The notes under the pieces were generated by a model, which saw only the letters and a list, made by a program, of their open reading frames with translations, did no database searches and had not been told where the DNA came from. A program made the translations under genes and the position numbers. From the sequence record MK568540.2: DNA of 64,000 nucleotides; one strand, written 5' to 3'. How positions within the stretch are numbered: position 1 is the stretch's first letter; each line of letters opens with the position of its first letter. Shown here piece after piece: positions 1 to 64,000 of this stretch.

Positions 1-23
1 AACACAATGAGAGTCAACATTTT

Positions 24-254
24 ATGAAAGCAAATTTCAATATTCTCGCAATTGATAAATGGGAACAGGTTGTTGTCATTGATTGGGGTGATGATTGCGT
101 GTATAAGCACGTATTACCGCGTGAAATAGTCGAACACGAATTACCACTTGAGTCAGTTATTCATATTCTTGAAGACTTACGACCTCAAGCACCTGAAATC
201 AAATCATTAAAATCACTGAATGCTTTAATGCAAAAGAACGAAAAGGGGAGCTAA
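24..254 (+). CDS. hypothetical protein
   Basis: 76-aa ORF with upstream GAG SD-like, ends in a terminator hairpin. Confidence 0.6.
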   Translation: MKANFNILAIDKWEQVVVIDWGDDCVYKHVLPREIVEHELPLESVIHILEDLRPQAPEIKSLKSLNALMQKNEKGS

Positions 255-269
255 TCGCTCCCTTTTTTT
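242..269. terminator. bidirectional intrinsic terminator
   Basis: aaaaggggagc-taatc-gctccctttttt between convergent genes; near-copy at 56461. Confidence 0.8.
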
Positions 270-774
270 ATTCATACGTTACTTCAAATTCAAATTCAAA
301 ACCGCTTGGCATATGATCTGGTTCGATTTCATATACATCTTCATCTTCAGATTCAAAATCAATGATTACCAGCTTTCGATCTGACGCATACAGAACTTGC
401 ACATCAACGTATTCATCATTAACCCATGCTTTGATAAATTCACCTGATTGAAAGGGAACTTTAACTCGCGTGTTTTTAGTAGTTTCGTATTCGAACGTAA
501 GCGTGTTTTTATCAACAATGCACTCACGACCACCCCACTCAGTTAGATAATGTGAGACTTCTGCTCCTGTAGTAGTAAGACCGTCAACTACAGACAATGC
601 ATGACCTGTATCTGTCGAGACAAACGTGGCTGAATTTAAAGTTGAGTCACTATGAACTTTAATCATATTTTCGTCTACACGACCTGATTCAAAAACGATT
701 GAAACTTTATCATTTACACGTAGTGGGCGAGTTTTAGTGACTACTTTCTTTTCGTTAGTAAATTTGTAAAACAT
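268..774 (-). CDS. hypothetical protein
   Basis: 168-aa ORF, GGAGA SD, downstream of early promoter cassette. Confidence 0.75.
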   Translation of the reverse strand: MFYKFTNEKKVVTKTRPLRVNDKVSIVFESGRVDENMIKVHSDSTLNSATFVSTDTGHALSVVDGLTTTGAEVSHYLTEWGGRECIVDKNTLTFEYETTKNTRVKVPFQSGEFIKAWVNDEYVDVQVLYASDRKLVIIDFESEDEDVYEIEPDHMPSGFEFEFEVTYE

Positions 775-802
775 AATATAATCTCCAATTATTAAAATGT
801 AA

Positions 803-854
803 TCTCGTTTCGATGTAGTAATAATAGGGTTTTATTGATTATCATGCAACCACT
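803..854 (-). promoter_or_regulatory. early sigma70-type promoter cassette
   Basis: TTGCAT(844-849)-17 bp-TATTAT(821-826), then CTACATCGAAACGAGA leader. Confidence 0.8.
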
Positions 855-860
855 AAAACG

Positions 861-887
861 AAAAAAGCCCCAATTAAGGGGCTTTTT
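861..887 (-). terminator. intrinsic terminator
   Basis: aaaaaagcccc-aattaa-ggggcttttt hairpin after the 903..1622 gene. Confidence 0.8.
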
Positions 888-902
888 GTGATTCAAGTCA
901 CA

Positions 903-1622
903 TTATTTGTTGATTTCAACTTCTAACTTGAGCATTTCACACTGTAGAACTAGACCTTTGACTTCATCATAATGCTTGGTTGTTAGTGGTTCACCAGCAT
1001 CGACTACGCTCATTAGTTTCACCTTAGCTCGATTACAGTCTTTAACTGAACCACGTAGGTCACGAACAAGCTCAGGTGATAGAAGCACATCGTCATTAAT
1101 CACTACAGACTCTTCAATTACTTTTTCAGCTTTGATTTCTTTCTTGCTGAATTCTTGTTCTTCGATTACGACGCGATCTTTGATTTCTTCGGCTTCTTCT
1201 TTCGCAAGTTTGATTTGCATTGCAATTCGAGCGCGGTCAGATTTATTACATTGCTCAACCAACGGGATGCCGTACTTCAGTTTCCATTGATTGCTCAACG
1301 TGTAGTCTCGTTCGAGCATACCATGCTCACGCTCTGCTGCAATTACAGAGTCAATGACATCACAGAACGGTACTTCAGCATCTGAACGAGGCGTTGGATC
1401 TTGACCGAAATGTACTCGATTCTTAACGATTTCAACGTACACGTTATCATAACGACTTAGAAAACTCGGCGCAGCAAACACGTTCAGCATGTCTTTTTCA
1501 GTTTGAGATAGCACGGGTTTTGCCGCGTCTAAACGATCTGTTGATGCAGTGTCAATAGTGTCAGTACAACCAGTCATTACCACTGATGCTGCTAGTGCTG
1601 CGATTGCGATTAGTTTTTTCAT
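903..1622 (-). CDS. lipoprotein, paralog of 7160..7861
   Basis: signal peptide with lipobox VMTG-C; shares PFCDVI, SNQW, EQCN, DCNRAK, KLEVE motifs with 7160..7861. Confidence 0.7.
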   Translation of the reverse strand: MKKLIAIAALAASVVMTGCTDTIDTASTDRLDAAKPVLSQTEKDMLNVFAAPSFLSRYDNVYVEIVKNRVHFGQDPTPRSDAEVPFCDVIDSVIAAEREHGMLERDYTLSNQWKLKYGIPLVEQCNKSDRARIAMQIKLAKEEAEEIKDRVVIEEQEFSKKEIKAEKVIEESVVINDDVLLSPELVRDLRGSVKDCNRAKVKLMSVVDAGEPLTTKHYDEVKGLVLQCEMLKLEVEINK

Positions 1623-1633
1623 GATGTTCTCTC

Positions 1634-1894
1634 TTATTTGTCAAATTTGATGTAGAAGTATTGTGTGTTATTGTTCCCTGTTGGTACGCAAGTCAAGTAC
1701 GGTTGCATGCCTTCGGGGCACTGAGCAAAAAATTCAGGGTTAAGACGTTGAATAACGTACCAGAATTCACTGCGTTTTTCTTCCCACTCTGCTAATGCTT
1801 TCTTTCTGAATTTCATTGGCTTTTGGTGAAGCACTACATATGCGCGGCGATGTAGCCAATGATTTTTAATGTGAAGAGTTACTTCATCTTTCAT
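1634..1894 (-). CDS. hypothetical protein
   Basis: 86-aa ORF with GAGAGAAC SD. Confidence 0.65.
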   Translation of the reverse strand: MKDEVTLHIKNHWLHRRAYVVLHQKPMKFRKKALAEWEEKRSEFWYVIQRLNPEFFAQCPEGMQPYLTCVPTGNNNTQYFYIKFDK

Positions 1895-1915
1895 GATATT
1901 GTTCTCTCGTTAGTT

Positions 1916-1954
1916 GTTGAGTGACATATTACAGCCACTCAACGTTGTTGTCAA
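1916..1954 (-). promoter_or_regulatory. sigma70 promoter with inverted repeat around -10
   Basis: TTGACA(1949-54)-17-TAATAT(1926-31); GTTGAGTG/CACTCAAC arms; near-copy at 51398. Confidence 0.75.
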
Positions 1955-1958
1955 CTAT

Positions 1959-3188
1959 TTAGTTGAAATTAATTACTTGACCGTCGTCTACATCACGTAG
2001 CACATCGTATTCTTCGATGAATTGAGCCATTTTACAGTTCTTATCACCGACTGTGAAACTGCTTTGTTCATTCATATATTCAACGGCAGCAAGATAATCT
2101 TGATATTCTTGGTCATCTTCGTCATACCAATCGCTGAACTTCTCGTGCAGATCTTCGCGGCGTAGAGTCAGGCGAGTTGTACGCTCGACTTTGAGTTGAA
2201 CTGATTCTTCAAAATACCAATCTGGTTGTAGATCTTCGATGATGTCTGCCATTTTACGAAGACGTTCAGCGTCTGCACACATGTCGTGACATTGACCAGA
2301 AGTCATAGCAGGCATAAATTCAAGGTTATTCGCCAAGAAGAAGCGAGACGTCCATTTACCACCGATATATGCTTCAGCAATCTTTTGACCGAAATCGTTT
2401 TCTTTCATGTCAACAATCGGGTGAGTTTCAGTCAACCATTCCGAGCGTTCGAACTGCGTATCAAATTTAACCATGTCAACTTGCAGTTCGATTAAACTAT
2501 CAATGATTTCTTTCTTCTCTTCTTCTGTTTTCGTATCGTCTTTTTCAAGTTCAATACGCGCACGTTCGATTTGAAGTCTACCACGAGCTGAAATCATTTC
2601 AAGATTAGATGTAGATTTTGAATATTTCGCTACAAATTCGTCAACTTCTTCTGTAAACGTGTATGTCTTCGCGTCTTCACCCCAACCCGTAGTATACGTA
2701 CCATCGAGAATCATTTGCTGATAAATCTCTTCGTGAATTGCCATTTTCGCAATCAGACTAACGCCGTGACACGTTTTCACACGCAACGCACCGCTATGTT
2801 CCATGTCTTGAAGTTGATTCATATCTTCGATTTCATCAATTTCCATGTAATCGTGATATTCGTTGTAGTCGTCAAGCGACTTCCCTTCTGGAACACGATT
2901 CGGCATATAAATGTTGTTAATCGCCTTGAGCGTCAACGATTCCATATCAGCGTCTTCGAATTCGTAATTGTTGTAATCAGCATACTTAGCTAGAAGCGGG
3001 TAACCAATGACTTTAAACGTATCCCACGGGTAACACTTACTTCCCATTAGAACATTGCTGTAGAGCGATTTCGAGCGCAAGTTGTAATGTTGATCAAACG
3101 TGTCCATGACTAAGAAGAACACACGCGCTTTCTGACCTTCTAGAATAGGTGTACGTGAGATTGCGCAAGTTGTGTTGAATGAACCCAT
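1959..3188 (-). CDS. hypothetical phage protein (MGSFNTTCAIS N-terminus)
   Basis: 409-aa ORF, GGAG SD; no function recognised. Confidence 0.75.
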   Translation of the reverse strand: MGSFNTTCAISRTPILEGQKARVFFLVMDTFDQHYNLRSKSLYSNVLMGSKCYPWDTFKVIGYPLLAKYADYNNYEFEDADMESLTLKAINNIYMPNRVPEGKSLDDYNEYHDYMEIDEIEDMNQLQDMEHSGALRVKTCHGVSLIAKMAIHEEIYQQMILDGTYTTGWGEDAKTYTFTEEVDEFVAKYSKSTSNLEMISARGRLQIERARIELEKDDTKTEEEKKEIIDSLIELQVDMVKFDTQFERSEWLTETHPIVDMKENDFGQKIAEAYIGGKWTSRFFLANNLEFMPAMTSGQCHDMCADAERLRKMADIIEDLQPDWYFEESVQLKVERTTRLTLRREDLHEKFSDWYDEDDQEYQDYLAAVEYMNEQSSFTVGDKNCKMAQFIEEYDVLRDVDDGQVINFN

Positions 3189-3240
3189 TATTTTGTCTCC
3201 ATTTGAGCGATTTTAAGTTGATGTAAGTATTCTAATTGAA

Positions 3241-3567
3241 TTAAGCGAAGTGTGCAAGCACCTTTTTACCAAATTCGTTAGATTCTTCAAGAGAAGCAGC
3301 ACCTGCACTCATTGTTAAGAATTGATCTGTCATTGTTTGCATAAGAATAATGCGGTCGAAATCAGCAACTGTCGCTTCAGCGATAATAGCTGGCTTACCA
3401 GTCACGATAGTTGAAATTAGATTGAATCGACGAGCGACATCTGAACCTTCCATAGCATAAGAACCGTTACGAAACTTATATTGACCTTGATTTGTTTCGC
3501 GCTCGAAGTTGAAACCTTCAACAACTTTAGTTTTTTGAGCTTTAGTCATGTTAGTAGTTAGTTGCAT
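3241..3567 (-). CDS. hypothetical protein
   Basis: 108-aa ORF directly after promoter cassette, AGAGAACATTATG leader. Confidence 0.75.
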   Translation of the reverse strand: MQLTTNMTKAQKTKVVEGFNFERETNQGQYKFRNGSYAMEGSDVARRFNLISTIVTGKPAIIAEATVADFDRIILMQTMTDQFLTMSAGAASLEESNEFGKKVLAHFA

Positions 3568-3590
3568 AATGTTCTCTCTTTGTTTTCGTA

Positions 3591-3640
3591 TCTCGTTTCG
3601 ATGTAGATATAATACAAAAAAAGGGTTGCCGAAGCAACCC
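3591..3640 (-). promoter_or_regulatory. fused terminator/early promoter cassette
   Basis: TTGCTT(3632-37)-17-TATTAT(3609-14); -35 lies in hairpin gggttgc-ttcg-gcaaccc followed by T7. Confidence 0.85.
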
Positions 3641-3674
3641 TAAATTTACGATTTTTAGTGATCAATGTCACGTT

Positions 3675-5168
3675 TTACGCTGTTCGAATCTTCTTGGCGA
3701 TTTTCCATTCACCTTCGTTGATAAAATCAGCTTGCACGTCAGACAGTTTACGAGCTTCTTCAAGTGAGAAGTCAGCAACTGTTACACCGTTTTCGAAGAT
3801 TGTCTGCATCACGCTCTGAGGGTGTACGCGATTGTCGTAATCTTCAGTAGAGAACGTCACGTAACCACGAGCTGCTGGGTTCGGATTTTCTGCATCGACT
3901 GCAATCAAATCTAAGAAACCTGCTTTTGATGCTTTTGTTGGGTCAGTCTTCGGCATTTTGAACACACTAACGTATTCGCCGTTGATGATCGCCGCTGACA
4001 TTTTCATTGCAAAACGTTGAGTATCACGGTCAAGTTGCTGAAGCAAACCACCACCCATACCGAATGCAATGTTTTCTGCCGACCAACCTTTACTTTCCAT
4101 GTAAGATAGAATTCGACGAATTTCTTCGATGTTCACGCCGTCGCCTTGAATGATACGGTAACTAGGGTGTAGAACTTTGTAACCCTTGCTGTTGATTGTG
4201 TAACCAACGTTCTTAGCAAGAATTTCAAGACCTTTCATTACTACATCTACAGGTACACCAGAGTCAGGACGAGCAACAAACGTACCGCCTTTACTGATGA
4301 TTAACTCTTTGAAACGACCAGTCGAGACACGATTCATTGCTGCTTCGTAGTCGTAGCTGTCCATTACACAAGCGTATAGAGCTGCGCCCCATTGCTCGAT
4401 AGAGTTCAAGAATGCTTGATCTTCGCCAAATTCTTTGTAGATTGTAGTTGTTGAGTGTTCACGTGCAGGGATAGAGAATCCCGCAATGAAGTCTTCAACA
4501 TCTTCAGCGTAAAGTTCTTCAACTGCAACAAGTGCTTCTACATTGTCAGTTCCCAAGAAGTTTTTCAAGTGAGCTGCGCCGCCAATAGCTGCTGATTCGC
4601 CACTTGACACACCACGAGAACCGAAGTCGTGAAGTTTAAACGGCTCTTGTTCTGCAATGCGTTCATCATCAACCGTTTTCTTCATGAATTCACGAATGAT
4701 TTTCTTCACTTCGAACGAGATCGTTGCTACAGTTGTCGGGTACCAAATCGCACGTAAGATAAACGTTTCAAGATAACCAGGTAGCCAACCGAAACGTGGA
4801 TCTGTGTTCTCAATCGTCAAGATAGGGTGCTTAACTGGTACTACAGTACCTTCTTTTACCGCACGAATCTTAATAGGCAGTTTGCCGTTCAGTTCGTTAA
4901 CGATGATTTCCCAACCCTTGTCATTGAAGACTTCAGAACCGAAGTGCTTTTTGAACAGACGTTTCGCACGCTTGACATCGTTCATTACAACACCTTTTTC
5001 GAGAATACGACACATGTATGCCATACCATCGATCATAATTTTGTCGAACTTGCCGCCCCGGCTTTCAACGTAATATTGACTGTACTCTAAACCACGAGGG
5101 AATTGAGACCAGTGTGAAACTTTGTAGCTGTCTGTTGCGATTGCGATATTTTGATTAAGATTAAGCAT
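3675..5168 (-). CDS. nadV: nicotinamide phosphoribosyltransferase (Nampt)
   Basis: TDSYKVSH, LHDFGSRG, PAREHS, RPDSG, IIQGDG, FGMGGGLLQ motifs; 497 aa. Confidence 0.95.
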   Translation of the reverse strand: MLNLNQNIAIATDSYKVSHWSQFPRGLEYSQYYVESRGGKFDKIMIDGMAYMCRILEKGVVMNDVKRAKRLFKKHFGSEVFNDKGWEIIVNELNGKLPIKIRAVKEGTVVPVKHPILTIENTDPRFGWLPGYLETFILRAIWYPTTVATISFEVKKIIREFMKKTVDDERIAEQEPFKLHDFGSRGVSSGESAAIGGAAHLKNFLGTDNVEALVAVEELYAEDVEDFIAGFSIPAREHSTTTIYKEFGEDQAFLNSIEQWGAALYACVMDSYDYEAAMNRVSTGRFKELIISKGGTFVARPDSGVPVDVVMKGLEILAKNVGYTINSKGYKVLHPSYRIIQGDGVNIEEIRRILSYMESKGWSAENIAFGMGGGLLQQLDRDTQRFAMKMSAAIINGEYVSVFKMPKTDPTKASKAGFLDLIAVDAENPNPAARGYVTFSTEDYDNRVHPQSVMQTIFENGVTVADFSLEEARKLSDVQADFINEGEWKIAKKIRTA

Positions 5169-5225
5169 TGTATGGCTCCCATTTTATGCTGTTAAAGTTT
5201 CTCGAATGTTCGAGTGTAAGTGCCA

Positions 5226-5729
5226 TTAAAAACGAGCTTTAAATGACATAGTTACGACTGGCACCCAGATATCAGAACCCATCAACAACCCAAGCTCTGC
5301 ACCTAAGTTATCAGTAGCCCAATAAGTAACTGATGGCTGAATCGCAGGTAGAATACCGAGATCATAAACTTCAGTATAACCAGTCGCTAGACCAAGAAAT
5401 AAATCATAGTCAATTTCTTTACTTGGTGTGTATGTGAAGTGATAACCTGCAACAAAACTACGCTCATAGAAGCTGTTTTCTAAAGTCATAACTTCCCAAT
5501 TTTTATATCTAACACCAATTGCATTGTTTGTTTCATTGTACTCTTTAAAAACAGACGTTTTACATTTATCTGCTAAATCAGGACAATATCCGTCACCTGA
5601 AAGGTGGTAAGACCATCCACCTAATCGAACCTGAACATCGTCAATGAACGTAGTCTGTTCGTTAGTAGATGCATTTGCGCTTGCAACGCTAGATAAAAGC
5701 AATAGTGATAGTGCAGTAAGTTTTTTCAT
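5226..5729 (-). CDS. outer-membrane beta-barrel protein, PagP-like
   Basis: signal peptide (ASA), WSYHLS, YNETNNAIG, NSFYERS, C-terminal Phe beta-signal (MSFKARF). Confidence 0.55.
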   Translation of the reverse strand: MKKLTALSLLLLSSVASANASTNEQTTFIDDVQVRLGGWSYHLSGDGYCPDLADKCKTSVFKEYNETNNAIGVRYKNWEVMTLENSFYERSFVAGYHFTYTPSKEIDYDLFLGLATGYTEVYDLGILPAIQPSVTYWATDNLGAELGLLMGSDIWVPVVTMSFKARF

Positions 5730-5792
5730 AATGTCTTCCTCTTATTGAATGAATACATTATATTATTCTTTTTCTCACATTGCAAGCTTTTT

Positions 5793-6326
5793 TTAATAAT
5801 ATTCGATGTTAATTTTAGCCGAAGACCCTACCGCAGTCGATAAGAAACTCTTCCATTGTGATTCATTGTTAGATGTCAACTCGTAAAAACGCTTTGACGG
5901 CGAGCGATGACTGAATATAAACACAGTACCACTTTCAGTTGTAACTCGTAGTGTTGATTGTGTCAGATCAGAAGACAATGCAATGAACGATTCAGTCGAT
6001 ATTTGGTCTTCGCTATATGCTATGTCAGTTACACTTCTACCACCAATAGTAGTAGGAGTCAACGAACCTGCGTTTTCGAAGTTCGGACTATTTTTCGCAT
6101 AACCCCAACCAGAAGAACGAGGTTCACCAAAACGATATAACAACCCTCGAACTATAGTATGCGAGAATGCAGATTTACCTCTAAGATCTCCCATTGATAT
6201 CGACCCGCTAGGTCTCTCTGCTAGGTCGCGCACATCTGCATCACCTAGCGAGATAGCCCCGCTAGGTCTGTCCAACTCGATTCGAACATCATTAAGTGAT
6301 ATTGGACCAGTTGATGGTAATCCCAT
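5793..6326 (-). CDS. late, probable virion/tail-associated protein
   Basis: N-terminal PSTGPISL...SGSISMGDLRGKS domain typical of phage virion proteins; TATAAATA promoter upstream. Confidence 0.5.
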   Translation of the reverse strand: MGLPSTGPISLNDVRIELDRPSGAISLGDADVRDLAERPSGSISMGDLRGKSAFSHTIVRGLLYRFGEPRSSGWGYAKNSPNFENAGSLTPTTIGGRSVTDIAYSEDQISTESFIALSSDLTQSTLRVTTESGTVFIFSHRSPSKRFYELTSNNESQWKSFLSTAVGSSAKINIEYY

Positions 6327-6353
6327 TATGTTATTCCTTTCATGTTAAAATCG

Positions 6354-6361
6354 TATTTATA
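6354..6361 (-). promoter_or_regulatory. T4-type late promoter
   Basis: exact TATAAATA on minus strand 28 bp upstream of 6326 start. Confidence 0.75.
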
Positions 6362-6366
6362 CATGA

Positions 6367-7152
6367 TTAACCGTTTTCACGAATGTATTTTACAAGCTTG
6401 GCGTAGTCTTGTGGTTTAAACATTCTAGGGAATTGATGTGACAACACTTCAGCTTCTTTGTACTGTTCTGCTGTTACAATCTGTGATTTTGCAATTCTCT
6501 GCGGATGCTTACTATTAGACAATGCATAACAGTAATCATCATCGAACGGATCATCACCTATAATATAATACTTTTCGTCCATGTAATAAACATGTTCTAC
6601 GTCAGAATTTTGCTGACTTGTTACAATATGCGATTTTGCAATCGCTGCTTCTCGTTCAGCTTCGACAATTGCTTCTTCAAGCTCAAGATCGGTAATGCCA
6701 TGATGAGTGTTGTTAATAGGTTCAGTTCGACCTTCTTCAAACCCCTCAGACGGTGAAAATACATCAATGGCTTGTAACTCGCACAATGCTTTATCTACGT
6801 CTGTTGCGTCAATGTACTGAGCGTTTAACGAAGATAGATCAGGGCGCCATGACTTACACGAATCAAGCTCGCCGAGATAGTGTGATTGACATCGACCAAC
6901 TTCACCACTTTCAGTTTTATATTCGACTGGTAGATTGCTAATTGACGGTTGATTGAATGCATAATCACGCCAGTGAAATTCACGAATAACCCATGACGGT
7001 AGTACTGAGTTCTTCAAGATATTTTCGTTCATAACTTCAGGACATTGACGCCATTCACGAACTGAACTTTCATCATTCGCTGAATTTGCCACTCGGTCGA
7101 ATGGGTGCATTTTGATCTTTAGATCTTCAATTGCGATATTCGTTCTTAACAT
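6367..7152 (-). CDS. hypothetical protein
   Basis: 261-aa ORF in minus-strand run. Confidence 0.7.
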   Translation of the reverse strand: MLRTNIAIEDLKIKMHPFDRVANSANDESSVREWRQCPEVMNENILKNSVLPSWVIREFHWRDYAFNQPSISNLPVEYKTESGEVGRCQSHYLGELDSCKSWRPDLSSLNAQYIDATDVDKALCELQAIDVFSPSEGFEEGRTEPINNTHHGITDLELEEAIVEAEREAAIAKSHIVTSQQNSDVEHVYYMDEKYYIIGDDPFDDDYCYALSNSKHPQRIAKSQIVTAEQYKEAEVLSHQFPRMFKPQDYAKLVKYIRENG

Positions 7153-7159
7153 GTTTTTC

Positions 7160-7861
7160 TCACTTATTCAATTCAACTTCAAGTTTATGCATTTTGCATT
7201 CGATTATCAACTTACGCGCTTCAGACCCGTCAGCTTGTGTTAATGGTTTACCTGCTTGCGTTAGCTCAAGTAACTTTGTTTTAGCTCGATTGCAGTCGCG
7301 TGCAGATTCAATGAGATAGTCATACTCATGCGGGTCTAACAGCTCGATTGTCGCGTCTTGAACATCATCCATATTGTTGATATTACCAGACAATGCGTTT
7401 TGTTCACGCTGATTTAACTCAGCTTGCATTTCAAGTTTTTCAACGCGCTGTGCTTTCTCTTCTAGAGATTCAGGAGCATCGTAATTACATTGCTCACTCA
7501 AACTAATACCATACTGCGTTCGCCACTGGTTACTCATCGTGCGTTCGTATGTACTGCGAATGTCGTCTTCGGCTTCGACAAGTGATGCAATCACATCACA
7601 GAAAGGGATTTCATCGTCTGAACGTCGCACTGCATTAGAACCGTATTTGTTACGAGTGGCAAGAGCAGTCCACAATGGGTTATACAAATAGTTACTAGCG
7701 TCAGCATCTGCCAGCCAGTAGTTGATCATTTCACGCTCTTTTTTATTCACAACTGCATTTACCGTAGTGAATTTTTTACCAGTCTTGGTTTCAAGTTGTG
7801 GTCTTTCACCACAACCTGCCAGTACTGCGACTGTAACTGCCACGAGAATTGATTTCTTCAC
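7160..7861 (-). CDS. lipoprotein, paralog of 903..1622
   Basis: GTG start, AGGAG SD, lipobox LAG-C, shared Cys motifs. Confidence 0.7.
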   Translation of the reverse strand: MKKSILVAVTVAVLAGCGERPQLETKTGKKFTTVNAVVNKKEREMINYWLADADASNYLYNPLWTALATRNKYGSNAVRRSDDEIPFCDVIASLVEAEDDIRSTYERTMSNQWRTQYGISLSEQCNYDAPESLEEKAQRVEKLEMQAELNQREQNALSGNINNMDDVQDATIELLDPHEYDYLIESARDCNRAKTKLLELTQAGKPLTQADGSEARKLIIECKMHKLEVELNK

Positions 7862-7862
7862 T

Positions 7863-7911
7863 CTAATACTCCTAATATCTCTAACTTCACTAAAACCACT
7901 AATACTACTAA
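7863..7911. repeat. 9-bp-period array (CTAA x6)
   Basis: CTAA at 7863, 7872, 7881, 7890, 7899, 7908. Confidence 0.75.
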
Positions 7912-7932
7912 GATGAGACGGAATTTTTCCGC

Positions 7933-8361
7933 CTAATCGGTTTCTGTCGCTTCGCTCTTCTCGATTAGATTACCTTCTAAGTCAACTTCACCATAGATAA
8001 AGTCGTTTTTGAATGTTTCCAAATCATAGAATGCTTCGTGATGTTCGCACAAATCAAACCCTTCATAGCTATTCAGCTTGCGAGTACTAATAGAGCTTCG
8101 AATCAATTCAAGGCTGCTGTTCTTTAAAATCTTGCTAATCAAATTCTCGTTGTACTCTGAGATATCTCGACCATAATCGTACTCATCGAATACGACTCTA
8201 ACTTGTCGGCGATCATGCTTGTCTACTAGAATAACTGCACGACACTTGATCGTTCCTTTAAATGTAAATGAACTAGACACATCGAATGATTTCTGTTCTG
8301 TGTAAGCTGCTACTTTCCATTCACGGTCTGGGAATATTTTTTTGAAAAGTTTCTTTAACAT
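7933..8361 (-). CDS. hypothetical protein (similar to 11218..11568)
   Basis: 142 aa, GAGG SD; WKV...KCR motif shared. Confidence 0.7.
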   Translation of the reverse strand: MLKKLFKKIFPDREWKVAAYTEQKSFDVSSSFTFKGTIKCRAVILVDKHDRRQVRVVFDEYDYGRDISEYNENLISKILKNSSLELIRSSISTRKLNSYEGFDLCEHHEAFYDLETFKNDFIYGEVDLEGNLIEKSEATETD

Positions 8362-8370
8362 GTTGACCTC

Positions 8371-8619
8371 TTATAGAACGATGCGAGTGTGACGACCGTC
8401 GAATTCAGCTTGCAAACCTGCATGGCGAAGAAGAGATTCTAAGTCTGCTAGATTTGGGACAGTGTACTTGCCAGAATCACGTAAGTATGTTGCGTAATCT
8501 GAAATGAAGTTATCGCTACCTGCTTTCATTGCATACTCAAGAACGAAGTTTGTGAACTCGTCTGCTGCTTTCTCGTTCTCGTCCCACCACATTAGAAGTT
8601 TGCGAAGATTGATTTTCAT
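8371..8619 (-). CDS. hypothetical protein
   Basis: 82 aa, AGAGAACATTATG leader. Confidence 0.7.
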   Translation of the reverse strand: MKINLRKLLMWWDENEKAADEFTNFVLEYAMKAGSDNFISDYATYLRDSGKYTVPNLADLESLLRHAGLQAEFDGRHTRIVL

Positions 8620-8660
8620 AATGTTCTCTCTTTTTGTTTAACTCGTTAGCTGTTGTGACT

Positions 8661-8699
8661 ATAATAATAAAAGTGGCTGCATAGCGCAACCACTTTTTT
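8661..8699 (-). promoter_or_regulatory. fused terminator/early promoter
   Basis: TTGCGC(8684-89)-17-TATTAT(8661-66) within aagtggtgc/gcaccactt-type hairpin. Confidence 0.75.
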
Positions 8700-8702
8700 C
8701 AA

Positions 8703-9032
8703 TTAATTTAAAATAACGTACATCGTTACCAAACTAGCTGCATGTAAGAACTGGTCAAAGCCAATGACTTGGAAGAACTTACGAGTTTCACCTTTCGCCC
8801 AAAGTGAGCTTGTCATTCTCGAAGTCGCATAGTCAACGACCATGTGCAACATACCAGTTAATATTGCAAACACGATACCGAATGGCAAGAAGCAGATTGC
8901 ATACGTGATACAGTGTCTTGCTAATGGCCACATGTTTTTGCTTTTGTTTAACGCTTGATGTTCTGTCTGTACGAAGAAATCAGCAATGAAATGCACTGCG
9001 AACAGTGCAAGTAAAGTTGTTAATGAGATCAT
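8703..9032 (-). CDS. DUF3307-like membrane protein
   Basis: HFIADF..Q, H...Y, H..VDY, GFDQFLH motifs; hydrophobic. Confidence 0.75.
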   Translation of the reverse strand: MISLTTLLALFAVHFIADFFVQTEHQALNKSKNMWPLARHCITYAICFLPFGIVFAILTGMLHMVVDYATSRMTSSLWAKGETRKFFQVIGFDQFLHAASLVTMYVILN

Positions 9033-9499
9033 TCAATCACCTTTAGAGGCTCGAATCGTACCGAGTCTTCCTTAGTTGCCCATGCTTGGTAAACTCGTTT
9101 CTTTGAGTTCTCTGTTTCGATGCGATTTTTGATGGCTGATTCAGCTAAAGCGCGTGCACCAGATTCGGTTTCATCACACCAACCACTCGGCTCCCAATGA
9201 TCGAAGATAATACCTTCGTTGAGTTCTTGAGTGTACCAGTAGTAGCCGTTACCTAATTCACCACAATCGCGACCGTAATCTTTGTTGTATTCATACACAA
9301 CACGATATTTCAGTAGCGGTTTTTCAGCTAAAGGGTCTGATTGAATCACTTTAGTACCGACTACACCTAGTGCAACTGCGATTAAAATTGATACAAGTGG
9401 CTTTGCTTTTACAAATTCGTTTACTTTTTCTAACATTGTTTTACTCTCTTGTTGTGGTTCATGGGTGTTGACTGGCATCCCGTTTTCATAAATGATCAT
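9029..9499 (-). CDS. hypothetical membrane-anchored protein
   Basis: 156 aa, one TM segment, ATGA overlap. Confidence 0.7.
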   Translation of the reverse strand: MIIYENGMPVNTHEPQQESKTMLEKVNEFVKAKPLVSILIAVALGVVGTKVIQSDPLAEKPLLKYRVVYEYNKDYGRDCGELGNGYYWYTQELNEGIIFDHWEPSGWCDETESGARALAESAIKNRIETENSKKRVYQAWATKEDSVRFEPLKVIE

Positions 9500-9978
9500 A
9501 ATTTCAAGCTAGAATAGTTGATAATTACCATCGATGTGTGAATGTACGACTGTGCAAGCTGACCGTTGTCTTCTGAGTAATTGTACGTGAACGCATAACC
9601 TTCAGTATACGGGTGCTTTGTAATACCAGTCACGCGAACAATATCTTGACCGCCTTTAAACGGTTTGCCTGATTTCTTCACTACGTCTTTGCCGATTGCA
9701 TGTAACGGGTCGTTGATTTCGCATAGAGTTTTGTCAATGCGCTTTTCGATACAACTAATTTCAGCTAAAATCTTTTCGTTCATTTCGTCGCGTTTCTGCC
9801 ACATGTACTGAATGTTGTCTGGTAAAGCAGACATGACACGCTGACCACGATGAGACAAATCATCGTTTAATGCTTCTTGGAAGCTAATGACTGGATCAAA
9901 CAATCTAACTGCTGCTCTTACGCGCATTGCTTGACGTGCAAATTCTTCTTGTGATTTCATTTCCAAAACTCCCACCAT
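9496..9978 (-). CDS. hypothetical protein
   Basis: ORF; true start probably MKSQEE (~9960). Confidence 0.65.
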   Translation of the reverse strand: MVGVLEMKSQEEFARQAMRVRAAVRLFDPVISFQEALNDDLSHRGQRVMSALPDNIQYMWQKRDEMNEKILAEISCIEKRIDKTLCEINDPLHAIGKDVVKKSGKPFKGGQDIVRVTGITKHPYTEGYAFTYNYSEDNGQLAQSYIHTSMVIINYSSLKL

Positions 9979-10424
9979 TTCTTTTCTTTTTTCTGAGTCT
10001 CACCTAGGACTACTACACCAATACCGCGATCACGCTCTGTTTGAGAACGAAGTGAATCTGTTTTAGATTGCTCGACATGTTGAATTTTCGTCGCTTTCTT
10101 TTTCGGCTTGAACTTTTTAGCAATAGTTTCTTGCGTTCGAGACTTCTTGAATTCCATTGCTTCTGTATATGCAGCACGTAATTGACGAGATTGCTCAGTT
10201 GTGAATACGCGCTCTGTTGTGTTCCCGTTCCAAATATCACGAAAGTCACTGCGCCATAAGCAAACACCATTGTCAAAATCAACTCGATATGTGGTTGTTT
10301 CGAATTTATCAGGTGTCTCTCGCATAACACGACACATTTCATCAACGGTGTCTTGCATTTTGTGTCGTTTAGGTTCTTGTTTTGAGCGACCTTCAAGCTC
10401 GTAATCAGACCAACCTTTAGTCAT
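9957..10424 (-). CDS. hypothetical protein
   Basis: 155 aa, ends KKWWEFWK. Confidence 0.7.
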   Translation of the reverse strand: MTKGWSDYELEGRSKQEPKRHKMQDTVDEMCRVMRETPDKFETTTYRVDFDNGVCLWRSDFRDIWNGNTTERVFTTEQSRQLRAAYTEAMEFKKSRTQETIAKKFKPKKKATKIQHVEQSKTDSLRSQTERDRGIGVVVLGETQKKEKKWWEFWK

Positions 10425-10764
10425 TTTTAACCTCTATTTTTATCTCGTGAAGATAATTACCAGGTGAACGATTATCTTTTGAACCGTAACCAAGACGAAC
10501 GTGCAACACGTTTTCAGACGACTCAAGTACAATGTGACGATTGAACTGTCGCATGTAAGAGCCACTGCTTCGATCTAAAATCGACTGTTCGACGACTGCG
10601 ACAATGTGTTCTAGATCATCGTGCTCGTACTCAGGTAGCTTTTCGCCGTTTTTCTGAACGCCAGTCAGTAAGTACTTGCCTTCTTTAAGACATTCAGTGC
10701 TATTCCAGAATGTATCTTCTGTGATGTCGCCTACAGTGAGGCGACTAACGTCTTTTTTAATCAT
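10417..10764 (-). CDS. hypothetical protein
   Basis: 115 aa, coupled overlap. Confidence 0.65.
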   Translation of the reverse strand: MIKKDVSRLTVGDITEDTFWNSTECLKEGKYLLTGVQKNGEKLPEYEHDDLEHIVAVVEQSILDRSSGSYMRQFNRHIVLESSENVLHVRLGYGSKDNRSPGNYLHEIKIEVKND

Positions 10765-10767
10765 AAT

Positions 10768-11097
10768 CTACTTCTTAAAAATTTGAAATGATGCATGTGC
10801 ATAACGACACCACGGTTTGTTGTACTCGACAACATAGTCATTTGGAAGCATGTCGTTAAACTCGCGTAGAACCTTCTGTATCGTCTTCTCAGGGACAGAA
10901 AGACGTATCCCGACAAATCGTACGCTCTTACCAGAAATGTTGCTACGATGCGTTGACGTGCGTTTCTCGCGGTAAAGCTTGCCATAACCAACGTTGTTAC
11001 TACGCAGTACTTCTTTGAACAGCTTAGTCACTAAATCATTTGATGATACAGAAGCGTGACCGAAGTGAATATCGCTTGTCATAGTAATTTTTGTCAT
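10768..11097 (-). CDS. hypothetical protein
   Basis: start refined to MTKITM after GAGAAAATTATG leader. Confidence 0.65.
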   Translation of the reverse strand: MTKITMTSDIHFGHASVSSNDLVTKLFKEVLRSNNVGYGKLYREKRTSTHRSNISGKSVRFVGIRLSVPEKTIQKVLREFNDMLPNDYVVEYNKPWCRYAHASFQIFKK

Positions 11098-11114
11098 AAT
11101 TTTCTCTTTCTGTG

Positions 11115-11161
11115 TTTCGTTTCGATATACACATAATAGGTAAATTCTAAACACTCGTCAA
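11115..11161 (-). promoter_or_regulatory. early promoter cassette
   Basis: TTGACG(11156-61)-17-TATTAT(11133-38), ATCGAAACGAAA leader. Confidence 0.75.
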
Positions 11162-11176
11162 GAACTTTTTCAAATA

Positions 11177-11223
11177 TTTTCTTCAGACCTAAAAAAGCCC
11201 CGATTAAGGGGCTTTTATTAACG
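11177..11223 (-). terminator. intrinsic terminator, 47-bp block repeated at 32013
   Basis: aaaaaagcccc-gattaa-ggggctttt; 46/47 identical to 32013..32059. Confidence 0.8.
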
Positions 11224-11568
11224 CCAGTCTTTGAAAGACTCGTATGGTGTTTTCTCTATAGTAAAGACAGTTTTACCGTAAATGCGATTGATTTTGTCTA
11301 CAGACCAACCTTTCAAGAACTTTTGAACATACTCACGCGGGATGATTTGGTCAATCATCAAGTATCGAGTATGAGAGTTGTAATTTGATTTTGTATCGTC
11401 GAGCATGTCTAGCTCGTAATCTCGATTACCGAATTGGTCTTCTTTTAATAGCAAGCGACACTTCACTTGTGGTTTGCGATCTGTTACTGTCCACAGATCT
11501 ATGTTTTCAGAACGACCTATGACTTTCCAGTGCTTCTTAGAAAATAATTGTGTTATCAAATTAATCAT
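11218..11568 (-). CDS. hypothetical protein (similar to 7933..8361)
   Basis: 116 aa. Confidence 0.65.
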   Translation of the reverse strand: MINLITQLFSKKHWKVIGRSENIDLWTVTDRKPQVKCRLLLKEDQFGNRDYELDMLDDTKSNYNSHTRYLMIDQIIPREYVQKFLKGWSVDKINRIYGKTVFTIEKTPYESFKDWR

Positions 11569-11812
11569 AAGTCCCTACTACCTTTCTAAACTTTCGCGCT
11601 TTTCTGCGTTCTTTTCGCTCTTCTAGTTGCAAGAACTCAACAAGTGCTTCGACATTATCTCTCTCAACGACATAACTACCGCCGTAACCATTCGGTTTAG
11701 TCACGGTTGACCAGAATGGCCAATACCAAGTTCTTGCTTGAATTCGATATGTCTTTTGCCCATAACCGTCTTCTAATTCAATAAATCTGATTTTCATCAT
11801 GACTCCAACCAT
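11561..11812 (-). CDS. hypothetical protein
   Basis: ~80 aa, start probably MMKIRF. Confidence 0.6.
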   Translation of the reverse strand: MVGVMMKIRFIELEDGYGQKTYRIQARTWYWPFWSTVTKPNGYGGSYVVERDNVEALVEFLQLEERKERRKARKFRKVVGTYD

Positions 11813-12330
11813 TTTAGCGTGCGTTCTAAACGCTTCGGGTTAAACCAATTATTGATAAAGTCTTTGCAATTGCTCTGACCGCGTTTCTTCACGCCACAGA
11901 AACGATGTTGGTAAGTTTTCTTGATGACTTTCTCACCACACCCAGGGCATTCAAACTCATCACCAATTGACATTTCATCTGCAATCATGTAACGAGTCTT
12001 TGCAAGTTTCTTACGTTCCGCGTATGACATACCAACATCTACCATTAGATGATTCTGATACACTTTGTGTCTCGCTACGTCAGGGTAGTTATCAAATGTG
12101 ATTTTTAGATAACGCTCTGATGGCTGTGTCATCTTTTGCAACAACTCGCGTTTGATTCGGAACATATCGAACATGTCATCGACGGGATGAAGAGAAATAA
12201 ACTCTTCATCTTCGTCTAGTTCTGAAACGTTACGGGGTGTAACGTCACGTTGCATGAGAGTTTTCACCAAATCTTCAAGCTTGGATACTCGCCTTTTCAA
12301 CGCGATGATTTCTGCTCTATGACTATTCAT
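11797..12330 (-). CDS. hypothetical protein with C-terminal Zn-ribbon
   Basis: CPGCG...RFC...NC motif. Confidence 0.7.
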   Translation of the reverse strand: MNSHRAEIIALKRRVSKLEDLVKTLMQRDVTPRNVSELDEDEEFISLHPVDDMFDMFRIKRELLQKMTQPSERYLKITFDNYPDVARHKVYQNHLMVDVGMSYAERKKLAKTRYMIADEMSIGDEFECPGCGEKVIKKTYQHRFCGVKKRGQSNCKDFINNWFNPKRLERTLKWLES

Positions 12331-12813
12331 TTACTCACCAAATGTAATTGCTTTGTTTTGTGTCGGCGATGCGAAACGAATCAAGTGGCTGAACTTCAGT
12401 AAGATTTCCTCTTGACTAAAGTAATACCCGCCAATGAAACAGCCGTTTTCATGATCTGGTCGTAGTGAAACGCTCATCAACGGCCCACCTGCAAGTTCCA
12501 TGCACTTTTGTAAACCCGCAGCGGTATCCCAAAGATTACCTTTGAATTCTTCATAGTGATAACCTTTGTTCTTGAATACAGTACCACCTTTCATTCGGAG
12601 CTTGAATGTGCGCCCCGCAAACCCACCTTGCTCGCCGATTGTAAAGTGACGCCAAACACCGTCTGTGTTACTGATCAGAAAACGACCGTGGCGTTCATAT
12701 ACTGCTTCGGCTGGAAGTCGATCTACAATTAGATTGAAACTACCTTGTGCGATTGATGAACCGCACATCATACCAGTTGTTAAATTGTTAATGTGAATTG
12801 CATATACTTTCAT
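12331..12813 (-). CDS. hypothetical protein
   Basis: 160 aa, translational coupling. Confidence 0.7.
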   Translation of the reverse strand: MKVYAIHINNLTTGMMCGSSIAQGSFNLIVDRLPAEAVYERHGRFLISNTDGVWRHFTIGEQGGFAGRTFKLRMKGGTVFKNKGYHYEEFKGNLWDTAAGLQKCMELAGGPLMSVSLRPDHENGCFIGGYYFSQEEILLKFSHLIRFASPTQNKAITFGE

Positions 12814-13637
12814 TACGCACCTACAATGTGTTTTAAGTCACGAGCAATTTTCTCGTAACGTTCTGCCATGATTTCGTTCGTTACGCTTTCGCGCATTGAA
12901 ACAAGCGTGTCACCTCGCAATGCATTCGCTTCTTTCTCAAGCTGCTCGATGTACATGCGAATGTTATTAACCAACCCATCTGCAACATCGTGATTCCATG
13001 CCATTCGCTTATTGCTAAATCGCTTATCTTCTGTCACTTCACGAATGAACTCGAACGGAGCGACGAATGCATCTGCATCTTCTTCGTTATTGAATTCAGC
13101 TTCGATGATGTAAAACGGGCGATTGGTGAATCGATCAGCGTCATAATGCACGTCATCAACTTCACCAGACCAACGAACTTTTTTAATCAAACCAGTTGGT
13201 GTCACTTCAGTTGTATTGTGATTGAGCTTGTCATCTTTCTCAATCGCATCAACGATCAAATCTGTATAACCATACTCTAGTGGAATGTTGATTTCACGCT
13301 TTGAAATTCCGTCACCGTGAGGTAACTTGATAGTGAATTCAAGACTTTCAGATGAATCTTCATGCACAGTTCGACGCATACGAGCACCGAGCTTACGTAG
13401 ATTCACGCCAGTTAAGTCAGGGCAATCTTTCGGTGCTTTGATTAGATAACCGCGATGTGCCTTCACTCGACTGTTGACGTAAAACGAACCATCAATAAAA
13501 GCGATTTCATTTTTCTTGAAATAACGTTGATATATGTTCATTCCCGTGGTGTCGCTGTCACGATAGCTCAGCCAGTTTACAAATTCGCGATATTGTTCGC
13601 CAGTAACTAGCCATTTACGTTCGATTTCAATTTCCAT
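12813..13637 (-). CDS. CYTH-domain (triphosphate tunnel) protein
   Basis: EIERKW N-terminal ExExK, TIK, RE.NI.L, K.R, IEAEF, EVT.D.RFSN motifs. Confidence 0.8.
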   Translation of the reverse strand: MEIEIERKWLVTGEQYREFVNWLSYRDSDTTGMNIYQRYFKKNEIAFIDGSFYVNSRVKAHRGYLIKAPKDCPDLTGVNLRKLGARMRRTVHEDSSESLEFTIKLPHGDGISKREINIPLEYGYTDLIVDAIEKDDKLNHNTTEVTPTGLIKKVRWSGEVDDVHYDADRFTNRPFYIIEAEFNNEEDADAFVAPFEFIREVTEDKRFSNKRMAWNHDVADGLVNNIRMYIEQLEKEANALRGDTLVSMRESVTNEIMAERYEKIARDLKHIVGA

Positions 13638-13924
13638 TAGTCTGCCGCTCGTGTAATAAAGTTGTCGTTTTCATCAAGTCCGTGATGTACACGGTAGTGC
13701 TCATCAACTAATTGCTTAACAGTCGTTGCGTTTAACCCGCGTGAAGCTTCGATAAGTTTAATATCGTGCTCGATTGATGTAATCTGTACTGCAATGTCAG
13801 AAATGATTTTCTGAACAACTGCAATTTCACCACCTTGTTTGTGAGGCAATGCTACAACCCACCCAAATTGTTTTTTCTTCAGAGATTCGAGCTTTTCATT
13901 TAGTAATTCTAACGTGTACTGCAT
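13637..13924 (-). CDS. hypothetical protein
   Basis: 95 aa, TAATG coupling. Confidence 0.65.
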   Translation of the reverse strand: MQYTLELLNEKLESLKKKQFGWVVALPHKQGGEIAVVQKIISDIAVQITSIEHDIKLIEASRGLNATTVKQLVDEHYRVHHGLDENDNFITRAAD

Positions 13925-14193
13925 TAGATAGTCTCCACTGTTTTGTCTATCTTACCACATTTCACGCACGTCATAATGATAATACGCTTGCGTGACGTGA
14001 GTTCTTGCATGTGATATGAGTTACGAGGTGTTGGGACGTTGCCTGTCATTTCGCCGTATACTTCACCACTTGATTTCGTTGTTTCGTCTTTGACGATCAT
14101 CCAGTCATGCTTGCAGTCTTTTTTGCAAGTCAGATATATGGCAATACAAGCACATACTCCCGAGAAAATAAGCCATTCCATGATTAACCCCAC
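13924..14193 (-). CDS. small membrane-anchored Cys/His protein
   Basis: TM then CKHDW...CVKCGK. Confidence 0.65.
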   Translation of the reverse strand: MGLIMEWLIFSGVCACIAIYLTCKKDCKHDWMIVKDETTKSSGEVYGEMTGNVPTPRNSYHMQELTSRKRIIIMTCVKCGKIDKTVETI

Positions 14194-14636
14194 TTACGGT
14201 CAAATGTCACTGTGTTGATGATGTAGTCTTGACTAGCACTGCACCACTCGATTGTGTAACGCTGCTCGTGCGTGCATAGACGATCTTCATTCCATCTTTC
14301 AGCACAATTGTTGATAAGATCTTCAACGTCAGCGATTGTACGTTCGCTTGCACGCTCTGAGAAAAGCACATCAAATGAATCTTCTGTAATGATAACAATC
14401 GTGTAGCTGTTTTTATGAAAGTTGATTGTCGCATCTAGCGGTTCGAGTACATTAAAGTGATCACATAGCGGTATGCTAGGGTGAACTGCATCAAAAACAA
14501 ATTGATTGTACTTCGCAGCAAACAAACGAATGCCAGTGCCTTCGACGTTAGAGATCATTTCTTCCCAAATTCGAAGACCGGTTTGTCGCTCAACATCTTG
14601 AAAAGACCAAAGTACAGGTGATAATGAGTAAATCAT
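14184..14636 (-). CDS. hypothetical protein
   Basis: start refined to MIYSLS after AAGGAG SD. Confidence 0.6.
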   Translation of the reverse strand: MIYSLSPVLWSFQDVERQTGLRIWEEMISNVEGTGIRLFAAKYNQFVFDAVHPSIPLCDHFNVLEPLDATINFHKNSYTIVIITEDSFDVLFSERASERTIADVEDLINNCAERWNEDRLCTHEQRYTIEWCSASQDYIINTVTFDRKWG

Positions 14637-14646
14637 AATGCGCTCC

Positions 14647-14955
14647 TTATAGTGCGATACCGTGAACAGATTCTGTGTCGTTTTCTTCGTAGATTTCAAA
14701 AAGCATTTCTGACATTGATTCGTTGAAGATAAGACCGATTTCATCGACGTGATCGAAGTCACTTGCTTGAACTGCTTTTGCTAATGCAAGAACATCTTCG
14801 CGTGACAACTCAAGATGGTACAACAACTCAAGTTCATACACAGTAGAGTCGAGAACTGTCTTTGTTTTAACAAAGTTCATGATTGGAGCACTTAGTGCTG
14901 AATCAAGTACGCAGAAGATAGCTAGTTGTTCTTTGTTTGTAGATAGTGTAATCAT
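14647..14955 (-). CDS. hypothetical protein
   Basis: start refined to MITLST after cassette leader. Confidence 0.7.
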   Translation of the reverse strand: MITLSTNKEQLAIFCVLDSALSAPIMNFVKTKTVLDSTVYELELLYHLELSREDVLALAKAVQASDFDHVDEIGLIFNESMSEMLFEIYEENDTESVHGIAL

Positions 14956-14975
14956 AATGTTCTCTTTAGTCGTTG

Positions 14976-15028
14976 TCGTTTCGATGTAGCTATAATACAA
15001 AAAAGGGCTGACATCTGTCAACCCTTTT
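14976..15028 (-). promoter_or_regulatory. fused terminator/early promoter cassette
   Basis: TTGACA(15016-21)-18-TATTAT(14992-97) in hairpin gggttgaca/tgtcagccc + T6; CTACATCGAAACGA leader. Confidence 0.8.
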
Positions 15029-15197
15029 CGAAAAGTTTTTTGATTTTGTCTATAAGTGACGGAGGCACGATAACTGGCTTTTCTTCTTCAGTGTAGCCAA
15101 TAAATGGTCTGCGTGCTAAACTGTAGCAGTCATTGCACAGAATCATACCAACACCATCACTGTACCCGTCAGGGTGTCCGCAGATTTCACACTTCAT
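15018..15197 (-). CDS. 59-aa Zn-finger microprotein (not in ORF track)
   Basis: hand-translated MKCEICGHPDG...LCNDCYS; ATGA overlap with upstream stop. Confidence 0.6.
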   Translation of the reverse strand: MKCEICGHPDGYSDGVGMILCNDCYSLARRPFIGYTEEEKPVIVPPSLIDKIKKLFEKG

Positions 15198-15472
15198 AGA
15201 ACAACCCCGACATCTTTCAAGAAAACTTTATTACCTTTGTATTCGAAGTATTTTCCGCGCTTACGATCTTCATGAATCGGTTTAAAGCGAACAATACCAA
15301 TACGACCTGTATCGTTGTTTCGTAATGCATACGCGATGCGTTTTACATTACGTGAAATCTCAGCAATCACCAATTGCTTGTTACCGAGATTCACTTTTGT
15401 ATAAGCAAACGGTACGTGAAACCATTGATAGCTCATTTCATTTCCCGATGCATTAAAGAACGTAGTTTTCAT
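15194..15472 (-). CDS. hypothetical protein
   Basis: 92 aa. Confidence 0.65.
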   Translation of the reverse strand: MKTTFFNASGNEMSYQWFHVPFAYTKVNLGNKQLVIAEISRNVKRIAYALRNNDTGRIGIVRFKPIHEDRKRGKYFEYKGNKVFLKDVGVVL

Positions 15473-15832
15473 CTATACCTCTGAGAGCGTCTGTGCGTCG
15501 ATTTGAGACATTTTGAGTTGAACGGGACCACATACAAAGCCTACGTCTGTTCCGCCCCATATGCCTACGCTACGTTCGTTAGAGCCGCACATACAGAACA
15601 TATATGCTTTGCCTTCGATTAATTTTGGAGGTGGCTTGCGAATTGTACCGAATACGCCATGAACTTCTTCGACTGTATGATAGGCAAAATCGAAATTAGG
15701 AACCATCTGTACGATTCTAGATTCTCGAAATCCCCAATTGGGTTCAGTCTCAGTGACTTTATAATACGCGCCGATCTGATATTCGTTACCAGAAGCGTCT
15801 TTGATTATTTCTTCGGGTTGATAATTTGACAT
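15473..15832 (-). CDS. hypothetical protein
   Basis: 119 aa. Confidence 0.65.
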   Translation of the reverse strand: MSNYQPEEIIKDASGNEYQIGAYYKVTETEPNWGFRESRIVQMVPNFDFAYHTVEEVHGVFGTIRKPPPKLIEGKAYMFCMCGSNERSVGIWGGTDVGFVCGPVQLKMSQIDAQTLSEV

Positions 15833-15834
15833 GA

Positions 15835-16209
15835 TTAGTCTTCACAGTTTTCAAGTTCAATTCGAAGCTCGTTTGTTAGAACGACATCTTCCCAATTTGT
15901 TTCAGGACAACATACAAACCATTTACCGTCTTTAAACATGTAGTTGTATTCTTGCTCGGGGATGTTGTCGATGTAAATCGTAAGGTCTTCACCACGATCA
16001 CGAGCGTAGAAAACGCTATCTTCGATTGTACCACTAAGTGAGCTACATTCACCTTGATCGATAAGTGCATTGATTTCGTTTTCTGTTCGGTAGAACTGAA
16101 GTAGATTGTCAGCAACACCACCATCCCATAAACCACCATCCCAGTGACAGTAGATTGAACGAACTTGACCGTTTTCTTGTGTAATGCTAATGCTTGAATT
16201 TGTGCTCAT
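15835..16209 (-). CDS. conserved phage protein with IYCHWDG motif
   Basis: SIYCHWDG...QEYNYMF..GKW; start refined to MSTNSS. Confidence 0.7.
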   Translation of the reverse strand: MSTNSSISITQENGQVRSIYCHWDGGLWDGGVADNLLQFYRTENEINALIDQGECSSLSGTIEDSVFYARDRGEDLTIYIDNIPEQEYNYMFKDGKWFVCCPETNWEDVVLTNELRIELENCED

Positions 16210-16571
16210 TAAATTGCTTCCCATGTTGTGATTGTTACTTCGTGTGCTGGTTCCCATTCATACTGCTCTAAGCATTCTTGAACTGAGTACCAATAAGGGT
16301 CGATTGCGTCTGATAAGATCCAATAACCGACTAGCTCTGGGTCAATATCTCGCTCTTCGCATGAATCTTGACTTAACCAAGATGTTTTGAATTTAGTATA
16401 CGTGCCTTGTCGTATCTCTATGACATACTTCGCTTGTGGCACGCCCTTTCTATCTGCAAGATTGACAGTATCAATATGCGAGTAGTTGTGCTTGATTTGA
16501 TCAAGCTGCTCTTCAGTGAATACCATAAGTACCTCAATATCCCAAGGAGCTGAAACAGTGTCGCCAGACAC
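16209..16571 (-). CDS. hypothetical protein
   Basis: ~100-120 aa, start uncertain. Confidence 0.6.
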   Translation of the reverse strand: MSGDTVSAPWDIEVLMVFTEEQLDQIKHNYSHIDTVNLADRKGVPQAKYVIEIRQGTYTKFKTSWLSQDSCEERDIDPELVGYWILSDAIDPYWYSVQECLEQYEWEPAHEVTITTWEAI

Positions 16572-16600
16572 TCAGCTCCGCAGGAACGCCGATTTTTGTA

Positions 16601-17335
16601 CTATTTTTGCACAATGTATTCAATTTTGCCATCTACTTCTTGCGGGATTGCTTTCTCAACAACGCCACTGAAAGTAAACTGCTCAAGCGAGATTGCCGCT
16701 TGCTGATCGTCGCCAGTACCGAATTCATTCACCGGTTTCACGTCAACCTTGATGATGTCTTCGGCAGGGACCGGCTCATTTTCAGGGATTGTGTAGAAAA
16801 CACCACCCGTGTGATACAGAAGCTTCCACTTGCCCCAGCCGTCCTCGGTAAACGTCTGAACACGAAAGATAGCGTCGCGCCTTGGCATCTGAATAGTGTA
16901 GCGAGTGTCGCACTCAGGGCAATGACGTACTGTACGACCTTTCATGTCTTGCGAACGCACACTAAGCAATCTGTGATCTTCAGTATGACATAGACATTTA
17001 TCGTCTGGTGTTTGGTAGTGATAGCGCATGATCTCAACTGAGGTCGCAATGCCGCAGAAGTATGGCGCGTGAATTGCTTCTTTCGGCACACGTTCGTCAA
17101 TAACGTAGGCATAACGATAGTTTTGTTGCATATTGTCTCTAAACAACAGCACTTCGATTTGCCCGTCAGGCAAGTAATCGTTAGCAACTAGATGTTTAAG
17201 ATTCTCTGCCCATAAGTTGACAAAGTAATAGCCTTGTGAGTTGCTACAGTAATTGCCGTGTGCGAACGGGAATGAACCTGATACACCACAAAGAGACGAC
17301 ATACCGATTTTTGCTTCGATTTTAGCTTTTTTCAT
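16601..17335 (-). CDS. hypothetical protein with Zn-ribbon
   Basis: 244 aa; CLC...HCPECD. Confidence 0.7.
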   Translation of the reverse strand: MKKAKIEAKIGMSSLCGVSGSFPFAHGNYCSNSQGYYFVNLWAENLKHLVANDYLPDGQIEVLLFRDNMQQNYRYAYVIDERVPKEAIHAPYFCGIATSVEIMRYHYQTPDDKCLCHTEDHRLLSVRSQDMKGRTVRHCPECDTRYTIQMPRRDAIFRVQTFTEDGWGKWKLLYHTGGVFYTIPENEPVPAEDIIKVDVKPVNEFGTGDDQQAAISLEQFTFSGVVEKAIPQEVDGKIEYIVQK

Positions 17336-17492
17336 TAGATGCTATATCCGTGATTAGTGAAACACCGAACCCGATTACAACCATCGCAGGTGCGATGAGC
17401 ATCATTGGGTTGTGTGAGTATAGAGTCGGTGTCATTACACCAACTGCATAGATTGCGACGATTCGAAATAGCGTGAATATTGCTTTAGGCAT
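17322..17492 (-). CDS. 56-aa membrane microprotein (not in ORF track)
   Basis: hand-translated MPKAIFTLFRIVAIYAVG...; two hydrophobic stretches. Confidence 0.5.
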   Translation of the reverse strand: MPKAIFTLFRIVAIYAVGVMTPTLYSHNPMMLIAPAMVVIGFGVSLITDIASNEKS

Positions 17493-17763
17493 TTTTCTTA
17501 CTCATTTTTTCAATGAGGTACGTAATCAGATGTTTTACTGGCGCCTGCACATCTTTAACGAATGTTTTTCTATTATCGAACCACATGTCAAAAATTAGCC
17601 ATGAACTGACACCAATCGCCATCCCAGGTAGCAACCCGATGATTGTCGGTACTGCATGTTCATACATTGACGATGCAATGAATACATTGAACGTGATTAT
17701 AAACGCATGATAGTACGTTAAACATACGTGACGTTTCCATATAATTTCTTTTTGTACTGTCAC
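17485..17763 (-). CDS. membrane protein
   Basis: 92 aa, two TM segments. Confidence 0.65.
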   Translation of the reverse strand: MTVQKEIIWKRHVCLTYYHAFIITFNVFIASSMYEHAVPTIIGLLPGMAIGVSSWLIFDMWFDNRKTFVKDVQAPVKHLITYLIEKMSKKNA

Positions 17764-17765
17764 TA

Positions 17766-18005
17766 CTATTCTCCAAGCTCAAGTACTTCGATGATTTCTG
17801 AAATTGCCATGCCAGCCGCAACATCTGCGCCTAGACGAGCAACAGCCATACCTCTGATTTCGCCTTCAGTTAGACCGTCGATGATCTCAACTGCGTCGCG
17901 AATCGGTGACGTTGCGTGATGCACAGTCTGACCAATCGGGTCGTTGATGAAGTCGTCTACTGTGTTAACTGCACTGTCAAATATATCTTCTACAAAACCA
18001 AACAT
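17766..18005 (-). CDS. hypothetical acidic protein
   Basis: 79 aa, AGGA SD. Confidence 0.7.
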   Translation of the reverse strand: MFGFVEDIFDSAVNTVDDFINDPIGQTVHHATSPIRDAVEIIDGLTEGEIRGMAVARLGADVAAGMAISEIIEVLELGE

Positions 18006-18016
18006 GATGTTTTCCT

Positions 18017-18286
18017 TTAAATGTGTGTTAGTGTTGCGTTGTCAGCTAGACGAAACAGCTCAGTTTCATCTAAGCGAGTACCATCGGTGAAAATGTAAAT
18101 GCTGTCATCGTCATACACGGCAACGAAGTGACCGCGAATCAACCCGACATGAGTCGTAAATACTTCTTCAGTGCGAATATTCTGTACGCGAATTGGCATA
18201 CCGACTTGAACAACTTGTTCAACGTCAAAAACAGTTAGTTTCAACATATTATTTCCCTTGATTGAATAATTCATTCGTACTGTCAA
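18017..18286 (-). CDS. hypothetical protein
   Basis: start probably MLKLTV (~18247). Confidence 0.6.
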   Translation of the reverse strand: MTVRMNYSIKGNNMLKLTVFDVEQVVQVGMPIRVQNIRTEEVFTTHVGLIRGHFVAVYDDDSIYIFTDGTRLDETELFRLADNATLTHI

Positions 18287-18611
18287 TGTACAGTGAACTG
18301 TACTTAGCAGGTCGCTCGAATTTGTACATACCAGTTTCCATTAACTCACCGTTGTCGAGAAACGCATATGTTTCATTTTCAACGTCGATTCGACACAAGC
18401 TAGTGCGATCATCGTTCATAACGCGATACACATTTGAGTGGTCGATTGATGCATTTTCAAGAAACGCTTTTTCGAACTCGTCTAGTGCAACAATCACCCA
18501 GCCGTCAGCTTGGTTGAATTCATTATTGAACCAACCAAGAACAGGTGTCGTGATTTCAAGTTCAATGTGAGTCGTGCTTGTTACTGCATTGTCGCGTAGA
18601 TGAGTTTTCAT
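18249..18611 (-). CDS. hypothetical protein
   Basis: start refined to MKTHLR after cassette leader. Confidence 0.7.
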   Translation of the reverse strand: MKTHLRDNAVTSTTHIELEITTPVLGWFNNEFNQADGWVIVALDEFEKAFLENASIDHSNVYRVMNDDRTSLCRIDVENETYAFLDNGELMETGMYKFERPAKYSSLYIDSTNELFNQGK

Positions 18612-18625
18612 AATGTTCTCTGTAT

Positions 18626-18676
18626 TTCGTTTCGATGTAGCTATATTAGTGGTATTCGTCATTTAATGCAACCACT
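18626..18676 (-). promoter_or_regulatory. early promoter cassette
   Basis: TTGCAT(18666-71)-17-TAATAT(18643-48), CTACATCGAAACGA leader. Confidence 0.8.
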
Positions 18677-18722
18677 TTTTCAAATTATTTTATTCAAACC
18701 GAAAAAAAGACGCCGAAGCGTC

Positions 18723-18941
18723 TTAGAAGTATGATGGTTCATAGAAAACCCACATGTATGCAATGAATACCATTAATGACATAAAGAACAAAAACAAACA
18801 TACAGCTATTCCGATTTCTGAATCGTCTGTTTCTGGTATCCACTCCATTGCTCCCGCTGTGAATAGAAGAAGAAACGCTTCTATCACAGTGAACAAGATC
18901 GGTGACTTGATGATCGTGAAGTGAATCGCATCTAACATCAC
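18723..18941 (-). CDS. small membrane protein
   Basis: 72 aa, two TM. Confidence 0.6.
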   Translation of the reverse strand: MMLDAIHFTIIKSPILFTVIEAFLLLFTAGAMEWIPETDDSEIGIAVCLFLFFMSLMVFIAYMWVFYEPSYF

Positions 18942-19207
18942 TCACCTCTTGTTGGTGCGAGATCTGGTAAATGGCTCATTACAGTTTCTTTTGACCATAC
19001 CATGCCATATGCCTCGACATAATCCCACTCAACACCTTTCTTCATAGTGCCGTTTAGAATCGCGCTGTGTTCGATGTCGTCTGCAAGATCAGCCAAGAAG
19101 TGTTCTTCATGGAAGACCCAACCACAGTTGCAGAAAATATAACCTAAATGTTCTCGCTCGCCGTCTTCATGAACAGCGAAGAAATGTGCAGTACTAGGTG
19201 CGCTCAT
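18938..19207 (-). CDS. hypothetical protein
   Basis: start refined to MSAPST after GGAGG. Confidence 0.65.
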   Translation of the reverse strand: MSAPSTAHFFAVHEDGEREHLGYIFCNCGWVFHEEHFLADLADDIEHSAILNGTMKKGVEWDYVEAYGMVWSKETVMSHLPDLAPTRGE

Positions 19208-19208
19208 A

Positions 19209-19403
19209 TTAGCCTCCCATAGGCGTATAGAATAAGGCAACAAACGTCATGATGCCGTGAATAAATGATGAAAAGAATAACACAACGCAATTTCTAAACG
19301 TAATTGCGTGCATTATCACGAGTGTTAGAGCAACAATGAAACACATTGTGATGATTTCATTGTCGTTCATTAGATGGAAGATTAAATCTGGTACTTGGTT
19401 CAT
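19209..19403 (-). CDS. small membrane protein
   Basis: 64 aa, AGGAG SD. Confidence 0.6.
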   Translation of the reverse strand: MNQVPDLIFHLMNDNEIITMCFIVALTLVIMHAITFRNCVVLFFSSFIHGIMTFVALFYTPMGG

Positions 19404-19442
19404 GTGATACTCCTTTTTTAAGAGTATACACGAATCAAAACA

Positions 19443-19946
19443 CTACATCAAGTATCTTCTTTCAAGTTTTTCACGTACTACATCAAAAACATTCATCATC
19501 GTTTCGAGGTGATAACGATCACGGGTCATAAAGCGACCTTCACTATAGCGACTTTTCACAAGAGCAGCTTCGATATTTTCGATATCTTCATCACAATACT
19601 CAACCCACCATAGTGCTTTGACTTTGTACTCGTCATCTACAAGATGGTGTGGGTAGTACAAATATAACTTCGATACATCACCATCGTAAATACGATCTGC
19701 TTCTTCTTGACGTAATCGTTCCATGATTTGATGGCGTTCACGATCAATGATAGCGTTTCTTAACGTCTGAGCAACCGCCATTGTATGACACTGAGCTAAC
19801 CGATAACGCTGTTCTTCGGTTAGCATCTTGCAATCACGCCAATAAGGTTCGACTTTATCAAATACGAAATGCAAATTCGTCATTTGCTCGTCAGTGCAGT
19901 GCTCGAAGTTCTCACGTAAGTCGAACTTTCGATATGTCATGCCCAC
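19443..19946 (-). CDS. hypothetical protein
   Basis: 167 aa. Confidence 0.7.
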   Translation of the reverse strand: MGMTYRKFDLRENFEHCTDEQMTNLHFVFDKVEPYWRDCKMLTEEQRYRLAQCHTMAVAQTLRNAIIDRERHQIMERLRQEEADRIYDGDVSKLYLYYPHHLVDDEYKVKALWWVEYCDEDIENIEAALVKSRYSEGRFMTRDRYHLETMMNVFDVVREKLERRYLM

Positions 19947-20233
19947 GCCCCTCGAATCTTGTAAATGGTACCCGTGTTCGGGATTTCTGCATAATGGTCA
20001 ACGTCGTACAAGTATAGTGCAGTTGCACCTTCTTGAATCGCGCCGTCCGCTAGTTCTTCAAGTACTTTCTCAAGCCACAAATTCGGTTTGCTCAAGAAGC
20101 TTCGCATTTCCAATACTTGCTTTTCGACATCTTCTTGAACAGTGCCATTTAGTGGAGCTTTAGTTTGCGCATCGATCATGATGCACGGTGAGCCAACTAG
20201 ATAAACTGGTAACCCTTTAACAACCATCGCCAA
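19937..20233 (-). CDS. hypothetical protein
   Basis: 98 aa. Confidence 0.6.
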   Translation of the reverse strand: MAMVVKGLPVYLVGSPCIMIDAQTKAPLNGTVQEDVEKQVLEMRSFLSKPNLWLEKVLEELADGAIQEGATALYLYDVDHYAEIPNTGTIYKIRGAWA

Positions 20234-20630
20234 TCCAACCTTTTGTTTTTAGTTGCTCGTAACCGTTTAGCATGACTTGACAATCAACGCTGTTACGGTC
20301 GAGATCGTGAATGAATGCAAGCTGCAATGCTTTGTCTAATGCTTGCGGTAGTGCGTTATCAAAGACAACTGCTACAACGTCAGTATCTGGAAAACGCTTC
20401 GTGAATTCACCTGTTGTCTTGAAAACGGCGTTTACAGCGTCTTTCACTTCGTCCCATGTGCTATCGTCGATAACACCAAGGCAATTATCTGCATCAACCA
20501 AGAACGTGGTATTTGCTTTGTAGTACTTGCCGTTGAATTTGATTTCACCTTCTTGTGGGATATATTCAAGCCCGTTGTGAAATTCTTCAACTTCTTTACC
20601 GTTGTAGCCGTTGAATATGATTTGTCTCAT
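20217..20630 (-). CDS. hypothetical protein
   Basis: 137 aa. Confidence 0.7.
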   Translation of the reverse strand: MRQIIFNGYNGKEVEEFHNGLEYIPQEGEIKFNGKYYKANTTFLVDADNCLGVIDDSTWDEVKDAVNAVFKTTGEFTKRFPDTDVVAVVFDNALPQALDKALQLAFIHDLDRNSVDCQVMLNGYEQLKTKGWIGDGC

Positions 20631-21301
20631 GAATTCACCTCAATGTATTCGTTTTTCATGCCTTCTTTATGCCAAATTGCAATTGCATACGCAGCGTTTG
20701 CCAAGAAAATGCAGTACTCAGCGGCAACTACAATTACACCTTGTGTGCTGTAGTTCACAATGCATACCACGTTAACTGCAACCCAGTACCACCATGCTTC
20801 GACTTTACGCTGAATCATTAACATGAACGCCATGATACTTGCTACTGTCGTGAAAGCGTCTTGTACCGCAAGTTCAGCAGGAATATGTACGTAATCGGTA
20901 ACGAGTAGTGAACCACTGAAGTACATAATCGGGTCGATGAAGTAAGCTAGTGCAGCAGTACCGAATAACGTCGCGACAATTGAACCAACGAATTTTCGCA
21001 TTTTCAAATATCTGATCTTGACTTCGTTCTCACCTTGTTTGTTCCATTGATAGAAGCCGAAGATCGACATTGCAATGAAGAATCCCTGCAAGAGCACGTC
21101 ACTGTACAACTGAATCTGGAAGAACAGTATTGCAAACCCGATACAGTTGACAATACCGACTGTGAAGTTGTGCTTCATGTTCATTCTCGCCATGATGACA
21201 CAAATCAAGCCTGTAAGAGTTGCCCATAATTCTAGACCAGACACTGCATAATCACCGATAGAAAACACAGTGTGGTTAATGTTAAACAATAAATCAAACA
21301 T
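20627..21301 (-). CDS. pnuC: nicotinamide riboside transporter PnuC
   Basis: multi-TM; LYSDVLLQ.F, GFYQW, DAFTT..S, RKVEAWWYW..VN motifs. Confidence 0.92.
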   Translation of the reverse strand: MFDLLFNINHTVFSIGDYAVSGLELWATLTGLICVIMARMNMKHNFTVGIVNCIGFAILFFQIQLYSDVLLQGFFIAMSIFGFYQWNKQGENEVKIRYLKMRKFVGSIVATLFGTAALAYFIDPIMYFSGSLLVTDYVHIPAELAVQDAFTTVASIMAFMLMIQRKVEAWWYWVAVNVVCIVNYSTQGVIVVAAEYCIFLANAAYAIAIWHKEGMKNEYIEVNS

Positions 21302-21325
21302 AATATATTTCTCTCAAAGTAGTTG

Positions 21326-21592
21326 TTAGCGACGTAGGCGATTTATTTTGCTGAAGATATCTTGCCCAAACACGAGCTGCATTATTTCTTCATACGCCCA
21401 TTGCGTGTCTATTTCTCGATCTTTTAATTCATCTTCGAGGTAAGATTGAGCTAGGCTAGTAAGTCGTGCTTCTACATCTTGAACTGGTGTATTGCCAAGA
21501 ACTACTTGAATACTATCACGTAGTTCTCGTTCAGCTTCGCGACGTTGCAGTTCTTCACGCAGTTCGTTCTCGCTGTAATCTGTTAAACTCAT
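21326..21592 (-). CDS. hypothetical protein
   Basis: 88 aa. Confidence 0.7.
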   Translation of the reverse strand: MSLTDYSENELREELQRREAERELRDSIQVVLGNTPVQDVEARLTSLAQSYLEDELKDREIDTQWAYEEIMQLVFGQDIFSKINRLRR

Positions 21593-21933
21593 TTTTTAAT
21601 CAACCCTGTAATAAATCGGACGATGAATGGAATGGCAATGATAAACCATACGATGACGCTTTGCTCTAACAGCCACAAGCTGACAAACATTAATACAAAA
21701 GCAACGATCAAGTCAAACATTAAATACGCGACGACGTGATCATCATTGTGCATAAACCCATTTGTTGCCCATTCATATTTGAATTCTTGGTACGCTCTAG
21801 CCCATTCTACGAACGGAATTTCACTGCGAAACATGTAGTTTATCAATGTCCCGCCCACAGAAAGTACAATAGGGATGGACAGATTGATCAACCACATCAT
21901 GACCAGTATTGAAGAGATCGTTTTTATTAACAT
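21589..21933 (-). CDS. membrane protein (paralog of 21927..22262)
   Basis: 3 TM; FKY...TN..MH motif. Confidence 0.65.
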   Translation of the reverse strand: MLIKTISSILVMMWLINLSIPIVLSVGGTLINYMFRSEIPFVEWARAYQEFKYEWATNGFMHNDDHVVAYLMFDLIVAFVLMFVSLWLLEQSVIVWFIIAIPFIVRFITGLIKK

Positions 21934-22262
21934 TTTTTCACCTTAATAACGATGATTCGAATCAGAATCAGAATGATTATGATAGCTGCGATTACAGGAA
22001 ACGCAACGCTCAGTAACCATAACAAGCCCAATATAACAACGTCAAACACCATGAATGTAAACGCCCAGAACGCCATATCGTCTTTATCTTTAGTAATTTC
22101 ATGCATCATTTGATTGGTGAATATGTGACGATATTTGAAAAGTTGTAGCTTATCGAGATATCGATTCCACTCGATGTCCATCATAAACACACACTTCATG
22201 ATTATTGTAGCTAACAACGTAGCTACAACAATACCGATATTACAAATCCATATTAATCCCAT
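21927..22262 (-). CDS. membrane protein (paralog of 21589..21933)
   Basis: 3 TM; FKY...TN.MMH motif. Confidence 0.65.
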   Translation of the reverse strand: MGLIWICNIGIVVATLLATIIMKCVFMMDIEWNRYLDKLQLFKYRHIFTNQMMHEITKDKDDMAFWAFTFMVFDVVILGLLWLLSVAFPVIAAIIIILILIRIIVIKVKKC

Positions 22263-23233
22263 TTTACTTTATCTCTCAGTAGTGAAACATGACTTGCTGT
22301 TTCGTGTAAACGTTCTTCCCAATTGTTACCTTTCTGAACAATCATGAATGGCTTATTCAAACGACGAAGCATGGCATGAGCAAGTTCAAACCAACGTTCG
22401 CGGTCTTCTTGTGACTGCGTACGAGTCCCGTCTTGAACAAATTCACAGTTCGGTCGAAACAACACGTAAGCATCAATGCTTTCAAATGCAGCTAATGCAT
22501 TAAGAAGAACCGATGATTGATTGAATTGAAACTGACTGTAAACAGCCGATGTAACGGCTGAAGAATCAACAATTACAGTGTCACTTTCTTTACCAGTCGC
22601 TTCAATTCGTGCAGTTTGTGCAATCGCGAACTCTAGTACGTCGTGTTCAGTGTAGTGATTGTCACTCATGATATCGCGTGCTGCTTCAAGTACAAGTTCA
22701 TAACCGTTAGCGGCTGCGATTGATGCTGCGTTCCAAGACTTACCACAAGACTCGGGACCGATGAATGCAATTCTCTTTACGCGATCTTGCTGTGCGCTCG
22801 GGCTGTAAAACTCGTGTGAATTGTTCTCACGAACCGATGTACTCGAACAAGGCGTGATCTCTCGTGCTTCGTCGTAGATGATTCCGTCAAAGTTACCGTA
22901 CTCGGCACAGTAATTGATGTACTGTTCTGAACCAACGAATGCATCAATCTCTGGGAAATGTTCGTCGATGTACTCAGCCCACTGCTTTGAAACTTCACGA
23001 TCAGACTCAGATTTGTTCGACAACCCTTGATCACTCGGGCAAATTACTTTGATACAAATTCGATTACCGAAATCTTGATGCATCCATTTCATGCGTGTTT
23101 CAACTGCAATCGGGTCAGTGTTTTCAGTGCAAAGCAAAACAGTTACTTTGTCTGCAAGCGATAGCGCGAACTTAATCAGCTTGAAATGACCTTGATGATA
23201 GTTATTAAACTTTCCAATTACACCTGCGTGCAT
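22253..23233 (-). CDS. nadR: NadR-like NMN adenylyltransferase / ribosylnicotinamide kinase (no HTH)
   Basis: GKF...HQGH nucleotidyltransferase motif, SSTSVR, P-loop GPESCGKS, DGTR. Confidence 0.9.
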   Translation of the reverse strand: MHAGVIGKFNNYHQGHFKLIKFALSLADKVTVLLCTENTDPIAVETRMKWMHQDFGNRICIKVICPSDQGLSNKSESDREVSKQWAEYIDEHFPEIDAFVGSEQYINYCAEYGNFDGIIYDEAREITPCSSTSVRENNSHEFYSPSAQQDRVKRIAFIGPESCGKSWNAASIAAANGYELVLEAARDIMSDNHYTEHDVLEFAIAQTARIEATGKESDTVIVDSSAVTSAVYSQFQFNQSSVLLNALAAFESIDAYVLFRPNCEFVQDGTRTQSQEDRERWFELAHAMLRRLNKPFMIVQKGNNWEERLHETASHVSLLRDKVKWD

Positions 23234-23601
23234 ACTTTATTCTCCAATTCGCTAAGATGGTCAAGAAACTCACCGTATGATTTGATGTCGTTCTCTTTGA
23301 AATAATCAAGCATATGAAACGCTTGAGCGTCTTTGTCGTACGTGTGAATCAACTGATCTTGATAAAACACGCCATTCGTTGGTACGATTTGTAGCTTTTT
23401 CATGTCCATTCTGGTGAATGGCTTCACTGCCCAACAGTCAAGTTCAGCTTTTCGCTTGAGCACTTGAGACTGAACGCGAGTCATAACATTTGCTAAATGT
23501 TCTAAACGGCGCTGATCATACGGTTTTGCTTTGAGTAACTGAATTGCTGTTTCTAGCAAGTCGATGTCCGTCGGCAAGCCTTTTAGTTCGTTATCGTTCA
23601 T
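23218..23601 (-). CDS. hypothetical protein
   Basis: 127 aa. Confidence 0.65.
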   Translation of the reverse strand: MNDNELKGLPTDIDLLETAIQLLKAKPYDQRRLEHLANVMTRVQSQVLKRKAELDCWAVKPFTRMDMKKLQIVPTNGVFYQDQLIHTYDKDAQAFHMLDYFKENDIKSYGEFLDHLSELENKVCTQV

Positions 23602-23822
23602 TTGAATACTCGCTTGTTCGCTTCTTCAACTGTGTTGCTTTTGTGACCAACTACATGTTCGTTTGCGTATACCTTTTCACCGCGCTTCACTTTGCCGTGA
23701 AACGACTTGCCACGCTGAACAGAACCGTTCTTACCAACACAATATTCAGTTTCTTCATTGAAATGCAAGTAAACTAATAAACCTTTCTCGTGTTTTGTCG
23801 CATTTTCGTACACTACTTTCAT
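23598..23822 (-). CDS. hypothetical protein
   Basis: 74 aa, GAGA SD. Confidence 0.6.
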   Translation of the reverse strand: MKVVYENATKHEKGLLVYLHFNEETEYCVGKNGSVQRGKSFHGKVKRGEKVYANEHVVGHKSNTVEEANKRVFK

Positions 23823-24047
23823 AATTCTCTTCCTCTAATTCTTCCCTGACTTTATCGACTGTTTTACTAAATTCGTCGAATCCCATTGGTGATAAGTCGT
23901 TAAGGGATAGCGTGAACTGCATACCATCCCTCGTTTTCTAGAAGCTACGCGAGACCGCAACTAATAGATTGTAAGTGAACATCACGATTGAACGTGAAAC
24001 TCGCCAGATTTGCACTCGTGTTTTAAAGCTCATATCTATTCCCTCGA

Positions 24048-24521
24048 TTAATTGTTATCATATTTGTCAAAACATGGCATCCATGAGTAACATACAGAAG
24101 ACCTTACAGTATAACCGTTACGACCTTTGCGTGTTTCAACACGATCTTCGTATACGCGACGCTCTAGAAAGATTTTGTCGCCGACGTATATCATATCATC
24201 ACCTGGGTAATCTGTCACGCGAATTCTACCAAGATTGTATTTGTCAGTTCTAACTAAACAATCTATTGAATGCTTTCGACTATCACATGATGATACTGAC
24301 ACGACTTTACCGTAATCTGTAGTCAGCGTTCTTAGAACTGTGTCAGACTTCGATAACGAAGAGTAAGTCAGACACGCGATAAATGCAATCCCGATTACGC
24401 ACGCTGCAATTAATAAATACAAAACCCATTTCAAATCGTTGTCGATGCTTGTGTTTTTCATAATGATTCTCTCTTCAGTTGATGAGTTCATTATACGTAT
24501 CTGATTCGACAATGCAACCAC
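24048..24521 (-). CDS. membrane-anchored protein
   Basis: TM near N-terminus; start probably MKNTSI (~24461). Confidence 0.65.
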   Translation of the reverse strand: MVALSNQIRIMNSSTEERIIMKNTSIDNDLKWVLYLLIAACVIGIAFIACLTYSSLSKSDTVLRTLTTDYGKVVSVSSCDSRKHSIDCLVRTDKYNLGRIRVTDYPGDDMIYVGDKIFLERRVYEDRVETRKGRNGYTVRSSVCYSWMPCFDKYDNN

Positions 24522-24524
24522 TTT

Positions 24525-24749
24525 TTACATATTCCACACACCAATATCTTCAGGCATCAATCCGTTCTCGACTGCTTTGTGATAATAGTTCTCGTGCTTG
24601 ACAATACCACGCTGTAGATAATGACGATTCGCTTTGATGAACTGGTCGGCAGCTTCTATGCTGTCTTCATGCGGGTGTTTGAGTTCAAACGGCGCACCGT
24701 TGTCAATAAGCAAGTTACATAGTTCGATCTGCTTGTCGGTTGCTTTCAT
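24525..24749 (-). CDS. hypothetical protein
   Basis: 74 aa. Confidence 0.6.
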   Translation of the reverse strand: MKATDKQIELCNLLIDNGAPFELKHPHEDSIEAADQFIKANRHYLQRGIVKHENYYHKAVENGLMPEDIGVWNM

Positions 24750-25071
24750 GATTGATTTTCTCGTAGTTGCGATAGATATGACGCTTTTTCATCTTCCACT
24801 GATATTGCTCGCCGTCGTCGTTATACGCCTTATTGTCTATCATTTTGTAAATGTAACGAACGTCGTCGCCGTCTTTGCTGATTTCAGTGATTTCGATCAT
24901 CGTTACTTCGTCGGGGTCGCTTGCGAATTCTGATACCTTGACAGTTTGATAAACATCACCGACTTTAATATCAGGTTTGAGCATCGAATATCCCGTCATG
25001 TGGATCATGAAGAAAATAAGAATGCCAATCCATGTAGTTACAATTAAACCTACGAATCTCGGGGCGGTCAT
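24715..25071 (-). CDS. membrane-anchored protein, family with 25068 and 25931
   Basis: TM + K.GD.Y...I..IS.DG..VRY. Confidence 0.65.
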   Translation of the reverse strand: MTAPRFVGLIVTTWIGILIFFMIHMTGYSMLKPDIKVGDVYQTVKVSEFASDPDEVTMIEITEISKDGDDVRYIYKMIDNKAYNDDGEQYQWKMKKRHIYRNYEKINHESNRQADRTM

Positions 25072-25505
25072 TTAGTTTTCTCCGTTGTAGTATTGATGTC
25101 AACGCTGTCTTCATGGACATAAGAATACTTTAGCGCCGTAAACGACATTTCTTTCTCGGGTAGCGCATCCAATCCAATGTACTTGTAACGTATTCTCTCA
25201 GCATTGTAATTCACGTCAGTTACAACAATGCCAAAATCAACACTCTGACTTCGCTCCCATCCCACATCGTTTAGAAGATAATAACGGTCACCGATTTCAA
25301 TCTTGTTTGACAGTAGCCCGAAGCAAGCTGACAATGCGATACCTGCTATAGTCACGAAGAACCAAATCATAATGATTTTGAGTATTTTCTTATCTTCTTT
25401 TTCTTCAGTTACTTTACAGCGTGTCTTACGAATCGGTGGCTTTTCTGGCACTTTAAAATCAGAACGCTCGTATAATTCATCTTGTTGAAACTGTGCTATT
25501 GTCAT
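25068..25505 (-). CDS. membrane-anchored protein, family with 24715 and 25931
   Basis: TM + EIGDRY...VTDV....IRY. Confidence 0.65.
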   Translation of the reverse strand: MTIAQFQQDELYERSDFKVPEKPPIRKTRCKVTEEKEDKKILKIIMIWFFVTIAGIALSACFGLLSNKIEIGDRYYLLNDVGWERSQSVDFGIVVTDVNYNAERIRYKYIGLDALPEKEMSFTALKYSYVHEDSVDINTTTEKTK

Positions 25506-25515
25506 GATACTTTCC

Positions 25516-25938
25516 TCAGTTTAATGTTAATGCTTCAGATTTCGCGGCGTCAAAGTTGCTGCGCTTGACTAATCGCGCCATATTCAAATACATGTCTTCT
25601 GGTCGCGGTGTCCAATAATTCCAATACGGCGTGTCAACGAACGTACGTTCAATCCATTCGCATATATCATCGAACTGTTCAACGTTGATATTCACACCAC
25701 GATGTAATAACTCTTCGCAAAGGTCACGATAACGAACGTAAAGATAATGCAACTTATCAAAAAAGAACGTTTCGTGACCTGTACCAAGCACATAATGCTC
25801 AGGAATGACCACATTACCCATTGTATGCGCTTGTATGCGCTTCTCCACCTTGTTGAAGGGACGAGTTATCTCTTTGTACTCTGCAAGTAAATGCTTGTCT
25901 GAGAGCGTTTCAACCGGCATACAATTGATTCTAGTCAT
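25516..25938 (-). CDS. denV: pyrimidine dimer DNA glycosylase / endonuclease V
   Basis: MTRIN...L.DKHLLAEYKEITR, LGTGH..FF.DKL match T4 DenV; start refined to 25938. Confidence 0.93.
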   Translation of the reverse strand: MTRINCMPVETLSDKHLLAEYKEITRPFNKVEKRIQAHTMGNVVIPEHYVLGTGHETFFFDKLHYLYVRYRDLCEELLHRGVNINVEQFDDICEWIERTFVDTPYWNYWTPRPEDMYLNMARLVKRSNFDAAKSEALTLN

Positions 25939-26200
25939 TATGTTTCTCGAAATAGTTATAAAGGTGATGTGTTGACATTTCGTATGTAGTTCTAGACGAT
26001 ATCGAATGGTCTTTGCCCTCGATGCACACCCAATCATATTGTATGTGCTTACCGTCTTTCGATACATTCACGACTTCGATTATATTCGCTCCGACGCTCG
26101 TGTCAACCCAATCTTTGTCAATTTGAAGATATCTTTCACCTATTTCAGGTGGTGTAATCGTCGGGAAAAGAAATTCTTTGATTTTAACTAGTAGTTTCAT
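25931..26200 (-). CDS. hypothetical protein, family with 24715 and 25068
   Basis: EIGERY...IEVVNVSKDG..IQY. Confidence 0.65.
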   Translation of the reverse strand: MKLLVKIKEFLFPTITPPEIGERYLQIDKDWVDTSVGANIIEVVNVSKDGKHIQYDWVCIEGKDHSISSRTTYEMSTHHLYNYFEKHND

Positions 26201-26478
26201 GCTGTCTCCAATTTCTCAAGTTCTTGTTTGAACTGTTGCTTGTACTCGTCAGAAGAACCATACATAGGCCACCCATTTTCAAGACCAAGCTCGTTTGCAA
26301 TAAGATCGAATACGACATCACGATCAGCGGTGTCAAGTGACTTGCAATCGTGTGTGTAAAACGTTGCCCAATATTCTTGCTCACACGCACTAGCGACTTT
26401 CTCTGCGATTACAGATGGCAGTACGCGATCTGTATAGCTCGTGAACTCACTATTAACTGCTTTTAAAAGACTAACCAT
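26197..26478 (-). CDS. hypothetical protein
   Basis: 93 aa, GAGG SD. Confidence 0.7.
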   Translation of the reverse strand: MVSLLKAVNSEFTSYTDRVLPSVIAEKVASACEQEYWATFYTHDCKSLDTADRDVVFDLIANELGLENGWPMYGSSDEYKQQFKQELEKLETA

Positions 26479-26479
26479 G

Positions 26480-26770
26480 TTACACCTCTAGTACTTCACG
26501 TGAAAAACCAACACAACCCGGGATATCACGCCAATCAAAGTTCAAGTAAGATTCAGCACACTTGCTCATTGCAGGACGATTCGCTGCTTTGCGGTCTAAA
26601 TGACGCTCTGCAATCGAACAGATAGAAGACATAGCAATAGACACTTCTTGATCTTGCTGTGCGCGATATGCAGCGCGAAGCTTCTCAACATTACCTTTTG
26701 TAATCTTGTCTGATTTCAATGTAGCAACTAGATTCATGCAAGCTTTGATTGTTTCAGTTGTGTAGTTCAT
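26480..26770 (-). CDS. hypothetical protein
   Basis: 96 aa after cassette leader. Confidence 0.75.
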   Translation of the reverse strand: MNYTTETIKACMNLVATLKSDKITKGNVEKLRAAYRAQQDQEVSIAMSSICSIAERHLDRKAANRPAMSKCAESYLNFDWRDIPGCVGFSREVLEV

Positions 26771-26785
26771 AATGTTCTCTCTGTA

Positions 26786-26841
26786 TCTCGTTTCGATGTA
26801 GCTATAATACGCAAAAAGGGTCGCCGAAGCAACCCTTTTTT
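26786..26841 (-). promoter_or_regulatory. fused terminator/early promoter cassette
   Basis: TTGCTT(26827-32)-17-TATTAT(26804-09); CTACATCGAAACGAGATAC leader. Confidence 0.85.
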
Positions 26842-26844
26842 TAG

Positions 26845-27498
26845 TTAAATTTGTAATTCACTGAAAATGTATTTCTGCATGAGACGTTTAAGCTCTTTTT
26901 TCTCTTGAGTTTCGTTTTCTTTCTGTTCGCGCTCTTGTTCAAGTTTCATTTTCTTGTCTCGTTGCGTCGCCTCGTCAATGTAACCTTGAATCGTTTTTAC
27001 AGTGCTTTCAGCGTCCCAGAAGTCTTGAATGTTATGAGAGTACGTAATCACACCCTCATCACCACCCGCGTACATTTCATCAAAGCGAATACAGACATCA
27101 CCATCTTCGTCTAACACTACGCTTGTCAGCGTGAATTCAGAGCAGTCGAATTGTTCAAATTCCGACAAATTGTATTTGATGCGATTTGCAAACTCAGTCG
27201 CGTTGTGAAGAACATTTTGAACTTTATTCTGGAAGAACGTCATCGTTTCTTCGCGTTCTTCGTCAGTTGTCTGACCCATTTCAAGTAGATGTTTAGCACG
27301 CGCAATAGCTTTCTTGTCAGGACAGTCGTTGGTTTGAATTGAGATTGCATTATCGGACTTATGATAATGATGCAACTCATCAACACTAAACCAATACACA
27401 TAGACGTAATTTTCTTCATCTTCGTGCGCAAGTAACCCAATATCAGCGTATGGGATGTGACTTGAATTGCGACTTGCTTCTTTCAATACGTATTTCAT
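26845..27498 (-). CDS. hypothetical protein (C-half paralogous to 27507..27908)
   Basis: DEDGDVCIRF, DFWDAEST, ELKRLMQKY. Confidence 0.7.
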   Translation of the reverse strand: MKYVLKEASRNSSHIPYADIGLLAHEDEENYVYVYWFSVDELHHYHKSDNAISIQTNDCPDKKAIARAKHLLEMGQTTDEEREETMTFFQNKVQNVLHNATEFANRIKYNLSEFEQFDCSEFTLTSVVLDEDGDVCIRFDEMYAGGDEGVITYSHNIQDFWDAESTVKTIQGYIDEATQRDKKMKLEQEREQKENETQEKKELKRLMQKYIFSELQI

Positions 27499-27506
27499 GT
27501 TAACCT

Positions 27507-27908
27507 CTATTGGTATTTTTCAGAAAGACGTTTCAACTCAGCGCGTTCTCGCGCTTCAATTGCGGCTTTCTCGTCTTCTTTTTTCTTTTCGATTCGCGCT
27601 TCGCGTTCAAGCTTTCTTTTTTCTGCTTGTTCGATGAATGAAGCAATCTCTGCGTCTGTTGATTCAGCGGTAAAGAAATCACCAATGTCGTACGTGTAAA
27701 CGCTGTCGTCAAACACTTCACCGCGGAAACGATCTTCAAATAGAATACAGATATCACCTTCTTCGTCGATTGTAGCACTGACAAATCGCATAGAACCATG
27801 AATCTCTCGATTTTCATAATCACTCAAATAAGGGTGAATCGCGTTCGCGTAACGTTCAGCGTTTTCTAAAATTTCTTCGCACTTTGCTCGGTATTCTTCT
27901 AAATTCAT
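27507..27908 (-). CDS. hypothetical protein (paralog of 26845..27498)
   Basis: DEEGDICILF, DFFTAEST, ELKRLSEKY. Confidence 0.7.
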   Translation of the reverse strand: MNLEEYRAKCEEILENAERYANAIHPYLSDYENREIHGSMRFVSATIDEEGDICILFEDRFRGEVFDDSVYTYDIGDFFTAESTDAEIASFIEQAEKRKLEREARIEKKKEDEKAAIEARERAELKRLSEKYQ

Positions 27909-27909
27909 G

Positions 27910-28503
27910 TTAACCTCGAATTAACGGAAAGTCATCTTTCCATAGTGTTAGATACGAATTGCATTGTCCAACCCCACCGCCCGAACCACAGTTAACACCT
28001 GGTATGTGTCCTAGATACTTGCGGTACAAATCAAACGATTTTCTACTACCTTGCTGTTCCCAATGACAACGAATATTGCAAGCTAGACCGCGCTTAATAT
28101 CTTCGTTGTTTTCTGACCACATCGAGCAAGTATTCTCACCAACTGGCGCACTGTGTGTCATACGCGCTTCGATAAATGGCTTGTGTTGAGTACTGAAAAG
28201 ACAATATTCCCATCTGACATTCATCATTCGCGGTGTTTTACGCTCTTCACCGTAGTAGTGTAACACGTGAACCGCTTCGATGATCATGTCTTCTTCATCT
28301 TGAATGATTTCAAACAAGTGCTTGAACGAACATGCACGCAATCGAATCGTGTCGAGATACTTGCTTGCTTGTGCTTGCTGAATTGCTTTAACTTTTAAAA
28401 ACGTGTCGTGTTGACGACAACGCTTTTCATGAGCTGCAACTTCACCTTGTAATATGCTTTGAAAATCGCAGTAGTCGCATACGTGTACTGTCATTTGATG
28501 CAT
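27910..28503 (-). CDS. hypothetical protein with N-terminal C2H2-like Zn finger
   Basis: CDYCD...HEKRC. Confidence 0.7.
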   Translation of the reverse strand: MHQMTVHVCDYCDFQSILQGEVAAHEKRCRQHDTFLKVKAIQQAQASKYLDTIRLRACSFKHLFEIIQDEEDMIIEAVHVLHYYGEERKTPRMMNVRWEYCLFSTQHKPFIEARMTHSAPVGENTCSMWSENNEDIKRGLACNIRCHWEQQGSRKSFDLYRKYLGHIPGVNCGSGGGVGQCNSYLTLWKDDFPLIRG

Positions 28504-28883
28504 TTGATATCTCCGTGTTCAATTTTTTCCCAGCCGCCAGTGATTTCATCTGGGTCAATACCGCGACTACTAAGTTCTGCAATCATGTAATCTTTGAAAT
28601 CGTGACCACTCATGTGATTCTCGGGTGCTTCGAACCAATAAATCACTTTACCGAAATTAGTACGCCAGTATTTCTCTGCGTTAGTCAGTTCACAGTAACG
28701 CTTAACACCACCGCCACCACCATCCACGTGACTTAGAGAATCAAACCATCTTGCCTCTTCGTCTAGTTGTTCATCGCCCGCATCGAATTCAATTGGCTCT
28801 GGTTTATACGGCATACCGTATCTGATACAGAGATAAGTGCCGCTTTCACGCGGCAATCTTTCTCTTACGTCTATTGTTTGCAT
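28491..28883 (-). CDS. hypothetical protein (DUF551-like N-terminus)
   Basis: IDVRERLPRESGTYLC. Confidence 0.6.
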   Translation of the reverse strand: MQTIDVRERLPRESGTYLCIRYGMPYKPEPIEFDAGDEQLDEEARWFDSLSHVDGGGGGVKRYCELTNAEKYWRTNFGKVIYWFEAPENHMSGHDFKDYMIAELSSRGIDPDEITGGWEKIEHGDIKCIK

Positions 28884-29443
28884 TATGCACCCTTCTGCAA
28901 GTCGCGAATTTGAACCCCGTGGTCGTCGAGAACACCAAGATGATTTTTCACAACATAGTTTACATTCTTTTCGTATGTGTTCGCGTGACTGCTCAAGATC
29001 TTTTTCGCTGCGTCTGTCTTAGCTTCGTGAATGTATTGAAGTACTGTCGCTTTTCCAACCTCAATTGAAGTGAACTTCTTATGACGGTACGACTTATCGA
29101 CAATCATTTCAGCGATACATTGTTCGATTAATGCAATGATACCGGTTTTCGGGACTGCTTTGCGACCATCTTTATATGGCACAGATACGATGCCTAGTTT
29201 GTCTGCTTCTTTACGACATAGGTAGCGAAAAACAGAAACATTTTCTACTAAGTTTTTCTTACCGACATATCGAGACAACAACCCTTTCTCTACACCTTCT
29301 CGCAGTTCATCATGAACTCGGCGGCGAATTGAGTCGATGTAAAACGGATCCAGTGAGTCGTCATAACGATCTTGTGCAATCTCATATGTGCTAAGATTGT
29401 ATACGCCTTTAAATGAAAGTGCTAAATTTACTGCTTGGTTCAT
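28883..29443 (-). CDS. hypothetical protein
   Basis: 186 aa. Confidence 0.7.
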   Translation of the reverse strand: MNQAVNLALSFKGVYNLSTYEIAQDRYDDSLDPFYIDSIRRRVHDELREGVEKGLLSRYVGKKNLVENVSVFRYLCRKEADKLGIVSVPYKDGRKAVPKTGIIALIEQCIAEMIVDKSYRHKKFTSIEVGKATVLQYIHEAKTDAAKKILSSHANTYEKNVNYVVKNHLGVLDDHGVQIRDLQKGA

Positions 29444-29475
29444 AATATTTCTCTCAGAATTTTGAATTGTGAAGA

Positions 29476-30111
29476 TTAACGGTTGTTTACGAATTTTGCG
29501 ATATCTTCAATGGTCAGACCATTTTCTGACATATTATTGACAACGCATTCAAGTGCTTTGCATTTATCGTGTTGTTCAACAATTTCTTCTGCTTGTCGAA
29601 CTGTTGTACACGATTCACCGCTTAATTTTGATACTAATTTTACAAACTTTTCGTCTGAACGTTTTCGACCCTCTATAACTTTTGACATTTCATCCATTGT
29701 TACGTCGCCGCGATTGACTGCGATTTGCGAGCCTAATGGCGTGTTAAGTCGAAGATCTTGACTCTCAACTGAGTTTATTTTGCTCGTCTTGCAGTTTTTT
29801 CTCTTTTCTCGATTTTTGATCTGTTCGATTCGCTTTTCTTCTTTATAACGACGGTGTAACTCAAGTGCTTCTTCGTAATGTTCTTTGATGCAGTAGTAGC
29901 AATTCTCAACCGTATCGCCAGTCATTTCTACAAATTCATCAAATGTGATCGGAGTATACTTGCTTATATACTTCTTAGTAACGATTTTAATCTTAGTGGC
30001 ACTTCCATCAGTATAGTTCAGAAAGTATTGAGATGGTGTTAAGTGAGCAGCTACAAAAAAAAGCCCGTTACAAGTGAAGATTTTCACGTCTTTAATATCA
30101 TTGATGTTCAT
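29476..30111 (-). CDS. hypothetical protein
   Basis: 211 aa, AGGA SD. Confidence 0.7.
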   Translation of the reverse strand: MNINDIKDVKIFTCNGLFFVAAHLTPSQYFLNYTDGSATKIKIVTKKYISKYTPITFDEFVEMTGDTVENCYYCIKEHYEEALELHRRYKEEKRIEQIKNREKRKNCKTSKINSVESQDLRLNTPLGSQIAVNRGDVTMDEMSKVIEGRKRSDEKFVKLVSKLSGESCTTVRQAEEIVEQHDKCKALECVVNNMSENGLTIEDIAKFVNNR

Positions 30112-30120
30112 AATATGTCC

Positions 30121-30291
30121 TTAAAATGTATCATATAGTGTTGTAATCAGTTCGAAAGATTCTAGCTCATGAACTTCGTACGTGTCAAGAACTAATTCAG
30201 CATGTGAGAGTTTTTGTACTTCACACTTGTTATCTCGATGAGATTTCACAATGAAATCTTCACCGTTAATACGTCTGATTTGATTTACCAT
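30121..30291 (-). CDS. 56-aa microprotein (not in ORF track)
   Basis: hand-translated MVNQIRRINGEDFIV...; fills the gap. Confidence 0.5.
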   Translation of the reverse strand: MVNQIRRINGEDFIVKSHRDNKCEVQKLSHAELVLDTYEVHELESFELITTLYDTF

Positions 30292-30292
30292 T

Positions 30293-30535
30293 TTATCTGC
30301 CTTTTAGCTTGTTTACAACCATTATGAATAACTTTTCTACAGCAATTGCCGACCCAATCACAATTATAAAGATTGAAATAAAGGGCCATAACATACCAAT
30401 CACTAGAACACGTTGAGCAAAGTCACCCGTTGTCTCTTCTTTGTTGTTTTTAACTTCGTAGTAAATGTAATACGCGATAATCAACAACATAACACCGAAG
30501 TACGAACCGAAGTATACGATATGTGTATCAGGCAT
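30293..30535 (-). CDS. small membrane protein
   Basis: 80 aa, two TM, LWP motif. Confidence 0.65.
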   Translation of the reverse strand: MPDTHIVYFGSYFGVMLLIIAYYIYYEVKNNKEETTGDFAQRVLVIGMLWPFISIFIIVIGSAIAVEKLFIMVVNKLKGR

Positions 30536-30800
30536 TTATTACCTCCCAATACTTCTTGTAATTCTCTTGAAAGTGTGTCAGTGCATCATCGTATGTCTCA
30601 CCGTCGAAATCAACATCTGCCGCTTTGACAAAACACAGACGCTTGACCATACCTGGCTTACCGCACGGGTAGAACAAGTCTAATTCGTCATTGAACATGC
30701 GAACATCAGTAATGTTATCGCGAAGTTCTTCAGCAGTGTTAATAGGGATTCTGTCGTATACAACTCGCGATTTAATTAACGCTAACATGCTGTGCCTCAC
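30528..30800 (-). CDS. hypothetical protein
   Basis: 90 aa. Confidence 0.6.
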   Translation of the reverse strand: MRHSMLALIKSRVVYDRIPINTAEELRDNITDVRMFNDELDLFYPCGKPGMVKRLCFVKAADVDFDGETYDDALTHFQENYKKYWEVINA

Positions 30801-31023
30801 CTTGATAATGCTCTAATGATACGCTCGTATGATCTGCAAGCGAAATTAAACCTTTCTTGAGTAAAGCACGACACGTAATCGTCATCGGCAATACACACGG
30901 TCTGTTTTGCTGCTCATGAAAGCATAGCTTGTTATTGCTAGTGTAAGCGTATGCAATCATCGTGCCGTTGCGTAGACCTTCTAGAATACGCTCTTGTTGT
31001 CTTGTCATAGTCCCAACGCCCAT
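30772..31023 (-). CDS. hypothetical protein
   Basis: start probably MTRQQE (~31008). Confidence 0.6.
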   Translation of the reverse strand: MGVGTMTRQQERILEGLRNGTMIAYAYTSNNKLCFHEQQNRPCVLPMTITCRALLKKGLISLADHTSVSLEHYQGEAQHVSVN

Positions 31024-31307
31024 CGCTCTTCTTTGCTCAGTTTCGCTAACGCAGCTTGCTTTAGACTCTCTCTATGCGCGGCTGTGCTTTCGTCAAGTGA
31101 TTCGTACACTGTGATTTCTTTAACATCCCAATCAGGATACGCTTCATTTCGCCAGTCGCCTTTTGCAGGCTTGCGACCCATGACACCAGTCTTACCTTTA
31201 GTACAAGCCCATGCATCATCTTCGTTTGTGAAATACGCGGTTGGTTTCATCATACCGCGACCTTCAGTCATGTCAGTTTGATAGCGTACAACATAAATCT
31301 TTTGCAT
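31005..31307 (-). CDS. hypothetical protein
   Basis: 100 aa, ends AALAKLS.EE..ALGL. Confidence 0.7.
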   Translation of the reverse strand: MQKIYVVRYQTDMTEGRGMMKPTAYFTNEDDAWACTKGKTGVMGRKPAKGDWRNEAYPDWDVKEITVYESLDESTAAHRESLKQAALAKLSKEERWALGL

Positions 31308-31891
31308 TACAGTGCTCCCATTACTACTAGTTTCTTCTTGAATACGTCTAGACGTTGCTCAAATGCATTGCCTTCAGCGTCGTTGCTCATGATGTACCAA
31401 TCTTTGTACTTGCCACGCTGCTCAAATGTGATGTCAGTCATACCAAGAATCTCTGTTGCTTTCTCAGCTACTAAATCACGTGCTGCTTGACCACGTACGT
31501 TAGTTTTCTTTGGCGCTTCAGTTTTCTCAACTGCCTTCGCTTTCGGCTCAACTGCTTTCTCAACTTTTGGCGCAGTGACTTTCGCAACTAGCTCTTCGTA
31601 TTGACCAACGAAGTCATTTTGTGCAATCGCCATTTCAGCAATTTGACCCGCAGTGTGCTGAACATCATTCAACTCAGCTTGCAAGTAAGCTTTCGCTTCT
31701 TTAAGTGTGTCACCGCATACTTCAGTCACTGATACGTGTGCGTCTGAGTTTTCGTCGTAACATACAGCAGCGCGTAGTACAATCTCATCTGCTTCTTCAG
31801 TAGCAAAGATAGTGAAATCTTTGTATAAAATAGTGCTGATACCGAATTCGCGAATGTCTTTGATTTTGATGTTGTTTAGATTGCTTGGCAT
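31307..31891 (-). CDS. hypothetical protein
   Basis: 194 aa after cassette leader. Confidence 0.75.
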   Translation of the reverse strand: MPSNLNNIKIKDIREFGISTILYKDFTIFATEEADEIVLRAAVCYDENSDAHVSVTEVCGDTLKEAKAYLQAELNDVQHTAGQIAEMAIAQNDFVGQYEELVAKVTAPKVEKAVEPKAKAVEKTEAPKKTNVRGQAARDLVAEKATEILGMTDITFEQRGKYKDWYIMSNDAEGNAFEQRLDVFKKKLVVMGAL

Positions 31892-31928
31892 AATGTTCTC
31901 TCTTAGTTAAGTCGTTTAAGATTGTGTA

Positions 31929-31985
31929 TCTCGTTTCGATGTAGATATAATACTAAATCACCATTCACCACGCAACCACTTTTTG
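31929..31985 (-). promoter_or_regulatory. early promoter cassette
   Basis: TTGCGT(31970-75)-17-TATTAT(31947-52); CTACATCGAAACGAGATAC leader. Confidence 0.85.
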
Positions 31986-32012
31986 CAAAAAACTTAAACT
32001 TTTTTCTTTTAT

Positions 32013-32059
32013 TTTTCTTCAGACCTAAAAAAGCCCCAATTAAGGGGCTTTTATTAACG
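32013..32059 (-). terminator. intrinsic terminator, 47-bp block repeated at 11177
   Basis: aaaaaagcccc-aattaa-ggggctttt. Confidence 0.8.
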
Positions 32060-32347
32060 GCTAATTAAATCTTCACCGCTTTTTATCTTTTCAATCTGAC
32101 CACGATCTAATCGAGAACCGCGTTTAGTTACAAGAGAAGTAAACTGCGCTACGCTTGCTGTTTTCACTTCACTTACACTCACACCTGTATACTCAACATA
32201 ATGAACTGTATCACCTGATACATTCCAATTACCAGAATCATCAGTTACATCTAACACAACTAGATCGATGTTTCGATTCGGCGTGTTGTATATGAAATTT
32301 TTCGATACGCGCATGACCGACTCGTTGAATTCTTTAAAGCTTTTCAT
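32054..32347 (-). CDS. possible internal head protein
   Basis: MKSFKEFNE resembles T4 capsid-targeting sequence MKT(F/Y)xEF..E. Confidence 0.5.
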   Translation of the reverse strand: MKSFKEFNESVMRVSKNFIYNTPNRNIDLVVLDVTDDSGNWNVSGDTVHYVEYTGVSVSEVKTASVAQFTSLVTKRGSRLDRGQIEKIKSGEDLISR

Positions 32348-32379
32348 TGTTGTTCCTTATTTGATGACTTACGTATTAC

Positions 32380-32664
32380 TTATGATAGATCAATTGTCAC
32401 TGGCGGTTCAAGACCTATACTTCTGTAATACGCATGTTTTATCGGACGACTGAATTCACGCTCTGCGTCGATAGTCGTTATATCGTTTTCAATACACACT
32501 GTGATAATGTGCTCTAACCAACCACCAATCTTTAGATCGGGCCAATGTGGATTAGCTAGTAGCACATCAATCATAGATAGACAACGGTCACGCTTCTCAA
32601 CTGGTAAGTGAACAGACAACAAAGCCGCCCGCTCACATAACGCAGTTAATGTACATTTGTCCAT
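32380..32664 (-). CDS. hypothetical protein
   Basis: 94 aa. Confidence 0.65.
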   Translation of the reverse strand: MDKCTLTALCERAALLSVHLPVEKRDRCLSMIDVLLANPHWPDLKIGGWLEHIITVCIENDITTIDAEREFSRPIKHAYYRSIGLEPPVTIDLS

Positions 32665-33020
32665 TACTTGTAAACAGTCATTGTCACTTGATGCGGGTGT
32701 ACTTCTGTTACATCGTCAAGCGTCGGCATGTCTAAACACATGTCACTGGCACAGTTATCACCAGTAATGTGATAATCAAACGTAGCGAAGTAACGCTCTA
32801 CACCGTCGATGTCAACAGCATGTACGACAGAACGAACGTCATACCAACGATGCTCAGAATCGGTTTCTTCTTGGACGACTCGCTTGCTCAAACATTCTAC
32901 AAATGTTTCATACATCGAATCTGGCTCGTTTGAATAACCATGTTCGTCGTTGTACGCTTTTACTGCGTCATATAGTGCTTGGCTCATTTTGCCCACCCCA
33001 TTTTGTATAGTAGTTCGCAA
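32664..33020 (-). CDS. hypothetical acidic protein
   Basis: start probably MSQALY (~32987). Confidence 0.65.
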   Translation of the reverse strand: MRTTIQNGVGKMSQALYDAVKAYNDEHGYSNEPDSMYETFVECLSKRVVQEETDSEHRWYDVRSVVHAVDIDGVERYFATFDYHITGDNCASDMCLDMPTLDDVTEVHPHQVTMTVYK

Positions 33021-33331
33021 GTTGCTTCAACGTCATTTTCGACATCGGCAACCCATTCGAATATCTTTTCGTTAATATTACATACGGCATACACGTCCAT
33101 GTAACCGCTCATATACGTACTTTCTTCTTCAAGAACTTTCACGTATGATTCGTCGTATTGAACAACTTTACCGTCGGCATCGACTTCAATCGAATACGAT
33201 TCTTCGGGATCATCTTCAACTAGCTTCATGACATCTAGAAACTTGTCTAAACACGGGTCTGTCATCGGTATAAAACGATGCCATGTTTCACCTTCGTGAT
33301 CGTTATATTCTGTATAACGTACGTATTTCAT
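32984..33331 (-). CDS. hypothetical acidic protein
   Basis: 115 aa, E.ND.EGETW motif. Confidence 0.7.
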   Translation of the reverse strand: MKYVRYTEYNDHEGETWHRFIPMTDPCLDKFLDVMKLVEDDPEESYSIEVDADGKVVQYDESYVKVLEEESTYMSGYMDVYAVCNINEKIFEWVADVENDVEATCELLYKMGWAK

Positions 33332-33630
33332 CCCAACACCCTTTTCACTTTCAAATATGTTTCGTAATCGGTCTTCTGAATTTGCGCTTCAGAACCGATT
33401 ACACCTTTAAGACGATAATTTATATTGTCATCGTCTGAATCAAAATGCATACGAGTACCACAGTCAATGCATTTCACTTCATTCCAATAACAATCACACG
33501 TCGGGTCGTAATTGCCCGTGTTAGACTTGAGTTCATAAGCCACACGAGTATGTTGGCAACGACTGCGCTCTTGTTCTAACTTATGCTGAAGCTCGGCAAT
33601 CTGCGCTTCTAATTCAAATACGCTGTCCAT
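33328..33630 (-). CDS. Zn-binding protein, paralog of 34209..34541
   Basis: ELEAQ coiled coil, C.HTRV.Y, CIDC. Confidence 0.7.
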   Translation of the reverse strand: MDSVFELEAQIAELQHKLEQERSRCQHTRVAYELKSNTGNYDPTCDCYWNEVKCIDCGTRMHFDSDDDNINYRLKGVIGSEAQIQKTDYETYLKVKRVLG

Positions 33631-34200
33631 CTAAATCCCCTTTAGAAAATGCTTACGACACATACTACGGTAATCAGTATCACCGATATGTGTCTGCTCG
33701 CCTTCTGTTACGCGCTCACCATCGATGTACAAGCCGATATGTGTTGCTTTCTTATGACAACCATCAACTGAACACATTGCTTTGATTTCGCGAATCTCAT
33801 CGGCATGGCACATCAATGCAGCAGAACCCGCAAACAAATTACCCATGTAATCATTACGTATGCCATAACAAAGCACTGGTATGTTGTACTGATCAACCAG
33901 AGTAGCAAGCTGAAGTACTTGTTTCTCAGTTAGAAACTGACATTCGTCAACGAAAATCGCAGCAGGAACTAGTTCAAATAACGCATAGTCAATGAAGTCG
34001 AAGTCCTCAGAGTACAATACTGCATCATGCTCTAAGCCAATACGACTTGAGATCTTACCAGTTCCACCAAAACGATTGTCTTGATAGTAGTTAAAATACC
34101 ACACAGTAGAACCAGTCTGTTCATAGTTATGAGCAGCTTGTAATAGCTGTGCAGATTTGCCCGCGTTCATAGCGGAATAATTGTAGTAAAGTTTTGCCAT
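33631..34200 (-). CDS. tk: thymidine kinase
   Basis: MAKLYY.YSAMNAGKS, VDECQFL, LCYG.R.D, C..C / Y...CRKH Zn motifs. Confidence 0.95.
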   Translation of the reverse strand: MAKLYYNYSAMNAGKSAQLLQAAHNYEQTGSTVWYFNYYQDNRFGGTGKISSRIGLEHDAVLYSEDFDFIDYALFELVPAAIFVDECQFLTEKQVLQLATLVDQYNIPVLCYGIRNDYMGNLFAGSAALMCHADEIREIKAMCSVDGCHKKATHIGLYIDGERVTEGEQTHIGDTDYRSMCRKHFLKGI

Positions 34201-34208
34201 GTTAGTCC

Positions 34209-34541
34209 TTAATATGGATATGGTGGAACTGGCTCACCGTCAATCGCTGCTTTAACTTGCAAGTAGATTTTGTACTTCTCTTCTTCAATACTCAAATCAC
34301 TACCAATCTCACGTTGCATATGATAGTTTAATATATCAACATGAGAGTAGAAACGATGTACGGTCTTGCAGTCAATACAACGAACATCACGCCAATCACC
34401 ACTGTCATTTGAACCAATAGTATACGTGACTCTTGTATGACGACATTTATCACGCTCTTCGTCAATCTCTTTCTGAAGAGCTTTCATTTGCGCTTCTAAT
34501 TCAACTATTCTCATTAGATAATCACCATTGACAACCATCAA
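34209..34541 (-). CDS. Zn-binding protein, paralog of 33328..33630
   Basis: ELEAQ, C.HTRV.Y, CIDC. Confidence 0.7.
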   Translation of the reverse strand: MMVVNGDYLMRIVELEAQMKALQKEIDEERDKCRHTRVTYTIGSNDSGDWRDVRCIDCKTVHRFYSHVDILNYHMQREIGSDLSIEEEKYKIYLQVKAAIDGEPVPPYPY

Positions 34542-35452
34542 TTATCTTCATTTTTCTCATAATCACTTAGTTCATACGGCTTCATATTCGTATAACCAGT
34601 ATCTGATTCTTTGTATTTCGTCTGTGGCTGTGCATTAACAACAAACGAACCGAATTTCTTTGTTTCAAGCCAGTCGATTATCTCATCTAACCACGTCTCA
34701 ATACCGAAGTAATCACTCCATACTTGTAGACGACGAAACTTACGAATCGCATCGGCAACGCTGTCTTCATCTACGTCAGTTAGCTTACACTTAGGGCCAG
34801 GTAAATCAACATGTTTAACATCGATGAAATCAGGGTGTGACAAGCTCTTCATTTCACGCCATTTACCATGTACGTCGCGCATATGACGATCATTGGCATA
34901 CAGATCAGTTGTAATACGACCAATCGAGTATCTAATACCCTCTTTGAATTGCTTCTCTGTTACATGACCTTGAGCATGACCCGCAGGTGAGATGAAACGT
35001 ATGATTTCGAAATCACATGAGAACGGTTGACCATAATCACCTTGTAATACGAAATTGTGAATATCACAACGACCTGTCATACTGACATTACGACATGCAT
35101 TCGGCTTTAAGGTTCGATTCGTGTAATCTTTTTCTTGAGTGTCAGAAAGTAAAACTACGTCTTTCCCGTTGACATTGATTACACGCTTTTCGTATAAGTC
35201 AGATTGAGCTTCTAACGGAGCGCGTGTCTCTACACCATGCGTGTCATGTTCATCGAGATAGTCATTTGGTAGATAATCTAAACTCCAACGACCACAACAT
35301 GAACCACAAGACGCTGGACATAAAAATCCCTTGCGTATGTTCTCTTGAATGCGCATCGTCTTAGGGACGTACAAATTACCCTTGTATCGAAAAGGGGTTT
35401 TACTCACCATCGACATGTACATGGCAATCTTGTCTACTGAATCAACTTTCAC
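34538..35452 (-). CDS. YkgJ-like cysteine-cluster (Fe-S/Zn) protein
   Basis: CPASCGSCC, C...S.TGRC.IH, P..C. Confidence 0.5.
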   Translation of the reverse strand: MKVDSVDKIAMYMSMVSKTPFRYKGNLYVPKTMRIQENIRKGFLCPASCGSCCGRWSLDYLPNDYLDEHDTHGVETRAPLEAQSDLYEKRVINVNGKDVVLLSDTQEKDYTNRTLKPNACRNVSMTGRCDIHNFVLQGDYGQPFSCDFEIIRFISPAGHAQGHVTEKQFKEGIRYSIGRITTDLYANDRHMRDVHGKWREMKSLSHPDFIDVKHVDLPGPKCKLTDVDEDSVADAIRKFRRLQVWSDYFGIETWLDEIIDWLETKKFGSFVVNAQPQTKYKESDTGYTNMKPYELSDYEKNEDN

Positions 35453-35762
35453 GCAATGCCCCTTCTACTACTTCAGTCCAATGAGCACCACCGTTATAGT
35501 GATACGTCTCGAAATGAATATCACCGTTCTCTTGAACGTCAGCATTGGCAATATGACACAGTTCTTCGCGCTCATGCGAGAACGTGACAGTGTAAGGCTT
35601 GTCTAAAATAAACTCCAACCCAAACTCACAAGCGTTATCACGTAGATATTCAACTTTAGAATCGTAGAAACCTGGTAAATATGTCACTAGTTCTTCAGCT
35701 AGTTCTTCAATAGATTTATGAACTGGTGTCAATACCCCTTTATTATATTCCATCTGGCTCAT
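35442..35762 (-). CDS. hypothetical protein
   Basis: 106 aa, YYNGG-like motif. Confidence 0.7.
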   Translation of the reverse strand: MSQMEYNKGVLTPVHKSIEELAEELVTYLPGFYDSKVEYLRDNACEFGLEFILDKPYTVTFSHEREELCHIANADVQENGDIHFETYHYNGGAHWTEVVEGALRES

Positions 35763-35914
35763 TGTCTTTCCTCGTTTAGCTTACGACATAACTCATAAGC
35801 CCCGTTGTAAGTGAAATGATATGAAACAGTTCTTCGGTCGTAGTTGTCTGAGAATATAACGACTTTCCATAACAACCCGTATAGAGAAGAACGAACGGCA
35901 TACATCTTGTTCAT
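35759..35914 (-). CDS. 51-aa microprotein (not in ORF track)
   Basis: hand-translated MNKMYAVRSS...; ATGA overlaps at both ends. Confidence 0.55.
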   Translation of the reverse strand: MNKMYAVRSSLYGLLWKVVIFSDNYDRRTVSYHFTYNGAYELCRKLNEERQ

Positions 35915-36096
35915 CGTTTAAACCCGTGCTCTAACATTGCCCCATAACCAGTACCGTTCTGACCGCCATGAAAGAACACGTATAACGGCTTGTTATCATG
36001 TTCAGTAATAGCAATTATAGTCACTGGTTGACCGTCGATATTGTGATAACGACTAGCTGGCGCAGCAGAGACTTTAACAACGTCACCTACTTTCAT
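35911..36096 (-). CDS. small SH3/KOW-like protein
   Basis: MKVGDVVKV; 61 aa. Confidence 0.55.
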   Translation of the reverse strand: MKVGDVVKVSAAPASRYHNIDGQPVTIIAITEHDNKPLYVFFHGGQNGTGYGAMLEHGFKR

Positions 36097-36527
36097 AACT
36101 CAACCCCTTGCATAGATAACCATGTTTCAAGCTCACGTTTAGCAGAGACTAGATTGTTTCTCAGTGCATGAAAATCTTTAGAGTGAACTCGATTGCGCTC
36201 GACTGTGTGATAATCACTGTAATGGAACATGGCGTAATCAAACCCCTCTTTATCAATACAACGCTGTAAGATAGATTTATCTTGAGCTGATAAAGTAAGA
36301 TCTTGTGTTTCAATAGAACCGAGACAACGTAACTCGCGAATATCGTAAGTACTAAAGTCAATAGTACCCCACGCGTGAATATGACCGAGCAGAATATAAC
36401 GACCATGTTCTTCTTTGTATAGATCATTCATGTCAGTCATATACGCTCGTTTGCCTTCGTTGGCATGGTCGTCTGTCATTTCAATAAGACAGATATCATT
36501 TGATGTTTGCCAGAAACGGTAAATCAT
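36093..36527 (-). CDS. hypothetical protein
   Basis: 144 aa. Confidence 0.7.
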   Translation of the reverse strand: MIYRFWQTSNDICLIEMTDDHANEGKRAYMTDMNDLYKEEHGRYILLGHIHAWGTIDFSTYDIRELRCLGSIETQDLTLSAQDKSILQRCIDKEGFDYAMFHYSDYHTVERNRVHSKDFHALRNNLVSAKRELETWLSMQGVEL

Positions 36528-36528
36528 G

Positions 36529-36669
36529 TTAATAACCTCGCTTTGCTCGTTTCGCTTTAATGGCGCGCTTTACACGACGGGAATATTCAGAGTTGTCATT
36601 ACTCTTCAGTAGGAAATCCTCGTACGATTCTGAACGCTTGTCTAAGTCTATTCCCGCGGGAGTGTTCAT
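36529..36669 (-). CDS. 46-aa basic microprotein (not in ORF track)
   Basis: hand-translated MNTPAGIDLDKRS...KAKRAKRGY. Confidence 0.45.
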   Translation of the reverse strand: MNTPAGIDLDKRSESYEDFLLKSNDNSEYSRRVKRAIKAKRAKRGY

Positions 36670-36692
36670 ATTACCATTATACATTTTGCTTC

Positions 36693-36899
36693 TCACTTTA
36701 TGACTTTAAATCGACTAGACGTTTTGTTAATGGTCATGTTTGCACGATAACCATTAACGATCTTCTTACCAGCTACACTTATAACTTGCATTACAAATGA
36801 ATACTTGTCTTTCCGAACCGTCACTGGCGAGACAATTTCATAGTTGAACGCATCGCCAAGCAAAGTCTCTTCTAAAACACTACCCTTTTTGAGTTTCAT
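36693..36899 (-). CDS. hypothetical protein
   Basis: start refined to MKLKKG. Confidence 0.55.
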   Translation of the reverse strand: MKLKKGSVLEETLLGDAFNYEIVSPVTVRKDKYSFVMQVISVAGKKIVNGYRANMTINKTSSRFKVIK

Positions 36900-37215
36900 T
36901 ATCAACCCCATACACGTCTGGGAAGTACGTCTTGTATTCTTCAAATTGACATGGTTTATGTTCGCGTAGATATTCACCATGTTCAATAATTGCTTTTTCA
37001 CTCGACCAGAAATCTTCAATACAACCACCACATTCACACTCAGGGCATTGAATTTCAGTATAAGGTGGCATTTCCCAACCGTCGTGATGCCCGTAATCAT
37101 GAATACAATCTGCAACTGCAAAGTCTTTATGACATACAGTACATCGACATTCATCGAATACAGGACCATCACGCTCTTGTTTGACTCTGGCGAGCAATGA
37201 TCTTAGATTAATCAT
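36880..37215 (-). CDS. Zn-ribbon protein
   Basis: CRCTVC...CPECECG. Confidence 0.65.
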   Translation of the reverse strand: MINLRSLLARVKQERDGPVFDECRCTVCHKDFAVADCIHDYGHHDGWEMPPYTEIQCPECECGGCIEDFWSSEKAIIEHGEYLREHKPCQFEEYKTYFPDVYGVDNETQKG

Positions 37216-37429
37216 TTTTCTTACGTTTGTAAGCTTTATGAGCTTCTACAAATGGCCATGTAATTGCTGCGAGAAACGCCCCGAGTACAGTCGCAACAAT
37301 ACCGATGATGACAGCACCTAATAGTACCACCAGCCCGACGAGGAATTCAATTATCGACCAGATAACCCCAACAATCGCCATAAACACGACTACGAAAACA
37401 GTCGCAATACCTACAATTAAATCTTTCAT
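37208..37429 (-). CDS. small membrane protein
   Basis: 73 aa, highly hydrophobic. Confidence 0.65.
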   Translation of the reverse strand: MKDLIVGIATVFVVVFMAIVGVIWSIIEFLVGLVVLLGAVIIGIVATVLGAFLAAITWPFVEAHKAYKRKKND

Positions 37430-37680
37430 TTTTTATTTCTCGTAAAATAGTTGACCATATCAAGCATACGGTCTCTGATAAAGAATAGCACAAGTGCGAA
37501 CCAGATTAAACTAAAGAAAGCAATGCACTTATGCGTTTCGATTGATGTAATCGGGAACTTGTTGTCTAACTTGCCTTTGAGCTTGTACATGGCATAATCA
37601 CCACCAGCAATATACAGATAAGCACCAAGTGCGACAAGTAGATAAAACGCTAGAATATTAATGATCATAGTGGCTTCCAT
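37426..37680 (-). CDS. small membrane protein
   Basis: 84 aa, two TM. Confidence 0.6.
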   Translation of the reverse strand: MEATMIINILAFYLLVALGAYLYIAGGDYAMYKLKGKLDNKFPITSIETHKCIAFFSLIWFALVLFFIRDRMLDMVNYFTRNKK

Positions 37681-38015
37681 AGTTGTTGCATTGTTTGATG
37701 ATGCACTTTCAAGTACTCGATAAAGCGCGGTACTTCGTCTTCAGTAATAGAACGAATGAAGAACGGAGCGAAAATACCTTTACGTTGATGCATCATAAAG
37801 ATCTCGGCGTAGTACGTATCAAGCGGTGTTTCGCAGTCTTCAGACAAGTTCGGCTTGACATCCCAACGGAATACTAGATTATAATCAACGTCAGCGTCTT
37901 CGAACTCGTCTAAAAACTCTGTCATTGTCTCAAATACACCACCCGACTCGTTACTATGGTAATTACTATCAGCACAGTAATACGGATGTTCTACTGCTAG
38001 TTCAGCTAAAGTCAT
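37665..38015 (-). CDS. hypothetical protein
   Basis: 116 aa; HPYYC, D.DYNLVFRWD. Confidence 0.7.
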   Translation of the reverse strand: MTLAELAVEHPYYCADSNYHSNESGGVFETMTEFLDEFEDADVDYNLVFRWDVKPNLSEDCETPLDTYYAEIFMMHQRKGIFAPFFIRSITEDEVPRFIEYLKVHHQTMQQLWKPL

Positions 38016-38017
38016 GA

Positions 38018-38470
38018 TTATACCTCTCGTTGATTTTCATATTCGCTCGGTTGAGTCAAGATAAACTCTAGCCATTGGCGACGATATTCAGTAAATAGCT
38101 CTAAATCTACTTTGCCATTGTCTTGAATAGCAATATCGTGAATAAACGTACCGCGGTAATAATCGACGTTTAGACATGCTTTGAGCTTAGACAGTGCTGC
38201 TTCAGACAAGTCGATTTTGCCTTGTAATGCATTGTCATAAACTCGCTTAACAAAAGGCGCTGCAATCTTAGATAACGTAGTTTTCACGTCAACGTAAGAC
38301 GAATATTTTTCAAATGGATTTTTGGTAGAACGTACAAGAAACGCAATTTCATTACACGTATAACCATACATATCAGTTAAAATATCACCATCTTTTAGTA
38401 GTTCAGCAGCAGCTACTTTGATTTCACCCAGATGTTTCATTACACATTCTCCACGATATGTTTCAGCCAT
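38018..38470 (-). CDS. YTC/R..WL family paralog 1
   Basis: A.ELL..YTC...FIH...RRQWLEFI; start probably MKHLGE (38440). Confidence 0.7.
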   Translation of the reverse strand: MAETYRGECVMKHLGEIKVAAAELLKDGDILTDMYGYTCNEIAFLVRSTKNPFEKYSSYVDVKTTLSKIAAPFVKRVYDNALQGKIDLSEAALSKLKACLNVDYYRGTFIHDIAIQDNGKVDLELFTEYRRQWLEFILTQPSEYENQREV

Positions 38471-38817
38471 GCTTTACGAGCCGCTACGAAACATTCAAAA
38501 TCAATTTCTTTACCGCGCATAGAAATCACGTGAATGAACGCAGATGAGAAGAAAGAATCAGCCATGATCCACTTGAGTTCAGAGCGTGATGCCTCTTCTA
38601 GCTCAAAGCCAAGTGTTTCGACGGGATTGCGCAATACTGCATATAAGAACGACTTAGCGAGTTCACGAATAACTGCTTTAACTTCGCTATAAGTGTAATC
38701 ACTGCTATCGTCGATAAGATCAACAATGCGATTGCACGTATAGCTATTGATGTTTGAAGTGATGTCATCTTCAAGTAATTCAGTCGCGGCTTGGCGAATG
38801 CGTTCATGTAGATTCAT
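38440..38817 (-). CDS. YTC/R..WL family paralog 2
   Basis: ATELL..YTC...AFIH...RKAWLKHI. Confidence 0.7.
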   Translation of the reverse strand: MNLHERIRQAATELLEDDITSNINSYTCNRIVDLIDDSSDYTYSEVKAVIRELAKSFLYAVLRNPVETLGFELEEASRSELKWIMADSFFSSAFIHVISMRGKEIDFECFVAARKAWLKHIVENV

Positions 38818-38818
38818 T

Positions 38819-39253
38819 TTATTTTCCCTCGTACTGTGACAAGAATTTCAACCATGCTTTACGTGCTGCTACGAAATGTTCTTTATTCAACGGCCCGTAT
38901 GCACGAGCAATCGCGTGTACAAATGCACCTGCTAGACCCCAATCAAAATCGTCTTGTAGTTCATCGATTGTATCTTCTGGTAGAATAAAACCAAGTACAC
39001 CGTAAGAGTCTGCAATGACAGTTTTAACAAACTCAAGACCTGCTTCTTCTACATGTTCATTACATGGTGCATAAAGTCTTGCTTTTTCTCTTTTCGACAA
39101 GTCATATCGAGCTTCAAACAAATCTGAAACACGATTAATGACAATACAACAGCTATACTCGTAAGAGTCTGCAAGTAAGGCATTGTCATTAGACATTTCA
39201 GTAGCCATTGCGCGAATTTCTTTGATGATTTCTGATTTCTCAATTGCTCTCAT
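38819..39253 (-). CDS. YTC/R..WL family paralog 3
   Basis: ATEM..YSC...AFVH...RKAWLKFL. Confidence 0.7.
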   Translation of the reverse strand: MRAIEKSEIIKEIRAMATEMSNDNALLADSYEYSCCIVINRVSDLFEARYDLSKREKARLYAPCNEHVEEAGLEFVKTVIADSYGVLGFILPEDTIDELQDDFDWGLAGAFVHAIARAYGPLNKEHFVAARKAWLKFLSQYEGK

Positions 39254-39256
39254 ATC

Positions 39257-39508
39257 TTATCCCTTGTAAGCTGCTTCGATTTTCTCAATGATTTGACCGT
39301 AAGGCAAACCACTCTTGTATAGCTCATTGAACATTTTGTTTACGTTGTTCGCGATTTCACGCATAACAGTAGCTGAAGCAGCAGTCGTTTTGTGACTGAT
39401 TTTAACACCAGTACGACCGATGAATAGCTTTACTTCACTCTTGTCAGAAGCAATGATTTTAAGCCAAAGTGAATCGTGATTGATTTTGCTGCGCGTGATT
39501 AAGTTCAT
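39257..39508 (-). CDS. hypothetical protein
   Basis: start refined to MNLITR after AGAGAACATTATG. Confidence 0.65.
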   Translation of the reverse strand: MNLITRSKINHDSLWLKIIASDKSEVKLFIGRTGVKISHKTTAASATVMREIANNVNKMFNELYKSGLPYGQIIEKIEAAYKG

Positions 39509-39569
39509 AATGTTCTCTTTCGTTTCAATGAAGATATTATCGGCTATTGCTGGTGGAAGTGTCAAGCAC

Positions 39570-39743
39570 TTAGTAGTTAATTTTACCAGCGCGACGTAAG
39601 TCAGATTGAGCTTTCATGACTTTTGCAGAAAACGCGTAATCATCATTTGCATTTGATTCAGCAATAAGGTCGTAGAACTGGTCTTCTGTCATTGACATAA
39701 CAAGTTCAATTGCGTCGATTTTAGTAGCGTTTGCGTAAGTCAT
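39570..39743 (-). CDS. 57-aa microprotein (not in ORF track)
   Basis: MTYANATKIDAIEL...; directly behind promoter cassette and leader. Confidence 0.7.
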   Translation of the reverse strand: MTYANATKIDAIELVMSMTEDQFYDLIAESNANDDYAFSAKVMKAQSDLRRAGKINY

Positions 39744-39758
39744 AATGTTCTCTCTGTA

Positions 39759-39814
39759 TCTCGTTTCGATAAGAGAATAATACAGTAAGTGGCTACATCA
39801 CGCAACCACTTTTT
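39759..39814 (-). promoter_or_regulatory. early promoter cassette
   Basis: TTGCGT(39800-05)-17-TATTAT(39777-82); ATCGAAACGAGATAC leader. Confidence 0.8.
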
Positions 39815-39829
39815 GTACTTTTTTTGCTT

Positions 39830-40237
39830 TTATAGTGAATTAATCAAGAATTTTAACCATGCTTTACGTACAAATACAAAATCAATATCATCGGCATCTT
39901 CAAATACACGCGATACGCTATGTACAAATGCACTAAGCTTGTTTTGAAAAATCTCGTTGAGATATTCAGCTTCAGTTGAAGTCAATTCACGACCAAATAC
40001 AGCTTCAGGGTTAGCTTGTAGATGGTCACAGAAAGCTTCGCCTTTATCTTTAATGATACGCATAGCTTTTTGTTGAGCAAGAACGCCAAGCTTGATTTCG
40101 ACGTGATCATCTAAAATATGACACGTGTAAGCGTCTTCATCGCTTAAAATCGCGGTATTTTGACGTAATTCCAGTGCTTTTTCGCTAATTACACGGCGAA
40201 TTTCAGTGTTATCAAGGAAATCTGGTAGAATTTTCAT
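39830..40237 (-). CDS. YTC/R..WL family paralog 4
   Basis: ALEL..YTC...AFVH...RKAWLKFL; start refined to MKILPD. Confidence 0.7.
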   Translation of the reverse strand: MKILPDFLDNTEIRRVISEKALELRQNTAILSDEDAYTCHILDDHVEIKLGVLAQQKAMRIIKDKGEAFCDHLQANPEAVFGRELTSTEAEYLNEIFQNKLSAFVHSVSRVFEDADDIDFVFVRKAWLKFLINSL

Positions 40238-40241
40238 AGTT

Positions 40242-40559
40242 TTATCCCTTATCTTGGTACATACGTACAGTGTTAGAAGCAAAATCGATGTCTAAATCGT
40301 AGTATTCGCCGACTTGAAAGAAATTATTCTTGGCATTAATCTCGTTAATGCGCTCAATACGTAGCAGTGTATAAGTCATACCACTATCAATCGTGTAGTC
40401 TTGACCTTCAATCATACCGTACTCAGCAGCTAGATAAATGCGAACTGAAGACAAAGCATTACCGTTCTTCGCGTACATGCTCTTATCAAGCTCATGACGC
40501 ATACCACCACGCGGGTGACAAGAAACAGTAAATGACTTAGTTTCGTTGATGATTTGCAT
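40242..40559 (-). CDS. hypothetical protein
   Basis: start refined to MQIINE after cassette leader. Confidence 0.7.
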   Translation of the reverse strand: MQIINETKSFTVSCHPRGGMRHELDKSMYAKNGNALSSVRIYLAAEYGMIEGQDYTIDSGMTYTLLRIERINEINAKNNFFQVGEYYDLDIDFASNTVRMYQDKG

Positions 40560-40570
40560 AATATTCTCTC

Positions 40571-40632
40571 TAGTCGTTGTCGTTTCGATAAAGCTATAAT
40601 ACAAAAAAGGGCTGCATAGTGCAACCCCTTTT
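40571..40632 (-). promoter_or_regulatory. fused terminator/early promoter cassette
   Basis: TTGCAC(40619-24)-17-TATTAT(40596-601); leader similar to 14968-14990. Confidence 0.8.
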
Positions 40633-40638
40633 ATTAAA

Positions 40639-41709
40639 TTATTTTCGCTTGCAACGAGCGTTCTTTGTCATATGAGCACAGCACTCATCAAGAAACCCCT
40701 TTCTATTAGCAGAAGAATAAGCCGCACTAGAGTTTTTCTGCCAATCACTTCTAGTCTTATATTTCAATGCATCTTCTTTAAGACGTTCAAGTGTCCAATA
40801 TCCATTAGGTTTTCTTTGTAATTCCATATGAGCACAGCACTCATCAATTATACCCTGATTATAAGCATTACTACAACCGCTAGAGTTTTCCCTCCATTCT
40901 CGGCGAGTCTTATATTTCAATGCATCTTCTTTAAGACGTTCAAGTGTCCAATATCCATTAGGTTTTTGATGCATTGTCATATGAGCATAACACTCGTCAA
41001 GTAATCCTTTCTTATGAGCAGCAGCGTAAGCACTGGGTGACATTTTCCGCCACTCAGAACTTGTCTTGTATTTCAACGCATCTTCTTTAAGACGTTCAGG
41101 TGTCCATTTTAATGTTGAACTCCCCAATGCACCAGCTTTAGAACGATTTAAAATAATCCATCCATTGTTTCTGTAGTACTCAATGTGTTCTTTCTCTGCA
41201 ATTTGCGCCAGTTCTTGATTCATATACTCAGTCAATTGCTCGAACTTGACGTTTTCAATGCCATGACGTTCGATTAGATCTATGACCTGAGTTGTTTTCT
41301 TTCGATGAGAACTAAAGCGTTGCTTAGTATCGTAAGTCAACCCAATGTAAATCTCATTACCTGCATAGATTCGATATATACAGCGAGAAAATGCGTTTTT
41401 AGTTGATGGCTTCATATGACCACAACACTCGTCAAGCAACCCTTTCTTATGAGCAGCATCATAAGCACTGCCTGACATTTTCTGCCAATCACTTCTAGTA
41501 TTGTACTTCAATGCATCTTCTTTAAGACGTTCAAGTGTCCAATACCCTCTAGGTTTTTGATGCATTGTCATATGACCACAACACTCATCAATTATACCCC
41601 TACTCTGAGCAGCAGAGTATCCAGATGACATTTTATTCCATTCTTGGCGAGTCTTGTATTTCAACGCATCTTCTTTAAGACGTTCAGATGTCCATTTAAT
41701 TCTAGTCAT
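40639..41709 (-). CDS. GIY-YIG endonuclease with five ~50-aa repeats
   Basis: CIYRIY..NEIYIG.T...R...H GIY-YIG core; repeats WT.ERLKEDALKY.TR..W...DECC.HM (2 N-terminal, 3 C-terminal); start refined to MTRIKW. Confidence 0.85.
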   Translation of the reverse strand: MTRIKWTSERLKEDALKYKTRQEWNKMSSGYSAAQSRGIIDECCGHMTMHQKPRGYWTLERLKEDALKYNTRSDWQKMSGSAYDAAHKKGLLDECCGHMKPSTKNAFSRCIYRIYAGNEIYIGLTYDTKQRFSSHRKKTTQVIDLIERHGIENVKFEQLTEYMNQELAQIAEKEHIEYYRNNGWIILNRSKAGALGSSTLKWTPERLKEDALKYKTSSEWRKMSPSAYAAAHKKGLLDECYAHMTMHQKPNGYWTLERLKEDALKYKTRREWRENSSGCSNAYNQGIIDECCAHMELQRKPNGYWTLERLKEDALKYKTRSDWQKNSSAAYSSANRKGFLDECCAHMTKNARCKRK

Positions 41710-41719
41710 AATATTCTCC

Positions 41720-41770
41720 AATTCAAAAACTGTAGAATATAAAAAAGGGCTGCATAGCGCAACCCTTTTC
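41720..41770 (-). promoter_or_regulatory. fused terminator/promoter duplicated upstream of each GIY-YIG gene
   Basis: TTGCGC(41757-62)-17-TATTCT(41734-39). Confidence 0.75.
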
Positions 41771-41775
41771 TTCAT

Positions 41776-42996
41776 TTATTTTTTGACTCGTATTGGCATA
41801 TGACCACAACATTCATCAAGTATACCTTGTATTCGAGCAGCTTGATACGCACTAGATTTCTTCTGCCATTCTCGGCGAGTCTTGTACTTCAATGCATCTT
41901 CTTTTAGACGTTCGGTTGTCCAATAACCACTCGGCTTTCTTGTAGTAGTCATATGAGAACAACATTCATCAATTATACCACGTTTTCGAGCAGTTTGATA
42001 CGCACCACTAGAGTTCTTGTACCATTCATTTCGAGTTTTGTATTTCAATGCATCTTCTTTTAGACGTTCAAGTGTCCAATAACCACTCGGCTTCTGTCTT
42101 GTAGCGGGCATATGACCACAACATTCATCAATTATACCACGTTTTCGAGCAGCATCATAACCACTAGAGTTCTTCTGCCATTCATTTCGAGTTTTGTATT
42201 TCAATGCATCTTCTTTTAGACGTTCGGTTGTCCAATGCAACATATCACCACCAAGACTACCAGCCTTAGAACGATTCAAAATAACCCAATCGTTATTCGC
42301 GTAGTACTCAATATGTTCCGCCTCTGCAATCTGAGCAAGTTCCGGCTCCATGTAGTCAGTCAATCGCTCGAAAATCACATTCTCAATCCCAACTCGCTCT
42401 ATTAAATCTACAATCTGCGGCGTTCCTTTACGATGGTCGTGGAATCGTCTATCAGTATCATACGTCAACCCGATGTAAATCTCATTACCAGAATATATAC
42501 GATAGATACAACGCTTTGATAAATTCTTGACATTTGTCTTCATATGAGAACAACATTCATCAATTATACCACGTTGTTGAGCGGCACTATAAGCGCCACT
42601 AGAGTTCTTGGCCCATTCTCTGCGAGTCTTGTACTTCAATGCATCTTCTTTAAGACGTTCAAGTGTCCAATAACCATTCGCCTTCCTTGTAGTAGTCATA
42701 TGAGAACAACATTCATCGATCAACCCATGATAATGAGCGGCACTATAAGCGCCACTAGAGTTCTTGTGCCATTCATTTCTGGTCTGGTATTTCAATGCAT
42801 CTTCTTTTAGACGTTCAAGTGTCCAATAACCCCTCGGCTTTACCAGTGCTGTCATATGACGGCAGCACTCATCAAGCAATCCTCTCTTATGAGCAGCATC
42901 ATAACCACTACGTGATTTCTTCTGCCATTCACCACGAGTCTTGTACTTTAAAGCGTCTTCTTTAAGTAACCCAAGCGTCCATTTAATTCTAGCCAT
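41776..42996 (-). CDS. GIY-YIG endonuclease with six ~50-aa repeats
   Basis: same core and repeats (3 N-terminal, 3 C-terminal); start refined to MARIKW. Confidence 0.85.
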   Translation of the reverse strand: MARIKWTLGLLKEDALKYKTRGEWQKKSRSGYDAAHKRGLLDECCRHMTALVKPRGYWTLERLKEDALKYQTRNEWHKNSSGAYSAAHYHGLIDECCSHMTTTRKANGYWTLERLKEDALKYKTRREWAKNSSGAYSAAQQRGIIDECCSHMKTNVKNLSKRCIYRIYSGNEIYIGLTYDTDRRFHDHRKGTPQIVDLIERVGIENVIFERLTDYMEPELAQIAEAEHIEYYANNDWVILNRSKAGSLGGDMLHWTTERLKEDALKYKTRNEWQKNSSGYDAARKRGIIDECCGHMPATRQKPSGYWTLERLKEDALKYKTRNEWYKNSSGAYQTARKRGIIDECCSHMTTTRKPSGYWTTERLKEDALKYKTRREWQKKSSAYQAARIQGILDECCGHMPIRVKK

Positions 42997-43006
42997 AATA
43001 TTCTCT

Positions 43007-43058
43007 AATTCAAAAACTGTAGAATACAAAAAAGGGCTGCATAGCGCAACCCCTTTCT
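43007..43058 (-). promoter_or_regulatory. fused terminator/promoter (copy of 41720..41770)
   Basis: TTGCGC(43044-49)-17-TATTCT(43021-26). Confidence 0.75.
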
Positions 43059-43065
43059 TTAACTT

Positions 43066-43677
43066 TTACGAATGAAGCTCTTCATCGTACTGACTAGCAA
43101 GATAACGACCATCAATACGATAATCACCACAATCAGATACTAAACCATCTACACTAGAATCACCAACTGTAAACACAACTAGTTTACCATACGTCTCAAC
43201 GGCAATTTGTGTCGGACGAGATACAACAACTGTCGCGTCATGTGCATATGCCAATACACTATCGCTTTCGGCATAAATGTCTAGTATCTCACCAACCACT
43301 AGCTCATGCTCTTCATCGACAAAATCAGTTTCTTTATACGTGTAAACAAGACGACCGCTCTTCCACTTACAAGGATACCAATCCCAATCTTTCGCAGATA
43401 GCTTCAGGCGTGCATCTACAGAGACTTTTTGACCATTAATCTTAGTCTCTCGCTGAACATTACCATTCACGCGCTCTTCTTCTACTGAATAAAACGAACC
43501 GTCATCACATACAAGCATATATGTCGGCTGCTCTACACCACGAATACCATCACCCGAATCAATGCAATTCAAATAACCAGACCATGTGTTGTAGTACGTC
43601 TCAACTCGCGATAAACTACCACTCGGCATAACCGCTTGCTTCTCTACTACCTTTTTGTTTCTTTCTACTCGTTTCAT
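43066..43677 (-). CDS. hypothetical protein
   Basis: 203 aa, AGGGG SD. Confidence 0.65.
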   Translation of the reverse strand: MKRVERNKKVVEKQAVMPSGSLSRVETYYNTWSGYLNCIDSGDGIRGVEQPTYMLVCDDGSFYSVEEERVNGNVQRETKINGQKVSVDARLKLSAKDWDWYPCKWKSGRLVYTYKETDFVDEEHELVVGEILDIYAESDSVLAYAHDATVVVSRPTQIAVETYGKLVVFTVGDSSVDGLVSDCGDYRIDGRYLASQYDEELHS

Positions 43678-43748
43678 CTAATACCCCTTGGAAAAATTCT
43701 ACATCACTGCAACGCTTATAATCATCTGCCAGTAACGGCAGACTACGT

Positions 43749-44078
43749 TCATATCTTAACCTTATTAATGTTCTCTATAATGTATTTCAACCAGCTCTTG
43801 CGCTCATATGCACGCAACTTACGACGCTCACAAGGCGGATGATACGCACAGATAAAAGAATAACAATCTTCTAACTCATTAGGCATATCACTCTGGCGTA
43901 CATACATACGCTGCAAATGCTTTAATTTAAGCTTAATCAAGCTAACCATTTCTGAATTCACACCACGCTGCAACTCTAAACAGGTGTACACGCGATGCAA
44001 CTCACCACAATTCAATAACTCTAGAGCACGAGCACGTACATGGCGATTCACTCTGTAATTCTTAAACAACATTACCAA
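43749..44078 (-). CDS. YTC/R..WL family paralog 5
   Basis: RALELL..YTC...SFI...RKSWLKYI. Confidence 0.65.
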   Translation of the reverse strand: MVMLFKNYRVNRHVRARALELLNCGELHRVYTCLELQRGVNSEMVSLIKLKLKHLQRMYVRQSDMPNELEDCYSFICAYHPPCERRKLRAYERKSWLKYIIENINKVKI

Positions 44079-44218
44079 TTACCAGTGAACATCATTACAC
44101 CACAGAACATCGTGGCGATTAATGCAAAGTCTAAAATACATGTACCAAGGTACAAGTCACTTGGTCGCTCACTGTATTTCATGTCGCGACTCATATAAAA
44201 TAACGCCAATGTAATCAC
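44072..44218 (-). CDS. 48-aa membrane microprotein (not in ORF track)
   Basis: GGAGG SD, GTG start, hydrophobic C-terminus. Confidence 0.45.
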   Translation of the reverse strand: MITLALFYMSRDMKYSERPSDLYLGTCILDFALIATMFCGVMMFTGNW

Positions 44219-44388
44219 AATTACCTCCGTAGGCAGTTCAAATCTCTTTGCATTCTCTCACATAATGCCGCTGGCTGTCAAGCAAAAAGATGCGAAGCGG
44301 ATTAGATTTTCACAAATGATGTAAGGTTTTAGACTGCCGCGTACCACACAGGAGCCGATGAGTCTTTCACCATTTTTTCACTAAAAAG

Positions 44389-44497
44389 TTATCCACATTA
44401 TCCACAGACTTATGCACAGCTAAATCATGTTTTTATACACAGATTTCAGACACTTATGCACAATCTCATACACATATTATCCACAGATTTATACACA
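44389..44497 (+). repeat. array of DnaA boxes (candidate origin or DnaA-titration site)
   Basis: TTATCCACA 44389, 44398, 44477; TTATGCACA 44410, 44454; TTATACACA 44433, 44489; TCATACACA 44466; all same strand, in a ~370 bp non-coding gap. Confidence 0.85.
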
Positions 44498-44588
44498 TGT
44501 GCATTTAAACGAGGCATGGTGCGATATATTAAAAACAATACTATCTGTACCATGCTCTGAGACGCTGTGAGAGCGATTCTAAGCGTTT

Positions 44589-44705
44589 TTAGTCATCGTT
44601 TGATATATCGCTCAGGCACCAACCGGCTATAGCTGCTAGAGCACATAGAACAAGCATGAGGTAGCCGATAGGTATATCGTTTAGTAGATTGATTAGTGTT
44701 TGCAT
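44589..44705 (-). CDS. 38-aa membrane microprotein (not in ORF track)
   Basis: MQTLINLLNDIPIGYLMLVLCALAAIAGW..; TAATG coupling. Confidence 0.45.
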   Translation of the reverse strand: MQTLINLLNDIPIGYLMLVLCALAAIAGWCLSDISNDD

Positions 44706-44872
44706 TACGATAGTTTAAAGCTCAATGATAGAATATCAATTAGGTAATACTGAATGATACAGTTAAACGCAGTTGTTATTAGCAGAGCCACGAATGGAAC
44801 TGTTCGTTTTGATTTATCGGTTACAAACAGATATGTAGTGAGAATCAGAATTAAGATTGATAGTGCGAACAT
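44705..44872 (-). CDS. 55-aa membrane microprotein (not in ORF track)
   Basis: MFALSILILILTTYLF...; AGGA SD. Confidence 0.5.
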   Translation of the reverse strand: MFALSILILILTTYLFVTDKSKRTVPFVALLITTAFNCIIQYYLIDILSLSFKLS

Positions 44873-44876
44873 GAGT

Positions 44877-45092
44877 TTATCCTATTGATAGATTAAAGCG
44901 TGCAGCGACATAGCTTGCTCGTTGGTTGTTGTCATTAGTAATACGAATCATAGGTGGTTTATTTGTATGTTCGTTTACGTTATACATGTGAACGACATAT
45001 TCTTTGCCTAGAGTAATGCCGCTTGGTGGTTCTGGTTTATCGATACGAGTTGAAGTATTGTCTATGCATATTGCTTTGATAGTTTGATTCAT
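44877..45092 (-). CDS. hypothetical protein
   Basis: 71 aa; CID...IT.GK.Y, RI.ND motif. Confidence 0.65.
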   Translation of the reverse strand: MNQTIKAICIDNTSTRIDKPEPPSGITLGKEYVVHMYNVNEHTNKPPMIRITNDNNQRASYVAARFNLSIG

Positions 45093-45253
45093 ATTGCGCC
45101 TGCCGTTACGTGTAGTAGAACATACGAGACAAAGCCTAGAACAGCAGTGATTACTAGTTTCACGAATCTAGGTTTGTTAATGAAGCTGAAGATACTCATG
45201 CCAGTGAGTATTGCACAGCATAGAAGTGTCATTAGTAGTATTGTCAAGCTCAT
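45089..45253 (-). CDS. 54-aa membrane microprotein (not in ORF track)
   Basis: MSLTILLMTLLCC...; ATGA overlaps. Confidence 0.5.
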   Translation of the reverse strand: MSLTILLMTLLCCAILTGMSIFSFINKPRFVKLVITAVLGFVSYVLLHVTAGAI

Positions 45254-45423
45254 AGTGTTACTCCGTATTTGTGAATCACAATCATGTTAGCTAGATTGAC
45301 TATACAGCAAATGGCATTGAATATCAAGACAAAGTTTCTGTATTCTTTAGACATGATTTGCTCGTGTGAGTCTATCATTAGCACGACGCTGAATACTGCG
45401 ATGATAATAGATAGTCCAATCAT
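45250..45423 (-). CDS. small membrane protein
   Basis: start refined to MIGLSI after AGGA SD. Confidence 0.6.
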   Translation of the reverse strand: MIGLSIIIAVFSVVLMIDSHEQIMSKEYRNFVLIFNAICCIVNLANMIVIHKYGVTL

Positions 45424-45453
45424 AATGTTTTCCTTTCTTGATTTGATATGTGT

Positions 45454-45491
45454 ATGATACGCGAAAGGGCTGACAACTGTCAACCCTTTTC
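45454..45491 (-). promoter_or_regulatory. fused terminator/promoter
   Basis: TTGACA(45478-83)-18-TATCAT(45454-59) in gggttgaca/tgtcagccc hairpin. Confidence 0.7.
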
Positions 45492-45492
45492 T

Positions 45493-45852
45493 TTAATATA
45501 ATTCATATGATCTGAGATTATTCATATCGAAGATATAGAAGTCTCTATTGCCACTACCGTCATCGGCAGTAGTCAACATGTATTTGTTATCAGTTGATAG
45601 CCACACGCTTGTGCCGTAAACTTCTACTGCATAGCAATCGCCTTCTTCTAATGCATTAGCGTCTTCAAAGCCGTATTGGAACTCACGTATTTGATTAATG
45701 ACGGTATGCATGTCTTTCACGTCGTCAGTTACTAGATCGCAAGTGAATAGCACATCGGTGCAGTCTACTAGTCCGTGCCATAGATGGTCGAGACCAAACT
45801 TCGCTGCGATGGCTTCTTCAGTTTCTTTCATTGTTTTAAGTAGTTCTTTCAT
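45493..45852 (-). CDS. hypothetical acidic protein
   Basis: 119 aa. Confidence 0.7.
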   Translation of the reverse strand: MKELLKTMKETEEAIAAKFGLDHLWHGLVDCTDVLFTCDLVTDDVKDMHTVINQIREFQYGFEDANALEEGDCYAVEVYGTSVWLSTDNKYMLTTADDGSGNRDFYIFDMNNLRSYELY

Positions 45853-45854
45853 GA

Positions 45855-46025
45855 TTAAGCTCTCTTGACGTGAATTTCGCAGCGGCTAACTGTCTTTTGT
45901 ACAGTATGGAATCGTGCTTTGATTGATTGTAGGTAATCGATGACTAATGCTTTATCGCGTGCTGAGTCTACTGTAATTACGTTTTCGTTTACTTTGATGT
46001 GTTGTAAGTATTCTGGTAATTTCAT
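45855..46025 (-). CDS. 56-aa microprotein (not in ORF track)
   Basis: hand-translated MKLPEYLQHIKV... Confidence 0.5.
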   Translation of the reverse strand: MKLPEYLQHIKVNENVITVDSARDKALVIDYLQSIKARFHTVQKTVSRCEIHVKRA

Positions 46026-46027
46026 TG

Positions 46028-46240
46028 TCAAGCCTTATAGTAGTTTTCTACTAGTTGCAGAGTGATTTTGCATTCTATGTATTCAGTGCCGTTTTGAGTT
46101 TCTTCAGCGATAGTGACATAGAATATTTGTTTGTCTTCATCGTACTCGATGTCATCAATGAATTCATATGATTTGAGTTGGCATAACTCAGTGACTATGT
46201 TCATGATGCGACGATGTTCGATGATAATGTCATGTATCAT
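46028..46240 (-). CDS. hypothetical acidic protein
   Basis: start probably MNIVTE. Confidence 0.55.
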   Translation of the reverse strand: MIHDIIIEHRRIMNIVTELCQLKSYEFIDDIEYDEDKQIFYVTIAEETQNGTEYIECKITLQLVENYYKA

Positions 46241-46452
46241 TTGTTATTATGCATCCATTTTTCGAGCGCGACTGTAGTTACAATGACTTCTTGTACTGTT
46301 TCACCATCGAAGTATTGCACTTCCCATAGTTGTTCGTCATCGAAGTAATCTGCATATTCGATATGACCTTTGCCGTTGAACTCATCGTCGAGCATAGCAA
46401 TAAGTGCATCTTGAATTTCAGCGTGTTGTGACATTACATTTGATACGTTCAT
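46237..46452 (-). CDS. hypothetical acidic protein
   Basis: 71 aa. Confidence 0.6.
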   Translation of the reverse strand: MNVSNVMSQHAEIQDALIAMLDDEFNGKGHIEYADYFDDEQLWEVQYFDGETVQEVIVTTVALEKWMHNNK

Positions 46453-46646
46453 AGTTTCTTTTCCAATGGTTGTAGTTCAATTACACGAAAGCCTTGCTTA
46501 TCGAAATCATATTTGTACAGCACACGATTTGCATCTTCGATTTCAGAAAAGATTGCCATGACTTTTATCTCATTGTCAATGTCTAGCACAAGTAGATATC
46601 TGCCTTCTCGGTCTATAATGCCGTAATTTCTCATTTGCGTCTCCAT
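46449..46646 (-). CDS. hypothetical protein
   Basis: ~61 aa. Confidence 0.55.
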   Translation of the reverse strand: METQMRNYGIIDREGRYLLVLDIDNEIKVMAIFSEIEDANRVLYKYDFDKQGFRVIELQPLEKKL

Positions 46647-47257
46647 TCATCACGAACAGTATTGGTTAGTTGTAGATAGAAAGTATCAAGACCTTCGAAG
46701 GATCTAGCATACGTTGGTGAGTCATCAATCATGATATTGATTTGATTCTCACGGCAGTATTCAGCTTTCTTGTTGTTCCAGATTTCGTCATCGACCCATG
46801 GGCGACCTTTCTCGTCGTATTTGATTTCAACGCCATCGTCTTCACATGATTGATGAATGCTAAACCAGTGATCATATTCTAAGTCATCTGGTACATCAGT
46901 ATCGAGTTCTTCTTTAATGCCAGTGATGATATGCACTTCAACTGGTAGTTTGCTTAACAGCGCGAAGAACTCTGGTGATTGATCAATTACGCCATGAATA
47001 TCGATGCCGACTTTGATAACGCCAGTTTCGATAGCGTTCATGCCACGAGTATCAGACAACTCAACAATCTTATCGGTGATTCGCTCATCGAGGTCTTGAA
47101 CTTCAACCATGATGGTAGTGATGTAGGCATCATTGCCGCCATCTAGTGCATAGTCTTGACAGCGCATGAGATACTTTCTAGCGTTGCGCAATTGTTCAAT
47201 CGTCGTGCATGATTCAACGACTTTTTGCATTTTTCTTACTAAATCGTATGGGTTCAT
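46631..47257 (-). CDS. HAD-superfamily phosphatase-like protein with N-terminal extension
   Basis: VGIDIHGVID motif I, IITG, K..YC...I..MIDD. Confidence 0.7.
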   Translation of the reverse strand: MNPYDLVRKMQKVVESCTTIEQLRNARKYLMRCQDYALDGGNDAYITTIMVEVQDLDERITDKIVELSDTRGMNAIETGVIKVGIDIHGVIDQSPEFFALLSKLPVEVHIITGIKEELDTDVPDDLEYDHWFSIHQSCEDDGVEIKYDEKGRPWVDDEIWNNKKAEYCRENQINIMIDDSPTYARSFEGLDTFYLQLTNTVRDEWRRK

Positions 47258-47258
47258 G

Positions 47259-47609
47259 TTAGCCTCTAAGTTTCTCGTTTAGCTTTTTGATTGTATGATC
47301 AACGTCATTGATTTGATGAGTAATGGTTGTCATTTGCTCGACCAATGCTTGTCGAAACATATTCAACGACTCGATGTTTGTTTGGTATTGTTTCTGCCAA
47401 TGTTCGATGAGTTCAGGGATTTCTTCTTCAGATACATCAATTTCATTGTACAGATGTTTGAAATTTAAAATCAATGCGTGGCACAATGGTGCACGGCTCG
47501 GATCTCTAGCCATGACGAACTGTTCTGAATCGAATGGGCTTTGCACAAACACATCGTGTTTTTCAATTGCTAGATCTTCTATTGATGTGTTGATTCGGTA
47601 TGCTTTCAT
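47259..47609 (-). CDS. hypothetical protein
   Basis: 116 aa, C-terminal coiled coil. Confidence 0.65.
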   Translation of the reverse strand: MKAYRINTSIEDLAIEKHDVFVQSPFDSEQFVMARDPSRAPLCHALILNFKHLYNEIDVSEEEIPELIEHWQKQYQTNIESLNMFRQALVEQMTTITHQINDVDHTIKKLNEKLRG

Positions 47610-47881
47610 ACGAAGTTCTCTAGTGAATTGCCGTTTGGTAGTCGTTGATATAGCTTACGACCAGTTTCAGTTTGACCGATTGCTTTCCAATTACTAGACT
47701 CATCAAGCGCACGAGCGATTTCACGACGTAATGTGCTGTTCTTCATTGTGCCGTCATTGCGTTGATTACACGCACGAGCAGCAGGGAACTTTTCAAGCAT
47801 ATCGTCCATTAAATCGTATGCAGTTGCGTAACGACTTGTATTGTTTTTAACTTCATTTCGAATGAGTAGTTTAATATTCAT
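47606..47881 (-). CDS. hypothetical, possibly winged-helix-like protein
   Basis: 91 aa, GAGG SD. Confidence 0.6.
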   Translation of the reverse strand: MNIKLLIRNEVKNNTSRYATAYDLMDDMLEKFPAARACNQRNDGTMKNSTLRREIARALDESSNWKAIGQTETGRKLYQRLPNGNSLENFV

Positions 47882-47917
47882 GTTAATTTCCTCAAAGGGG
47901 CATTACTGCCCCGTTAG

Positions 47918-48943
47918 TTAGATGCCAGTGAAGTACTGAATGATTTGATAATGATCGTCATACAAACGTTCTTGCATTTCCATTACTTCGCTCAACGAAT
48001 ACCATTTTGCAGACACAGCATCATCGGCTGGTTTCACTTTCGGGAAAGTGTTGTCAGGGTTTGGCTGCACTTTGAAGTGATATGCCATTGTGATACGAGT
48101 GTGTGGGTAAGAGCGATTGGGGTTATCGAACATCTTCTCACCTTTGAGAGAGCCACGCAAGACTTTCTCTGGGATTTTGATGTTAGTTTCTTCTTGCAGT
48201 TCACGAATCGCAGCAGTCAAGAATGTTTCTTTCTCATGCTTATGACCGCCAGGTAATGCTAAACAGCCTTTGCCTGGGTTGAACTTACGCTCAACAAGAA
48301 GAACATGACCTGCACACATCACAACGCTGTCAGCACACGCGATATTCAAGTGACCTTGGTAGGGATAGTCTTTAAACTTCTCGATTTCGCGCACTGAGCT
48401 ATCGTATTCAGCTTTCATTTCAGTGAAATGCTCTGTTTTGCTCCAATCGTCAAGAAACATCATTGTTTGCTTGGGAATCAGACCAGACATAACAGGGTGG
48501 TTCAGTAGAATCTCGCTGAAGTACAGTTCTCTGAAGTCAGTTGCAGAGATAACTCTGTTATACATCTTCACTGGTTCAGGTTGAAATAGTTTTAGCTCAG
48601 GGAATAGCTTGAGATAGTAGCTGCTTTCGTCTTTGTCGTAACCAACGATGTGAGTGGCACCTTTTGTATGAGAACGAACATTTGACTGCCAAACGTCGTC
48701 TTTCGCGTAATCACCTAGTGGTACAAAGCGAACTTTGCTTCGAATATCGTCAGGTAGAGCAATACCCATCATATCACGTACTTCTTCGAACGTGAAGGGG
48801 TTTTTAACTGAGCGATGTCGATTAGAGCTACCGATTAAGATAGTCATCTTGTCTAGATTAAGCGATTCGAACGCTTGGGTGATTGCAGATAGATGACCGT
48901 TGTGGAATGGACGAAAGCGTCCGATAAAGATTGCGTGTGACAT
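47918..48943 (-). CDS. natV: bifunctional NMN adenylyltransferase / Nudix hydrolase (NadM-Nudix)
   Basis: GRF.PFHNGH, NPF...E, SATDFR; Nudix box LPGG....ET...AA.REL.EET; DDA..A.W, DH. Confidence 0.93.
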   Translation of the reverse strand: MSHAIFIGRFRPFHNGHLSAITQAFESLNLDKMTILIGSSNRHRSVKNPFTFEEVRDMMGIALPDDIRSKVRFVPLGDYAKDDVWQSNVRSHTKGATHIVGYDKDESSYYLKLFPELKLFQPEPVKMYNRVISATDFRELYFSEILLNHPVMSGLIPKQTMMFLDDWSKTEHFTEMKAEYDSSVREIEKFKDYPYQGHLNIACADSVVMCAGHVLLVERKFNPGKGCLALPGGHKHEKETFLTAAIRELQEETNIKIPEKVLRGSLKGEKMFDNPNRSYPHTRITMAYHFKVQPNPDNTFPKVKPADDAVSAKWYSLSEVMEMQERLYDDHYQIIQYFTGI

Positions 48944-49012
48944 ATTGGGCTCCCCATTTTGTCATTGATTGAGATTAGATTATTACATCTATTGTTGTTT
49001 GTGTCAAATACT

Positions 49013-49573
49013 TTAAAACTCTTGACCTGCATCAGAACAAATTGCGTTATTAAGTATTGCAGCAGCTTTTGCGACTACTCGATCCGTCATACCGATCTCT
49101 GGGTCGCAGTTTACATAGTTATGACGTTGCCATAACAACATATCAGTGTCATCATCTAAGATGACATAGCTTCGAAAGTCGTATCGCTTACCAAGCAACT
49201 CTTCATTGTCTTGAATCCATTTAAGAATCTCATTACCACGAAAAGCCCATGAGTATTGATGGTCGAGCATATCTGTTTTGCCGATACATTCACCATTAAC
49301 ACCCATATCATTAAGCACTGTATTGATCTCATCGATACTAAGACCACAACGCCACACACTTGTAAGCACAATGCGTGCGTCAGTTCTTTTAATGAGATCA
49401 TTTAAACGGTCGACGCATCGAGGCGAATAAATCCCTTGATACTCGCCATTCAATAGCACGTCCATGTGCTCATCGACTTCTAAAGCGTTGTTTAGAACGC
49501 CGTCTATGTCCAAGAATATAACTTTCATTTTGTTACCACTTGCATAATTCACCGAGTGCGTCATATGCATCAT
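49013..49573 (-). CDS. HAD-family (Swiss-army-knife RNA repair-like) protein
   Basis: VIFLDIDGVLN, IVLTS.WR, RG.EI..W, YVILDD; start probably MKVIFL (~49528). Confidence 0.8.
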   Translation of the reverse strand: MMHMTHSVNYASGNKMKVIFLDIDGVLNNALEVDEHMDVLLNGEYQGIYSPRCVDRLNDLIKRTDARIVLTSVWRCGLSIDEINTVLNDMGVNGECIGKTDMLDHQYSWAFRGNEILKWIQDNEELLGKRYDFRSYVILDDDTDMLLWQRHNYVNCDPEIGMTDRVVAKAAAILNNAICSDAGQEF

Positions 49574-49994
49574 TCATGCCGTGTAGACTAAAATGATACG
49601 AGTATGACACACCGTGCCCGTTGTTTACAACATATTCGAGCATATTTCCTGTTTTGAGCGTATCGATAACATCATCACTATTACCAAGATAAGTCGTGAC
49701 AGATGATTGTTGTTGTAACTGATTACTCTCGACTCGCACGTATGGGTTCCCATCTAGTGAATACCAGATTTCGTCCGGTTTTGCAGCGGTCAGGTATGCT
49801 CTCGTTTCATACAACGTGATTGCTTTATCACAGTCAATTGTGAGCACAGCAAGACGATTGACTGAGTTCGTGCTTGCAGTGTGTATTGGCTCATGTGTGC
49901 GAACATCAACACGATGAACAGTCATCCAATCATCGTGTACGTGTGCGTTCGCAATCAATGGCATTATTGCCAAGCTTAACAATGCGAACTTCAT
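49533..49994 (-). CDS. secreted/periplasmic protein
   Basis: signal peptide ANA; W...D...A....L.I.C and FSL.G...A..L...C pattern. Confidence 0.6.
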   Translation of the reverse strand: MKFALLSLAIMPLIANAHVHDDWMTVHRVDVRTHEPIHTASTNSVNRLAVLTIDCDKAITLYETRAYLTAAKPDEIWYSLDGNPYVRVESNQLQQQSSVTTYLGNSDDVIDTLKTGNMLEYVVNNGHGVSYSYHFSLHGMNDAYDALGELCKW

Positions 49995-50045
49995 ATTGTG
50001 CTTCCTTGTGCTTGTTGCACACGTGCAAATATGGCGCTGTTAGTT

Positions 50046-50807
50046 TTACACTGTATGCATACCACTGCGTCGCAATGAAGACAGTTCATGGGAGCGCAGT
50101 GAGCCACTTTTCTTGAGCTTTGTCTCTTTAGGCTGAACGATTTTCTTTGCTTCTTCAGTGATGATTTCGACTAATTCAATATCGGTATAATGAGTATCGA
50201 GTAGTCGACCTTCTTTACTCACTGGTTGAATACCAACCGAGATTGTCCCGTTTGCTTGATTGAAAATGGCAGTGACTAAGCCAGTTGCGCCAGTTGCCAT
50301 GCATCGAGCTTTTTGCAGCAATTCCACTTTAAGCTCATCACGCTCACGCTTTTGACGATTGTTGATGATCTTATCGTGAATCGAGTGACCTGTTTGCTTA
50401 CAGCTAATGACCCGCGCAGATGCATAAATATTCGTTTCATGCTCTGCGTATGGCTTGATCAAAAGCACGTTAGGTGCTGCGTTCACTGAGTATTGAATTT
50501 CAGTTACGATACCTTTCGCTTCTGAAACTGTGTCTTCAACTTCATCACCAAGACGAATTGGCATTGTAGTATTTGTCTCTGCGAAGATAGCTTCATACTC
50601 TTCAACTCGATTAGAATTGACGATTTCGACTAATTTCGAGCTAAAAACATGAGTTTTCACTTCATTTTTAGCGTCTTTTGCTCGAACTTCAAGCAATTCA
50701 CACCCTGCGATGCACTGTGTGATACCGATTACCGTACCTTCGATGCCAGTTGTGATTGATTTAACAAGCATGCCGAAGCGATGCCCAGATGTAGTTGCAA
50801 TACTCAT
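50046..50807 (-). CDS. protein with three tandem SH3-like repeats
   Basis: G..V....TG..G.V..I repeated three times. Confidence 0.65.
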   Translation of the reverse strand: MSIATTSGHRFGMLVKSITTGIEGTVIGITQCIAGCELLEVRAKDAKNEVKTHVFSSKLVEIVNSNRVEEYEAIFAETNTTMPIRLGDEVEDTVSEAKGIVTEIQYSVNAAPNVLLIKPYAEHETNIYASARVISCKQTGHSIHDKIINNRQKRERDELKVELLQKARCMATGATGLVTAIFNQANGTISVGIQPVSKEGRLLDTHYTDIELVEIITEEAKKIVQPKETKLKKSGSLRSHELSSLRRSGMHTV

Positions 50808-50871
50808 AATATATCACTCTTATTTATTGGAATTTAACACATTATTCACATGATTTCATATGAATTTGCTA

Positions 50872-51051
50872 TTAATCTCGCTTTTGTTTCAAATTGTAGA
50901 TTGTTTTACCGTCTACGTTTGCTAATGCTTCTGCATATGCAGTACGAGCCACAGACTTACAATCGTTGAACATTCTACCAGACGGCGTGCATAACCATGC
51001 ACGCGCTCTGTCTAAGTATTCTTGAACTTCTTCAGCAGTTGCTAAGATCAT
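50872..51051 (-). CDS. 59-aa microprotein (not in ORF track)
   Basis: MILATAEEVQEYL...; ATGA overlap. Confidence 0.55.
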   Translation of the reverse strand: MILATAEEVQEYLDRARAWLCTPSGRMFNDCKSVARTAYAEALANVDGKTIYNLKQKRD

Positions 51052-51371
51052 AGAGCCAATTCCTCTAGTTCTTCAGCAGAACCTGCGCCAACGTCCATGA
51101 CTTTCTCTAATGCAATCCAACGAGTGCCATTGTAGTATTGACAGTTATTGTTCCACATGTTGTGACGCCACAAATCCCATGGTACAGATTGATCGATTAC
51201 AGCAGTCCATGTACACGATGCAATTGCAGGTACACGAGTATAACTGACATAACCAAGTGCTAATACAGCTACAAGAACAGCAGCAGTGATACGAGGGTGT
51301 GATTTAGCTTCTTGAGCGAGAATCACAGTGTTGTCAAGCCAGTTAGGCATTTTCGGCATTTTGAATTTCAT
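51048..51371 (-). CDS. membrane-anchored protein
   Basis: 107 aa, one TM, C-x-W...C. Confidence 0.7.
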   Translation of the reverse strand: MKFKMPKMPNWLDNTVILAQEAKSHPRITAAVLVAVLALGYVSYTRVPAIASCTWTAVIDQSVPWDLWRHNMWNNNCQYYNGTRWIALEKVMDVGAGSAEELEELAL

Positions 51372-51397
51372 GATTTTGTTCTCTTGTTTCGTTAGGC

Positions 51398-51436
51398 GTT
51401 GAGTGACATATTACTGCCACTCACACGTTTTGTCAA
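51398..51436 (-). promoter_or_regulatory. sigma70 promoter with inverted repeat around -10 (copy of 1916..1954)
   Basis: TTGACA(51431-36)-17-TAATAT(51408-13); TGAGTG/CACTCA arms. Confidence 0.75.
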
Positions 51437-51449
51437 CTACTTTTTGAAA

Positions 51450-52715
51450 TTAATTGTACAATGCCCAATCTGTTGGTCGAGTTAGTGCAACATAAGCAAG
51501 TTGCTGAACAATCTCTGGCTCGGCGTATCCCATGTCTTGAGTGTAGATACACACACCTTTAACAGTCGTACCTTGTGACTTGTGAGTTGTTGATGCACCA
51601 AGAGACTTAGTTTCAATCATCTGCTCTTTCAAGCCCCAGAAAGCACGCCAGTAGCGTTTAGTATTACCACGCATCGACTTGTAAGTACCAGCAGCAACCA
51701 TCAAGTAACGCGCAAAGCGTTCTTTCTGTAGGTCATCCCACAGAACAGTGAACTCATACACATTACCATCGTCTTTCTCAACAGTTAGCACAGCAACATC
51801 AAACGATTCGTTGTCTACTTTTGGTAACATACCATCGATTGTTTTCTGACGAACATCAAGAATCTTAACGATTTCACCATTGTCAATGACACAAACAGGG
51901 TACTTCCCGTTTGACTGCATAACTGGCATTTGTGTTACAAGATACTCATTCGGGATAAATGGTTCGCTCGTGTTGTAAATGTGCTCACGAATAATACCAT
52001 TGAACGTATCAACACAATCGTTTGTGTAAGCAAGAATACGATAGTCAAGCAAGTCTTCAGGTGTGTTGATTTTACTCAAGTAAGTGTCTAGCATTTTATT
52101 CACGTTCGGAACGTGCAAAACGCCTTGACGCAGCTCTTTTGACCAGTTAGTGCGTAGCCATTCACCTTGACGTACTTCAGTTGCGACTTGAATCAACGGG
52201 TTGTCTTTTGCTTGTCGTACAACTTCAGTCATTTCATAAGTGTTGAACTTAGTGAACATCGGTGAGATAATACCAGGCTCATGTTTCACTGGTTGAAGCT
52301 GATACTTATCACCAACACCTAGAATGCGACACTTGCGTGGCATTGTTTTACCCATGATGTCGTATAGCTCATTGTCGATCATACTTGCTTCTTCGACCAC
52401 AAGCACATCAATTTCGTCTAGACCTTCAACATCACCAGCTTGCTTGAAGTGCTTCTGATCTTCATACGTGTCTGGGTGAATTTTCAGTAGACTGTGAATC
52501 GTTGATACATCACGACCTGTCATTTTGTGTAGCACGTTCTTTGCTTGGTGAGTTGGTGCTACCATTGCTACGTTCTTGCCTTTTGCGTCAAGTGCCGCGA
52601 GTATAGACTTCATTAAGAATGTCTTACCAGAACCCGCGGGACCAGAAATAGTCATATGCCCATCAGAGTCGAGAAACGCATTCATTGCACCTTGTTGGCA
52701 ATTAGTTAAACCCAC
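51450..52715 (-). CDS. dda: Dda-like SF1B DNA helicase
   Basis: GPAGSGKT, APTHQA, TIHS, VEEASM, GDKYQL.PV, EVVRQ, TTHKSQG.T, AYVALTR; start refined to GTG 52715 after GAGGA. Confidence 0.92.
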   Translation of the reverse strand: MGLTNCQQGAMNAFLDSDGHMTISGPAGSGKTFLMKSILAALDAKGKNVAMVAPTHQAKNVLHKMTGRDVSTIHSLLKIHPDTYEDQKHFKQAGDVEGLDEIDVLVVEEASMIDNELYDIMGKTMPRKCRILGVGDKYQLQPVKHEPGIISPMFTKFNTYEMTEVVRQAKDNPLIQVATEVRQGEWLRTNWSKELRQGVLHVPNVNKMLDTYLSKINTPEDLLDYRILAYTNDCVDTFNGIIREHIYNTSEPFIPNEYLVTQMPVMQSNGKYPVCVIDNGEIVKILDVRQKTIDGMLPKVDNESFDVAVLTVEKDDGNVYEFTVLWDDLQKERFARYLMVAAGTYKSMRGNTKRYWRAFWGLKEQMIETKSLGASTTHKSQGTTVKGVCIYTQDMGYAEPEIVQQLAYVALTRPTDWALYN

Positions 52716-52725
52716 TATCTTTTCC

Positions 52726-53100
52726 TCATCTATATTTCCAATTGATCGTATGCACTTTGATTGAACGCTCTCGACAAATGTCAATCATGTTCTGAGTGCC
52801 GCGACCGCCTTTGAATGCCAAACATATGTCTGGCTTGAGATCAGCCATGTCGGAGTTGCGTTTAAAACCCGCAGAATCGCCATATTTGTCCCACTCAGCT
52901 TCGCACGTGATTAAATCAACATCGATGTGCGCTTGATTCGCCCAATCTTGCGCAAGTCGATCAGCACCAAGTGCGCCGCCTTCTATAATAGTCATTCGCC
53001 CTATATAGAAGCTATTGTATAGCTTATCTAACGCAGCATAAACAAGTTTTCTATCCCTGAACTTACGACCACCACAGACGAGTACTCTCGGTGACATCAT
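52726..53100 (-). CDS. SLOG (YspA/DUF2493-like) protein
   Basis: VLVCGGR, IIEGGA.GAD, G..RN..M, AF.GG.GT..M. Confidence 0.85.
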   Translation of the reverse strand: MMSPRVLVCGGRKFRDRKLVYAALDKLYNSFYIGRMTIIEGGALGADRLAQDWANQAHIDVDLITCEAEWDKYGDSAGFKRNSDMADLKPDICLAFKGGRGTQNMIDICRERSIKVHTINWKYR

Positions 53101-53552
53101 TGGTCAATTAACCAACCATATAGACAGAACTCAAGTAATTGATGAGGCATGAGCGATGTGCTATCACCAAAATGTCCGTCGAAATGAAACTCAAGTTCTT
53201 TACCAGTCTCTTGGTTGAATATGTTTGTTGTGGTATCATGAACCCCACCGCAGCATTCACAATGCCAGTGATGTTCTTCTTGAGTCACATCGACGTGAGG
53301 GAATAGGTCTGTGATTAACTCGAACTCGTCTGGTTCTAGTTCGCGTGTTTTAAGCAGTGTTTCGATTATATTACGAGCGTCGTATTTTTCGCGTACGACA
53401 GTGCAGCCAATTGAAGGGATTTCAACCATAGCTGTCTTGTACATTTCACAGTTGTAGTTTTGATCGATGTATGATTCCCATGTTGCAGATAGCAAAAGGT
53501 CATCATTGAACATGAATTGAAGGGAGTTTTGGTCTTGAATTAGTGTAATCAT
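53097..53552 (-). CDS. hypothetical protein
   Basis: 151 aa; HCECCG, DGHFG. Confidence 0.7.
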   Translation of the reverse strand: MITLIQDQNSLQFMFNDDLLLSATWESYIDQNYNCEMYKTAMVEIPSIGCTVVREKYDARNIIETLLKTRELEPDEFELITDLFPHVDVTQEEHHWHCECCGGVHDTTTNIFNQETGKELEFHFDGHFGDSTSLMPHQLLEFCLYGWLIDQ

Positions 53553-53564
53553 ATATTTCTCTCA

Positions 53565-53590
53565 ATAAAAAAGCGCCCGTAGGCGCTTTG
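53565..53590 (-). terminator. intrinsic terminator
   Basis: aaaaaagcgcc-cgta-ggcgcttt. Confidence 0.7.
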
Positions 53591-53594
53591 TGTT

Positions 53595-53846
53595 TTACGG
53601 TAAACGTAAGTCTTTTGCAGTGATGTAGATGTCTGTGTCAGGGTCGTAGTACATACCCTCACGTGCATCGTAGTAATAAACTTTACCATTCAGGTCAGTA
53701 TATGGACCCTCTAGACCTGAATTAGACAAGTCTGGGTAACGGCTATCATCTACTTTACGATGTTTGACAACACGCTCGTGAAACTCTTGTTCAGTTTCTT
53801 GCAGTTTGACTTCACCTTTTTTGAAAAAATCGTTAAAACCTTTCAT
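53595..53846 (-). CDS. late small protein, possible internal head protein
   Basis: MKGFNDFF N-terminus; GLEGP...YYD..EG.YYDP.TD.Y domain; TATAAATA upstream; start refined. Confidence 0.65.
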   Translation of the reverse strand: MKGFNDFFKKGEVKLQETEQEFHERVVKHRKVDDSRYPDLSNSGLEGPYTDLNGKVYYYDAREGMYYDPDTDIYITAKDLRLP

Positions 53847-53871
53847 GTTAAACCTCTTTATTTGTTTAACG

Positions 53872-53879
53872 TATTTATA
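53872..53879 (-). promoter_or_regulatory. T4-type late promoter
   Basis: exact TATAAATA 26 bp upstream of 53846. Confidence 0.75.
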
Positions 53880-53880
53880 A

Positions 53881-54894
53881 TCAATTGTAACTATATACTG
53901 AAGGGAAGTAGAATTCGTCAAGCCAGTCATCATACCACTCGTAGAAATCATTAACCAATTCAGGTGTGTGATTCGGAAGTGACGTTGTATCTTTTGCATT
54001 TTCTAGCACTTCAAGACGTTCTTGCAGCACTTCAGACACATATTCCCACTTGTACTTACCTTGTTTCACGTCACGATAGAACGCTGCGTTCTTCAAAGGG
54101 AATTCCAACTTACCTACTGTTAGTATATCGATTGCTTGATCGATTACACGCATGGCATGTGATATCGCTTTCCAATCTGAACCACTTGCAGCACGCGCTT
54201 GATATGCACGAGCACCATATTTGCTCATCATCTTCTCAAGACGACCCGCAGCTTCTTCAAACGTTATCTCAAGACCGAATACTTTCTCAAGCACACTGAA
54301 TGCAGGGTCTTTCAAATCGCTCGCGTCTTTAGTTTTAGGCCCATGATACCACTGAAAACGCACGTGAGCGTCTTCTGCACACAGTTCCCATAGTTGTTTG
54401 CACAACTCAGGGCTTGAACCCAACTTCGCTTTAGAATCGACGTTGTGCGTCTCTACAGCACGGGCGAATTGCATAAGGCTGTTTAGTCGCGTACCTTTGA
54501 TGCCGTACTTCTGTGCTTGATTGAGCGCGTAACCAGTCATTGCTTTAACGTTTGATGTCAAATACGTACTTGTTAACTCACGACACATAGCAGAGAATGC
54601 AGGGTTGCAGTCATCTGGGTTCTGTAGTGCATTAAATGCCAATTCAATTGCATACGACTGACCTGCAAGAAAGTCACGCATGAACACTTGAACTGGTATA
54701 TATTCAAAGTCTTCATCGTCTGCACCGTTCTTCTCAAACGATTTGCCAGTCGTGTGTACTGAGTTCTTTATTGCAACACCGCGCAACAGTTTACGTATTT
54801 CAGGTTGAAAGACAGCTTTGTAGTCTGTATCTGACTCTGGCGTGTCTGTGCCATAGAGTTTCGAGCCGAATAGACTCGTGAATAGTACATTCAT
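53881..54894 (-). CDS. Pol-beta-superfamily nucleotidyltransferase (T4 NrdC.11-like)
   Basis: FGSKLYGT.TP.SD.D, WK..SHA.R motifs. Confidence 0.8.
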   Translation of the reverse strand: MNVLFTSLFGSKLYGTDTPESDTDYKAVFQPEIRKLLRGVAIKNSVHTTGKSFEKNGADDEDFEYIPVQVFMRDFLAGQSYAIELAFNALQNPDDCNPAFSAMCRELTSTYLTSNVKAMTGYALNQAQKYGIKGTRLNSLMQFARAVETHNVDSKAKLGSSPELCKQLWELCAEDAHVRFQWYHGPKTKDASDLKDPAFSVLEKVFGLEITFEEAAGRLEKMMSKYGARAYQARAASGSDWKAISHAMRVIDQAIDILTVGKLEFPLKNAAFYRDVKQGKYKWEYVSEVLQERLEVLENAKDTTSLPNHTPELVNDFYEWYDDWLDEFYFPSVYSYN

Positions 54895-55166
54895 TGTACA
54901 CTCTCCCGCATAGCGATCATTGCGGTGTAGTTCATTACACTCACGTGATCATTATCTTCAAGTGCTTTATCGCGCAACTCATAGAGATAGTCGATAGAGC
55001 ACACATTAGGGTCGAACCAACCATGACGACCTTTCTTGCGTGCATCAGCAAGTTTTCTAGCCATTTCGTGACTAGAAGCAATGATCAATTGCTTATCAGC
55101 CCACTCTTCGTCTGGTTCAATTGATGGGTCAATAGCTAAATTCATGCTTATTTGAAAGAAGTTCAT
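54891..55166 (-). CDS. hypothetical protein
   Basis: KL...R.KGR.GW...C...D...Y.AMI motif common in phages. Confidence 0.7.
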   Translation of the reverse strand: MNFFQISMNLAIDPSIEPDEEWADKQLIIASSHEMARKLADARKKGRHGWFDPNVCSIDYLYELRDKALEDNDHVSVMNYTAMIAMRESVQ

Positions 55167-55168
55167 AA

Positions 55169-55633
55169 TTACCCCAGTGTCAATGTATTCATCATTTGTG
55201 TTTTATAGTTATCACCTAGACCGCTACTGCGTGCAGCTTGAATACCGATGTAGATGCGCTTGTTGAATGGTTTCACGATTGACTCTAGAATTTCAACGAT
55301 GTCGTGACCTAACATAGGCTGCACGTGCTCGATGAAGATATGTTCACGATCTTGAGTACATGCAAATGAAACTGCCTCAATGAGTTTTTCAAGATTCAGT
55401 CCACCACATACAACCAATGCACCAACACCAATTTTATTAGCCATATTAGCGGGATGTGTTTCTGTAACGATCATTGTACAGTTGTCGATGCCACGTTGCA
55501 TCATCATACCCAATAGCATAGTGTTTTTACCACTTGCAGGTGAGCCTAGAACAACTGTGCTGTACTCGCCATTTAAAATACTCAGCTTAGAAACAGTAGT
55601 GTTCGCAGCGCGTAGAATGTCTTTTGGTGTCAT
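55169..55633 (-). CDS. P-loop protein, truncated/degenerate RecA-DnaB-like
   Basis: VLGSPASGKNT Walker A; IFIEHVQ; IGIQ; start refined to MTPKD. Confidence 0.5.
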   Translation of the reverse strand: MTPKDILRAANTTVSKLSILNGEYSTVVLGSPASGKNTMLLGMMMQRGIDNCTMIVTETHPANMANKIGVGALVVCGGLNLEKLIEAVSFACTQDREHIFIEHVQPMLGHDIVEILESIVKPFNKRIYIGIQAARSSGLGDNYKTQMMNTLTLG

Positions 55634-55766
55634 AATATAAATCTCTTTTTGTTGGATTATTGAACGTTTAATCAGAATATGCCTTATGATAAGCATTTTT
55701 TACACTTTAGTCAACAATTATTTTGTCTTTTTTATGAGAAAATTGTAAATCAAGTAGTGTTGTAGC

Positions 55767-55774
55767 ACTAAATA
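55767..55774 (+). promoter_or_regulatory. possible late promoter
   Basis: ACTAAATA, TAAATA core, ahead of the only internal plus-strand gene. Confidence 0.45.
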
Positions 55775-55794
55775 TATCATACACAATATTTTAT

Positions 55795-55883
55795 TCAGTT
55801 TCGAGGGTCGTGACTATGTATCGCATTGGTCACTGCGAGTATTGGTTCCAACTATAGTCGCTTCCCTCGTTTTTTATTACTGA
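55795..55883 (+). ncRNA. candidate structured RNA / 5' leader
   Basis: nested stems CGAGGG/CCCTCG, GTGACTAT/ATAGTCGC, TCGCA/TGCGA, TTGG/CCAA, TCAGT/ACTGA. Confidence 0.45.
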
Positions 55884-55898
55884 CAACAAAGGAATACC

Positions 55899-56459
55899 GT
55901 GATGGAACTTAAAACATTTGATGAATATAAAGAAACAGAGCTTAAAGAAGCTACAATAAAGCAATGGGCTGGTCGTTCTGCATTAGCTGGTGCATCTCTC
56001 GGTGCTGCATTTGGCTTTATGACCGCAGCAGCGGGTGCGACAGCAACAGGTGGTTTGGCAGTCGCTGTACCACTTGCAACATGGGGTGCAATTAGTCTCG
56101 GTATTCATGGTCTTATTGGTGGTGCGTTATTTGCAGGCGGTCAAGCACGCAAAGACTACAGCGAACTCAAAAAGACTATGAAGAAAATCGAGAAGTATCG
56201 CTCACTGAAACAAGACGATATCACTGAGAAGAAAGTAGCAGCATTTGAAAAAGACTTAGAGCGTTCGTTGTTCTTAGTTCGTAAGCTTCGCACAAGTCTC
56301 AACAGTGACATTGATATTGCAACAGCGAAAGGCGTATTTCGTAGCGACATCAAGCAATCTGATCAATATCTTCAAGGTCTTGAGAAGATGGAAGCAGAGC
56401 TGATAAAGATTGAAAAGGCTACTAAACGTGCTAAAAAAGCCGCTAAGAAGTCAAAATAA
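55899..56459 (+). CDS. Gly/Ala-rich hydrophobic + coiled-coil protein, possible internal/ejected virion protein
   Basis: MELKTFDEY..ELKEA N-terminus; ~55-aa Gly-zipper-like segment; Lys-rich tail. Confidence 0.7.
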   Translation: MMELKTFDEYKETELKEATIKQWAGRSALAGASLGAAFGFMTAAAGATATGGLAVAVPLATWGAISLGIHGLIGGALFAGGQARKDYSELKKTMKKIEKYRSLKQDDITEKKVAAFEKDLERSLFLVRKLRTSLNSDIDIATAKGVFRSDIKQSDQYLQGLEKMEAELIKIEKATKRAKKAAKKSK

Positions 56460-56460
56460 C

Positions 56461-56490
56461 AAAAAAGGGAGCTAATTGCTCCCTTTTTTT
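56461..56490. terminator. bidirectional intrinsic terminator
   Basis: aaaaaagggagc-taatt-gctcccttttttt. Confidence 0.8.
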
Positions 56491-56980
56491 ATCTGCGACG
56501 TTTTTTAAACTTCGATTTTTTCACTTTTTTGACTGCTCGATTTAAAAAGCTTTCTTTTTTCTGTTTCTTCTTGACTACAGTCTTTGTTATCTTCTTCGCT
56601 TCTACCTTTTTAGGTTCAACACGTTTAATCACTGGCGCTTTCTTTACAGGCTGCTTGATTACAACTTGTTTAACGTGCGTCTTCTTCGACTCAAAAGAAT
56701 CACCTACTTCGTCGATTAACTCAGCAGCAACAAAACCAATCGCTGCATCACCTAAATCAAACCCGTCATCTTGCTGTACAACGACTGTCTGTGGTTGTTG
56801 CGGTTGTTCTTCAACAACAGGCGGCGTCACATCAAACTTTTCAGTAGTTGGTGCGTCAACTAGTAGCTGTTCATCTTCTTGTTCAGCATAGTAAGCGTTA
56901 GTATCAAGCGTCGCAGGTTTGTTGTCACATGCGGCAAGTGTCAGTGTTGCTAGTGCAACGAGTATAATTTTACGAATCAT
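56489..56980 (-). CDS. lipoprotein with Lys-rich C-terminus
   Basis: lipobox LAA-C; acidic/Pro linker; KK-rich tail. Confidence 0.7.
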   Translation of the reverse strand: MIRKIILVALATLTLAACDNKPATLDTNAYYAEQEDEQLLVDAPTTEKFDVTPPVVEEQPQQPQTVVVQQDDGFDLGDAAIGFVAAELIDEVGDSFESKKTHVKQVVIKQPVKKAPVIKRVEPKKVEAKKITKTVVKKKQKKESFLNRAVKKVKKSKFKKRRR

Positions 56981-57660
56981 AATAGCTCCGTGTGAAATAA
57001 TTCACTAGTTTCTTCAAAGAATTTAACAGCATCTTTTTCATTGATGAAAGTATGCCACTTCATTGATGTATGTTGCGTTTCGACTATTAGCTGATTTATT
57101 GCTACGACATATCGACCGCTATCATCTTGACCAAGTGTAACAAATCTATCGGCTTTATCGTTGCTGTCAAAATACTGATCAATTATTGTATCTATACCAT
57201 GTGCATCTTTATCAAATCGAACTTCTTGATCGATGCCTAAATGCGTCTCAAGACGGTCTAGTTTGTGCAATAATGCATCGTTCTGACTCTTCAACACGCG
57301 ATTCTGAATGCTTTTATCAAACTTGGACACGACCCATGAGTTGATAATACCAATAGTCAAACCCAGTAACGATGTACCAACAACAAACATACACCCGATG
57401 ACATATCGACCACCTGTAGTGACAGGGTACTTGTCACCAAAACCGATTGTACTCATTGCCATCCATACTGTCCAGAAAGAATCACCCGGTGTTGTGATGT
57501 TCGCGTCAGGGTTTTGTATTTCGAATGAAAATAATATATTTGCCGCAGTAAGTGCTATTGATAGAGCGATTACTATCATCAAACCGAATATCATCAGCAT
57601 ATTATACTGAGCAACTCCATGCTCATCGTATTTTCGAATATGTTTCTTAAATCGTTTCAT
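56977..57660 (-). CDS. two-TM potassium channel (KcsA-like)
   Basis: TM1, turret ..GDSFW, pore helix + MSTIGFGD filter, YPVT.GGR, TM2. Confidence 0.9.
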   Translation of the reverse strand: MKRFKKHIRKYDEHGVAQYNMLMIFGLMIVIALSIALTAANILFSFEIQNPDANITTPGDSFWTVWMAMSTIGFGDKYPVTTGGRYVIGCMFVVGTSLLGLTIGIINSWVVSKFDKSIQNRVLKSQNDALLHKLDRLETHLGIDQEVRFDKDAHGIDTIIDQYFDSNDKADRFVTLGQDDSGRYVVAINQLIVETQHTSMKWHTFINEKDAVKFFEETSELFHTELL

Positions 57661-57991
57661 TGTCGTTCACCGCCAGTGCAATTGTGAATTGAAAGTATTC
57701 TTTAAGTTCTGCATAATCAGAATCACTTAGAGTTTCTTTGATGAATTTGATAGTTGCCTTCAATGCACCGTGAGGCAAGATAACTTGATCATCGTTGCAG
57801 TACTCAATGTCATAACGCTCGGCTAACACATTCAGATGATAATCGCGATATACTGAACGTTGAATACTGTTCATGCAGCCATATGCGAAAGCAAGAGCAC
57901 TGCGGTATTTTTCTTTATTAACGACCGCTGCGTCATTCTGTTCGACAAGTGCTTCAACAGCGCGTAAGTCAGTAGCGTTCATAACTTTCAT
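57647..57991 (-). CDS. hypothetical protein
   Basis: 114 aa, GAGG SD. Confidence 0.7.
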   Translation of the reverse strand: MKVMNATDLRAVEALVEQNDAAVVNKEKYRSALAFAYGCMNSIQRSVYRDYHLNVLAERYDIEYCNDDQVILPHGALKATIKFIKETLSDSDYAELKEYFQFTIALAVNDNETI

Positions 57992-58003
57992 AATGTTTTC
58001 CTC

Positions 58004-58261
58004 TTATAAGCAATCAATGTGAACTTCGATAGAATTTAGGTCATCAGACGAGAACCACGTAATATCATACGGTTGAACTTCATCTGTGTCGTCATCATGA
58101 ACATAACCAACACCAATACTACCTCGACGCGGTGAAACTACAAGACAGCCGATGATTTCACGATACTCAGTGATTGTGTGAACTTCACCATCAGTAGTTG
58201 TACAAGCATAGTCGATGTCATATGTTGATTCTAGTGAAGCGATAATTTGTTGTGCAGTCAT
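58004..58261 (-). CDS. hypothetical protein
   Basis: 85 aa after cassette leader. Confidence 0.7.
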   Translation of the reverse strand: MTAQQIIASLESTYDIDYACTTTDGEVHTITEYREIIGCLVVSPRRGSIGVGYVHDDDTDEVQPYDITWFSSDDLNSIEVHIDCL

Positions 58262-58280
58262 AATGTTCTCTTTCGTTGTT

Positions 58281-58335
58281 TCGTTTCAGTAGTTGTATAA
58301 TACACAAAAGGGCTGACCGAAGTCAACCCTTTTTT
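58281..58335 (-). promoter_or_regulatory. fused terminator/early promoter
   Basis: TTGACT(58321-26)-18-TATTAT(58297-302) in gggttgac/gtcagccc hairpin. Confidence 0.75.
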
Positions 58336-58339
58336 AAAA

Positions 58340-59380
58340 TTATTTCAAAGTATTTTTGTCTAGCTCTTTCAGAACTAGATATTCGCTACAGCGCAACTTG
58401 GTGTTGTTGTAATCAGATGGTACAGACACAACATCACGTGGGTTGACTTTACAAAGCACGACGCGATTACCCGCAGCACCACCAAAGTGTGGCAAGTAAC
58501 CTTTCGAACAGACATGCAGACCAGCCGAACAAGTTTGATCTTTGTTGTCGTTCACTTGGTGACGCAACATCCATACACGTGTACCTGGCTTATTGCACAT
58601 TTTGTTACTGTGAATGTCTTTGTAGTTGTCGCGAATCTTTTTGTACGCTAAGAAGTGACCATCATCGGTTAGTTCGATATCAGCAGCTTCTAAGAAGCCG
58701 TAAAGCTCTTCGACAGCGCGACGCGATGGGTTCTCGATTAGATTCTCGAAGAACTTCACGAGTTTAGTCACTTGAGTCTTGTCACCATCTTCCATAGCTT
58801 CAAGAATGCGACCAGTCATACCACCATCGATATCAAGGTCTTTGTACTTAACAACGCCACCTTTCACTTTGACATTACCAAGCATAAACTCTTCAATGCC
58901 TTTTGCTACATCTAGAAGTTCAACTGCGGTAGCACCGTCATTGTCTAGCAATGCTTCAACGATCTTGCTGTAGTTCGGTGCTGTGATATCGGCAGAATAA
59001 GCTTGACCGTCAACAGTAAAAGACACGTTAACTGGCGTGATTACATAAGCGAATTCTTCAATCGCCTCGTCAAGCTTTTGATCAAGAGTCTTTTCAGGCT
59101 CAGGTGCTTTCGTCTTAGGCGTTGGCTCTTTAGTACCAGTAGTGTCTAGCAACTTCTCTAGGTTTTCTTTGAATACGTCTTGACAATGTTGTTTACGGCG
59201 CGGGCGTTTGACAACTTGCTTTGCAGTATTCAAGCTGAATTTACCATCACGATGTTCAGCAAGAACACGGCGTAGAGTGGTTGGCGAAGTCCCATGCTTC
59301 GCCGCGTTGTCTTTCTGTGTCATACCATTAGCAGATGCTTTAACGATAGACTGTTTTGTTTCGAGTGGCAAGTTAACCAT
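58340..59380 (-). CDS. rIIB: RIIB lysis-inhibition accessory protein
   Basis: N-terminal HTH; NPS...ELY.FL, DGHFLAYK, CS.GLHVC, V.P.DVVSVP.DY. Confidence 0.92.
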   Translation of the reverse strand: MVNLPLETKQSIVKASANGMTQKDNAAKHGTSPTTLRRVLAEHRDGKFSLNTAKQVVKRPRRKQHCQDVFKENLEKLLDTTGTKEPTPKTKAPEPEKTLDQKLDEAIEEFAYVITPVNVSFTVDGQAYSADITAPNYSKIVEALLDNDGATAVELLDVAKGIEEFMLGNVKVKGGVVKYKDLDIDGGMTGRILEAMEDGDKTQVTKLVKFFENLIENPSRRAVEELYGFLEAADIELTDDGHFLAYKKIRDNYKDIHSNKMCNKPGTRVWMLRHQVNDNKDQTCSAGLHVCSKGYLPHFGGAAGNRVVLCKVNPRDVVSVPSDYNNTKLRCSEYLVLKELDKNTLK

Positions 59381-61442
59381 TGCGTTTTCCTCTCAAGAGT
59401 TTAATTAGTTTTGTAGTTGATTCTTCACACGTGTTAGAACCAACAAGTTTGAATAGCAATTCATATTTCGATTCATTTTGAATCTTTTTCAACTTCTCTA
59501 AGTGCTTTTCTTGCTCTTGTGTTCGAACGTCGCGAATAGCAGAGAAGTGGTCGCACAGTCGATCAATCGTCTGATTACACGTGTGATAAGAACGAGCGTA
59601 ACCGAAATGATTACGAACAGCATCATTATTCCACGTCATCACAAGCGCACTGCGATACCCGTACAGATTGTTATCAACTGTGTATGATTTCCAATCAATT
59701 TTACTACGCAATTCACGCTTGTTAAACTTAATATCAAAGATATTTACAGCATTTTCATTACCTTTGATGTGAACGTACTCAGGACGTCGAGCGATGTAAA
59801 CAACATCAATGCCTTTAATACGCATAATCGTCTCGATCATACCCAACGAACGATGGTAATCAAGACCATGACCACACTCTGGTACTTTCTCAATGTAATC
59901 ACGGAACAGACTTACGTAATGAAACGAACCGCTCTTTAATACTTCGCGTTTAACGTCAGATGCTTTAACTGTACGCTCGCCGTCTTCATTAATTCGCATT
60001 TCATACAAACGAATTGTAGCTGACACTGGTTTTTTCTTGACGCTCTTCTTCTGAGGCGTGTAATTCGCTTTCAAATCAGACGTTTTCAACACGCGATACT
60101 CACAATCACGAAGACGTTCTTTGAAGAATGCCAACGGTGCAGTCGTAGACGGCTTATCGTCATGATGATAGAAAATACTCACGTTTTCTTGACGAATATA
60201 TTCTTTTGTGATTGCAACACCACCAGACTTCAAATCGTCAACAATGACCGTAATCGGTTTTTTAGAGTAATCATTACGCGGGTTGACCAAGTCGTACGGA
60301 CGCGCAGCACGGGTATTGCGTTGAACACCTTCTTTATTGCTGCACTCAGGTCGCATACGTACAGTTTTACCCATAATCGGGAAATCTTTAAGCATACGAC
60401 TTGCATAAGTCGCCACAAGCTCGTCATTAAACTTCAGCTTCTTCAGCACAACGTCATTGAAACGATTGTCACAAGCGCGATATGCATCACCGATATAATC
60501 AAAGTTTTGATCATCAACCCATTTCTGTGCTTCAGCTAGAAACTTAGAATTGATTTCATTCACACGCTTATTGATATTGTCAATCGTATAGTCATCATAG
60601 TGAAGCTCTTCACGAGACGCACTGACATCGAGTTCACCAATCGGGAATTCAATGTATAGATCAGAGTTCTTGAAGTAGTTTCGAACTAGATGAATATCTT
60701 GAATGTGATATTCACTTAGTGGGTAACAAACATTGCCCATTACTGCGTAAACATCACCAGAACGCCATGAATTCTTCTTGTTTTCAGTGAAGTAACCGTC
60801 CATATGAGTGAAATTACGCTCAGAAAGAGTGATATTCGTCTCAACAGCAGGTGCTTTGAAGTACGGCATTACTTTGTTTGCAGCTTCTTTGAAGCGATTG
60901 AAGTCTTCTTTACGTACTGGTACGATTACTTCAACACCATCAGGCTCATCAGTTGGTGCAGGCTCTGACATACAAGTGATTGCAGGTTCGCCATTATCAA
61001 GATAAGCAGAGTAAACCGCTTTAAGACCGTTCTTTGTTGACTTAACAGTGAACGATTGACCGTTGTTATAGCTAAACGGTGTCTTAGAACCAAGACCCAT
61101 TGCACCAATCACGTCGTTCGAGTCGTCTTTCGTCGAATCAAAAACAGTCGTGTACACGCCAAAGATCTCGTCATCGCTCATACCACAACCGAAATCTTTC
61201 ACTGCAAACCATGGTTCAAACTGATTCGGCAAGTGTACTTCGATTGCTTTATCGATATTTTTGTTCATTTGATGAGCATCCCAGCCGTTACATGTCAATT
61301 CACGTACAATAGCTAGAATAGGGTCTTTGTATAGTGTAGTCGAAATAATACGAAAGCCTTTTGCACTTGCTTTCATATTAAAGCCAGCCGTTCGCATCTT
61401 ACCAGATGTTTGGACTTTACTTTCAGGGGTATGAATAATCAT
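59373..61442 (-). CDS. rIIA: RIIA protein (GHKL ATPase N-domain)
   Basis: LY.DP..AIVREL..N..DA, V.DFG.GM, STK, GAMGLGSK; upstream of rIIB. Confidence 0.92.
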   Translation of the reverse strand: MIIHTPESKVQTSGKMRTAGFNMKASAKGFRIISTTLYKDPILAIVRELTCNGWDAHQMNKNIDKAIEVHLPNQFEPWFAVKDFGCGMSDDEIFGVYTTVFDSTKDDSNDVIGAMGLGSKTPFSYNNGQSFTVKSTKNGLKAVYSAYLDNGEPAITCMSEPAPTDEPDGVEVIVPVRKEDFNRFKEAANKVMPYFKAPAVETNITLSERNFTHMDGYFTENKKNSWRSGDVYAVMGNVCYPLSEYHIQDIHLVRNYFKNSDLYIEFPIGELDVSASREELHYDDYTIDNINKRVNEINSKFLAEAQKWVDDQNFDYIGDAYRACDNRFNDVVLKKLKFNDELVATYASRMLKDFPIMGKTVRMRPECSNKEGVQRNTRAARPYDLVNPRNDYSKKPITVIVDDLKSGGVAITKEYIRQENVSIFYHHDDKPSTTAPLAFFKERLRDCEYRVLKTSDLKANYTPQKKSVKKKPVSATIRLYEMRINEDGERTVKASDVKREVLKSGSFHYVSLFRDYIEKVPECGHGLDYHRSLGMIETIMRIKGIDVVYIARRPEYVHIKGNENAVNIFDIKFNKRELRSKIDWKSYTVDNNLYGYRSALVMTWNNDAVRNHFGYARSYHTCNQTIDRLCDHFSAIRDVRTQEQEKHLEKLKKIQNESKYELLFKLVGSNTCEESTTKLIKLLRGKRNG

Positions 61443-61449
61443 GTATTTC

Positions 61450-61587
61450 TCACATATCGTTAATTACCTCGTTTAGAGCGTCCACTGCTTCTATATGAGG
61501 CATCTTGTATTGCTTTTCAAGACAATGAATGATGTCATCGAATTCATATTCAGACTCAATCATGTCGCGTATCATGTTGTCAATCAT
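61450..61587 (-). CDS. 45-aa acidic microprotein (not in ORF track)
   Basis: MIDNMIRDMIESEYE...; GGAG SD. Confidence 0.5.
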   Translation of the reverse strand: MIDNMIRDMIESEYEFDDIIHCLEKQYKMPHIEAVDALNEVINDM

Positions 61588-61643
61588 AGTAGTTCTCCTT
61601 CATTTTAAGAGCATTATACACAATTGACAACTCACGTCAACAA

Positions 61644-61952
61644 CTATCGAGGGATTACCGTGCGAAGATTTGCAGCTTCTACTAACGCAGCGCGATAAGC
61701 ATCTGGATACTTTTGCTCGACGATTTCAGGTTCGACAATCGTCGCTGAACTACCGCAAGGTAATTTGGCATTGTTGCTAACACCACCATAAGTTCTGAGT
61801 TCTAGGTATTTACGACGATCATCAGGCAAGTCAACAACGAGCAGTACGCTCATTGAGTAAGAACGACCTGAGTTCTTTGCACGCAATACAAAGTCACCGT
61901 CTTTAATTTCTCGACCGAAAAAATCTGTTTGTCTAGTCATCACATGCCTCAC
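61644..61952 (-). CDS. hypothetical protein
   Basis: D.FGREIK.GD.V motif; start probably MTRQTD. Confidence 0.65.
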   Translation of the reverse strand: MRHVMTRQTDFFGREIKDGDFVLRAKNSGRSYSMSVLLVVDLPDDRRKYLELRTYGGVSNNAKLPCGSSATIVEPEIVEQKYPDAYRAALVEAANLRTVIPR

Positions 61953-62205
61953 TCAGTGTTGATTGACCGAAATACCAGCTACCTGCAAATGTAAGTTTCT
62001 TGCAGCCGTCTTTGGTGAAATCTTGCCAGAAGTCTACTTGCCAACCGTTTGTCTCAAGATCATGAGCTTCGTAGCCAATTTCTTGTAAGTAGTTGACAAT
62101 ATCAAACGGAGTAAACTCTTGCACGCTGTGTGCAATATTTGAACCTGCTTCAATTTTTTCAATCGCGAGGTCAATTACTTCTTTGATTCGAGTTTTATCT
62201 ACCAT
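61933..62205 (-). CDS. hypothetical protein
   Basis: 90 aa; NGWQ.DFW. Confidence 0.7.
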   Translation of the reverse strand: MVDKTRIKEVIDLAIEKIEAGSNIAHSVQEFTPFDIVNYLQEIGYEAHDLETNGWQVDFWQDFTKDGCKKLTFAGSWYFGQSTLSEACDD

Positions 62206-62603
62206 TTTCGAATAATATCCCCGTTGTTTGTGCTTACATTACCAGCAACATCACCACATTTGATATCACCGTTTGTTGATGATACTGAACCATCAACATC
62301 GTCACATTCAATATCGCCATTAGTCGTTGTCACGTCACCTTGTACGTTACGACATGCAATATTGCCGTTCTCGTTTTGAACAAGAGTACAGTCACCATCA
62401 ATGTACACGTTTACCACGCGGTCATCAATATCACCTTGCAAACGACCGTCAACAACGACTTTGCCGTTCTTAACTGTCACGCTTGTACCGTGATACTCAG
62501 TACCATTGATCTTAATCGTACTACGACTTGCTAGATTTGCTTTAAAATTGGACATAGATTCCCTTATTTTTCTCATTTTCGTAAACGACATGCCACTCTC
62601 CAC
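62199..62603 (-). CDS. beta-repeat (DUF4097-like) protein
   Basis: repeated V.G.VSTTNGDI.C units. Confidence 0.7.
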   Translation of the reverse strand: MESGMSFTKMRKIRESMSNFKANLASRSTIKINGTEYHGTSVTVKNGKVVVDGRLQGDIDDRVVNVYIDGDCTLVQNENGNIACRNVQGDVTTTNGDIECDDVDGSVSSTNGDIKCGDVAGNVSTNNGDIIRKW

Positions 62604-62788
62604 ATGTAAACATCACCGAGCGTAGATTCAGTTGAAACCAAGTAGGTCTCTAGCAATAGTTCGCTTTTGCGACTAAACAACTGAGTGCCGAATAGTGAAT
62701 AATGAACATCACCATCTACGATTTTCATTTGTTGTGGTTTGTCGAATGTGTCTAGTAGACCTTCATAAGTTTCAACTGAAGTAATCAT
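62573..62788 (-). CDS. hypothetical protein
   Basis: 71 aa. Confidence 0.5.
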   Translation of the reverse strand: MITSVETYEGLLDTFDKPQQMKIVDGDVHYSLFGTQLFSRKSELLLETYLVSTESTLGDVYMWRVACRLRK

Positions 62789-63363
62789 ATTACTATAATC
62801 TCTGCTTTACCTGCGTAACCTTTTTGAAATACAAAGTGCGCATACTCAATCGAGTCTGTGCCTTTTGTACCGTGAAATGATGGTCTTCGATGATGAACCA
62901 TCACTGCTCTCAGGGGTGCTTCATCCCAGAAAGGCTTTCGTTTGATACTACCTAGCCAGTTAAGACGTTGTAGCATGACAACATAACCACCATTCTTGAC
63001 TTCGCTCAGTGCTTTCTCTGCAAAATCAACTGATAAGCTGAACGGTGGGTTAGTCATGATCATATCGTAGTAATTCACTTGAACATCAGCTTCAAGATAG
63101 TTCGCGATAATTTGCGCGTGACTGTCTTCGCGAATGTCCATTGTGTCAATATCAACATGATACAAACTCTTGTATGCTACGGGATATGCTGCTTTGTGTT
63201 CTGAACAACCACCACATGATGGGTCGAGCACGTACATACCTGCCATGCTCTTCTCGTGCTCATGCTGAATGCGAGTTTCAAACTCTAGTAGAAACTCTTC
63301 AACAATCCAGTCTGGCGTAGCGTAGTAATCGTCTTTGTTGACTTTACCTTTTGTGCTACTCAT
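62785..63363 (-). CDS. amino (N6A/N4C) DNA methyltransferase
   Basis: DYYATP, VLDPSCG SAM-binding, MTNPPF catalytic motif. Confidence 0.85.
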   Translation of the reverse strand: MSSTKGKVNKDDYYATPDWIVEEFLLEFETRIQHEHEKSMAGMYVLDPSCGGCSEHKAAYPVAYKSLYHVDIDTMDIREDSHAQIIANYLEADVQVNYYDMIMTNPPFSLSVDFAEKALSEVKNGGYVVMLQRLNWLGSIKRKPFWDEAPLRAVMVHHRRPSFHGTKGTDSIEYAHFVFQKGYAGKAEIIVI

Positions 63364-63365
63364 TT

Positions 63366-63899
63366 TTAACCGTGTACTGTTAAGTATTTGTCGCGACCAA
63401 TTTCGTAGATATTACCTTCTGCGTCAAGGTCGATGAATACATCACGCCAGTTGATGTTGCTGCTTACAATGACAGGCATATCTTCTAAGCGAATACCCAT
63501 TAGCTCAGACGTTACATGTCTTGCATAGTCTTCGCTTGTGCCTTCGAACACCCAACAGTCACTGATTTTCTCGGCTGCATCTTCGAATGACATACAAACG
63601 TTGTTATTATACAATGCTTCGCAGATTTCACGTTCTTGTTCATCGAGATTAAACCAAGCAAGTAGACCGTCGAAGTCTAATTCTTCGTCTTGTAAATCAC
63701 ATGGCATGTTGTGCCATTCAAATGCTACATAAGCTGTTCCCTCATGGTTGTCCAAAAAGTCTTTGAACTCTGACGGGCAAACAGTGTAGTAATTCAGCAT
63801 GCCAGCACATGAGACAGTAACAGCAACTTCATCGTCCACATGCTCAATCGATAACGATCTTAGCTCTTCTTCACGTTCACTCAAGTTCATAGTCTTCAC
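63366..63899 (-). CDS. ardA: ArdA-like antirestriction protein
   Basis: acidic 177 aa; G...DYA.....E......P......I.W....DL pattern of ArdA. Confidence 0.6.
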   Translation of the reverse strand: MKTMNLSEREEELRSLSIEHVDDEVAVTVSCAGMLNYYTVCPSEFKDFLDNHEGTAYVAFEWHNMPCDLQDEELDFDGLLAWFNLDEQEREICEALYNNNVCMSFEDAAEKISDCWVFEGTSEDYARHVTSELMGIRLEDMPVIVSSNINWRDVFIDLDAEGNIYEIGRDKYLTVHG

Positions 63900-63923
63900 T
63901 CACATAAATTGTTTCAAGGACTG

Positions 63924-63952
63924 TATAGTACGATCAAAAAAGGGGACTGTCA
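63924..63952 (-). promoter_or_regulatory. sigma70 promoter
   Basis: TTGACA-17-TACTAT upstream of ardA-like gene. Confidence 0.6.
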
Positions 63953-64000
63953 ACAACTTTCTCAAGTTATTTTCAATCCCCTAATATTACTAATATCTCT

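Follow-up and report, generated by a model that had tools for sequence, protein, structure and literature searches.

Two adjacent genes of Vibrio phage Va3, a KVP40-like, T4-type vibriophage, most plausibly encode free-standing, homing-type endonucleases that resemble the Seg enzymes and carry a new, recombining DNA-binding array. Both genes lie in the 64,000-nucleotide stretch of the Va3 genome that was analysed (the window; positions are counted from its first letter). A preliminary description had placed here two neighbouring genes, each with a central GIY-YIG core and with 2+3 and 3+3 flanking repeats. Its coordinates coincided with the annotated CDSs of Va3, the longer open reading frames adding only a 5′ leader, and the open reading frames, a repeat profile and the CDS coordinates all supported the proposed layout:

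40639-41709, minus strand: gene A (Va3_342), 356 aa; two repeats, GIY-YIG core, three repeats
41776-42996, minus strand: gene B (Va3_343), 406 aa; three repeats, GIY-YIG core, three repeats
41107-41394, minus strand: GIY-YIG core of A (Pfam GIY-YIG, 23.3 bits; conservation across 64 cores)
42235-42522, minus strand: GIY-YIG core of B, residues 159-254 (64-core alignment, I-TevI profile, Foldseek)
41413-41694, minus strand: N-terminal repeats of A, A1 (41569-41694) and A2 (41413-41541) (profile)
40669-41106, minus strand: C-terminal repeats of A, A3 (40978-41106), A4 (40825-40950) and A5 (40669-40797) (profile, Tandem Repeats Finder)
42541-42981, minus strand: N-terminal repeats of B, B1 (42853-42981), B2 (42697-42825) and B3 (42541-42669) (profile, Tandem Repeats Finder)
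41797-42234, minus strand: C-terminal repeats of B, B4 (42109-42234), B5 (41950-42078) and B6 (41797-41922) (profile, Tandem Repeats Finder)

Together, A and B contained 11 copies of a unit of 42-43 residues, recurring with a period of 51-52 aa (153-156 nt). Each copy was recognised by the repeat profile in the six-frame translation with E values between 1e-27 and 1e-31, and the profile matched nothing else in the 64 kb window. At the DNA level, Tandem Repeats Finder gave matches of 75-86% within the arrays. The two proteins were 69% identical. A recent tandem duplication was ruled out by this value and by the different affinities of the two genes: A is orthologous to the one gene that phi-Grn1 carries, and the core nearest to that of B is found in VH1_2019.

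The cores of A and B are I-TevI/Seg-type GIY-YIG domains with intact active sites, as the preliminary description had supposed. The catalytic set of B comprises Y165, Y174, G176, R184, H188, E225 and N241, seven positions at which 64 family cores showed little or no variation; all catalytic residues were present in both proteins and both reading frames were intact. The core profile aligned with I-TevI, including the E75 position, and also matched UvrC and endonuclease II. Foldseek superposed the core on the I-TevI catalytic domain (1mk0 and 1ln0) with a probability of 1.00, a TM score of 0.65-0.73 on the target and an rmsd of 2.7-3.1 Å over 92-97 residues, and the structural neighbours among viral proteins carried names such as Seg or intron endonuclease. 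With the Pfam GIY-YIG model (PF01541, cut-off 22.6 bits), A scored above the cut-off (23.3 bits) and B below it (15.3 bits). In both proteins the nuclease is central rather than N-terminal, and Pfam detected no NUMOD or helix-turn-helix family in either. Among the defence-system models of PADLOC, the only match was a weak one of 22 bits between A and the candidate family PDC-M06A, with none for B or the bacterial relatives.

The AlphaFold model of B predicted that each repeat forms an independent four-helix mini-domain and that the units are joined by flexible KPxGY linkers, like beads on a string. The pLDDT values were 80-90 inside the repeats and 58-65 in the linkers, with a pTM of 0.30 for the whole protein, while a single repeat modelled alone reached a pLDDT of 85.7. 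Twenty of the 43 columns were invariant among the 11 copies. Variation concentrated in about 10-13 positions (columns 17, 20, 22, 24-25, 28-29, 31-33, 35-36 and 41), which in the predicted structure map to the exposed faces of helices 2 and 3 and the turn between them. A variable stretch within a near-invariant framework, as first described, is therefore real, but its assignment to one helix was wrong. A zinc site formed by the CC.H motif had also been proposed. This site is unlikely because other residues can take the place of the cysteines, whose positions vary together with those of hydrophobic partners. C6 and C39 give way to Leu, Ile or Val, C6 covarying with W/I35 and C39 with W/F19, and both pairs (6/35 and 19/39) behave as expected of core packing. 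Family-wide, conservation was 98% for H42, 81% for C6, 38% for C39 and 77% for C40, so that only H42 is fixed and a conserved set of three to four ligands is absent.

Searches with Pfam, NCBIfam and PADLOC on whole proteins and single repeats returned only spurious repeat-driven matches (to Insulin, SusF_SusE and HTH_48 fragments), which were rejected. No Pfam DNA-binding family was matched consistently by 86 single repeats (E up to 10), and the Pfam library searched held no model for the repeat. Precomputed matches from a newer Pfam pointed to PF27474 and, faintly, to PF26058 (DUF8019). In the literature we found no mention of DUF8019 and no description of the A/B repeat. Among solved structures, nothing was retrieved from the PDB by sequence or sequence profile, and the best Foldseek match of a 48-residue single-repeat model had an E value of 7.5, the method having low sensitivity at such length. 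For a resemblance to Myb/SANT or other helix-turn-helix folds, a lead suggested by spaced aromatic residues like those of a Myb repeat, there was no Pfam or PDB sequence match and no credible match in this Foldseek search. That neither Foldseek nor the sequence profile connected the repeat with a solved DNA-binding fold is an observation against a link between the array and DNA.

The preliminary description had also regarded the repeats as modular and open to reshuffling, and comparison with sister phages supported this. Arrays of 1+2, 2+2, 2+3, 3+2, 3+3, 4+2 and 1+4 occur at the same genomic slot, and allele comparison showed repeats that had been converted, duplicated or were common to both sides of the core. 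Arrays differed sharply even between alleles whose cores were 85-93% identical. Identical DNA runs of 37-60 nt are present in the arrays and could drive conversion and duplication of the repeats.

The slot itself is variable. At the loci inspected, A/B-type genes lie between homologues of genes 341 and 344, and the number of genes per phage is zero (ValKK3, KVP40 and nt-1), one (phi-Grn1, VH7D, XZ1, VH1_2019, phi-ST2 and, judging from protein and DNA matches only, R10Z) or two (Va3, R11Z and PVA23). Gene B is 99-100% conserved in R11Z and PVA23. For the empty site, a simple target-gene model was rejected: the slot is vacant in KVP40 but contains a 34-residue CxxC ORF in both ValKK3 and nt-1. 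Three copies of a terminator-like hairpin border the two gene cassettes of Va3, next to a divergent neighbouring gene:

43034-43052, minus strand: terminator-like hairpin, copy 1, upstream of B (-18 kcal/mol, z -3.8)
41747-41765, minus strand: terminator-like hairpin, copy 2, between B and A
40609-40627, minus strand: terminator-like hairpin, copy 3, downstream of A; the sole copy in the empty site of ValKK3
43066-43677, minus strand: Va3_344 (phrog_13976, function unassigned), in a divergent block linked to B

No dedicated promoter was evident upstream of A or B, where there were only promoter-like matches overlapping the start codons. Compared per 100 bp with ValKK3, VH7D and phi-Grn1, the Va3_344 block was 71-92% identical, versus 96-100% beyond position 44030, and gene 344 is a candidate target gene. 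The divergence shared by B and gene 344 would be an indirect trace of homing. The varying gene number, the duplicated hairpins at the cassette borders and the linkage of B to a divergent 344 allele speak for mobility. The slot is generally plastic, so ordinary cassette shuffling could explain presence and absence without homing. Among KVP40-like vibriophages, this locus stands out as a hot spot of recombination.

The repeat-flanked nuclease is not peculiar to Va3 but belongs to a family with thousands of members. The repeat profile matched 9,454 protein clusters (50% identity) from phages, jumbo phages included, and from bacteria of at least six phyla, with arrays of 2-17 repeats. The arrays are combined with GIY-YIG, HNH and SF2 helicase domains and possibly with an MTES_1575/DUF559-like (Vsr-like) nuclease domain, for which the matches were weak; every identified partner acts on nucleic acids. 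The GIY-YIG domain may be N-terminal, central or C-terminal to the arrays. Two Rhizobium phage proteins have a 0+GIY+3 layout, which is the classic order of nuclease followed by binding domain, the array occupying the position of the DNA-binding domain in Seg enzymes; the two genes lie on either side of the primase gene. Bacterial genomes and phage contigs were searched with a degenerate DNA pattern, and one phage contig of 640 kb contained repeat genes at four or more separate loci, which also speaks for mobility. Many family members stand alone in bacterial chromosomes, which makes homing less obvious.

From these data we infer that the proteins bind DNA in a sequence-specific manner, cleave genomes in which the gene is absent and promote homing. 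DNA binding is suggested by the fusions to nucleic-acid enzymes, the Seg-like position of the array in the 0+GIY+3 relatives and the strongly basic character of the Va3 proteins (pI 9.4), and the repeats probably constitute a modular DNA-binding array. In the mechanism that we propose, catalysis would reside in the central I-TevI-type core, and the flanking modules of about 43 residues, strung on KPxGY linkers, would be the nucleic-acid-binding part, with the exposed faces of helices 2 and 3 as the contact surface. The part of each repeat that encodes helix 1 is near-identical at the DNA level, so that phage recombination could add, delete, convert and move repeats, producing altered arrays between alleles. 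Each gene, with a copy of the same terminator hairpin at either border, would behave as a cassette that is gained or lost at a single intergenic slot. A further step, which we put forward tentatively and consider rather doubtful, is that each repeat reads a short sub-site through helices 2 and 3, that the two-sided arrays set a long composite target and that recombination at helix 1 reprograms this target.

The repeats might instead bind DNA without any modular code, as a clamp that is either generic or specific for structure (with branched or modified DNA as examples) and whose variable positions are simply the least constrained surface, the enzymes serving in host-DNA breakdown, recombination or phage-phage competition. 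We regard this alternative as having a limited chance. Consistent with it, the positions variable in Va3 were also the most variable family-wide (rho 0.62), and positive selection, looked for at the segment level, was not found: dN/dS was 0.46 in the variable segment, below 1, versus 0.10-0.14 in the framework (at dS 0.7-0.9), which is under purifying selection. One four-codon window reached an omega of 1.18 over too few sites to count, and the codon differences between orthologue pairs (5 versus 5, and 3 versus 4) were too few to judge selection. The helicase fusions would suit general DNA tethering equally well, and the slot carries unrelated cargo in other phages. However, constraint is patterned rather than uniform, since helix 1 is equally variable family-wide yet frozen in this phage lineage despite a dS of ~0.7. 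Moreover, the sharply different arrays of alleles with similar cores and the location of the Rhizobium phage copies on either side of a primase gene, as for classic homing genes, argue against a clamp.

A role of the repeats in protein-protein contacts or oligomerisation (such as docking to the replisome or a host factor), or in RNA binding, appears improbable. The failure of any known DNA-binding domain to match the repeat fold (PDB profile, Pfam and Foldseek) would agree with such a role, as would the existence of repeat-only proteins (60 of the 241 repeat-bearing proteins examined). Against it stand the basic character of the proteins, the restriction of the identified partners to domains that act on nucleic acids, and a jumbo phage in which the end of a helicase gene is overlapped by a gene for repeats alone, an arrangement that resembles the helicase fusion split in two. 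Finally, it is similarly improbable that A and B are decaying or domesticated selfish elements, with an inactive nuclease or a protein turned regulator and a tandem pair that arose incidentally when the terminator hairpins recombined: the sub-threshold Pfam score of B, the lack of an evident dedicated promoter and the precedent of I-TevI, which doubles as a repressor (discussed in PMC10448857), would fit, but the frames and catalytic residues of both genes are complete, the framework is under purifying selection and B is almost unchanged in R11Z and PVA23.

If the repeat binds DNA, as we favour for A and B, it would explain target finding by a whole class of GIY-YIG nucleases and would give a second and independent example of phage homing endonucleases whose repeat arrays recombine. 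The repeat, one of the larger protein modules without an assigned function, might then offer a new modular DNA-binding scaffold. Were the sub-site code also true, this natural scaffold would come already joined to GIY-YIG, HNH, helicases and possibly Vsr-like nucleases.

The seg and mob genes of T4 are intergenic, lie between conserved genes and encode enzymes that cut hundreds to thousands of bp away (PMC2988022). A and B share with SegA-G and I-TevI the core type and the catalytic residues, and with SegA-G the intergenic location between conserved genes, a presence that varies among sister phages and a divergent flanking gene, here linked to B. They differ from Seg enzymes, which have an N-terminal nuclease and a C-terminal DNA-binding domain, in their central core, in the NUMOD and helix-turn-helix domains that went undetected and in a non-catalytic part made of 5-6 helical units on both sides of the core, although the Seg layout (0+GIY+n) does occur in their relatives.

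Repeat arrays in phage homing endonucleases have already been published for another repeat domain. The T5orf172 homing endonucleases, found in Vibrio phages, carry repeated CapR/DUF723/DUF4397 zinc-finger DNA-binding domains, and in them intragenic repeat recombination alters the number of copies, and alleles exchange domains (Barth, Dunham and Seed 2023, PMC10448857). A and B are likewise from a Vibrio phage, combine a nuclease of the GIY-YIG superfamily with repeats that are predicted to fold independently as beads on a string, and have recombining arrays. In contrast, their core is a canonical GIY-YIG domain with repeats on both sides, and their 43-residue repeat is all-helical and without the CxxC...CxC motif. 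No match to DUF723, DUF4397, T5orf172 or CapR was obtained with whole A and B (E up to 1) or with the 86 single repeats (E up to 10). A T5orf172 identity for the C-terminal domain of some viral relatives was a guess that Pfam gave no confirmation of.

Compared with TALE and zinc-finger arrays, the period of A and B is longer (51-52 residues versus 33-35 in TALEs and about 28 in zinc fingers). The variable positions number ~10-13 instead of the two-residue code of TALEs, the units are predicted to be separate domains on flexible linkers (pTM 0.30) and not a solenoid or superhelix, and the conserved zinc-ligand set of zinc fingers is absent. With both types of array, A and B have in common tandem, near-identical units in which few surface positions vary, and a framework identity at the DNA level that favours recombination.

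The window was 100% identical to Vibrio phage Va3 (MK568540.2; window position = record position - 183567), a Schizotequatrovirus (KVP40-like T4-type phages). The preliminary description had claimed two adjacent genes with 2+3 and 3+3 repeats (units before + units after) around a GIY-YIG core, and these were recovered by regular expression, profile and Tandem Repeats Finder:

40639-41709, minus strand, gene A (Va3_342), 356 aa, array 2+3
41776-42996, minus strand, gene B (Va3_343), 406 aa, array 3+3

The regular-expression pass and a unit-built profile identified 11 copies of a unit of 42-43 residues, which starts at W, ends at HM and recurs every 51-52 residues; the core was central in both proteins. 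Since every copy scored E 1e-27 to 1e-31 with the profile and Tandem Repeats Finder detected arrays in the DNA itself (period 153-156 nt, matches 75-86%), the repeat observation is correct and far beyond chance. The profile search found no further copies outside A and B within the 64 kb window. As for the core, the Pfam GIY-YIG threshold was exceeded by A and missed by B. A profile of the cores matched the solved structures of I-TevI, UvrC, T4 endonuclease II and SLX1, aligning residue by residue with I-TevI, including the E75 position, and the catalytic set (Y165, Y174, G176, R184, H188, E225 and N241 in B) showed little or no variation among 64 cores from the wider family. AlphaFold modelled B at a mean pLDDT of 78, and this model matched the catalytic domain of I-TevI (probability 1.0, TM 0.65-0.73). 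Among predicted viral structures, the closest neighbours from outside the family were annotated as Seg-like or intron-associated endonucleases.

Structure prediction of the repeat and of full-length B returned a four-helix unit in both models. In the full AlphaFold model the helices of each unit had about 8, 7, 9 and 4 residues; pLDDT was 80-90 within units and fell to 58-65 in the KPxGY linkers. As pTM was only 0.30, the units behave as independent domains strung together. When one unit was modelled from 86 repeats, the same fold resulted (pLDDT 85.7). About 110 distant relatives supplied 916 repeats, in which W1, A10, H42 and M43 were essentially fixed and T2, C6, Y13, F/W19, A26, Y27, A30, G34, W35 and C40 strongly conserved (numbered by repeat column). 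Columns 19 and 39 covaried (W with C, F with I), as did columns 6 and 35, which is what hydrophobic-core packing would predict. The suggested CC.H zinc site was unsupported, because C6, C39 and C40 can each be replaced by aliphatic or hydroxyl residues. Pfam, as available in the local library, has no model of the repeat unit; sequence and profile searches of the PDB gave no relative, and Foldseek returned nothing credible.

The variation among units had been assigned to one helix. It was indeed concentrated in set columns of the 11 Va3 units (17, 20, 22, 24-25, 28-29, 31-33, 35-36 and 41), but on the model these mapped to helices 2 and 3, on their exposed faces, and to the intervening turn rather than to a single helix, with A26, Y27 and A30 on the buried face. 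Pairwise counts gave dS of 0.67-0.88 in all three unit segments, and the units are therefore old rather than recent copies. dN/dS was 0.10 in columns 1-16, 0.46 in columns 17-33 and 0.14 in columns 34-43, indicating that the framework is under strong purifying selection and one surface under much weaker constraint; positive selection on the variable stretch was not shown, the sole window above 1 covering four codons. The positions that vary among the Va3 units also varied most across the family (rho 0.62), and helix 1 was frozen in the Va3 phage lineage and variable across the family. Identical DNA runs of 37-60 nt lay in the helix-1 coding part, shared by units of A with units of B and by units on opposite sides of the core.

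At the intergenic slot, which in the inspected loci is flanked by the Va3_341 and Va3_344 homologues, the nuclease genes numbered zero in ValKK3, KVP40 and nt-1, one in phi-Grn1, VH7D, XZ1, VH1_2019 and phi-ST2, and two in Va3, R11Z and PVA23; searches returned one family protein from R10Z. Copy-number variation was present, slot alleles ranging from 1+2 to 4+2: alleles with 85-93% identical cores carried 2+3, 1+4 and 1+2 arrays, and others 2+2, 3+2, 3+3 and 4+2. The proposed repeat shuffling was also borne out, by conversion of unit 1 towards unit 2 (R11Z_A), a two-unit duplication in which C3 matches C1 and C4 matches C2 (PVA23_5), and matches across the core, of N2 to C1 in VH7D (95% identity) and of N2-N3 to C1-C2 in XZ1. 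A fresh duplication giving rise to A and B was rejected: the single phi-Grn1 gene is orthologous to A (98% DNA identity), VH1_2019 has the core nearest to that of B (84%) and overall identity between A and B is 69%, so the pair represents two alleles brought together. In phages with B, the allele of the adjacent gene 344 was divergent (71-92% identity per 100 bp versus 96-100% further out); this B-linked tract resembles a co-converted tract and makes gene 344 a candidate target. A terminator-like hairpin (-17 to -19 kcal/mol) occurred three times in Va3, where its copies bound each cassette, and once in the empty ValKK3 site. A fourth copy with 2 mismatches lay far from the locus (8674-8692, minus strand), which suggests a shared terminator element with a possible role as a recombination site. 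ValKK3 (L002 3643-3747, minus strand) and nt-1 (L007 3048-3143) carried at the slot a 34-residue, zinc-ribbon-like ORF (CxxC...CxxC), absent from KVP40 and every nuclease-carrying phage examined; the slot is nonetheless a generally plastic one.

The surroundings of the slot contained the following features:

38018-38440, minus strand, phrog_4354 paralog
38440-38817, minus strand, phrog_4354 paralog
38819-39253, minus strand, phrog_4354 paralog
39830-40237, minus strand, phrog_4354 paralog
43749-44051, weak fifth phrog_4354 paralog
44389-44497, plus strand, DnaA-box-like cluster

The four to five small phrog_4354 genes, of unknown function, share a C-terminal ARKAWLKF-like motif. The 'origin-like island' noted near the pair corresponds to the cluster, which holds seven TTATNCACA sites in 109 bp (three perfect TTATCCACA) in an ORF-free gap (44219-44704) about 1.4 kb from B; the whole window contained 12 such sites against 4.07 expected by chance.

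A word-based search gave at least 1,224 matches among 8,000 candidates, and the proposed profile search, run on 1.84 billion cluster representatives, identified 9,454 proteins at E <=0.001 (3,593 at E <=1e-30) with up to 17 units. Family members carried 0 to 8 units N-terminal and 0 to 9 C-terminal of the core, and repeat-only proteins had 2-13. Bacterial members came from Vibrio, Cellvibrionaceae, Polynucleobacter, Comamonadaceae, Aquamicrobium, Pedobacter, Prevotella, Phocaeicola, Flavobacteriaceae, Bacteriovoracaceae and Synechococcus (two copies being solitary genes), and viral members from 59 loci, with at least four on one 640 kb contig. Source annotations went no further than 'hypothetical protein' or 'GIY-YIG nuclease family protein', and the phage family phrog_20046 is annotated as function unknown. 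An uncultured Prevotella sp. MAG (L029) had two adjoining genes, each with one core and with 9 repeats in one and 7 in the other; tandem pairs are thus not unique to vibriophage. Fusion partners of the array included SF2 helicases, an HNH nuclease (25.3 bits, above cut-off) and, by weak matches, what may be MTES_1575/DUF559-like nuclease domains. On a metagenomic contig of 349,939 bp that carries phage-like genes (jumbo phage; L012 157-3730), a 691-residue repeat-only gene overlapped an SF2 helicase gene at the latter's end, as if the helicase-repeat fusions found elsewhere had been split here. In Rhizobium phage RHph_TM3_3_9 (L038 43194-47166) a DNA primase gene was immediately flanked by two 0+GIY+3 genes, with the core N-terminal. 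In two viral contigs (L061 6251-7258 and L099 5073-6473) the array preceded a C-terminal domain of 100-180 residues with a GIY-like 'KIG/KFG' motif and no Pfam match. Every partner domain identified acts on nucleic acids, and the pI of both A and B is 9.4; solely from these associations, we infer that the array binds nucleic acids.

Altogether, the best-supported reading is that A and B are Seg-like free-standing endonucleases that would be targeted by a new array of helical repeats, itself reshaped by phage recombination. T4 Seg enzymes differ in having an N-terminal core followed by a C-terminal DNA-binding region unlike the Va3 repeats (PMC2988022). We found no published description of the 43-residue repeat, and a 2006 GIY-YIG superfamily survey goes no further than unorthodox homing endonucleases with 'other domains'. 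T5orf172 homing endonucleases carry repeated CapR/DUF723/DUF4397 zinc-finger domains with within-gene recombination between repeats, and thus share the principle of a nuclease with recombining repeats (PMC10448857), whereas the Va3 genes have another repeat domain, a canonical GIY-YIG core and a two-sided layout.

Follow-up and report, generated by a model that had tools for sequence, protein, structure and literature searches.

The window, a 64,000-nucleotide stretch of record MK568540.2, derives from a KVP40-like, T4-like Vibrio phage of the family Straboviridae, to which T4 also belongs. We computed whole-genome statistics on Va3 (247 kb), a 98.5% identical relative that served as a stand-in for the window's phage, and compared the locus among Va3, XZ1, phi-Grn1, KVP40, VH1_2019, QD01 and nt-1. 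An intergenic gap at 44.5 kb, which lies at about 228 kb in Va3, separates two groups of genes, both of which lie on the minus strand, as gene calls and annotation confirm. The features of the locus are as follows.

40604..40632, minus: terminator-like hairpin at the left edge, from a terminator scan (13-bp stem then a T run; fold −17 kcal/mol, z = −4.0)
40639..41775, minus: GIY-YIG homing-endonuclease-like gene, copy 1 (378 aa; Pfam and PHROG match)
41776..43029, minus: GIY-YIG homing-endonuclease-like gene, copy 2 (417 aa)
43030..43060, minus: second terminator-like hairpin, from sequence reading and fold (−18 kcal/mol, z = −3.8)
43066..43677, minus: 203-aa gene, phrog_13976, with strong G/T-ending codon bias
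43749..44078, minus: 109-aa gene with extreme GC3 skew
44072..44194, minus: 40-aa small hydrophobic ORF, first gene of the left unit (Va3_346 in the Va3 annotation)
44252..44281, minus: leftward sigma-70-like promoter (promoter scan, 10/12)
44389..44497, plus: DnaA-box array, seven exact TTATNCACA and one near-match (motif scan)
44510..44602, plus: long hairpin, then a short hairpin with a T5 run (RNA/DNA fold, conserved)
44589..44705, minus: 38-aa small hydrophobic ORF, last gene of the right unit (annotated in XZ1)
44705..47257, minus: ten tightly packed small genes (54–208 aa) with A/C-ending codon bias
47259..48943, minus: two small genes and natV (NMN adenylyltransferase/Nudix), promoter-proximal in the right unit
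48979..49007, minus: strong sigma-70-like promoter (promoter scan, 11/12)

On the left, endonuclease copy 1 matches Pfam GIY-YIG PF01541 (23.3 bits, cut-off 22.6) and the homing endonuclease family phrog_314 (6e-7), and contains internal repeated modules of ~45 aa. Copy 2 is ~62–65% identical to it, Rhizobium phages have homologues with GIY-YIG nuclease annotations, and relatives carry between 0 and 2 such genes. The 203-aa gene is present in all relatives and had no match in family and solved-structure searches; the hairpin directly downstream of it is a copy of the one at 40604..40632. The leftward promoter reads TTGACA-18-GAGAAT with an upstream TG, and its core is invariant in the alignments of relatives. 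On the right, the start of the 38-aa ORF overlaps the stop of the ORF upstream, and the promoter reads TTGACA-17-AATAAT, again with an upstream TG.

The DnaA-box island described in the first-pass annotation is real: all seven matches lie on the plus strand, with start-to-start spacings of 9, 12, 23, 21, 23 and 12 nt. The window holds 12 TTATNCACA matches where 4.1 are expected, and the array is the sole DnaA-box cluster in Va3. There are seven boxes in the window, Va3, XZ1 and phi-Grn1 (which has one additional gene inserted in the gap), five in QD01 and four exact boxes in nt-1; in QD01 and nt-1 the boxes stay in place, across two genera, while spacers vary. In KVP40 and VH1_2019 the boxes at the homologous gap have degenerated, and we found no replacement repeat there. 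As a dense, same-orientation consensus array flanked by two co-directional operons, upstream of a promoter, the cluster resembles non-origin DnaA clusters (datA-type titration sites, DnaA-regulated promoters, roadblocks); it differs from them in belonging to a lytic T4-like phage. We found no plasmid sequences similar to it. The adjacent hairpin element folds better on the plus strand (−30.6 kcal/mol, z = −3.3) than on the minus strand (−23.3, z = −2.1), as does its consensus structure (−16.9 versus −8.6 kcal/mol), and four stem positions are G-U on the plus strand that would be A-C on the minus strand. The alignment contained no double compensatory changes, and an Rfam search gave no match. 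An AT-rich stretch of ~28 nt (44520-44548) forms the loop of the conserved hairpin.

Size and extent of the skew flip

A GC-skew inversion at the gap had been proposed from four lines counted by hand (43141-43200, C18/G4; 43921-43980, C15/G5; 44761-44820, G15/C9; 44821-44880, G13/C5), and these counts are exact. In 300-nt windows, plus-strand skew goes from −0.365 (43400-43699) to +0.257 (44750-45049). With 1.5-kb arms, the right-minus-left step peaks at 44,501 with a value of +0.40; the runner-up in the window is 0.13 and the standard deviation of all steps 0.069. G/C counts are 211/390 on the left and 318/259 on the right (Fisher p = 6e-12), and the A/T balance likewise differs between the sides (p = 3e-4). 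In Va3, the gap step exceeds every other step in the genome at scales of 1, 1.5 and 3 kb (0.45, 0.40 and 0.32), compared with 0.25, 0.24 and 0.22 at the main gene-strand switch.

The flip is nevertheless local. Cumulative G−C in the window has a local minimum at 44,496, which, like the step itself, falls at the right end of the DnaA array. It reaches its next local maximum at 49,003 and then falls again, so that 44.5 kb is not the global minimum. The whole-genome curve of Va3 tracks gene strand, with its global extremes at the ends of the record and none at the gap; the gap therefore yields only a local notch. After amino-acid correction, the third-position curve of Va3 shows the same notch (316 to 161 to 311), which regains baseline within ~10 kb, with the global minimum near 89 kb and the maximum near 216 kb. 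The cumulative-skew minimum predicted at ~44.5 kb thus exists as a local feature but not as a global one.

Silent sites and codon choice

The flip is seen at third codon positions and persists after amino-acid correction. The inflection whose absence had been named as a possible refutation is therefore present, and amino-acid composition of the flanking genes does not explain it. Left genes favour G/T-ending codons and right genes A/C-ending codons; with the genes of both units on the minus strand, this makes the left side of the plus strand rich in C and A and its right side rich in G and T. In two-fold pyrimidine codons, C/(C+T) is 0.24 on the left and 0.52–0.55 on the right (genome 0.49), and in purine codons G/(G+A) is 0.48 on the left and 0.18–0.23 on the right (genome 0.33). 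At four-fold sites the right block has A.42, C.22, G.09 and T.27, where the genome has A.31, C.11, G.17 and T.42.

Single genes show the same pattern. The GC3 skew of the 109-aa gene (+0.49 to +0.50, z = +4.75) is the genome's highest among genes of at least 100 aa, the 203-aa gene has +0.43 (z = +4.4), and the endonuclease copies have silent-site scores of z = +4.6 (copy 1, keto excess) and +5.2 (copy 2). The ten small genes on the right, which form the core of the positive-skew segment, have GC3 skews of 0.00 to −0.70, with eight at or below −0.31; z is −2.4 to −4.7 in eight and −0.8 in the remaining two. Bias in the genes at 47259..48943 is weaker and of the same sign. When 377 genes are ranked after amino-acid correction, four left genes fall within the six most G/T-rich and eight right genes within the 20 most A/C-rich. 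The gap boundary is the genome's top change point (25.3, next best 10.1), with p <= 0.0005 by permutation of gene order. Amino-acid composition shows no shift in the direction that pervasive mutation pressure would give.

We considered translationally selected codon usage as a source of the right-hand bias. The phage encodes 28 tRNAs, and the right block favours many of their cognate codons (CCA.80, CTA.48, CAA 1.00, AGA.36, TGC.73, TTC.72), overlapping in part with highly expressed late genes, at CTA, CCA, CAA and TTC. It departs from the highly expressed set at Gly (GGC.69 versus GGT.74) and Val, preferring GGC and GTC, and at NAY, where NAC codons show no rise. Its per-codon bias (−0.15 to −0.31) is also 3–5 times stronger than that of the major capsid protein gene (−0.06). 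Because the right block exceeds the capsid gene and departs from the highly expressed set, translational selection alone is a poor fit.

Edges of the bias and its conservation

The silent-site bias is bounded by unit and cassette edges. The positive-skew segment ends on the right at the promoter at 49007-48979, which contains the cumulative maximum at 49,003. The strong left bias stops at the terminator at 40632-40604, across which silent-site bias changes from +0.12 to −0.10. The skewed segments stop at promoters, terminators or the borders of gene cassettes, with no decay with distance on the left.

The flip also occurs at the homologous gap in KVP40, VH1_2019, QD01 and nt-1. The DnaA boxes are not required for it, since steps without them are as large (0.33 in KVP40 and 0.38 in VH1_2019). 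The left bias extends over ~1.0 kb in QD01, 1.7 kb in nt-1 and 1.9 kb in KVP40, which has no endonuclease gene, over 2.5 kb in VH1_2019, which has one, and over 3.85 kb in Va3 and the window, which have two. Its length thus tracks gene content (inserted homing-endonuclease genes) and not distance: genes 1.9–3.9 kb from the gap are unbiased in KVP40 and strongly biased in Va3. The bias is stationary and conserved across lineages. Orthologues of the 203-aa gene in KVP40, VH1_2019, QD01 and nt-1 share its direction, the A/C-ending bias of the right genes is repeated in four other lineages, and nt-1 orthologues carry the bias at only 69–81% identity. Counts of third-position substitutions are balanced, at 26 against 24 left of the gap and 32 against 23 to its right, a comparison of low power.

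Explanations for the flip

We favour, at a rough probability of 45%, the reading that two early transcription units of the same orientation, with opposite bias at silent codon positions, meet at the flip. The cause would probably lie in the transcription unit or the codon, through selection or mutation, and not in the polarity of replication forks. Some observations count against this reading. The right bias fades gradually over 3–4 kb and not stepwise, and most silent-site shifts mirror each other across the gap as exposed-strand C-to-T and A-to-G changes would. Sense transcription fits the left polarity but not the reversed polarity on the right, and it would be a coincidence that the genome's two extremes adjoin at its only DnaA-box cluster.

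A local replication-initiation zone, with forks repeatedly diverging from the gap, is less likely but stays a live rival. Host DnaA on the boxes, in phages that have them, an R-loop formed from the leftward promoter, or the two together would start the forks. C-to-T and A-to-G changes would gather on the template of the lagging strand, which would be the minus strand left of the gap and the plus strand right of it. With T4-like, recombination-started forks everywhere, polarity would fade within a few kilobases and hence leave a local footprint. The polarity of both GC and AT skew is right on both sides at silent sites, although the mirroring is inexact (on the right, NAY codons do not change) and amino-acid composition is unshifted. 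The step is the unique strongest in 247 kb and its minimum at 44,496 ends the only box cluster, but a genome-scale inflection is absent. Box positions are kept in two genera despite variable spacers, and conserved structured elements favouring the plus strand adjoin the boxes, yet the step is no weaker in KVP40 and VH1_2019, which have neither boxes nor replacement repeats. The gradual decay on the right would fit, as would a stationary bias shared with nt-1 orthologues 69–81% identical and showing balanced third-position substitutions; the right segment, however, stops at a promoter, and the left bias halts abruptly at cassette and terminator edges, with KVP40 and Va3 genes differing at equal distance. 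The endonuclease homologues of the clade all lie at this one locus and could thus have equilibrated to local pressure. Finally, the three annotated T4 origins that we checked show little or no step: oriF and oriG have none (z = 0.1–1.3), oriA has a small one (0.07–0.10), and T4's largest steps fall at gene-strand switches.

Less probable still is divergent transcription, or R-loops, from the gap, with the exposed non-template strand turning G/T-rich in each direction. On the left, sense transcription from the leftward promoter would end stepwise at intrinsic terminators; on the right, a non-coding RNA from or beside the box array would run antisense into the right unit and terminate progressively. 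A G-rich non-template strand would in turn favour R-loops, of the kind that prime T4 origins. In other systems, GC skew downstream of promoters promotes R-loops (PMC3787257). The local extent, the left step, the right gradient and the independence from DnaA boxes would all be covered. Record annotations give the primer of T4 oriG as an RNA antisense to gene 34, and those of oriF and oriA as sense transcripts. We found, however, no conserved rightward sigma-70 promoter, the sole plus-strand match (44237-44266, 9/12) being unconserved, and a scan found no T4-type late promoter on the plus strand. The conserved hairpin and the hairpin with a T5 run do fold better on that strand, but the structure lacks covariation support, and the terminator-like element at ~44,600 would halt rightward RNA after ~100 nt. 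Transcription-linked skews are, moreover, usually much weaker than the gap flip.

A relic of horizontal transfer or chance, with blocks from donors of unlike composition happening to abut, is already disfavoured and highly improbable: the endonuclease genes are mobile (0 to 2 copies), the locus is highly mosaic among relatives and phi-Grn1 has its extra gene in the gap, but the patchy distribution is confined to the endonuclease genes, the core left genes and the entire right block occur with the same bias in all five lineages compared, which include a second genus, substitutions show no drift toward the genome average (at low power), and the permutation gives p <= 0.0005.

Known systems match the gap in part. 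Like a bacterial oriC-type origin, it combines a DnaA-box cluster with a GC and AT skew sign change that fits diverging forks, shows at third positions and does not follow gene orientation. Skew at oriC-type origins spans half a replicon, whereas the flip covers only 1–4 kb on each side; in place of a genome-scale polarity switch with a global cumulative minimum there is a local notch, with edges at promoters and terminators, and it persists without DnaA boxes. The R-loop-primed T4 origins oriA, oriF (uvsY) and oriG (34) also have a promoter at the site, and oriA has segF nearby as the gap has homing-endonuclease genes. The gap is syntenic with no T4 origin: gene order around rIIA/rIIB/dda is different, and none of the genes next to T4 origins recur at the gap. 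T4 origins have no common motif and no DnaA boxes, with iterons in oriE only (PMC3016281), whereas the gap has an array of seven. The polarity on which the first-pass annotation based a bidirectional origin is as it described, C-rich to the left and G-rich to the right, but it is not specific support for an origin at the boxes, because there is no global minimum, the edges are those of cassettes, promoters and terminators, the flip occurs without boxes, and T4 origins show little or no step. The skew thus does not secure an origin and does not favour one specifically, though one may lie at the gap.

The intrastrand bias linked to transcription in T4-type genomes (Kano-Sueoka et al.) is matched in that genome-wide skew in Va3 also follows gene orientation and that the skew of the left unit is of the usual sign but stronger, with a terminator-bounded extent. 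The flip differs from this bias in occurring without a change of gene orientation, and the right unit, which is promoter-bounded, reverses the usual coding-strand bias. On the two-unit reading that we favour, the left unit would start at the promoter at 44281-44252, end at the terminators at 43060-43030 and 40632-40604, and comprise the 40-aa ORF, the 109-aa and 203-aa genes and the two homing-endonuclease genes. Its T-ending pyrimidine and G-ending purine codons represent an exaggeration of the usual coding-strand G+T excess, a direction that deamination of the non-template strand in transcription would be expected to give or that, alternatively, could come from avoidance of tRNA-cognate codons in genes that are mobile or poorly expressed. 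The right unit would begin at the promoter at 49007-48979 and reach as far as the gap; it is loaded with A- and C-ending codons, which pair Watson–Crick with G/U-wobble tRNAs, including most of the 28 that the phage encodes.

Size, position and limits of the skew step

The only similarity matches of the window were to Vibrio phages. Across 42–47 kb it is 98.5% identical to phage Va3 (MK568540.2; Straboviridae, Schizotequatrovirus, the KVP40 group of T4-like phages), and we ran genome-scale tests on the complete Va3 sequence of 247,567 bp, in which window position 42,000 aligns with 225,417. The four sample lines counted by hand in the first-pass annotation, which had reported an inversion of GC skew at 44.4–44.6 kb, were exact on recount. 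Plus-strand GC skew rises from a minimum of −0.365 at 43.4–43.7 kb to +0.257 at 44.75–45.05 kb. Measured with arms of 1.5 kb, the step (right minus left) reaches +0.40 at 44,501 (runner-up in the window, 0.13; sd 0.069), the two arms differing in both G/C counts (p = 6e-12) and A/T counts (p = 3e-4). The largest step in the whole Va3 genome falls at the same point (0.45, 0.40 and 0.32 at scales of 1, 1.5 and 3 kb), with smaller steps at gene-orientation switches (0.25, 0.24 and 0.22). We conclude that the inversion is real in the window and in Va3, and stronger than a reader of the sequence alone could have known. Chance was rejected as its cause by dinucleotide-independent step statistics and gene-order permutation. 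To the left and right of 44.5 kb alike, the genes do lie on the minus strand, both in the window and in all of the annotated relatives; a wrongly called strand in the right block was ruled out, as its minus-strand ORFs are tightly packed with a normally G-rich first codon position.

The local cumulative G−C minimum lies at 44,496, the penultimate base of an array of DnaA boxes. The minimum predicted from the sequence is thus present locally, but Va3 has no genome-wide minimum there, its curve following gene orientation. After correction for amino acids, the third-position curve forms a sharp V at this point (316 to 161 to 311 over Va3 224.2–234.9 kb) that is not the global minimum. Over the genome as a whole, the same curve trends broadly between a minimum at ~89 kb and a maximum at ~216 kb, which could reflect gene-class differences or a weak genome-wide polarity. 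The skewed region comprises a left and a right unit of minus-strand genes separated by an intergenic gap, each unit with a candidate promoter at its start.

Promoter candidates bounding the two units
44281–44252, minus strand: conserved leftward promoter-like site that opens the left unit
49007–48979, minus strand: strong sigma-70-like promoter candidate, TTGACA-17-AATAAT with TG, 11/12 matches

The segment of positive skew ends at 49,003, within the latter site, and the left bias stops abruptly (+0.12 to −0.10) at a terminator hairpin at 40632–40604. The effect is thus a local one, with its limits at the edges of gene units. Two more sigma-70-like matches lie within the right unit (45454–45483 and 45299–45327, minus strand; 11/12 and 10/12), just upstream of its most biased genes, and one overlaps a hairpin at ~45460–45490.

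Silent-site composition and its recurrence in relatives

Coding-strand GC3 skew is +0.38 to +0.50 in the four genes at 40639–44078 (minus strand) and 0.00 to −0.70 in the ten at 44705–47257 (minus strand), being −0.31 or lower in 8 of the 10; the window mean is −0.04 (sd 0.21). The four left genes hold ranks 1–4 among the 258 Va3 genes of at least 100 aa.

Silent-site composition (left unit; right unit; genome)
C/(C+T), two-fold pyrimidine codons: 0.24; 0.52–0.55; 0.49
G/(G+A), two-fold purine codons: 0.48; 0.18–0.23; 0.33
Four-fold sites, A/C/G/T:.26/.08/.13/.53;.42/.22/.09/.27;.31/.11/.17/.42

We scored 377 Va3 genes for G+T at synonymous third positions relative to the expectation from their own amino acids. 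The four left genes reached z = +4.4 to +5.2, all within the top six; internal repeats inflate the scores of the two endonuclease genes, and the two non-repetitive genes by themselves still fall in the top six. Eight right genes scored −2.4 to −4.7, within the bottom twenty. The gap boundary is the top change point of the genome (25.3, next 10.1; gene-order permutation p ≤ 0.0005). No matching shift in amino-acid composition was found on comparing the two sides. Since the bias sits at silent sites and survives correction, amino-acid composition is ruled out as its cause; with the third-position inflection present at 44.4–44.6 kb, neither outcome that the first-pass annotation had named as fatal to its claim was observed.

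All lineages examined show the step again at the homologous gap, with identical signs of silent-site bias.

Skew step at the homologous gap
XZ1: 0.37
KVP40: 0.33
VH1_2019: 0.38
QD01: 0.28
nt-1 (other genus, Mylasvirus): 0.39

The orthologues of nt-1 are merely 69–81% identical to the window, and in the Va3 clade, substitutions at third positions are evenly balanced (left 26 versus 24, right 32 versus 23; low power). Polarised spectra, drawn from a strongly mosaic locus with 61–87 third-position changes per main block and 11–24 in two smaller blocks, indicate stationarity and lack the power to tell mutation from selection. Identical signs in diverged lineages, together with balanced substitutions, indicate that the bias is maintained and not a fading relic. 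Its length on the left is ~1.0 kb in QD01, 1.7 in nt-1, 1.9 in KVP40, 2.5 in VH1_2019 and 3.85 in Va3, varying with the cassettes inserted there, not with how far a gene lies from the gap.

The 378-aa and 417-aa left genes (40639–43029, minus strand) are paralogous GIY-YIG homing-endonuclease-like genes, each with 5–7 copies of a Cys-containing ~45-aa repeat flanking the catalytic domain; these repeats presumably also account for weak, artefactual Pfam matches to insulin, metallothionein and SusF/SusE.

GIY-YIG gene copies
Two: window, Va3
One: XZ1, VH7D, phi-Grn1, phi-ST2, VH1_2019
None: ValKK3, KVP40, QD01, nt-1

All clade homologues of the endonuclease genes occupy this one locus, so position and gene identity are inseparable through paralogues elsewhere. 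Apart from GIY-YIG, the flanking proteins gave no Pfam, NCBIfam or PDB match. Near-identical terminator hairpins follow the 203-aa gene (43030–43060, minus strand) and the distal endonuclease gene (40604–40632, minus strand), and it looks as if the cassette carries, or duplicated, a terminator at its insertion point. Two tiny hydrophobic ORFs directly flank the gap on the minus strand, one of 38 aa (44589–44705, unannotated in Va3) and one of 40 aa (44072–44194).

Elements of the gap

Seven exact TTATNCACA boxes lie at 44389–44497, all on the plus strand; the window holds 12 matches versus 4.1 expected, and the array is the sole DnaA-box cluster in complete Va3. The corresponding region spans 9212–9298, 9056–9131 and 9320–9430 in the stretches L010, L011 and L007, respectively. 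Box positions are kept in the window, QD01 and nt-1 (Schizotequatrovirus and Mylasvirus) while spacers vary, which suggests selection on the predicted DnaA boxes. In KVP40 and VH1_2019 a segment of equal length has diverged, with no consensus box left and no replacement iterons or repeats found in the gap, and the flip is undiminished despite the degenerate boxes. Borrowing of the island from a plasmid origin was rejected, as it had no plasmid match.

To the right of the boxes (44510–44602), there is a long, conserved hairpin and, after it, a short one with a T5 run. Both fold better on the plus strand, where alone several G–U pairs are possible. The element had no Rfam match, no covariation and no clear promoter; it could act as a small RNA transcribed rightward or as a hairpin in single-stranded DNA. 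An antisense RNA from a T4-type late promoter was rejected, there being no TATAAATA on the plus strand anywhere near. In phi-Grn1 (L012 5640–6185), an extra 181-aa gene with no assigned function is inserted in the gap just right of the boxes; at silent sites it is weakly biased, with the sign of the right side (z = −1.9).

Two laboratories have deposited five GenBank records whose ends fall within 30 bp of one another in the gap, at 44293 for R10Z and R11Z and at 44322/3 for PVA23, PVA8 and PC-Liy1. According to the PVA23 paper, assembly was by default SOAPdenovo without re-orientation, and a related phage is reported to be headful-packaged and circularly permuted. The clustered breakpoints may mark a coverage dip or a physical discontinuity.

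Readings of the inversion

The most probable reading, at roughly 0.45, is that the flip marks where two early operons meet, their silent-site compositions being opposite and actively maintained. Nearly all of the 28 phage tRNAs carry G or U as the wobble base, which gives them Watson–Crick codons ending in C or A, and the right block strongly favours many phage-tRNA codons (CCA, CTA, CAA, AGA, TGC and TTC). It also favours GGC and GTC, shows no preference for NAC and is biased several-fold above the capsid gene; translational selection can therefore explain this block only in part, at best. The left-unit polarity is that predicted if the non-template strand were deaminated, and the right-unit polarity is the reverse of that prediction. 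Outside the window, Va3 carries a cluster (L002 4810–9568) annotated as 7-cyano-7-deazaguanine synthase, QueF-like reductase, GTP cyclohydrolase I and 6-pyruvoyl-tetrahydropterin synthase-like protein, a hint of 7-deazaguanine chemistry, modifying guanine in tRNA or DNA, that could bear on G-related mutation patterns.

Most silent-site shifts mirror across the gap, as they would if an exposed strand underwent C-to-T and A-to-G changes, and this alone among the features is a genuine fit to diverging forks, or to divergent transcription. A local replication-initiation zone in the gap would account for the mirroring and is a less probable rival; the cassette-tracking left extent and the persistence of the flip without boxes in KVP40 and VH1_2019 are evidence against fork polarity as the cause. 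The polarity on which the origin had been proposed is real and holds at silent sites, but skew by itself does not favour the origin reading of the boxes. We know of no mapped replication origin in the KVP40/nt-1 group. At the T4 record origins (oriF, 115,321; oriG, 152,947; oriA, 16,763) there is little or no skew step (z = 0.1–1.3 at oriF and oriG; 0.07–0.10 at oriA), and the largest T4 steps lie at gene-strand switches. A review places T4 oriE, oriF and oriG near transcriptional divergence coinciding with shifts in compositional bias, describes oriA and oriC as without such divergence or shift, and finds no motif common to T4 origins (PMC3016281). In phi-Grn1 and phi-St2, cumulative skew likewise follows gene orientation, and the one estimate found for the group from cumulative skew puts a putative origin elsewhere, where the global skew curve has its extremes (PMC5107563). 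We regard as unlikely the fuller proposal that KVP40-like T4-type vibriophages have a fixed, repeatedly firing initiation zone in the gap, ancestrally coupled to host DnaA through the phased box array, whose diverging forks or their R-loops would have written the strongest mutational strand footprint of the genome on a few kilobases each side.

Divergent transcription or R-loops from the gap would also fit the mirrored shifts, as well as the better plus-strand folding of the conserved hairpins; no conserved rightward promoter was found at the gap, however, and the hairpins showed no covariation. This account is less probable than the initiation zone. End resection from a preferred double-strand end was rejected by reasoning, since 5′-to-3′ resection leaves 3′ tails exposing the plus strand on the left and the minus strand on the right, the opposite of the observed skew. 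A transfer relic or chance is very unlikely.

The locus is a sharply defined, testable candidate of ~400 bp, where a conserved DnaA-box array and structured elements that are likewise conserved occur together with the strongest strand asymmetry at silent sites anywhere in the 247-kb genome; KVP40 and VH1_2019, which have lost the boxes, are natural controls. This phage family is thought to replicate by R-loop- and recombination-started initiation. An initiation zone, if true, would be a host-initiator-linked origin in such a family, and the local skew footprint would expose an origin invisible to genome-wide skew. Should the operon or codon level prove to be the source instead, the locus would be a clean warning that a skew inversion may pass a third-codon-position test without being a replication signal, particularly in phages with transcription-governed skew.

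What the first reader, a model, noticed from the sequence alone, without database searches (positions are those of the whole stretch)
44389..44497. Dense, same-orientation array of host DnaA boxes in a T4-like phage
Seen: seven exact TTATNCACA 9-mers (44389, 44398, 44410, 44433, 44454, 44477, 44489) plus TCATACACA (44466) in 109 bp. Start-to-start spacings are 9, 12, 23, 21, 12, 11, 12, so mostly one or two helical turns. They sit in the largest non-coding gap of the window (~44219-44588). AATCATGTTTTTA (44423-35) is a 12/13 match to the IHF consensus WATCAANNNNTTR and lies in the widest gap. I found no GATC in the island. Known: TTWTNCACA is the gammaproteobacterial DnaA box; oriC, datA and DARS are DnaA-box clusters with IHF sites; characterised T4 origins use R-loops and recombination, not DnaA. 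Inference: either a phage origin that recruits host DnaA, or a datA-like sink that titrates or inactivates DnaA-ATP and shuts down host initiation once the phage genome amplifies.
Basis: partly seen in the sequence, partly recalled or inferred. Interest (0 to 1): 0.92.

Follow-up and report, generated by a model that had tools for sequence, protein, structure and literature searches.

The report
Host DnaA-box array in Vibrio T4-like phage
A family of large T4-like Vibrio phages keeps, under clear purifying selection, a tight row of eight binding sites for the bacterial replication initiator DnaA in a non-coding gap, which suggests that these phages use or disarm the host's initiator; T4-type phages were not thought to do either.

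Summary
The window is Vibrio phage Va3, a KVP40-like Schizotequatrovirus. Positions 44389-44497 hold seven exact TTATNCACA 9-mers plus TCATACACA, all on the + strand, in the largest non-coding gap of the window. It is the only box cluster in the 247.6-kb genome (chance about 1e-15).

Fourteen related phages from at least two genera carry the array. Among nine aligned, only 8% of consensus box positions vary, against 50% of the degenerate fifth positions and 57% of spacer positions (p = 4.5e-8). Selection therefore acts on DnaA's own specificity. Box spacing is conserved, and the phage encodes no DnaA homologue. The KVP40 sub-lineage has let the array decay while keeping both flanks, so it is dispensable.

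The lack of GATC is uninformative. The layout does not resemble datA.

My best reading is a head-to-tail DnaA oligomer platform pointing at the least stable AT-rich stretch of the gap, acting as an accessory DnaA-assisted origin (about 0.4). Rivals are a DnaA sink, transcription control and a DNA-end role. The closest phage precedent is the DnaA boxes in the T5 injection-stop region. I rate it a new variant of a known kind, interest about 0.6.

The parts
44389..44497 (+). DnaA-box array: eight head-to-tail 9-mers, named B1 to B8. B1 44389 TTATCCACA, B2 44398 TTATCCACA, B3 44410 TTATGCACA, B4 44433 TTATACACA, B5 44454 TTATGCACA, B6 44466 TCATACACA, B7 44477 TTATCCACA, B8 44489 TTATACACA.
   Evidence: Searches give presence, uniqueness and chance. 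Searches show 5/64 consensus positions variable against 4/8 fifth positions and 21/37 spacer positions in 9 phages (Fisher p = 4.5e-8).
44454..44497 (+). Tight sub-cluster B5-B8 with 3, 2 and 3 bp between boxes (11-12 bp period). This is the spacing at which neighbouring DnaA molecules interact in oriC arrays.
   Evidence: for the spacing. One search shows spacing conserved across genera. The DnaA-DnaA interaction at 2-3 bp gaps is established knowledge of E. coli oriC, not tested here.
44389..44418 (+). Sub-cluster B1/B2/B3. B1 and B2 abut with no gap and are probably mutually exclusive sites. B2 and B3 are a pair with the 3-bp spacer GAC.
   Evidence: In VS2, QD01, nt-1 and CZ01, B1 is TTATCCACG and B2 is TAATCCACA. 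The pair motif TNATCCACAGACTTATNCACA is common in bacterial oriC regions.
44498..44588 (+). Conserved right flank, retained even in box-less relatives. It contains the invariant GGTGCGATATAT, ATGCTCTGA and ATTCTAAGCG-TTTT motifs.
   Evidence: Alignments A1 and A3. Pattern scans found this element only in KVP40-like phages.
44524..44545 (.). AT-rich core, the least stable duplex stretch of the gap. It lies 26-48 bp 3' of B8, on the side where the unwinding element lies relative to box R1 in E. coli oriC. Its T-rich strand is the - strand, as at oriC.
   Evidence: the 31-bp windows starting at 44514-44529 reach -31.9 kcal/mol; those sampled at 44520 and 44525 (about -33.5) rank in the least stable 1.4-1.6% of the window. 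Searches give the oriC orientation from the MG1655 sequence.
44510..44559 (+). Imperfect hairpin (arms 44510-44523 and 44546-44559) enclosing the AT-rich core. It folds better on the + strand because of G-U/G-T pairs.
   Evidence: -15.5 kcal/mol consensus fold, one-sided changes keep pairs, no compensatory changes, and the hairpin is partly broken in nt-1; the - strand gives only -1.8 kcal/mol.
44521..44533 (.). Left arm of an inverted repeat, GCGATATATTAAA. The partner TTTGATATATCGC lies at 44599-44611. The palindromic core is GATATATC, a possible operator for an unknown protein.
   Evidence: 13-nt arms, 92% complementary. The motif is invariant in relatives.
44290..44388 (.). Partly conserved left flank between the array and the leftward promoter (invariant CCGATGAG and a T-run). 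GenBank records of three phage groups open here, at 44293 and at 44322/3.
44252..44281 (-). Sigma-70-type promoter-like site (TTGACA, 18 nt, TG-GAGAAT; 10 of 12) reading away from the array into the downstream genes. The same site is present in KVP40.
44072..44218 (-). First downstream gene (Va3_346 family, phrog_16778, unknown function), with GGAGG 7 nt before a GTG start at 44218.
44589..44872 (-). Two small hydrophobic ORFs (38 aa at 44589-44705 and 55 aa at 44705-44872) that bound the gap on the right. Va3 does not annotate them; XZ1 and ValKK3 do.
   Evidence: phrog_32164.

Best explanation
The island is a selectively maintained binding array for the host replication initiator DnaA. I put about 0.85 on that part.

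Eight 9-mers in one orientation, seven of them perfect high-affinity boxes, sit 9-12 or 21-23 bp apart. Host DnaA should occupy them. The 2-3 bp gaps allow neighbouring molecules to touch, so the array should carry one head-to-tail DnaA oligomer. That oligomer points at the most easily melted stretch of the gap (44524-44545), which lies 26 bp beyond the last box.

The most likely use is an accessory replication start assisted by host DnaA (about 0.4 for the whole statement). DnaA would open, or hold open, the AT-rich stretch. A variant is that the DnaA-loaded array stalls read-through transcription just past that stretch and so favours an R-loop. Either way the phage's own T4-type helicase loader, helicase and primase could then start forks. 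Like the individual T4 origins, it would be dispensable, which fits its decay in the KVP40 sub-lineage.

Shown: the array, its uniqueness, selection on the DnaA consensus, conserved spacing, orientation relative to the AT-rich stretch, and the absence of a phage DnaA.

Inferred: DnaA binding, oligomer formation, unwinding and origin activity.
For: 1. Seven exact and one near box lie in 109 bp, and this is the only cluster in 247.6 kb.
2. In nine phages from at least two genera, 8% of consensus positions vary, against 50% of fifth positions, 57% of spacers and 43-59% of flanks.
3. Box spacing is conserved although the spacers mutate. There is one 1-nt indel in the array, while the flanks carry 12-30-nt indels.
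4. All boxes share one orientation with an 11-12 bp period. This matches the low-affinity arrays of E. coli oriC (established knowledge) and many other viral arrays.
5. The least stable duplex of the gap lies 3' of the last box, on the same side and with the same T-rich-strand polarity as the unwinding element next to R1 in E. coli oriC.
6. The Va3 genome encodes no DnaA homologue; the best tblastn E-value is 0.4.
7. The DNA of these phages is essentially unmodified. Only 0.01% of G is replaced in phi-Grn1 and phi-ST2 (PMC10516641), and no dCMP hydroxymethylase is annotated. Host proteins can therefore read the boxes.
8. The T4 replication review does not mention DnaA and notes that T4 origins share no sequence motif (PMC3016281). 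This leaves room for a different opening device. That T4 origins are individually dispensable, and that KVP40-like phages lack MotA, are from my memory.
Against: - GC skew follows gene strand only and does not switch at the array.
- Genes on both sides run the same way.
- No DnaA-trio run lies next to the last box on either strand.
- There are no 13-mer repeats, no GATC and no opposed boxes for loading a second helicase.
- The AT-rich element is only about 22 bp long, and box-less relatives conserve it equally well, so it has a function of its own.
- No promoter reads from the array into that element.
- A T4-type replisome has never been shown to start at a DnaA-opened site.
- All-consensus boxes bind ADP-DnaA as well as ATP-DnaA, which suits a sink as well as an origin.
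- Genes flanking similar arrays in other viral contigs are rarely replication genes.
Confidence: 0.4

Rival explanations
1. DnaA sink. The array does nothing for phage replication itself. As the genome amplifies to hundreds of copies, its eight high-affinity boxes per copy soak up host DnaA. This stops new rounds of host chromosome initiation and alters DnaA-controlled host genes. It could also promote DnaA-ATP hydrolysis as datA does.
For: All boxes are consensus or one-off high-affinity types, which bind both nucleotide forms of DnaA (established knowledge). This is the densest possible packing of strong sites. The Va3 clade has raised the count of perfect boxes from 4-5 to 7. Dispensability in the KVP40 lineage fits an accessory takeover device.
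Against: Independent titration sites need no common orientation, phasing or conserved spacing, yet all three are conserved. The defining datA layout of boxes around an essential IHF site is absent: the IHF match is chance-level and not conserved, and datA looks different. Titration would act only late, after amplification, when the benefit is small.
Confidence: 0.25
2. Transcription control. DnaA bound to the array acts as a roadblock or insulator between the upstream and downstream leftward transcription units, or as a distant activator or repressor of the promoter at 44281-44252. Early gene expression would then be tied to the host's DnaA level.
For: The array sits between two same-strand gene blocks. 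No intrinsic terminator for the - strand was found. A good promoter-like site lies 108 bp beyond B1 and is conserved. DnaA is a known transcription factor and roadblock in E. coli, and it modulates lambda pR (established knowledge).
Against: Known DnaA-regulated promoters use one to three boxes close to or overlapping the promoter, not eight boxes more than 100 bp away. The promoter is equally conserved in box-less relatives. Nothing is known about the function of the flanking genes.
Confidence: 0.15
3. DNA-end or entry function. As proposed for the T5 injection-stop region, DnaA (largely membrane-associated) binds the array to hold or organise phage DNA near a physical end at entry or packaging.
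For: In cultured phages, same-orientation arrays often lie by genome ends. Examples are the T5-like left terminal repeat, the first 190 bp of the Berlinvirus A7 record, and the last 90 bp of Arthrobacter phage Seahorse. Records from at least two laboratories open 66-96 bp left of this array. Two of those assemblies were plain SOAPdenovo output.
Against: T4-type genomes are circularly permuted by headful packaging and have no fixed ends (PMC3016281). The box-less phage PVA8 opens at the same homologous site, so the break does not depend on the boxes. The T5 model is itself untested.
Confidence: 0.1
4. Iterons for a phage-encoded protein. The 9-mers are bound by an unidentified phage DNA-binding protein and only resemble DnaA boxes.
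For: T4 oriE has evenly spaced direct repeats of unknown role. Most neighbouring genes are of unknown function.
Against: All eight specified positions match the DnaA consensus, and the tolerated variation falls on DnaA's degenerate fifth base. No phage DnaA-like domain was found. The T4 oriE repeats are coding repeats in gene 5 with a 24-nt period and contain no DnaA box. The same motif recurs in unrelated viral contigs and in bacterial origins.
Confidence: 0.05

Closest known systems
DnaA-oligomerisation region of gammaproteobacterial oriC (E. coli left half: R1, R5M, tau2, I1, I2)
   Same: It has several DnaA boxes in one orientation with 2-3 bp between neighbours. An easily melted AT-rich stretch lies on the 3' side of the TTATCCACA reading, with the T-rich strand in the same polarity.
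   Different: All boxes here are high-affinity consensus sites rather than a few strong sites plus ATP-dependent weak ones. There is no opposed right half, no 13-mers, no GATC cluster, no supported IHF site, no skew switch and no nearby dnaA. The replicon is a lytic phage with its own T4-type replisome.
DnaA boxes of the T5 injection-stop (iss) region in the left terminal repeat of T5-like phages (Davison preprint, 10.1101/866236)
   Same: It is a conserved set of about eight DnaA boxes in a large untranslated region of a virulent phage that does not need DnaA for its known origins. The boxes are in pairs separated by 3 bp, for example TTATCCACA-GAC-TTATCCACA.
   Different: The T5 boxes are split over two inverted-repeat modules kilobases apart, about half are non-consensus, and they lie in a terminal repeat of a genome with fixed ends. 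Here eight boxes form one head-to-tail block with no inverted-repeat frame, in a phage type with permuted ends. The T5 function is only a hypothesis.
E. coli datA (DnaA-titrating and DnaA-ATP-hydrolysing locus)
   Same: It is a non-origin cluster of high-affinity DnaA boxes that lowers initiation potential. This is a candidate role for a multi-copy phage array.
   Different: In the MG1655 sequence, datA has two exact boxes 162 bp apart plus near-boxes of mixed orientation, around an AT-rich IHF site. The phage array is far denser, runs in one direction, and has no conserved IHF site.
DnaA boxes at plasmid and phage-plasmid origins (P1 oriR, RK2 oriV, F, pSC101)
   Same: These are tandem consensus DnaA boxes on an extrachromosomal replicon that recruit host DnaA as a helper (from my knowledge; not tested here).
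   Different: Those origins also have iterons and an adjacent gene for their own Rep initiator, and they use the host helicase. No iterons of another kind or rep gene lie nearby here, and the phage brings its own helicase, loader and primase.
T4 origins oriF/oriG (promoter plus unwinding element, R-loop) and the oriE repeats
   Same: It is a short, dispensable, non-conserved cis element of about 100 bp with an AT-rich unwinding element. Evenly spaced direct repeats are also seen at T4 oriE (PMC3016281).
   Different: No promoter reads into the AT-rich element here. The T4 oriE repeats are 24-nt-period coding repeats in gene 5, and no DnaA box lies within 10 kb of them. The T4 replication review never mentions DnaA.

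Membership tests
DnaA-box cluster (DnaA-binding DNA element) | Several matches to TTWTNCACA within about 100-300 bp, in excess of chance | tested here: met
   Seven exact boxes and one one-off box lie in 109 bp. It is the only cluster in the genome, with a chance of about 9e-16.
DnaA-box cluster (DnaA-binding DNA element) | Evolutionary constraint on the consensus positions but not on the degenerate fifth base | tested here: met
   5/64 consensus positions vary against 4/8 fifth positions and 21/37 spacer positions (p = 4.5e-8).
DnaA-box cluster (DnaA-binding DNA element) | Binding by the host's DnaA | not testable with these tools
   This needs EMSA, footprinting or ChIP. That Vibrio DnaA uses the E. 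coli-type box is established knowledge (Vibrio harveyi oriC works in E. coli); I did not test it.
oriC-type DnaA-dependent origin | AT-rich unwinding element next to the boxes, on the correct side | tested here: inconclusive
   The least stable stretch of the gap lies 26-48 bp 3' of B8 with the oriC-like polarity. It is short, however, and box-less relatives conserve it equally well.
oriC-type DnaA-dependent origin | DnaA-trios ((NAN) three or more times within 16 bp of a box), as in the basal unwinding system (PMC8287927) | tested here: not met
   There is no such run on either strand on the side of the AT-rich element. A minimal run of three lies on the opposite side, in the wrong polarity.
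oriC-type DnaA-dependent origin | Boxes in both orientations, 13-mers, GATC cluster, IHF site | tested here: not met
   There is one orientation only, no GATC, no 13-mer repeats, and the IHF match is chance-level and not conserved.
oriC-type DnaA-dependent origin | Switch of nucleotide skew or gene orientation at the site | tested here: not met
   Skew follows the coding strand, and all neighbouring genes are on the - strand.
oriC-type DnaA-dependent origin | Initiation of replication at the site | not testable with these tools
   This needs marker-frequency or nascent-strand sequencing, 2D gels, or a plasmid amplification assay.
datA-type DnaA sink | High-affinity boxes arranged around an essential IHF site | tested here: not met
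   The IHF match is at chance frequency (27 per 8.7 kb) and is absent from VS2, QD01, nt-1 and CZ01. The layout is unlike MG1655 datA.
datA-type DnaA sink | Lowers host initiation or stimulates DnaA-ATP hydrolysis | not testable with these tools
   This needs ori/ter measurement, flow cytometry and a hydrolysis assay.
T4-type R-loop origin (oriF/oriG) | A promoter reading into a downstream unwinding element | tested here: inconclusive
   No + strand promoter lies in or beside the array. A weak - strand site (9/12) lies about 165 bp upstream of the AT-rich element, at chance frequency. The strong promoter reads away.
T5-type iss DnaA-box set | Box pairs with 3-bp spacers embedded in two inverted-repeat modules within a terminal repeat | tested here: not met
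   Pairs with 3-bp spacers are present (B2-B3, B5-B6, B7-B8). No inverted-repeat modules frame them, and no terminal repeat is known. Record ends do cluster nearby, which I cannot explain.
Rep-protein iterons | 17-22 bp direct repeats next to the gene of their own initiator | tested here: not met
   The repeat unit is the 9-bp DnaA box. The neighbouring proteins have no Pfam match and belong to PHROGs of unknown function.

The most novel reading that the evidence does not exclude
A lytic T4-type phage fires one of its origins with the host's initiator. A head-to-tail DnaA filament on the eight-box array opens the adjacent AT-rich element, or stalls transcription there to make an R-loop, and the phage's own gp59/gp41/gp61-type primosome takes over. 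This would be a hybrid of bacterial initiation and a viral replisome, which has not been described. The many similar arrays in other viral contigs hint that the use of DnaA by virulent phages may be widespread.
Probability: 0.3. Interest if true: 0.85.

Novelty: new variant of a known kind. Interest (0 to 1): 0.62.

Why it matters
T4-type phages are the textbook case of replication that is independent of the host initiator. The T4 replication review does not mention DnaA at all.

A conserved, selected DnaA platform in a T4-like family means that the host initiator is either recruited by the phage or neutralised by it. This probably became possible because these phages keep ordinary, readable DNA.

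Either outcome would add a new way for phages to interact with the bacterial cell cycle. The work could be done in Vibrio natriegens, a laboratory host of nt-1, QD01 and CZ01.

The scans also show that head-to-tail DnaA-box arrays occur in many unrelated viral contigs, and often next to the genome ends of cultured phages. Outside P1, lambda and a hypothesis for T5, this pattern has hardly been studied.

Tried and rejected
- **Chance or low complexity:** rejected by shuffles, the whole-genome scan and Poisson statistics.
- **Coding region:** a 47-aa + strand ORF overlaps part of the array, and QD01 annotates one. The substitution pattern has a 9-bp logic and VS2/QD01 carry a 1-nt indel, so I treat the array as non-coding.
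- **RNA gene:** there is no tRNA and no Rfam hit in the gap.
- **Repeated intergenic cassette (PeSL-like):** the flanks occur nowhere else in the genome.
- **Capture from a host chromosome:** bacterial genomes and metagenomes share only the boxes, and the conserved flank is found in no bacterium.
- **Phage-encoded DnaA:** none found. The weak hit, Va3_149, is a DUF6934 protein.
- **IHF site and GATC absence:** uninformative.
- **GC-skew evidence for an origin:** none.
- **DnaA-trios:** none in the right place.
- **Targeted destruction of boxes in KVP40:** not supported, since core and spacer positions diverged equally, at about 50% against 54-62% identity.
- **Guilt by association in other viral arrays:** flanking genes are mostly unknown, and only 1 of 150 is a Phage_rep_O.
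- **More family members:** IMG/VR holds only KVP40 and VH7D, and JGI metagenomes hold none.
- **Literature:** no paper in the library links DnaA boxes with KVP40-like or T4-like phages. The KVP40 genome paper is not held.
- **Homology of T4 oriE repeats to the array:** none.
Full report
**Identity of the window.** A 701-bp query around the finding matches Vibrio phage Va3 (MK568540.2, Straboviridae, Schizotequatrovirus; host V. alginolyticus) at 100% identity. The window corresponds to bases 183568-247567 of that 247,567-bp record.

**The observation.** The + strand carries TTATCCACA (44389), TTATCCACA (44398), TTATGCACA (44410), TTATACACA (44433), TTATGCACA (44454), TCATACACA (44466), TTATCCACA (44477) and TTATACACA (44489). 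I call these B1 to B8. Spacings are 9, 12, 23, 21, 12, 11 and 12 bp.
- The window holds 12 exact TTATNCACA against 4.07 +/- 1.9 in shuffles.
- I assembled the whole Va3 genome from five fetched pieces. It has 25 exact boxes, against about 13 expected from base composition. This is the only place with two or more within 150 bp.
- The chance of seven or more same-strand boxes in 109 bp anywhere in the genome is about 9e-16.
- By the record's annotation the array lies in the largest non-coding gap of the window: 682 bp between Va3_346 and Va3_347, with 268 bp the next largest.
- Two small hydrophobic ORFs, annotated in relatives but not in Va3, narrow the gap to 44219-44588.

- The IHF-like 13-mer is where stated. 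One-mismatch matches to that consensus occur 27 times in 8.7 kb here, and this one is not conserved in relatives.
- The island has no GATC, but only 0.95 is expected, so P = 0.39.
- Neither point carries information.

**Conservation.** The array is present in 17 GenBank records of 14 phages: Va3, VH7D, phi-Grn1, phi-ST2, R10Z, R11Z, PVA23, ValKK3, XZ1, VS1, VS2, QD01, CZ01 and nt-1. Their listed hosts are V. alginolyticus, V. harveyi, V. splendidus and V. natriegens. No record annotates it as a feature. nt-1 belongs to another genus, Mylasvirus.

In an alignment of nine array-bearing phages, variable positions are distributed as follows:

| Position class | Variable / total | Share |
|---|---|---|
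| Consensus box positions | 5 / 64 | 8% |
| Degenerate fifth positions | 4 / 8 | 50% |
| Spacer positions | 21 / 37 | 57% |
| Flanks | – | 43-59% |

Fisher p is 4.5e-8 for consensus positions against spacers plus fifth positions, and 1.3e-10 against the flanks. This is the footprint of a reader with DnaA's own specificity. Spacer lengths are kept, with one 1-nt indel in VS2/QD01, whereas the flanks carry 12-30-nt indels.

**Loss in the KVP40 sub-lineage.** KVP40, phi-pp2 and PVA8 have no box at the homologous place, although both flanks are 75-83% identical. The records V09, PG216 and TCU-VP03 align like KVP40, but I did not read their sequences. In KVP40 and phi-pp2, the 109-bp interval has drifted to about 50% identity in box cores and spacers alike. 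That points to relaxed constraint or replacement, not to targeted removal of boxes. The array is therefore selected where it is present, but it is dispensable.

**What reads the boxes.**
- A tblastn search with E. coli DnaA finds nothing in the Va3 genome; the best E-value is 0.4. The protein under that hit is a DUF6934 protein.
- The DNA of this group is almost unmodified. Only 0.01% of G is replaced in phi-Grn1 and phi-ST2 (PMC10516641), and no dCMP hydroxymethylase is annotated. Unlike T4 DNA, it can be read by host DNA-binding proteins.
- That Vibrio DnaA uses the E. coli-type box is established knowledge; I did not test it.
- I put about 0.85 on host DnaA being the ligand.

**Anatomy of the gap.** All neighbouring genes are on the - strand. 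Following transcription from right to left, the order is:
1. The end of the upstream block (stop codon at 44589).
2. A conserved right element, 44498-44588.
3. The array.
4. A partly conserved left element, 44290-44388.
5. A good sigma-70-type promoter-like site at 44281-44252 (TTGACA, 18 nt, TG-GAGAAT), also present in KVP40.
6. GGAGG and a GTG start at 44218.

The right element is invariant in parts (GGTGCGATATAT, ATGCTCTGA, ATTCTAAGCG-TTTT), even in box-less phages.
- It contains the least stable duplex stretch of the gap. Windows of 31 bp starting at 44514-44529 reach -31.9 kcal/mol, and those sampled at 44520 and 44525 rank in the least stable 1.4-1.6% of the window.
- An imperfect hairpin encloses that stretch and folds better on the + strand (-15.5 against -1.8 kcal/mol). 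No compensatory changes support it.
- A palindromic motif, GATATATC, recurs as an inverted repeat at 44521-44533 and 44599-44611.
- The flanks occur nowhere else in the genome and in no bacterial genome or metagenome scanned.
- Flanking proteins have no Pfam match, and their PHROGs are of unknown function.

**Comparison with known DnaA elements, using real sequences.**
- **oriC.** In MG1655 oriC the unwinding element lies on the 3' side of box R1 when R1 is read as TTATCCACA, and the T-rich strand is the one on which the box reads TGTGGATAA. The phage array has the same polarity towards its AT-rich stretch.
- **Origin hallmarks that are missing.** There is no skew switch, no opposed boxes, no 13-mers, no GATC, and no DnaA-trio run in the right place (rules from PMC8287927).
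- **datA.** MG1655 datA has a few dispersed boxes of mixed orientation around an IHF site, which is unlike this block.
- **T4 origins.** They work through promoter-driven R-loops, and their review never mentions DnaA (PMC3016281). The T4 oriE 'iterons' are 24-nt-period coding repeats in gene 5, with no DnaA box within 10 kb.
- **T5.** The closest phage precedent is the T5 injection-stop region. It has about eight DnaA boxes, in pairs 3 bp apart, conserved in 25 T5-like phages, and their function is only hypothesised (10.1101/866236). I confirmed the pair motif TTATCCACA-GAC-TTATCCACA in a T5-like record.

**Wider context.**
Arrays reach 10 boxes per 200 bp, typically TTATCCACAG with 2-3 bp spacers.
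- Of these arrays, 102 of 120 are intergenic. Flanking genes are mostly unknown, and only 1 of 150 is a Phage_rep_O.
- In cultured phages such arrays often lie beside genome ends: T5-like terminal repeats, the first 190 bp of the Berlinvirus A7 record, and the last 90 bp of Arthrobacter phage Seahorse.
- The records of R10Z/R11Z open at window 44293. Those of PVA23, PVA8 and PC-Liy1 open at 44322/3, 66-96 bp left of the array. PVA8 has no boxes, and the PVA assemblies were plain SOAPdenovo output. I cannot explain this.

**Mechanism.** The one orientation, the 11-12 bp period and the conserved spacing argue for a cooperative head-to-tail DnaA oligomer rather than independent sites. In characterised systems such platforms open DNA or load helicases.

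My best reading (0.4) is an accessory origin assisted by host DnaA. It would open or hold open 44524-44545 for the phage's own primosome. A variant is that the loaded array stalls read-through transcription just past that stretch to favour an R-loop.

The rivals are a multi-copy DnaA sink (0.25), transcription control or a roadblock (0.15), a DNA-end or entry role as proposed for T5 (0.10), and iterons for a phage protein (0.05).

None of the functional steps is shown. All of them can be tested in Vibrio natriegens with nt-1-type phages.

**Verdict.** This is a real, conserved and previously unremarked DnaA-box array in a T4-like phage family. No paper in the searched library links DnaA boxes with these phages. 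It is a new variant of a known kind of element, and its function is open.

Noticed in passing
window 44293 and 44322-44323: GenBank records of R10Z and R11Z start at window 44293. Those of PVA23, PVA8, vB_ValM_PVA8 and PC-Liy1 open at the site homologous to 44322/3, which is 66-96 bp left of the array. PVA8 lacks the boxes. The partial record TCU_VP02_YC ends at 44557. That at least two laboratories opened a 247-kb permuted genome within 30 bp of each other is unlikely by chance. The cause is unknown; it could be a coverage drop, population heterogeneity or a physical end.
   Followed up: partly
Flanking genes are mostly unknown: GP88 six times, terminases and portal proteins, and only one Phage_rep_O.
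   Followed up: partly
L293:1-190; L294:1090-1182; L292:2501-2582: In cultured phages, DnaA-box arrays often lie next to physical genome ends. Berlinvirus Shigella phage A7 has 4 exact and about 6 near boxes in the first 190 bp of its record. Arthrobacter phage Seahorse has 3 exact boxes in its last 90 bp. T5-like phages carry them in the left terminal repeat, and Streptomyces phages such as Gilson about 7 kb from the right end.
   Followed up: partly
window 44498-44611: The right flank is conserved even in box-less KVP40-type phages. It has the invariant GGTGCGATATAT and ATTCTAAGCG-TTTT, a + strand hairpin with G-U pairs (44510-44523 / 44546-44559), and the palindromic motif GATATATC repeated in inverted orientation (44521-44533 / 44599-44611). 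It could be an operator, a small RNA or an unwinding element. It has no Rfam match and occurs in no bacterial genome.
   Followed up: partly
window 44589-44705 and 44705-44872 (- strand): Two small hydrophobic ORFs (38 and 55 aa; the second is phrog_32164) are not annotated in the Va3 record but are annotated in XZ1 and ValKK3.
   Followed up: partly
L008:1990-2535; L006:3491-4030; L003:3116-3646: The gap is a hotspot for gene gain. phi-Grn1 has a 561-bp insertion carrying a 181-aa ORF (phrog_32648) just right of the array. phi-pp2 has the same family at the same place. nt-1 and CZ01 have an unrelated ORF of about 175 aa between the left gene and the array.
   Followed up: partly
window 41776-43029 (- strand): A 417-aa protein is built of about seven repeats of a module of roughly 45 aa (…WTLERLKEDALKYKTRxEW…DECCxHM…) around a weak GIY-YIG-like segment. 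Its other Pfam hits (insulin, SusE and others) look like artefacts of the cysteine-rich repeats. The neighbouring gene Va3_342 carries the same phiGrn1_0289 note in the record.
   Followed up: no
and 91 hits (Microviridae records, e.g. PQ006258.1 3776-3830): Several gokushovirus-like microviruses from rodent faeces carry tandem DnaA-box arrays near or in their replication initiator gene.
   Followed up: no
L297:3403-3570 (T4 76000-86000): The direct repeats at T4 oriE are coding repeats of gene 5 with a 24-nt period (GTTGAAGGTAAT…). There is no TTWTNCACA within 10 kb of oriE.
   Followed up: yes
L013:4810-9568 (Va3 4810-9568): Va3 carries the 7-deazaguanine pathway genes (QueC, QueF-like, FolE, QueD-like). 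In the close relatives phi-Grn1 and phi-ST2, only 0.01% of G is modified (about 35-44 per million nucleotides, or some 20 sites per genome). Where those few sites lie is unknown.
   Followed up: no
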